From Capsulimonadales bacterium (GTDB taxonomy: Bacteria > Armatimonadota > Armatimonadia > Armatimonadales > Armatimonadaceae): 20,154 bases of DNA. A program made the translations under genes and the position numbers. This document shows, in pieces, positions 1-20,154 of this stretch (the stretch's first letter is position 1; each line of letters starts with the position of its first letter). A model generated the notes under the pieces. It was given only the letters and a program-made list of their open reading frames with translations. It ran no database searches and was not told the DNA's origin. The stretch lies in contig JANRLW010000008.1 of NCBI GenBank assembly GCA_033762295.1, positions 1 through 20,154 on the forward strand, given 5' to 3'.

Positions 1-438
1 ATCGTCGCTGTGTGGCAGATGTACCGACAGGATTGGGACGGAAAGGACACCGGCACGAACAACGTCGATTTCGGACTGCCGACGAATCAACAAATGGTCC
101 GGGCCAACCAGTACGCCCCCGGTTACGATATCGACCCGAGCATCATCAAGTGCCCCAACCGCTTCGTCGTTCCCGATCCGCCGTTCGAAGAAGATAAGGA
201 ATTCATGCTTTACATGGTCTGGTCTTCTTTTCCGGGCATCGACTACTATAAACACCTCTCGGAAGACCCGACCTGGCCGTTGATCTCGTGCGAGTATCAC
301 GATCTGGCCTTCTTCCGTGGTAACTCCGGAAAGAGCGATCCGGATTCTATTGGCATCACTTTGAGCGGCAGTGTGACCGGGAGGAAACCACTGAACGCCA
401 TGAACTCCAGGGGACAGAGAACCAAAATCCTGCAGTAA
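1..438 (+). CDS. 3' part of a prepilin-type/DUF1559-like (type II secretion/type IV pilin-like) protein, truncated by the window edge
   Basis: Frame is open from base 1 (IVAVWQMYRQDWDG). The 'xxMYxQDxD' and later 'KCP' segments resemble the core of prepilin-type N-terminal cleavage/methylation proteins. The N-terminal pilin motif lies outside the window. Confidence 0.55.
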   Translation: MVAVWQMYRQDWDGKDTGTNNVDFGLPTNQQMVRANQYAPGYDIDPSIIKCPNRFVVPDPPFEEDKEFMLYMVWSSFPGIDYYKHLSEDPTWPLISCEYHDLAFFRGNSGKSDPDSIGITLSGSVTGRKPLNAMNSRGQRTKILQ

Positions 439-471
439 CGCTTCAAACTCACCATTGAAAGGAAAACCATC

Positions 472-906
472 ATGCGAATTGCCTACTCGGATTGTGTCGC
501 CGTCGTCGCCCTCCTCGGAGCCGCCCTCCTCGGATGCTCGCAACGTCCAAGTTGCGACACAAAGAACTATGTGGAAGCCCAGTGCCCGGCCGGTTGCAGA
601 ATGGGCGGAACAGGAACAAGGATAACAACGTGCATGTCCAAGATCAAAAATGGTAACGAGGAGGTAGAAAGCGGTTGGTGTTGCGCAGGATCATTTATGC
701 AAAGACCATGTTACAAATCGGATATTGGATGGGAACTGTGTGAAATAATGTCTAAAAAACCGGGGGAGGGTTTGAAAGAGACATACGGGTATGAGAATTC
801 CGGGACGGCGCCACAGGCGAAAGAAGGTTCGATATGTACCGGTGACGGAACGTGTATTGTACCAACATCGATTCCTACGAATAATCCGACCCCCGGAGGG
901 GCGTAA
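472..906 (+). CDS. Cys-rich putative lipoprotein (hypothetical)
   Basis: SD GAAAGGA precedes ATG 472. A hydrophobic N-terminus ends in the lipobox-like LLGC, and the mature part has 10 further Cys. The DNA is visibly more AT-rich than the flanks. Confidence 0.7.
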   Translation: MRIAYSDCVAVVALLGAALLGCSQRPSCDTKNYVEAQCPAGCRMGGTGTRITTCMSKIKNGNEEVESGWCCAGSFMQRPCYKSDIGWELCEIMSKKPGEGLKETYGYENSGTAPQAKEGSICTGDGTCIVPTSIPTNNPTPGGA

Positions 907-916
907 TCGCGAAAAT

Positions 917-1999
917 TCAGGCGACGGCGCTCGCCGGAGGGGCGGAGGGGGGTTCACCCTTCTCCGCCCTTTCGGCGTCCATCACGGCCCGCAGGGACGC
1001 CAGCGAAACTTCCAGTTGCGATTCGTCAGGCTCACGCGTCGTGAGCAGTTGCGCCCACATTCCCGGCGTCGACAAAACAGCGGCGAACGGGTTGTTGCGG
1101 TACTTTCCGGCCAGACGCAGCAGTTCGAAGGCGACTCCGGCCACCGGCAACATGACCAGCAGGTGAACGGGAATCCGGATCAGGGGCGGCAGACCGTAAA
1201 ACGGCGCGAACGCGATGGTGGTCAGGATCAGGACGATGAACACGAACGCCGTGCCGCAACGAGGGTGCAGACGGCTCGCCTCCTGCGCCGAAAAAACGTT
1301 CAGCGGCTTCCCCGCTTCCAGCACATTGATCGCTTTATGCTCCGCGCCGTGATACTGAAAGACCCGCCGAATATAGTGCATACGGGAAATCAGCAGGATA
1401 TAGCTGACGAACACCGTGATCCGAACCAATCCGTCGATCCCTCCGAGTTGCCACCGCTCCGTGACCCCGCGCGATTTGGCGAACTCCAGAATCAGGTTGG
1501 GGACGACCACGATCAGCACCAGGGCGAAGAGAAGGCCCGTCACCATCGCCCCGCCGATCGCGATATCCGTCACCCGCGACGATCGGGAGTTTTCGGACCC
1601 CGTGGCGGGGGGCGGACCCGGGATGTTTCCCGGAAGCGCGGCGGCGGCGGATTCCTGGGCTTTTCCCGCCGACGGTATATCGGATTCCGCTACCTTGGCC
1701 GACCAGAACAGTGATTTCGTTCCCAGCGTCATCGCATCGACCAGGGAGAAGACGCCGCGTAGAAACGGCCATTTCTGCCAGTTCGGACGGAGAATCGGCG
1801 GAACGGTCTCACAGGTGACGACGATCTCGCCGTTCGCACGACGACAGGCGACCGCAAAGTGCCTGGGGCCGCGCATCATGACCCCCTCGATGACCGCCTG
1901 GCCGCCGTAAAACGTGGCCGGAGGGGAGGACGGGGTTCGGGACCGGGAGTCCGGGGGCGGGGAATGGGTATCGGGAGGCGGGGGTTCTTGCGCGCTCAT
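917..1999 (-). CDS. DUF1385 (YqhQ-like) membrane protein
   Basis: Motifs YGGQAVIEGVMMRG, PFLRG, FQYHGAEHK, SRLHPRCGT and LTTREP. It follows rpmE, as is typical. The likely start is ATG 1999 (MSAQEPP). Confidence 0.9.
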   Translation of the reverse strand: MSAQEPPPPDTHSPPPDSRSRTPSSPPATFYGGQAVIEGVMMRGPRHFAVACRRANGEIVVTCETVPPILRPNWQKWPFLRGVFSLVDAMTLGTKSLFWSAKVAESDIPSAGKAQESAAAALPGNIPGPPPATGSENSRSSRVTDIAIGGAMVTGLLFALVLIVVVPNLILEFAKSRGVTERWQLGGIDGLVRITVFVSYILLISRMHYIRRVFQYHGAEHKAINVLEAGKPLNVFSAQEASRLHPRCGTAFVFIVLILTTIAFAPFYGLPPLIRIPVHLLVMLPVAGVAFELLRLAGKYRNNPFAAVLSTPGMWAQLLTTREPDESQLEVSLASLRAVMDAERAEKGEPPSAPPASAVA

Positions 2000-2096
2000 C
2001 GTTGCTACTCTCAGACTATCCCCATCACCCCTCCTGCGCAAGCCGGGAGCCGGCGTGAAACCCACGGCCTGCCCCCGGATACGAAAGGTCGAGTGT

Positions 2097-2351
2097 CTAC
2101 GATTTCTTCTTCATGCCGTACTTCTGCATAAACTTCTCGACACGTCCTTCGGTGTCGACAATCTTCTGCTTTCCGGTGAAGAACGGATGGGAGTCGCTGG
2201 TGATTTCCGCCGTGAAGACCGGGTACTCCTTGCCGTCGGTCCACATCATTCGACGGTCCGTTTGCAGAGTGGAGCGGCCAAGGAACGCAAAATCGGAGGT
2301 GGCGTCCTTGAAGATGACCGGACGATATTCCGGATGAATCCCTTTTTTCAT
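2097..2351 (-). CDS. rpmE2: 50S ribosomal protein L31 type B (Zn-independent)
   Basis: MKKGIHPEY...[23 protein letters not shown]; 84 aa with no cysteines. Confidence 0.95.
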
Positions 2352-2413
2352 TTGGATGCTGATGCCCTTTCGCAACAAAACCCGGCGATGACCGACCGCC
2401 GGGACTGTCGGAC

Positions 2414-2442
2414 ATTGTACCGCTTCGCGCCTTCCCCTGCAA
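2414..2442 (-). promoter_or_regulatory. sigma70-type promoter for rpmE2-DUF1385
   Basis: Minus strand TTGCAG-N17-TACAAT, about 60 nt upstream of the rpmE2 start. Confidence 0.6.
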
Positions 2443-2465
2443 ACCGAACGGGTTTCGTCGCGTCG

Positions 2466-3257
2466 CTACAGGTCGCGCCCGTTGATCGAAAGGCGGAACG
2501 AACAGCCCAGTGTCTCCGCCGACCGCCGACAGAGCGCCATCCGGGTGATGAAGATCTCGAAATACTCCATGATCGTCGCCGCCTCGGTATCGATTTCCAG
2601 TTCGAGGCGAACCCGATTGATCTCCGGTTCGACCCGCAGGAAAGACTTCTTGACCGCGCCATTCACTTTGTCATGGATATCGTAGTTCGCCGGGTCCGGA
2701 TTCTGAACCCGGGTGAAATGGACATCCGATTTGTCCGCGATGATGACGGCGGCGGCGATCGGCGTGATCGGCAGGCCGTGCGGTTCCTCATGGTTGCCGA
2801 TCGCGGCGACAACGTCGGCGATTTCGACCGGTTCCATCCCCATATCGGACAGGATCGTGAACGAGATCAACGCCCCGGCCTCGACATGTCCCTGCCGGTT
2901 GACCATGCAGCCGATATCGTGCAGGTAACCGGCAATCGCGGCAAGTTCGGCGACCCGATCCCCATGACGCAGCGTCGCCAGGATCGAACGCGCGATTGTC
3001 GCCACGATCCCGGCATGGCGATGTCCGTGTTCGGTGTAACCGATCGCGGCCATCTGCTCGTTCGCCTTGGCAATATACGTCCGGACTCGCGGTTCCCGGC
3101 GAATCTCCTTCAGTGTGATCCGTTCTTCTCCGGGCGTTTCCGTCACCTGCGGCGCCGTCGCCAGTGCGTTCGCAAAGGCGACCGGCCCGGTCTCAATCGA
3201 GGGCATCTTTTCGGTGTGCATTTCAGTGGTAATTATCGGCCGAAAAATGGATTTCAT
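2466..3257 (-). CDS. HD-domain metal-dependent phosphohydrolase
   Basis: Motifs TEHGHRHA, YLHDIG, NHEE and ADKSD. The start is uncertain (3257, 3221 or 3206). Confidence 0.88.
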   Translation of the reverse strand: MKSIFRPIITTEMHTEKMPSIETGPVAFANALATAPQVTETPGEERITLKEIRREPRVRTYIAKANEQMAAIGYTEHGHRHAGIVATIARSILATLRHGDRVAELAAIAGYLHDIGCMVNRQGHVEAGALISFTILSDMGMEPVEIADVVAAIGNHEEPHGLPITPIAAAVIIADKSDVHFTRVQNPDPANYDIHDKVNGAVKKSFLRVEPEINRVRLELEIDTEAATIMEYFEIFITRMALCRRSAETLGCSFRLSINGRDL

Positions 3258-3266
3258 TCATCCCGG

Positions 3267-4124
3267 TCATTCGTCGCGGTCCGAATATCCGGAGCGTCGG
3301 AAGATCTCCTCCAGACGTTTTCGCTCCTGACGATCCCGCCACCAGCGGAGCGGATGGAACCCGCCGCGCGGGGTGTCGACACTTTCCCGGTCGAACCGGT
3401 AGAAACGGGAAGCCGTCTCCGGCGTCACGTCGGTGGAACGACTTTTGCGTGGGGCCGTTCCGAACCCGAGATCGTTCCGGCGCGTGGCGTACCCCCGGAA
3501 CGAAGATCGTCCGTGATTCACATACCACCAGGCCGCCGCACAGCCGGACAGGGCGAAGAGACCGAGCAGCGGGTTTCCGTATGCCGCCCCCGCATCGTAC
3601 CAGACCATCGCCGCCCCCAGGATCGCCATCACGAACGCCGGTACGGGCAGGAAAAACAGTCCCACCGACTCCCGCCGATTGATATGCGCCCAGACAACCG
3701 CCAGCGGTCCGGAGACGATCCAGAGACCCGCCAGCATGCCCGGACCGGCGATGAAACTGCCGAGCCACGTCGTACAGGCGGTCAGCGTCACCGTCACGGC
3801 AAGGAACGCGGCATAGGCACGGGACCCCCAGGATCGCTCCATACTGCCACCGAACAGGTAGAACCAGCCGATCGCGAACAGCAGACTGAGCGGGCTGCCC
3901 TCGGTGACCAGCGGCCAGGTCAACACCGTCCAGAACTGAGCCGGCCAAGCCTGCGTGACAAAGGCCAGAAGGCGGTCAATGCCCATCTGTGGCAACGCGA
4001 GACGCAGGAAGAAAAAGACCACCGAAAGCCCGATGACCGTGTAGGTCAGTGGGATGCCGCCCTGCAGGAAAAACCGTCGTATCTCATCGCCCCCGCCCCG
4101 GGGCCGGTAGGGTTTGCCGTACAT
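3267..4124 (-). CDS. Rhomboid-superfamily membrane protein, apparently lacking catalytic residues
   Basis: QFWTVLTWPL and LFGGSMERSWG resemble rhomboid loop 1 and TM2-3. It has about 6 hydrophobic segments and a basic cytoplasmic C-tail. No canonical GxSG or His motif is present. Confidence 0.7.
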   Translation of the reverse strand: MYGKPYRPRGGGDEIRRFFLQGGIPLTYTVIGLSVVFFFLRLALPQMGIDRLLAFVTQAWPAQFWTVLTWPLVTEGSPLSLLFAIGWFYLFGGSMERSWGSRAYAAFLAVTVTLTACTTWLGSFIAGPGMLAGLWIVSGPLAVVWAHINRRESVGLFFLPVPAFVMAILGAAMVWYDAGAAYGNPLLGLFALSGCAAAWWYVNHGRSSFRGYATRRNDLGFGTAPRKSRSTDVTPETASRFYRFDRESVDTPRGGFHPLRWWRDRQERKRLEEIFRRSGYSDRDE

Positions 4125-4229
4125 CGTGTCGTCGCTCCTCGCCGCGTTCGCAGCCGCGGCTTCCGAACCGTCCGTAATAATGAACGGAATTTCCGGCGTT
4201 TTGTGCCGCGGATCTCCGTTACCGTAGTA

Positions 4230-4261
4230 TTGTTACGTTGTTGCGTTGTTTCCTTGTTACC
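4230..4261. repeat. Four tandem 8-bp direct repeats TTGTTnCn in a divergent intergenic region
   Basis: TTGTTACG TTGTTGCG TTGTTTCC TTGTTACC, with a related CCGTTACC at 4216-4223. Confidence 0.75.
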
Positions 4262-4296
4262 GAACGGAAGGGCAATCGTCGCCGGACCGCGAATAG

Positions 4297-5505
4297 GTGC
4301 GGGTGATCGATCCGATAACTCTGCCCTACTCCTCCGAAACCGCCCGAACCTGGGCCGATGTCTCTCCCGACGCCCTGCGGAACAATGCCCGCCTCCTGCA
4401 ACCACATATCGGACCGACCGGAGAACTGATGGCGGTCGTGAAGGCCAACGCTTACGGGCATGGCTCGGAGCCGGTCGCCCGCTTCTGTTCCGAGGCCGGG
4501 ATTCGGCGACTGGCGGTAGCGACGGTCGCCGAAGCGACGGAACTGCGCCGCCAATTCCCTGCCGTCGAGATCCATCTGCTGGCGCCGTTCCTGCTCGAAG
4601 AGGCGGAGGACCTGGTACGAAACGACATCGTCCCGTTCGTCTCCTCCCTGGCACAGACGAACGCTCTGATCGCCGAGGCGCGTTCCCAACAACGACAGGG
4701 ACGGGTTTTCGTCTGCCTTGACACCGGTATGGGCCGGGAAGGAGGCGATTCCGAGGAGGCATCGGCCATTTTCGGCCGGACGCTCGACCAGCCGGAGGTC
4801 CGTCCCATCGGGATCGCCACCCATTTCGCGAGCGCGGACGAAGCGGAAGGGACGACGGTCACCCGGGCGCAGATCGACGCCTTCTTCGCGTTCCTCCGTC
4901 GTCCGGAGGTCCGTTCCAGGTCTCTCGCCCGACCGGACGGAGGCAAACTCCGGCTTTCGCTGTCGAACTCCCCGGCGACCCTGCTCCACCCGCTCCCACC
5001 GCTCCCGGAGGGCGTCGGCGGTTACCTTTTCCGTGCCGGTCTCGCCCTGTACGGTATCGAACCCTGCCGGGGCGCGTTTACCCGCCTGCCCGGACTGCGA
5101 CCGGTTCTGGAATGGAAAGCCCGGGTGACGCTCGTTCGCGATTTGCCGACCGGTGCGACGGTCGGCTACGGACGCACCTTTACGATCCTCCGTCCGTCGC
5201 AGGTCGCCACCGTCGCCGCCGGGTACGCCGACGGACTGCCGCGCCGACTGTCGAACACCGGCGTCGTGCTGATCGACGGGCAGCGTTTTCCCATCATCGG
5301 GCGGGTCTCGATGGACCAGTGTCAGGTCGATGTGACCGATTCCCGCCGGCCGATCCGCCCCGGCGACGTGGCTACCCTGATTGGAAGCGACGGGGACGAA
5401 ATCGTCTCCGTGCTGGACGTTGCCGAAACCGTCGACGCCACCCCGCACGAATTGACCACCGGACTTTCCGCGCGGGTCGTCCGACGCTATCCCAGTTCGG
5501 CGTGA
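4297..5505 (+). CDS. alr: Alanine racemase
   Basis: PLP lysine motif AVVKANAYGHG, plus DTGMGREG, THFASAD, VGYG, GYADG and GRVSMDQ. Confidence 0.97.
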   Translation: MRVIDPITLPYSSETARTWADVSPDALRNNARLLQPHIGPTGELMAVVKANAYGHGSEPVARFCSEAGIRRLAVATVAEATELRRQFPAVEIHLLAPFLLEEAEDLVRNDIVPFVSSLAQTNALIAEARSQQRQGRVFVCLDTGMGREGGDSEEASAIFGRTLDQPEVRPIGIATHFASADEAEGTTVTRAQIDAFFAFLRRPEVRSRSLARPDGGKLRLSLSNSPATLLHPLPPLPEGVGGYLFRAGLALYGIEPCRGAFTRLPGLRPVLEWKARVTLVRDLPTGATVGYGRTFTILRPSQVATVAAGYADGLPRRLSNTGVVLIDGQRFPIIGRVSMDQCQVDVTDSRRPIRPGDVATLIGSDGDEIVSVLDVAETVDATPHELTTGLSARVVRRYPSSA

Positions 5506-6611
5506 AGTCGGCGGAGCAGTGCCGCCGTCGCCTCCCACCCCAGGCACCCATCGGTGACGGAGACGCCGTACCGAAGGTCGCCGGACCTTCCGGGAATCAG
5601 TGCTTGCTTGCCCGCGAAGAGGTGACTTTCCAGCATCAGGCCCACCACGGAACGGCGTCCGGCGCGACGCGAGGCGACCACCGATTCGGCGACCTCGACC
5701 TGCTTCTCCGGGTCGTAACCGGAGTTGCCATGGCTGCAATCGACCAGAATGTTCGGGGCAACCCCGATCGCCTCCATCTCGGACTCGATCGATTCCAGAC
5801 AATGCGCCTGGTAGTTCGGCCCGGAGACCTTTCCCCCCCGAAGAATGACCAGCGTCTGCCGGTTCCCACGGGTGCGGACGATCGTACAGCGGCCCTCGCT
5901 ATCGGGTCCCAGGTAACTGTGGGGTTCTCCGGCCGAGACCAGGGCATCCAGAGCGATCCGCGTGCCGCCGTCCGTTCCGTTTTTGAATCCGACGGCCACC
6001 GGCAGTCCGCTCGCCAGCGCGCGATGCGGCTGGGATTCCGTCGTACGCGCCCCGATCGCTGCGAAACTGAGAAAATCGGTCAGATAGTCCGGCACGTAGA
6101 GATCCAGCACCTCGGTCGCGACCGGCAGTCCGAGCGCCGTCAGTTCCCGAAGAAGCCGACGCGCCTGCCGCAGTCCTTCCGCCATATCGAACGATCCGTC
6201 CATCTGCGGATCGTTGATCAGTCCGCGCCAACCGACGGTGGTGCGCGGCTTCTCGAAATAGGCCCGCATGACGAACAAAAGCCGCCCCGGACACTCCTTC
6301 TGCAACGCCGCCAGTCGGCGCGCATAGTCCAGGGCGGCTTCGGGATCGTGGATCGAACAGTGGCCGACGATCACCAGCAGACGCGGGTCCTGACGGTTGA
6401 GGACGCGCCGTAGGTCGCATCGCGCCTTCAGAACCGTTTCGGCCAGGGGCCGGGTCAGCGGTATTTCCGCCTGTAACTCCGCCGGCGGGGGCAGCGGGGT
6501 TCGACGGGCGACCGGCGGTTCGATCTCCCCCACTTTCCCCATCAGCAGGGGGAGCAGGTCGGCGGACTCGATTTCGTCGGCGTTGACTTCATCCTTCAGT
6601 GCGGCGGACAT
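5487..6611 (-). CDS. 3-deoxy-7-phosphoheptulonate (DAHP) synthase, class I-alpha (AroF/G/H-like)
   Basis: Motifs GHCSIHD, RAYFEKPRTTVGW, IGARTTESQ, GFKNGTDG, VDCSHGNS and YGVSVTDGC. SD GAAGGGA precedes ATG 6611. Confidence 0.96.
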   Translation of the reverse strand: MSAALKDEVNADEIESADLLPLLMGKVGEIEPPVARRTPLPPPAELQAEIPLTRPLAETVLKARCDLRRVLNRQDPRLLVIVGHCSIHDPEAALDYARRLAALQKECPGRLLFVMRAYFEKPRTTVGWRGLINDPQMDGSFDMAEGLRQARRLLRELTALGLPVATEVLDLYVPDYLTDFLSFAAIGARTTESQPHRALASGLPVAVGFKNGTDGGTRIALDALVSAGEPHSYLGPDSEGRCTIVRTRGNRQTLVILRGGKVSGPNYQAHCLESIESEMEAIGVAPNILVDCSHGNSGYDPEKQVEVAESVVASRRAGRRSVVGLMLESHLFAGKQALIPGRSGDLRYGVSVTDGCLGWEATAALLRRLHAELG

Positions 6612-6627
6612 AGGACGTTCCCTTCGG

Positions 6628-6647
6628 TTATCGACACGGGTCGATAA
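6628..6647 (-). other. Perfect 8-bp hairpin between the attenuator terminator and the DAHP synthase RBS
   Basis: TTATCGAC-4 nt-GTCGATAA. Confidence 0.6.
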
Positions 6648-6650
6648 TGC

Positions 6651-6682
6651 AAAACGACCTGCTCCTTGGAGGAGCAGGTCGT
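6651..6682 (-). terminator. Attenuator-type intrinsic terminator upstream of DAHP synthase
   Basis: Transcript ACGACCUGCUCC-UCCAA-GGAGCAGGUCGU is a perfect 12-bp stem followed by UUU (4 U counting the stem base). It lies about 40 nt before the start codon. Confidence 0.75.
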
Positions 6683-6710
6683 CGGATCATTGATTGGCTT
6701 TACGTTGCTG

Positions 6711-6893
6711 TCAGGCGATGATTCCGGCTCTCTGCTCCTGGTGCGGATAAAAGTAAAAATAAAAAAAGGCACGCCACCACCGGCAGACACGGGCAAACCC
6801 GACACCGGCCGAGGAGGAGCAAAACGAGAGGCGGCCCCCGCAAAGCGGGTTCCGTGAAAGGCCGTTATTCACTGTCGCAGCAAGGTTGGCCAT
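6711..6893 (-). CDS. Putative attenuator leader peptide (60 aa) with a Trp/Phe/Tyr codon block
   Basis: MANLAATVNNGLSRNPLCGGRLSFCSSSAGVGFARVCR-WWRAFFYFYFY-PHQEQRAGIIA. Nine of 11 consecutive codons (6747-6779) are aromatic, and it lies directly upstream of the first shikimate-pathway gene on the same strand. There is no clear SD, so the start is uncertain. Confidence 0.75.
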   Translation of the reverse strand: MANLAATVNNGLSRNPLCGGRLSFCSSSAGVGFARVCRWWRAFFYFYFYPHQEQRAGIIA

Positions 6894-6927
6894 GATTGCT
6901 GTGAGACGCAAAACGCCCCACAACGTC

Positions 6928-6936
6928 AATATACCA
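6928..6936 (-). promoter_or_regulatory. Extended -10 promoter for the leader/DAHP synthase transcript
   Basis: Minus strand TG-G-TATATT, about 35 nt upstream of the leader ATG. The -35 is weak. Confidence 0.55.
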
Positions 6937-7021
6937 CAGGCCCCGGATTTTCGAGCGTTCCGGTCCCTGATCCGAGCGCAGTTTTTTTCACCGTCGCTGG
7001 CGAGTGAAGCAGGCAGACGCT

Positions 7022-7918
7022 ATGATGGAGCGGATGGACGATACGCTCGACCTCGAGGAAATCCGGGGCTTTTTCGAAATCGCCGGCTTGCAACCGCCGC
7101 TTCGTCCGCCGGTACCTTTCGAACCGGAACGGCCCCCGCCCGTCCCCCCTTCGCCTCCGGAAACCGAAGCCCCCCCGGCGACGCCCCCCGCACCGAGCGC
7201 GGTCCGGCGCAGATCGGAAGCCAGGCCGGAAGAACGATACGACGTACGCATTCGGGAGTTATCGGAGGATGAACGCCCGAGAGAGCGCCTGATCCGTATC
7301 GGACCGGAAGCCCTTACCACCGCCGAGCTGCTGGCGATTCTGATACGCACCGGAACGGAAAAACGGTCGGCGGTCGGAGTCGCCGACCAGTTACTGACCG
7401 ACCACGGCGGTCTGCGCGGCGTGGCGCGACTCTCGGTGGACGAACTCTCCCGCGTTGCCGGAATCGGACCGGCGAAGGCCGCCCAGATCAAGGCGGCGAT
7501 CGAGTTCGGACGCCGGCTGGTCGCCGCCAGTCCGGAGGAGCGCACCAAAATCGGCAGTCCGCGCGACGTTTACAACCTTCTGGGTCCGACATTGCGCGAT
7601 GAACCCCGTGAGCATGTGATCGCCCTGCTCATGGATACCAAAGGCGGGGTGCTTCGACAGTCGACCATCTCCATCGGCGATCTTTCCTCGTCCATCGTTC
7701 ATCCGCGCGAGGTGTTTCGTGAGGCGATCCGCTGTTCGGCAGCGTCGCTGATTCTGGTGCACAACCACCCGTCCGGTGACCCGACGCCGTCCCCGGAGGA
7801 CATCGCGATCACCCATCGGTTGAACGAGGCGGGCGATCTGATCGGGATCGAACTGCTCGATCACATAATCATCGGCGATCACCGGTGGACCTCGCTTCGG
7901 GAAAAGGGACACCTCTGA
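7022..7918 (+). CDS. radC: RadC family (UPF0758) JAB/MPN-domain protein with a Pro-rich N-terminal extension
   Basis: Motifs ERPRERL, ELLAILIRTG, GIGPAKA, VHPREVF, HNHPSGDPTPSPED and LLDHIIIG. The start is uncertain (7004-7034). Confidence 0.95.
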   Translation: MMERMDDTLDLEEIRGFFEIAGLQPPLRPPVPFEPERPPPVPPSPPETEAPPATPPAPSAVRRRSEARPEERYDVRIRELSEDERPRERLIRIGPEALTTAELLAILIRTGTEKRSAVGVADQLLTDHGGLRGVARLSVDELSRVAGIGPAKAAQIKAAIEFGRRLVAASPEERTKIGSPRDVYNLLGPTLRDEPREHVIALLMDTKGGVLRQSTISIGDLSSSIVHPREVFREAIRCSAASLILVHNHPSGDPTPSPEDIAITHRLNEAGDLIGIELLDHIIIGDHRWTSLREKGHL

Positions 7919-8004
7919 CCGGCGGTGTTTCCGGGTATACTGATCGAAATTCGGCTCGGCGAACGTCCTGAGAAAACAGGCGTTTCAGAACAGGCAGACT
8001 CGTG

Positions 8005-9168
8005 ATGCATGCGCTTCCGGACCCGGACCGGCTTTCTCCGGAGGAAAAGGTCGGTCAGCTCCTTTGTTTCGGCTGGATGGCTCCCGACTGTGTTCTTAGC
8101 GTCAATCGGCAGGCCGTCGAATGCATCGAGGAGTTCCGGGCGGGCGCGATGGTCGTCATGGCCCGCAACCTGGCGCACGAACCCCGGCCCGCGCGACTCG
8201 ATCCGTCGGCGATCCTCGCGATGTCCGAGGAACTGCAATCCCATGCTGCCATTCCCCTGCTGCTCGCCACCGATCAGGAGGGCGGGCGGGTCGCCCGGTT
8301 CGGCGCACCGCCGTTCACCCGGATGCCGGCGGCGTTGACCCTCGGTCGGCACGGTAGTCTTGCCGAGGCGGAGCGGGCGGCCCATATCACCGGACAGGAA
8401 CTCGCGGCGGTCGGCATTCGCTGGAACTTCGCCCCGGTCGCCGATATCCACTCCAACCCGGAGAATCCGGTCATCGGAGACCGCAGTTTCGGTGTCACCG
8501 CGGAGGAGGTTGCCGAACGGGTGGCGGCGCAAATCGCCGGTTACCGACACTCGGGCGTGCTGTCGTGCGCCAAACATTTTCCCGGCCACGGGGATACCCG
8601 GGAGGATTCGCACTTCGACCTTCCGACGCTCTCGTTGGACCCGGACCTGCTGATGAATCGCGAACTCCTTCCGTTCCGGGCGGCCATCGGGGCAGGGGTT
8701 CCGACGATCATGACCGCCCATATCGTTTTCCCCCGGTTCGACCCGGAGAATCCCGCGACCATGAGTCCGGCGATTCTGACCGACCTTCTCCGCAAACGCC
8801 TTGGTTTTGAAGGACTGATCGTCACCGATTGCCTCGAAATGAAGGCGGTGACCGAACGCTGGGGGACGGCGCGGGCAGCGGTACGGGCGATCCGGGCGGG
8901 TGCCGACATGGTGATGGTCTGCCATACGCCCCAACGGCAGCGCGAAACACGGGACGCCGTTCTCGCGGCGGTCCGCGCGGGCGAGATTTCGGAAGAACGG
9001 TTGACCGAAGCCGTTCGCCATGTTCTGGAGGCGAAACGTCAGGCGTTCGCCGCGGACCGTCCGTCGCTCGATCGGATCGGCGCTCCGGAACATATCGCCT
9101 TTCGGGAGGCGCTCACCGGTTCCCCGACGACCGTTTCCACGACCCTCGGCGAAGCCGCACCCGTTTGA
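8005..9168 (+). CDS. nagZ: Beta-N-acetylhexosaminidase (GH3)
   Basis: DQEGGRV, NFAPVAD, the NagZ signature KHFPGHGDTREDSH and VTDCLEM. Confidence 0.93.
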   Translation: MHALPDPDRLSPEEKVGQLLCFGWMAPDCVLSVNRQAVECIEEFRAGAMVVMARNLAHEPRPARLDPSAILAMSEELQSHAAIPLLLATDQEGGRVARFGAPPFTRMPAALTLGRHGSLAEAERAAHITGQELAAVGIRWNFAPVADIHSNPENPVIGDRSFGVTAEEVAERVAAQIAGYRHSGVLSCAKHFPGHGDTREDSHFDLPTLSLDPDLLMNRELLPFRAAIGAGVPTIMTAHIVFPRFDPENPATMSPAILTDLLRKRLGFEGLIVTDCLEMKAVTERWGTARAAVRAIRAGADMVMVCHTPQRQRETRDAVLAAVRAGEISEERLTEAVRHVLEAKRQAFAADRPSLDRIGAPEHIAFREALTGSPTTVSTTLGEAAPV

Positions 9169-9232
9169 CCACCGTTTCCACCGTGGGAGCCCCGTTGCGG
9201 AACGGGAGCGGATCGCCGCCCGATCGCGTACC

Positions 9233-9874
9233 ATGGGTATGAAATTGAAAATTCCGCTTTTTCGCGTCCTGATCCCGTTACTACCGGCTCTGGTTTTCCT
9301 TCCCGCCGCGCAGGCTCAGGAACCGGAATGGATGGCAACCGGCACTCTGCTCGAAGCCTGTACCTGCGCCGTTCCCTGCACCTGTAACTTCGGTGAAGGT
9401 CCGTCGCCGAACCATTACTGTCACGCCGTGTACGGCTATCGCCTCGATAAGGCGCGTTTCGGTGACGTCGACCTTTCCGGGTTGGTCATCGCCGGGGCCG
9501 ATGCCTCCGGAAGCCTCGGCTTTCTCGACCGACGGGCGACCCCGACACAGCGCGCCGCGCTGGAGAAACTGGCCTATGCCCTCTTCGAGAAAGGCGGCCC
9601 CTCCTCCGGCAAACGCCGTTTCGTCAGCGTCGATATTACCCACGAAGTCAAGGGGAACGATCTTCGCCTGAAAATCGCGGGGTACGGCGGATTCAACGCG
9701 CGGGTGATACTGGGTCGGGACGGGACGAGCCCGGTCGTAGTGGAAAATAACACGATCTGGCCGATTCCGCGAGCCATCAAGGCCAAAACTTCGTCGCTGA
9801 CCTTCCGGGACAAAAGCGCCGGAACGATCGACGCGCGGGGTACGAACGCCAATTACGGCACCTTTTCGTTTTGA
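9233..9874 (+). CDS. DUF1326-like Cys-rich protein with a signal peptide
   Basis: The signal peptide ends in AQA-Q. The EACTCAVPCTC...C motif and DLSGL are typical of DUF1326. Start is ATG 9233 or 9239. Confidence 0.75.
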   Translation: MGMKLKIPLFRVLIPLLPALVFLPAAQAQEPEWMATGTLLEACTCAVPCTCNFGEGPSPNHYCHAVYGYRLDKARFGDVDLSGLVIAGADASGSLGFLDRRATPTQRAALEKLAYALFEKGGPSSGKRRFVSVDITHEVKGNDLRLKIAGYGGFNARVILGRDGTSPVVVENNTIWPIPRAIKAKTSSLTFRDKSAGTIDARGTNANYGTFSF

Positions 9875-9888
9875 AACGGAGTCGGAGT

Positions 9889-9916
9889 CGGAGCGGACCC
9901 ATCAGGGTCCGCTCCG
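9889..9916. terminator. Hairpin between convergent genes (likely terminator)
   Basis: CGGAGCGGACCC-ATCA-GGGTCCGCTCCG is a perfect 12-bp stem with no strong U tract. Confidence 0.55.
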
Positions 9917-9975
9917 GACTGTCGACCCAACCCGAGGTGCGATGAAAAGCCGATGGAAATCGGATGGAGGCCGGC

Positions 9976-10851
9976 TCAGGATTGCGCGGCCGCCTCGAGC
10001 GCGGACCAATCCTCCTCGGCGATCTTCAGGGCCGCCGCCGCCGTGTTCTCCTCCAGATGGGCAATCGAGGAGGTCCCCGGGATGGGTAGCATCACCGGCG
10101 AACGGCGCAACAGCCAGGCCAACGCCACCTGGGCGACCGTGGCTCCGTACTTACGTGCCAGAGTGTCGAGCGGTCCACCCTCCCGCGCCAGTTCTCCCGC
10201 GGCCACCGGGAACCACGGAATGAAGGCCAGATTATTTTCCTCACAGTACCGGACTACCGGTTCCCACTTCCGATCGGTCAGGTTATACAGGTTCTGGACC
10301 GAAACCACCGGCAACACTTCTCGCGCTTTTTGAATCTGTTCCGTATCCACTTCGGAAAGTCCGAAATGGCGGATTTTTCCCGCGTCCTGCATCTCCTTCA
10401 GCGCGCCCAGGGTCTCCTCCATCGGCACGCGATCATCGAACCGGTGCAGTTGATACAGGTCGATCCGGTCGAGTTTCAGACGACGGAGACTCATTTCCAC
10501 ACACTGTTTGAGATAGTCCGCGCGCCCGACCGGATGCCAGCGGTTCGGTCCGGTACGGGTCAATCCGCCCTTGGTCGCGATGACCAATCCCTCGGGATAC
10601 GGGTACAGGGCTTCCCGAATCAAACGCTCGCTGACCTCCGGACCATAGGAGTCCGCCGTATCGATAAAGTTGATTCCGAGTTCGACCACCCGCTTCAAAA
10701 GAAGTTTCGCCCCCTCCGGGTCGTTCGGTTCGTCCCAGATCCCCGGTCCGGTGATCCGCATCGCGCCGAACCCCATTCGGTGAACCGTCATATCGGAACC
10801 CAGGGTAAACGCTCCGGACAGGCGTGCATCGGGTGTGAGTGTCTCGTTCAT
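9976..10851 (-). CDS. Aldo/keto reductase
   Basis: Motifs [43 protein letters not shown] and PIPGTSS. SD GGAG precedes ATG 10851. Confidence 0.95.
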
Positions 10852-11058
10852 CGTTAAAGGTACTCCGCTTCGGTTGGTTGGCGACAAAACAAGGTTTTGC
10901 CGCGGTCACAATACCCGATACCGGCCCCGGAGCGAACCGAACCCTCCGGCTCAGGAGAATCCGGCCAGTGATTTTGATCACCGCAACCGTGCGGTTCATC
11001 TTCGGGTCCGATAAATGAACCCCGACGTTTCGTTGAGTTCAAGAGAGGACGATCACTG

Positions 11059-11661
11059 ATGCACCACCCGCTGTCGCCGAGAACGGCGTCCGTCCGCCCC
11101 GTACGACGATTTCCGCTGCCTTTACTGATTCCGTTCCTGTTGCTGACGGTCTGGTCCGTCTACGGCGTTTACCACTTCGCCGTTCATTTGCCGGCGACAC
11201 GTTCCGTCCGGACGGTGCCGATCGGAACGAGGAGGGTCGTGGAAAGATTCTGTCGATCGGGTCTTGGTCTTTCCGCTATTATCGCAAGCCGGACACCCTA
11301 TGAAAACGGTCGATGTGTGCGCGTCCAAACCGAAGCGGGGGAGTATGCCGTTTTCATGGACGGTCGGGAAAACGTGACCAATGTCACCCTGACCCCTTCC
11401 GAGTCCATTCAGGTTTCGCGCGAGCCGATGACGGCACGGGAAGCGGAATGGATGACTCGACGTCAGTGGCGGGTCGAGGGCGCCACTCCGGAAAAGATTA
11501 CGGTTGTCTACAAACGTTCCGGCGAGATGGAGATCTGGCGGGTCACCGGACAGGTCCGAAGGTCCGATGGGTCACGCCACCGTTTTCGGATGGAATACCA
11601 GCACCGGACCGGGTTCCTGCTCGTGCGGTATGTGGCCGCGATCGGGTCCGGTCGTCCGTAG
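11059..11661 (+). CDS. Hypothetical protein with an N-terminal membrane anchor
   Basis: SD GAGAGGA precedes the ATG. It has a single hydrophobic segment (LPLLIPFLLLTVWSVYGVY) and fills the gap between the AKR and SDR genes. Confidence 0.6.
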   Translation: MHHPLSPRTASVRPVRRFPLPLLIPFLLLTVWSVYGVYHFAVHLPATRSVRTVPIGTRRVVERFCRSGLGLSAIIASRTPYENGRCVRVQTEAGEYAVFMDGRENVTNVTLTPSESIQVSREPMTAREAEWMTRRQWRVEGATPEKITVVYKRSGEMEIWRVTGQVRRSDGSRHRFRMEYQHRTGFLLVRYVAAIGSGRP

Positions 11662-11700
11662 CGGTTGTTTTTTGCGAACGGAACGTTCGCCATTCCACCG

Positions 11701-11729
11701 TTGTAGTAGCCCTTGAATGGTTATACGAT
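11701..11729 (+). promoter_or_regulatory. sigma70-type promoter for the SDR gene
   Basis: TTGTAG-N17-TACGAT, just upstream of SD GGGGGA and TTG 11747. Confidence 0.5.
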
Positions 11730-11746
11730 ATACGGGGGAACTCACC

Positions 11747-12472
11747 TTGAAGATTGAAAACTCGGTTGTCGTCGTCACCGGAGCCAATCGCGGAATCGGA
11801 CGCGCTCTGGTGGGACAGTTGGTTCGTCTCGGCGCAAGTCGCATCTACGCTGCAGCGCGGGATGTCGCCACCGTCTCGGACCTTGTCGAACAAAACGACG
11901 GTCGGGTGATTGCGGTCCGGCTCGACCTGCACGACCCGCAAAGTATCGAACGTCTGCCAGGGGCCGTCGGGGATGCGAATCTCCTGATCAACAACGCCGG
12001 GACGGCGGGCGGCGGCAGCCAGTTATCGACGGATTCGGAGGTCATCCGGAAGGACTTTGAAACCAACTACTTCGGCACTCTGGGGGTGGCTCGCGCCCTC
12101 GTCCCGGTTTTGGAGGCCAACGGCGGCGGGGCGATCGTCAATGTCCTCTCCGTCGTTTCGCTTGCCAGCATGCCGGCTCTGGGCGGATACAGCGCTTCCA
12201 AGGCGGCGGCTCACTCGTTGACCCTCGGTTTGCGGGGCGAACTGGCCGCCCGAGGGATCGCCGTTTACGGTGTCTATCCGGGACCGGTCGACACGGATAT
12301 GGCGAAAGGACTCGACCTGCCCAAAACGTCGGCGGAGGAGGTGGCGCGGGCGATTCTGGCGGGGGTGGAATCCGGGCATGCCTATATTCTCCCGGACCCG
12401 ATGTCACAGCAGGTATATGAGGGTTGGCGGACAGACCACCGGACCGTCGAGGCACAGTTCGCCGGTCTCTGA
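11747..12472 (+). CDS. Short-chain dehydrogenase/reductase (classical SDR)
   Basis: Motifs TGANRGIG, NNAG, catalytic YSASK and PGPVDTDM. The likely start is TTG 11747. Confidence 0.94.
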   Translation: MKIENSVVVVTGANRGIGRALVGQLVRLGASRIYAAARDVATVSDLVEQNDGRVIAVRLDLHDPQSIERLPGAVGDANLLINNAGTAGGGSQLSTDSEVIRKDFETNYFGTLGVARALVPVLEANGGGAIVNVLSVVSLASMPALGGYSASKAAAHSLTLGLRGELAARGIAVYGVYPGPVDTDMAKGLDLPKTSAEEVARAILAGVESGHAYILPDPMSQQVYEGWRTDHRTVEAQFAGL

Positions 12473-12521
12473 CCGGGTCGCGGGGCGAGCGGACGACAAT
12501 CTCGTCCGCCCGCCGATCCGC

Positions 12522-12944
12522 CTACGAGATGCGGACGTCGATCGGGTATTCGCCCGCGTCCGTCCATCCGGTGCCGGGCAACGTACGGTACTCGATTCGC
12601 AGTCGGTACACCCCCTGTCCGGCGATCGGGAAGCCGTTCACCCGCAGCGTCATCCGGTGTTTCAGCGCAGTGAGGTCGAAGCGATTATTGTTCTCCATCA
12701 GGGTCGTTCCGGACGGGGTCACGAGGGTCAGTCGTTGTTCGAACGCCTTACCGTGGTCCTGCGGTTCGGCGATCCAGAGGTTGACGACGGCCCAGGGGGC
12801 GGGAATGACCCCTTCCCCGTTCGGATTGGTCCCGGACGGCAGATTCACGGTCACCTGATCCAGCAGTTCGACAATGGTCAGTGCGCCGGTTTCGGCATCG
12901 TTACTGAACGTCCGGCACGGCAAAAGAAACGACAGTTTCGGCAT
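12522..12944 (-). CDS. Hypothetical protein, DUF6941-like
   Basis: Beta-rich 140-aa ORF. The N-terminal 'LLPC...D.ETG.LTI..L.D' and C-terminal 'FP....GVYRLRI' pattern is recalled from DUF6941. Confidence 0.6.
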   Translation of the reverse strand: MPKLSFLLPCRTFSNDAETGALTIVELLDQVTVNLPSGTNPNGEGVIPAPWAVVNLWIAEPQDHGKAFEQRLTLVTPSGTTLMENNNRFDLTALKHRMTLRVNGFPIAGQGVYRLRIEYRTLPGTGWTDAGEYPIDVRIS

Positions 12945-13061
12945 AAACCCTCCCGGCGCCCCGGAAACGGACCGCCAGAACGGTATACGCCACCGGTCCT
13001 TGAAAATCCTGAGCTACCGTTTGACGATCCGAACGGTCGAAGCGGCCCGACGAATTCGTCG

Positions 13062-13090
13062 TTGCGGAGTCCGGGATCGTGTGTTATAAA
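13062..13090 (+). promoter_or_regulatory. Promoter for the rpsN-led ribosomal operon
   Basis: TTGCGG-N17-TATAAA with an extended TG. Confidence 0.6.
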
Positions 13091-13219
13091 GGGAGGGTTG
13101 CCGGGTCGCCGTTTCAACGGTCCGCGCGACCTTCCCAACCAATCCCAAATGGCGGAGCCTCGAAAACGCTCCGCGCCAAAGTCCGCCCTGTTCTCACAGG
13201 CGGAACCTGGAGGAATAGT

Positions 13220-13489
13220 ATGGCACGCGAAGCCTGGAAAGAGCGACAGAAGCGACGGGAGCAGACCGTCGCCAAATATGCCGCTATCCGCAAAGAATTG
13301 AAGGAAAAAGGCGACTACGAGGGTCTGGCCAATCTGCCCCGCGACGCCTCCCCCGTTCGTCTCAAGAACCGCTGTTCGATCACCGGTCGTTCCCACGGCT
13401 ATATGCGGAAGTTCGGCATCAGCCGTATCACCTTCCGTGAAATGGCTCACCGCGGCCTGATTCCCGGCGTGACGAAATCGAGCTGGTAG
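13220..13489 (+). CDS. rpsN: 30S ribosomal protein S14, 89-aa Zn-independent form
   Basis: [36 protein letters not shown]...PGVTKSSW, with SD GGAGG. Confidence 0.97.
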
Positions 13490-13503
13490 GAAGGAAAACA
13501 AAG

Positions 13504-13914
13504 ATGGTTATTTCCGATCCTATCGGCGATCTGCTGACGCGTATCCGCAACGCGCACCATGCCAATCACGACTCGCTCGAACTTCCGGACAGCAAGCTGA
13601 AACGGGAAGTGTTGCGTATCCTCCAGTCGGAGGGTTTTATTCGCACCTTCGAAGTGATCCCGGATACCCCGCAGAACCGCATCAAGATCACCCTGCGCTA
13701 CAGTCAGGGACAGGGCCAGCGACGGGAACCCGCCATTCGCGGACTGAAGCGTGTCTCGAAGCCCGGTCTGCGCGTCTACTCCGGAGCCGACGAGATTCCG
13801 CTGATTCAGCGGGGTATCGGCGTCACCATCCTGACGACCTCCCGTGGAGTGATGACCGGCAAACAGGCGCGGCGTCTGGGTATCGGCGGTGAAATCCTCG
13901 CCTACGTCTACTAA
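13504..13914 (+). CDS. rpsH: 30S ribosomal protein S8
   Basis: DPIGDLLTRIRNA, RVSKPGLRVY and GGEILAYVY. Confidence 0.98.
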   Translation: MVISDPIGDLLTRIRNAHHANHDSLELPDSKLKREVLRILQSEGFIRTFEVIPDTPQNRIKITLRYSQGQGQRREPAIRGLKRVSKPGLRVYSGADEIPLIQRGIGVTILTTSRGVMTGKQARRLGIGGEILAYVY

Positions 13915-14017
13915 ATCTACGAAATAATCCGCTCCGGCCGCTCGACGGCCGTTTGGTGATCGCGACCCGCCGGGCGACGGAACCGTCCGACGGGGGAGTT
14001 AACCAGGAGAAGAATCC

Positions 14018-14626
14018 ATGTCCCGAATTGGAAAGCAGCCCATCCCGCTGCCGAACGGCGTCAAATTGACGGCTGAAGCGGACGGTCGGGTCACCGCGAC
14101 CGGACCGAAAGGCACCATCACGAAGCAGTTGTCGCCGGAATTGACGGTGGCGGTCGAAGGCAACCAGATCGTCGTCACCCGACCGACCGACTCCGACCGG
14201 CATCGTGCCCTGCACGGTCTGACGCGCACTCTGATCGCCAACATGGTGACCGGTGTCTCGGCCGGCTACCAGAAAGTGCTAAATGTCACCGGTGTCGGTT
14301 ACCGCGCGGAAGTGACGGGCGGCAAACTGCGTCTGAACGTCGGGTATTCCCACCCGGTCGAAATGACGCCCCGCCCCGGCATCACCTTTACCAGCGTCGT
14401 CGATCCCGCCACCCGTATGCCCGTCATCACCATTGCCGGCATCGACAAGGAAACGGTCGGTCAGATGGCGGCGGAAGTTCGCTCGATCCGCCCGCCCGAA
14501 CCCTATAAGGGCAAGGGAATTCGCTACAGCAACGAAGTTATCCGCCGAAAGGCCGGTAAATCCGGAAAGGCCGGTAAGGGCGGCAAAGGCGGTAAAGGCG
14601 GCGGTGGCGGCGGCAAGAAGAAGTAA
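14018..14626 (+). CDS. rplF: 50S ribosomal protein L6 with a Gly/Lys tail
   Basis: [21 protein letters not shown] and [13 protein letters not shown]. Confidence 0.98.
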
Positions 14627-14693
14627 GGTCTGATCCCTTTCGGAGAACGCCTGCCCTGCCGGTCGGTCATCGGCGGGGCTACAGGAAGCAGTC

Positions 14694-15053
14694 ATGAAAA
14701 TCAATCGTAACGAAATTCGACAGAAGCGACACGTCCGGGTTCGGAAGCGCGTCTTCGGCACCGAGGAGCGACCGCGTCTGAACGTTTATCGCTCCCATCA
14801 GCATATCTACGCCCAGGTGATTAACGACGAGATCGGCCATACCCTGGCGGCGGCCTCCAGCGCGGACCCGTCGCTGAAGAACGCGATTAAAGGGTGCAAT
14901 ATCGCCGGCGCGCAGGCGGTCGGCAAACTGATCGCCGAACGGGCGACCGCGGCAGGGGTTTCCAAGGTCGTTTACGACCGCGGCGGTTACCTGTACCATG
15001 GTCGAATTCAGGCGCTCGCCGAGGCCGCGCGTGAAGGCGGACTGGACTTTTAA
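14694..15053 (+). CDS. rplR: 50S ribosomal protein L18
   Basis: [20 protein letters not shown] and AAREGGLDF. Confidence 0.98.
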
Positions 15054-15077
15054 GGAACTGCAAGGAAAAGAATATCA

Positions 15078-15692
15078 ATGGCACGAATCGATGCAGGCTC
15101 GCTGGGCGAGTTGCTGAAAGAGCGAATCGTCCGCACCAATAAAGTTCAGAAAACCAACAAGGGCGGACGTACGATGAGCTGGTCGACCCTGATCGTGGTC
15201 GGCGATCGGAACGGGCATGTCGGCGCGGGCATGGGGAAGGCGCGTGCGATTCCGGATGCGATCCGCAAAGGGACCGATGACGCAAAGAAAAATCTGATCG
15301 CGGTGCCGCTCGTCAACGGCACCATCCCCCATGAAGTGCTGGCGCAGCATGGCGCGTCGCAGGTCCTCCTGCGTCCGGCCGCCCCCGGTACGGGCGTCGT
15401 CGCCGGTGGCGCGGTACGTATCCTCCTCGAGGAAGCCGGCGTTCAGGACGTTCTCGCCAAATCGCTCGGATCGAACAACCCGGTGAACAACGCCTGGGCG
15501 ACGATCAAGGCGCTCAAAGCGTTGCGGACGGTGGAGCAGGTCGCCGTTCTTCGCGCCAAATCGGTCGATGAGGTACGGCGCGGCGCGCCTCTCGGCGGTA
15601 ACACCGGAACGCCGATGGAACCCGTGCGCCCGGCGGTCACGGACGCTTTGGAAGCGACCGCGCCCGTGGAAGGAGCAGGCGATGGCCAATAA
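15078..15692 (+). CDS. rpsE: 30S ribosomal protein S5
   Basis: [20 protein letters not shown] and [10 protein letters not shown]. Confidence 0.98.
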
Positions 15693-15891
15693 ACTGGAAA
15701 TCACTCTGGCGCGCAGTCCGATCGGCTTCGAGCGATCCCAGGGACTGACCGCCCGTGCGCTCGGCCTGACCAAGCGCGGCATGACGGTCGTTCGCCCCGA
15801 TAACGACTCGGTACGGGGCATGGTCTTTAAGATCCGCCATCTCCTTCAGGTGAAGGAGATTGAGGTGGCAGAGGAAGCGGAAACCCAATGA
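15682..15891 (+). CDS. rpmD: 50S ribosomal protein L30
   Basis: [15 protein letters not shown]...ALGL...[12 protein letters not shown], with SD AGGAG. It overlaps the rpsE stop. Confidence 0.96.
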
Positions 15892-16460
15892 ACCTTTCTG
15901 ATTTACGACCGGCGGCAGGCTCCGTCAAACGCCGCAAGCGTGTCGGCCGTGGTGTCGGTTCCGGACACGGTGTCAGCTCGACCCGTGGCGATAAAGGCGA
16001 TAAGGCGCGTGGCCAGGCGAAACTCGGTTTCGAAGGAGGCCAGACCCCCCTGCATCGCCGCCTGCCCAAGCAAAGGGGTCTCGGCGTCGGTTTGACCGCC
16101 CGCGGATTCAATACCGGGCGCTTCAAAACCCAGTATACGATTCTCAATGTTTCCGAACTCGAAGTTTTCGATGTCGGAACCGTGGTCACCCCGGAACTTT
16201 TGATGGAGCGGGGAATCGTAAAGGAGTTGGCGAAGGGCGGGCTGAAAATCCTGGCCGATGGCGAACTCTCCAAGGCGCTGACGGTGCATGCCCATAAGTT
16301 CAGCGGCAGTGCGGAAGACAAGATCACCGAAGTCGGCGGGTCGTTCATCGTGATCGGCGACGAATCCGAGGAGACCGATGAGACGGACGAGACCGACGAG
16401 ACGGACGAGACCGGGGATTCCGATGCCGCGGGTGAGGATGGCTCTTCCGAAGAAGCCTGA
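15888..16460 (+). CDS. rplO: 50S ribosomal protein L15 with an acidic repeat tail
   Basis: [24 protein letters not shown] and KILADGEL. Confidence 0.98.
16371..16415 (+). repeat. Five 9-nt tandem repeats (GAGACSGAY) encoding ETD in the L15 tail
   Basis: GAGACCGAT GAGACGGAC GAGACCGAC GAGACGGAC GAGACCGGG. Confidence 0.85.
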
Positions 16461-16468
16461 AAAGCGAC

Positions 16469-16496
16469 GGCCGGCGGGTATTTCGCCGGCCCTTTT
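16469..16496 (+). terminator. Terminator-like hairpin between rplO and secY
   Basis: GGCCGGCG-7 nt-CGCCGGCC followed by CTTTT. Confidence 0.5.
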
Positions 16497-16508
16497 CGAT
16501 GGGAGTAG

Positions 16509-17873
16509 ATGATGCTTGAGAAGTTGGCGGCGGCGATTCGCGTTCCCGACATACGTACCCGACTGCAATTCGTGATGACGATTTTCGCCGTCTACGTGCT
16601 GGCGTTGCACGTGCCCGCGGCGGGCGTCGATCACGATGCGATGCAGGGTCATCTCCAGGGCGTTCTTGGCCTGGTGGACGTCTTTTCCGGGGGAGCGTTG
16701 AAGAAATTCAGCGTCATCGCCATGGGAATCATGCCCTATATCAACGCCTCGATTATCATGCAGCTTCTCACGGTCGCCATCCCCCAACTTCAGGCAAAGC
16801 AGAAGGAAGGCGAAAGCGGACGCAAGGAGATCTCGAAAATCACGCGTTACGCCAGTGTCGGTCTGGGACTTCTTCAGGCGTTCGGCATCTACCAGGTCTT
16901 CTCCCGCCCCACCGCGTACGGTCCGGCAGCCATCCAGCCGGGCTTCCTGAATATGATCACGATCATGATCACGCTGACCGCCGGAACGATGTTTCTGCTC
17001 TGGCTGGGCGAACAGATCACCGAAAAAGGGATCGGGAACGGCATCTCTCTGATGATTTTCGTCGGGATCATGGTATCCATCCCGACACAGGTCGCGCAGA
17101 CGATCAACCTGGCGGCGGAGGACCCGACCCGGATTCCCGGCATTCTGGTGATTATCGTTCTGTTCCTGGCCTCCATCGTCGGGGTCATCTATATGACGCA
17201 GGCGCAACGCAAGATTCCCGTTCATCATATGAAACGGATCGTCGGGAACCGGATGACCCAGGAATCCACCTCCTATCTCCCGCTGAAGATCAATACCGCC
17301 GGTGTCATTCCGATTATTTTCGCGACCTCGATTCTCCTGATGCCGGCAACCCTGGCGACGTACATTCCGGCGGACTTCAAGCTCGGGGGTATGGCCGTTG
17401 GCGAGTCCGCCAAGCAGCTTGCCGATGCGCTGCAGCCGGGGAACAACCTCTGGGCATCGCTCATATTTTTCGCCCTGGTGCTGTTCTTTACGTACTTCTA
17501 CACGGCCATCCAGTACGATACCAACGATATCGCGGACAACCTGAAGAAATACGGTTCGTTCATTCCGGGGATCAAGCCGGGCCGACCGACGGCGGAGTAC
17601 CTGGACAAGGTACTGACCCGTATCACGCTGGCAGGGGCGGTCTTTCTGGCGGTCATCTCCCTGATTCAGTACTGGGCTCCGTCTCTGACCGGCGTGAATA
17701 CGATCACTCTGGTCGGCGGCACCTCGCTTCTGATCGTCGTCGGTGTCGCCATGGAAACGATGCAGGCAATCGAGGCGCAGATGGCGATGCGCAATTACGA
17801 AGGGTTTATCAAGTCGCAGGCGACCGATAAAAGTGCGCCGCGCGGGGGTCGTCCGGCGTTGGGCGCCCGTTAA
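16509..17873 (+). CDS. secY: Preprotein translocase subunit SecY
   Basis: MGIMPYINASIIMQLL, WLGEQITEKGIGNGISL, GVIPIIFA, FIPGIKPG and GGTSLLIVVGVA. Confidence 0.99.
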   Translation: MMLEKLAAAIRVPDIRTRLQFVMTIFAVYVLALHVPAAGVDHDAMQGHLQGVLGLVDVFSGGALKKFSVIAMGIMPYINASIIMQLLTVAIPQLQAKQKEGESGRKEISKITRYASVGLGLLQAFGIYQVFSRPTAYGPAAIQPGFLNMITIMITLTAGTMFLLWLGEQITEKGIGNGISLMIFVGIMVSIPTQVAQTINLAAEDPTRIPGILVIIVLFLASIVGVIYMTQAQRKIPVHHMKRIVGNRMTQESTSYLPLKINTAGVIPIIFATSILLMPATLATYIPADFKLGGMAVGESAKQLADALQPGNNLWASLIFFALVLFFTYFYTAIQYDTNDIADNLKKYGSFIPGIKPGRPTAEYLDKVLTRITLAGAVFLAVISLIQYWAPSLTGVNTITLVGGTSLLIVVGVAMETMQAIEAQMAMRNYEGFIKSQATDKSAPRGGRPALGAR

Positions 17874-17993
17874 TCCGATGCGGGAACGGCCGTTCGGGAA
17901 CCCGACCGTTCCAAACCGTGTCCGTACTCTGCCCCTCCTCGTCGCTGACCGGCGGCGACCGGGGGCGCTCCTTCGAACCGGAAAGGGGTAGAG

Positions 17994-18665
17994 ATGAAAC
18001 GGATCATTATGATGGGGCCGCCGGGGGCGGGTAAGGGCACGCAGGGCGTCCGACTGGCGCGGACGCTGACCGTCCCTCATATCGCCTCCGGCGACCTTTT
18101 GCGTCGGCTGATGGCGGAGGACGGCGACAGCGAACTGGCGCGGGCCGTGCGCGTCATCCATGAAGGACGAATGGTCTCCGATGAGGTCGCCTCCGCCATC
18201 GTGTTCCGGGAACTGGGCAATGCGGCGGGCTTTGTGCTGGACGGCTTTCCGCGCAATGTCGCCCAGGCGGAACTTTTGAGCAAATATCTGACGGAGCAAC
18301 GGGAACACCTGGATGCGGTGCTGTATCTTCATGTGACCGAGGAGGTCGTCGTCGCACGGATCGGGGGTCGCCTGACCTGCGCCCGGTGCGGCGAAACGTA
18401 CCATCGGGACCATGAACCGCCGGTCGTCGCCGGTATCTGCGATCGCTGCGGGAATCAGCTGGAAATTCGACCGGACGACCGCCCGGACCACATCCGGACC
18501 CGTCTGCATCTTTATGAGGAGCGAACGGCGCCTCTCGTCGGCTGGTACGAAGCGCACGGACTGCTCCGCCATGTCGACGCCGACGATTCGCAGGAGACGG
18601 TTTTCGAGCGATGCCTGCGGGCGATCGGCCGGGGCGATTCCGCCGAAGTCGAATTCCCGAAGTGA
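17994..18665 (+). CDS. adk: Adenylate kinase (Zn-LID type)
   Basis: P-loop GPPGAGKGTQ, LDGFPR and LID CARC...CDRC. Confidence 0.97.
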   Translation: MKRIIMMGPPGAGKGTQGVRLARTLTVPHIASGDLLRRLMAEDGDSELARAVRVIHEGRMVSDEVASAIVFRELGNAAGFVLDGFPRNVAQAELLSKYLTEQREHLDAVLYLHVTEEVVVARIGGRLTCARCGETYHRDHEPPVVAGICDRCGNQLEIRPDDRPDHIRTRLHLYEERTAPLVGWYEAHGLLRHVDADDSQETVFERCLRAIGRGDSAEVEFPK

Positions 18666-18688
18666 CGCTTCGGAATTTGCGGACGGCA

Positions 18689-18717
18689 TTGGCACTTTGG
18701 TAATTTTTCGGTATAAT
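18689..18717 (+). promoter_or_regulatory. Internal sigma70 promoter upstream of infA
   Basis: TTGGCA-N17-TATAAT. Confidence 0.7.
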
Positions 18718-18802
18718 AGGCGGTTGTGTGCCGGGGTATTTTCCCGGACGGACGAATGGTGATCGGCCGTCGTGACGGCGGGCGAGGAAGAAAGGTACGC
18801 GT

Positions 18803-19177
18803 ATGGCAGGACGACCCGGTGGGGGTGGCTATCGCCCCGGTGGGGGTGGCGGTCGGCCCGGCGGCGGACGCCCCGGCGGGGGTGGCGGTCGGCCGGGCGG
18901 AGGGGGCGGCGGTCGCGGCCCCGTCCGGCGGCCTGCGCCCCCCGCCGAGGAGCAGACGGACGGCAAGGAACAGGGCATCGAGGTTCAGGGAGTGATCGCC
19001 GAGAACCTTCCGAATGCCATGTTCCGAGTCAAACTGGAATCGGGCCATGAGGTTCTGGCCCATGTTTCCGGAAAGATCCGGATGAACTTTATTCGAATTC
19101 TGCCCGGAGACCGGGTTCTGGTGGAGTTGTCTCCCTATGACCTGACCCGTGGCCGGATTCTTTACCGGTACAAATAG
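18803..19177 (+). CDS. infA: Translation initiation factor IF-1 with a Gly/Arg/Pro N-terminal extension
   Basis: Core KEQGIEVQG...LPNAMFRV...[40 protein letters not shown] precedes ATG 18803. Confidence 0.97.
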
Positions 19178-19195
19178 CGTGAACGCTCCCTGTCC

Positions 19196-19217
19196 CCCTC
19201 TCCCTGGGGGGAGAGGG
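19196..19217. repeat. CCCTCTCCC/GGGAGAGGG inverted repeat (intergenic hairpin)
   Basis: Perfect 9-bp stem with a 4-nt loop between infA and rpmJ. Confidence 0.6.
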
Positions 19218-19275
19218 ATCGTTGCCGACGGCTCCTTCTCGCTCTCGAAGCGGGAAAAAGAAACGGGGAGAGGTT

Positions 19276-19389
19276 ATGAAAGTTCGAGCATCCGTAAAGA
19301 AGATTTGCGACAAGTGCAAGGTTATCAAGCGCGAAGGCGTGGTCCGCGTCATCTGCAAGAATCCGAAGCACAAGCAGCGACAGGGGTAA
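19276..19389 (+). CDS. rpmJ: 50S ribosomal protein L36 (Zn-ribbon form); not in the ORF track
   Basis: Manual translation gives [37 protein letters not shown], with SD GGAGAGG. Confidence 0.98.
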
Positions 19390-19445
19390 GAGCGACAGGG
19401 GTCATCGGGAGCGCCCCTTCCGCACCCACCGTAGGAGAATAGAAC

Positions 19446-19820
19446 GTGGCACGTATCGCTGGTGTAGACCTTCCGCGTGACAAATCCGTAGAATACGCAC
19501 TGCCGGAAATCTATGGAATCGGTCTGTCGAGTGGTCGTCAGATTTTAGCACAGGCGGGTATCGACCCGCGCACCCGGGTCGCCAACCTGACCGAAGCCGA
19601 AGTGGCCAAACTGCGCGAGATCATCGAACGCGAATGGCGCGTCGAGGGCGATCTTCGGCGTCAGGTGCAGATGAACATCCGTCGTCTGCAGGAGATTCAG
19701 TGCTACCGCGGCATCCGACATCGGCGCAGCCTGCCGGTTCGGGGACAGCGCACGTCGACCAATGCCCGCACCCGCAAGGGTCCGAAGCGGACGGTCGGCG
19801 CGAAGAAGAAGAAGAAATAG
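19446..19820 (+). CDS. rpsM: 30S ribosomal protein S13
   Basis: [14 protein letters not shown] and [20 protein letters not shown] start with SD AGGAG. Confidence 0.98.
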
Positions 19821-19878
19821 ACCGCCTGCCCTCCTCCCGTTCGCCGAACGCGGAGCGAGGGTCGGCACAGGGAAACTT

Positions 19879-20154
19879 ATGGCCAGAAAGCAAACTTCCG
19901 CTCAGGCGGCGCGCAACAAACCGAAGATTCGCAAGAATATCGCGACCGGCCTCGCGCACATCCAGAGCACGTTCAACAATACGATCGTCACCCTGACGGC
20001 TACCAATGGCGAAGCGATCTCCTGGGCGTCCGCCGGCATGGTCGGATTCAAGGGGACCAAGAAAGGCACGCCGTTCGCGGCGCAGCTCGCCGCGGAGAAC
20101 GCCGCCCGCAAAGCCCAGGAACATGGTCTCAAACGGATCGATGTTCACGTCAAG
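19879..20154 (+). CDS. rpsK: 30S ribosomal protein S11 (partial, runs off the window)
   Basis: Manual translation gives MARKQTSA...[13 protein letters not shown]...[24 protein letters not shown]. Confidence 0.97.

Follow-up and report, generated by a model that had tools for sequence, protein, structure and literature searches.

Introduction

In Escherichia coli, the entry step of aromatic amino acid synthesis is controlled by three isozymes together with two repressors. The trpL and pheL leaders of the same organism follow a four-segment model, with the pairings 1:2, 2:3 and 3:4 available to the leader RNA and with an intrinsic terminator. Other E. coli leaders are multivalent, that of ilvGMEDA having Ile, Leu and Val codons and that of thr having Thr and Ile codons; the statement in the original prediction for the present locus that classical leaders sense one amino acid is thus too narrow when set against textbook knowledge. 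For the entry step itself, an aroR-aroF leader-peptide attenuator of Corynebacterium glutamicum is said to have been described by Neshat et al. in 2014.

The review PMC11802643, which also names the trpL and pheL attenuators of E. coli, gives C. glutamicum aroR as a Phe-Tyr-Phe leader that responds to limitation for Phe and not for Tyr, and PMC7356990 mentions deletion of the aroR regulatory leader peptide to raise flux. As aroR is said to answer Phe and not Tyr, mixed codons would not by themselves guarantee mixed sensing. In our literature search, which took in subscription journals only in small part, aroR was the only described leader of a DAHP synthase gene, and no multivalent aromatic leader of the kind considered here was found. 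PMC1173090 holds only database-predicted attenuators, which precede tyrA operons, and no DAHP synthase leader; PMC2659441 reports motifs in the 5′ UTRs of Shewanella aroF and aroH without a leader peptide; PMC1262725, on Actinobacteria, gives none ahead of Phe or Tyr genes; and PMC2965389 and PMC8079986 contain nothing on a DAHP synthase leader.

The locus examined here lies in a stretch of 20,154 nucleotides (the window) from the genome of a Capsulimonadales bacterium (assembly GCA_033762295.1, contig JANRLW010000008.1), in which a short ORF with Trp, Phe and Tyr codons precedes a DAHP synthase gene. Judging from sequence and fold models, we consider this element very probably to be a ribosome-mediated (leader-peptide) transcription attenuator that controls the class I-alpha DAHP synthase.

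Results

A leader ORF with an aromatic codon block

The DAHP synthase of the window matches TIGR00034 (aroFGH, E 1e-127) and NF009395 (above cut-off). Its ATG at 6611 lies 99 nt downstream of the leader stop codon, and the gene is apparently monocistronic, sharing its 3′ end with an overlapping, convergent alanine racemase gene. The original prediction had placed a small W/F/Y-rich ORF directly upstream of this gene, and direct reading bears this out. On the minus strand, the leader frame runs from ATG 6893–6891 to TGA 6713–6711 and encodes the 60-aa product MANLAATVNNGLSRNPLCGGRLSFCSSSAGVGFARVCRWWRAFFYFYFYPHQEQRAGIIA. Its codons 38–48 (TGG TGG CGT GCC TTT TTT TAT TTT TAC TTT TAT, 6779–6747) read WWRAFFYFYFY and sit 135 nt upstream of the DAHP synthase start. 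Coordinates of this and the other features are collected in Table 1.

When all six frames of the whole genome (5,163,139 bases, 62.3% G+C) were scanned for aromatic codons, 9 aromatics per 11 codons were found only here, in 1 of 8,541,943 stop-free 11-codon stretches. The runners-up have 8 aromatics (12 stretches) and 7 aromatics (68 stretches). The frequency of aromatics in the block is far beyond chance. The codon choice is also as the original prediction had described it, mostly TTT and TAT and odd for G+C-rich DNA: TTT serves for each of the four Phe residues and TAT for two of the three Tyr residues, as compared with 27% of Phe codons and 36% of Tyr codons genome-wide (from 1,360 long, uncurated ORFs). 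Three other aromatic-rich small frames in this genome (C10:15921, C33:375 and C84:44147) were considered as further aro leaders and rejected, as none is upstream of an aromatic-pathway gene.

The ATG at 6893 is the likely start of the leader because the alternative, TTG 6929, falls within the −10 box; no Shine-Dalgarno sequence was seen before this ATG. The extended −10 element TGGTATATT is found upstream of the leader as predicted. From the spacing to this element, the transcript is predicted to start at about 6921, with the leader ATG 28 nt after. TGGTATATT is absent from the results of a consensus promoter scan, which requires a −35 hexamer, and there is none here. Among the 15 leader-bearing loci described below, 11 keep a TGnTAnAnT element 17–40 nt upstream of the leader ATG, and a twelfth retains the hexamer but lacks the TG. 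Given the position of the −10 element, the predicted 5′ UTR is only a few bases long in several genera.

Table 1. Features of the DAHP synthase leader region in the window, with the basis of each assignment.
Feature	Positions	Strand	Basis
Extended −10 promoter element TGGTATATT	6928..6936	minus	sequence read; conserved in relatives
9-bp hairpin GUGGGGCGU/GCGUCUCAC, leader RNA, predicted 5′ end	6901..6921	minus	MFE fold of 6921–6640
Leader ORF, 60 codons + TGA stop	6711..6893	minus	sequence read, ORF table; homologous in-frame aromatic sORFs at 15 loci
Putative segment 1, UGCUCCU, within the leader ORF	6815..6821	minus	full-leader MFE pairs 6821–6815 with 6739–6733
Putative regulatory codon block WWRAFFYFYFY (2 Trp, 4 Phe, 3 Tyr)	6747..6779	minus	direct reading, genome scan
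Segment 2, AGGAGCAG, putative antiterminator 5′ strand, leader ORF tail	6732..6739	minus	constrained folds
Segment 3, terminator 5′ arm GACGACCUGCUCCU; core CUGCUCCU 6677–6670	6670..6683	minus	folds
Segment 4, terminator 3′ arm AGGAGCAGGUCGUU 6666–6653 + UUUU 6654–6651	6651..6666	minus	14-bp hairpin, covariation
Second small hairpin UUAUCGACCCGUGUCGAUAA, between terminator and DAHP synthase ribosome-binding region	6626..6645	minus	MFE fold
Class I-alpha DAHP synthase, 374 aa, putative regulated gene	5487..6611	minus	NCBIfam TIGR00034, NF009395; ORF table

Predicted terminator and alternative folds

Between the sORF and the gene, the sequence GACGACCUGCUCCU-CCA-AGGAGCAGGUCGUU (6683–6653) can form a 14-bp hairpin of −24.9 kcal/mol. 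Its U tract is short, with UUUU overlapping the end of the 3′ arm and followed by GCAUUAU, and the hairpin was left unlisted by a consensus terminator scan. A terminator at this position would have no other apparent purpose because no gene ends there, the upstream neighbour radC being divergent. The core of the terminator 5′ arm, UGCUCCU, is repeated within the sORF as segment 1, and the core of the 3′ arm (6666–6659) is AGGAGCAG, the same letters as segment 2, which lies just after the aromatic block and 19–26 nt ahead of the leader stop codon. The four segments therefore allow pairings 1:2, 2:3 or 3:4, with the segment 3 core able to pair with either segment 2 or segment 4.

In the MFE fold of the untranslated leader RNA (6921–6640), pairings 1:2 (7 bp) and 3:4 are both present. 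We then folded the RNA with the A site of a stalled ribosome on a given codon, 15 nt downstream counted as covered and segment 4 not yet made. For stalls at codons 6779–6755, the MFE structure is a 2:3 antiterminator over an inner hairpin (−22.6 to −23.1 kcal/mol); from 6749 onward, the ribosome covers segment 2 and the model no longer yields the antiterminator. These folds would allow productive stalling at 2 Trp, 3 Phe and 2 Tyr codons. A ribosome stalled on either of the last two aromatic codons (6752 and 6749) would cover segment 2, and pairing of segment 1 with segment 2 around a stalled ribosome is conceivable. The energy of the 2:3 duplex is ordinary for G+C-rich sequence and not significant at single loci, as 42 of 200 shuffles for the window are as good, with a range of 3–152 of 200 per locus. 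A G+C-rich arm finds some partner in any MFE fold.

In the scheme that we infer for translation, stalling, termination and the effective amino acids, transcription would start from the extended −10 element and the 60-codon leader would be translated behind the moving RNA polymerase. With aromatic aminoacyl-tRNAs in ample supply, the ribosome would reach the stop codon, where it would occupy or adjoin segment 2 within the antiterminator fold; the 3:4 terminator with its U tract would form, and transcription would end before the gene. A ribosome stalled at a Trp, Phe or Tyr codon within 6779–6755 would leave segment 2 free to pair with the nascent segment 3 core, the terminator would not form and DAHP synthase would be transcribed. 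If the leader were not translated at all, segment 1 would hold segment 2 and the terminator would form. Since Trp, Phe and Tyr codons are interspersed within a single block, shortage of any single aromatic amino acid should be enough for relief, giving a multivalent, OR-like response.

Conservation within the family

To place the leader among relatives, we used 41 genomes of the window's family and order, of which 22 have the DAHP synthase when the window genome is counted. With the window genome set aside, the gene is carried by 20 of the 24 family genomes and by 1 of the 16 from the sister family. Two of the 23 loci were left out, one with only 213 nt of upstream sequence (L011) and one with a C-terminal fragment of the gene (L023), which gives 21 usable loci. 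The search upstream of DAHP synthase orthologs that the original prediction had proposed returned an in-frame sORF with Trp, Phe and Tyr codons at 15 of these 21 loci, representing 8 of the 9 genera of the family. Each is accompanied by a terminator and a competing antiterminator, and it is the joint occurrence of block, terminator and antiterminator at these loci that sustains the claim of a leader-peptide attenuator of DAHP synthase. The 15 leaders are those of the window and of genera g7 (four), g2 (four), g4 (two), g3, g8, g10 and g11 (one each). The leader is missing from the other six, namely from five g6 genomes and from the only locus of the sister family.

The sORFs end 76–179 nt before DAHP synthase, with gene starts as chosen by us, and the last 30 codons of every leader (15/15) contain at least 1 W, at least 3 F and at least 2 Y, as compared with genome residue frequencies of 1.0% for W, 3.9% for F and 2.0% for Y. 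Examples from relatives are MAHTPNGYWYFSFYFFPIRDGAVV, MINSSAKFYFYYFWFPQTGQAFAE and ..GRWFGGFFYFFWFYYFYAPTPVQGAPARIR. With W, F and Y all present in frame at 15 of the 21 loci, the block is more than a T-rich tract, which was a concern raised along with the original prediction. In the window by itself, the tract gives Phe- or Leu-rich peptides in all three frames, such that an open frame alone proves little, and one could suppose that the T-rich tract and hairpins make up an RNA that binds a protein or ligand (as a riboswitch, T-box-like or TRAP-like element), with an incidental frame. The relatives speak against this: they keep an ATG just past the conserved −10 element, TGG, TAT/TAC and TTT/TTC codons that alternate in frame, and a stop 7–14 codons beyond the last aromatic codon, whereas the flanking nucleotides are not conserved. 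Moreover, Rfam gave no match in the whole window at gathering scores and, over 6400–7200 at E up to 10, a single chance-level snoRNA match and no leader family. We therefore regard a binding RNA as very unlikely and return to the reading of the frame as a translated leader. A tRNA scan of the window gave none.

The four leaders of genus g7 are close enough for individual changes to be counted. Their block is either invariant or altered by a Tyr/Phe swap, with 3 aromatic-to-aromatic and 0 aromatic-to-other changes, and the flanks of the leader vary freely (37 non-synonymous vs 19 synonymous pairwise codon differences). This pattern of change is that expected if the codons matter and the peptide does not. 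Conservation as an ORF might otherwise suggest that its small product, aromatic or hydrophobic, is itself functional, and some leader peptides do act in trans, such as peTrpL of Sinorhizobium meliloti according to PMC7298713. Only the composition of the block is conserved, however, with leader length ranging from 24 to ~60 aa across loci and the remainder of the peptide varying freely, and at every locus the sORF comes together with a terminator and a DAHP synthase gene. A function of the peptide itself thus appears the least probable of the explanations that we weighed, with the attenuator remaining the preferred one.

Leader length was described in the original prediction as unusually long at 60 aa, a point that the relatives overturn. 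Of the 8 leader-bearing genera, 5 have long leaders (50–60 codons, with start codons as chosen by us) and 3 have short ones. In the long-leader genera, the best partner of segment 2 (segment 1) is inside the ORF, 15–51 nt before the block, and in the three short-leader genera the best partner is weaker and lies upstream of the ORF. This would give a reason for the length, which places the putative segment 1 within the translated frame.

A G+C-rich hairpin followed by a T run lies between the sORF and the gene in all 15 leader-bearing loci. In the MAFFT alignment, the terminator helix has 90% of its cells paired, both partners vary in 7 of its 14 pairs, and its covariation score is reached by 0 of 500 shuffles. 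As a control, sliding the partner by 1–3 columns lowers pairing to 33–61%. When the ribosome is placed in the block and the 3′ arm is absent, 7–14 bases of the terminator 5′ arm pair with a strand of the ORF tail in 14 of 15 loci. In these 14, the antiterminator strand is within the last 3–35 nt of the leader ORF, and at the fifteenth locus, L017, the pairing extends past the stop codon as well. In most relatives the strand is 4–20 nt ahead of the stop, where a terminating ribosome would cover it. The arms of the window's terminator (CUGCUCC/GGAGCAG) differ from those of relatives (CYGCCCGG/CCGGGCRG), and segment 2 of the window is altered in step, with AGGAGCAG in place of the CCGGG.. of relatives. 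The best complement of the terminator 5′ arm is in the ORF tail at 11 of 15 loci, which correspond to only 5 of 8 genera. Across genera, the antiterminator strand is not in register in the MAFFT alignment, and pairs were counted for the terminator only.

The terminator bears on another explanation, namely that the sORF acts via translation or Rho, for instance by stalling that uncouples transcription from translation, or by exposure or masking of the DAHP synthase ribosome-binding site by the hairpin at 6645–6626, rather than via an intrinsic terminator. The short U tract, the location of this second hairpin just ahead of the ribosome-binding region and the use of the term "translational regulatory leader peptide" for aroR in PMC7356990 would all be compatible with such a mode of action. 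On the other hand, all 15 leader loci have a covarying 14-bp hairpin with a T run, and the usual Rho model would have expression fall on stalling rather than rise. We consider this explanation quite unlikely compared to intrinsic termination at the conserved hairpin.

Entry isozymes and the amino acids that may be sensed

The window's DAHP synthase is not the sole entry enzyme of the organism, contrary to what the original prediction implies. The genome has three PF00793 matches: the DAHP synthase of the window, a 276-aa protein (contig C38) and a 340-aa protein (contig C90). The C90 protein is a class I-beta DAHP synthase with an extra N-terminal domain (NF006421, E 1e-140), and the C38 protein is taken, from its length alone, to be a KDO8P synthase. 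No class II DAHP synthase was found in the genome, which is 94% complete. Because the class I-beta enzyme is present as well, the leader would govern one of two entry isozymes.

A second leader in the same genome precedes trpE. This leader, MRNASVGLGRWWWRGNLSPSPRPARVSG, comprises 28 codons (contig C33, minus strand, 3714–3628) with Trp as the only regulatory codon (WWW), and it is followed by a strong, G+C-rich 13-bp terminator and then trpE. Since trpE has its own WWW leader and terminator, the organism appears to use the leader device elsewhere and to sense Trp separately for the Trp branch. By eye, no leader was seen in the 400 nt upstream of pheA or of the class I-beta DAHP synthase gene.

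The chances that the DAHP synthase leader senses all three aromatic amino acids are about even. It is quite conceivable, if on balance improbable, that the attenuator is real and responds to only one or two of them (e.g., Phe, or Phe and Tyr), with the other codons being passengers or serving to keep the tract unstructured. The separate sensing of Trp at trpE would fit such a restriction, as would the predominance of Phe in the block (4 of 9 codons) and the precedent of C. glutamicum aroR, whose Phe-Tyr-Phe leader answers Phe limitation with Tyr having no effect, according to PMC11802643. Arguing for a wider response, at least one TGG is kept in all 15 leaders even though Trp accounts for 1.0% of codons, the block in g7 tolerates aromatic swaps and shows no loss of aromatic codons, and Trp and Tyr (2 codons each) are represented alongside Phe (3 codons) at the positions where a stall is predicted to free segment 2.

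Distribution beyond the family

In a phylum sample of 301 genomes including that of the window, 71 have a DAHP synthase gene at E up to 1e-60. Five genomes of this sample were checked for genes of photosystem reaction centres and have none, so that the phylum is no photosynthetic group of cyanobacteria. No mixed aromatic sORF was found at the 37 loci (17 + 20) from families outside the window's order. One locus, L136, has a Phe-only run within a longer frame, with no terminator found downstream.

From 602 confirmed class I-alpha loci of all phyla, we also took the best 80 and screened them automatically for an sORF with at least 4 aromatics of at least 2 kinds in 7 codons, followed by a hairpin and T run. 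Ten of these 80 loci were flagged, one of which, from a gammaproteobacterium (L075), is doubtful, leaving a count of 9–10. The others belong to Devosia (MINAATFYWYFSYPLPAEAIARVS), two Bradyrhizobium (MITVATSYFWYFSYDSSLAAGGSRSI), Massilia, Rugamonas, a betaproteobacterial MAG (MNAFATYFYWYFFPGLTAVEGMRARD), a Pseudomonas, a Pseudomonadales MAG and a myxobacterial MAG. A Salinicola locus (L096) has a candidate sORF with a weak hairpin. A near-identical YWYFS codon core recurs across unrelated phyla.

In a FastTree phylogeny of DAHP synthase (117 rows; two rows with fewer than 250 aligned residues dropped; L075 labelled leaderless), the genes of the family and the single gene of the sister family make up one clade (local support 97). 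The leaderless g6 genes are nested inside this leader-bearing clade, which points to loss of the leader in g6. The sister of the family clade is a pair consisting of the Pseudomonas gene, which has a leader by our screening criteria, and the Salinicola gene, which has the candidate (support 84), and the alpha-, beta- and myxobacterial leader-bearing genes are found in one separate clade (support 98). Mapped onto this tree, the leader label requires 8 changes. The topology is in keeping with leaders that stay with certain gene lineages and possibly move along with them, bearing in mind that supports from FastTree are weak evidence.

Discussion

The evidence presented above invites a broader proposal, which we put forward tentatively and at slightly less than an even chance: that there is an old, widespread and essentially undescribed class of multivalent "aro leader", which reads the supply of Trp, Phe and Tyr together, gates entry to the shikimate pathway and travels with particular class I-alpha lineages across phyla. 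If this is true, one RNA-level device could integrate three end products without a regulatory protein, a compact alternative design. The device is seemingly common in uncultured lineages and in Proteobacteria (Bradyrhizobium, Devosia, Massilia). Such leaders, apparently unannotated now, would deserve annotation as leaders rather than as a "hypothetical small protein". For metabolic engineering, they would be the first elements to remove for higher flux through the shikimate pathway, for which the aroR deletion mentioned in PMC7356990 provides a parallel. A mixed-codon attenuator is unlikely to much surprise specialists, yet it is cleanly testable.

Compared with the described systems, the window leader is closest in setting to aroR, which is likewise an aromatic-codon leader gene immediately upstream of a DAHP synthase gene as described in PMC11802643 and PMC7356990. 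In those descriptions, expression of the aroR-controlled gene rises when ribosomes stall at aromatic codons, the same action that we propose for the window leader. As far as the two can be compared by description, they differ in that aroR has no Trp codon, responds to Phe only and belongs to another phylum, whereas the window leader has nine aromatic codons of three kinds.

In its architecture, the window leader resembles trpL and pheL, with a promoter, a codon-bearing short ORF, segments 2–4 and a candidate segment 1, a terminator and a stop codon placed such that a terminating ribosome would hinder the 2:3 pairing. Unlike these leaders, which serve one amino acid with 14–15 codons ahead of a terminal branch, it has codons for three amino acids in a 60-codon frame ahead of the common entry step. 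Its regulatory codons are between segments 1 and 2 and not in segment 1, and it has no match to the leader families of Rfam. The trpE leader of the same genome shares the order of sORF, terminator and gene, and differs in having only Trp as its regulatory codon, in its 28 codons and in serving the Trp branch. With the leaders of ilvGMEDA and thr, the window leader has in common the codons of several amino acids in one leader and a predicted OR-like relief, with the amino acids and pathways being different. Taken together, our comparison suggests a mechanism like that of trpL, pheL and aroR and a logic like that of ilvL, and what would be new is the combination of Trp, Phe and Tyr and the lineage in which it is found.

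Neighbors and spacers of the DAHP synthase leader

Features around the attenuator are listed in the table. The RadC-family gene is divergent from the leader promoter, with a gap of only about 70 bp between the two; in the RadC-family protein, the family domain is preceded by a Pro-rich stretch of about 90 aa that extends the N terminus. At the other end, the 3′ end of the minus-strand DAHP synthase gene overlaps that of the convergent alanine racemase gene by 19 bp (window 5487–5505), and a terminator therefore cannot fit between them. A conserved extended −10 is found 17–18 nt 5′ of the leader ATG at four loci (L004, L007, L017, and L020). As the element is so near the start codon, the leader mRNAs of these loci are predicted to be leaderless or nearly so, which may account for the absence of a Shine-Dalgarno sequence before their sORFs.

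Coordinates of features in the window and elsewhere in the same genome
Feature	Location	Strand	Remarks
Alanine racemase gene	window 4297–5505	plus	convergent with DAHP synthase gene
8-bp hairpin UUAUCGACCCGUGUCGAUAA	window 6626–6645	minus	between attenuator terminator and DAHP synthase ribosome-binding region
RadC-family protein	window 7004–7918	plus	304 aa; family domain matched from residue 91–93
Trp leader sORF	contig C33, 3714–3628	minus	encodes MRNASVGLGRWWWRGNLSPSPRPARVSG
trpE (anthranilate synthase component I)	contig C33, ATG at 3530	minus	downstream of Trp leader and terminator
Class I-beta DAHP synthase with N-terminal extra domain	contig C90, 52057–53076	plus	NF006421, E = 1e-140

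Other aromatic loci in the same genome

The class I-beta DAHP synthase on contig C90 makes the leader-controlled enzyme one of two entry isozymes; no leader was evident by eye in the 400 nt upstream of the C90 gene. The sORF upstream of trpE on contig C33 contains three tandem TGG codons and is flanked by TTGACA-17 nt-TATCCT on its 5′ side and by a 13-bp G+C-rich terminator on its 3′ side. This Trp leader is separate from the DAHP synthase leader of the window. We also observe a small frame, KLYKYFYWYFF (8/11 aromatic), on the minus strand of contig C84 at about 44147, in an A+T-rich spacer that precedes the gene for an unknown 158-aa protein and secA. Having no link to aromatic genes, this frame was rejected as a leader of such genes.

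Distribution of mixed leaders

Within the window's family, the leader is absent before the DAHP synthase in five genomes of genus g6 (L003, L006, L008, L009, and L010), in which the upstream spacer is only about 110 nt. Because leader-bearing relatives surround the g6 genes in our FastTree phylogeny, this absence looks like a secondary loss. In the same tree (L026, L106–L117), the "cyanobacterium PCC 7702" DAHP synthase falls within a group of genes from f5, a different family in the window's phylum, and two genes from a further family, f7, have Nostocales genes as their sister group; these placements hint at transfer of the gene for this enzyme between phyla.

Nine loci in other phyla likewise have a mixed Trp/Phe/Tyr sORF and then a terminator 5′ of a class I-alpha DAHP synthase gene (L061, L085, L103, L076, L078, L094, L051, L030, and L099; the sORFs precede the match, which is at about 1201). 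The hosts are Devosia, Bradyrhizobium, Massilia, Rugamonas, other Proteobacteria, and one myxobacterial MAG. Genus g7 of the window's family shares a near-identical core, (T)GGTAYTTTAGC (encoding WYFS), with Devosia and Bradyrhizobium.
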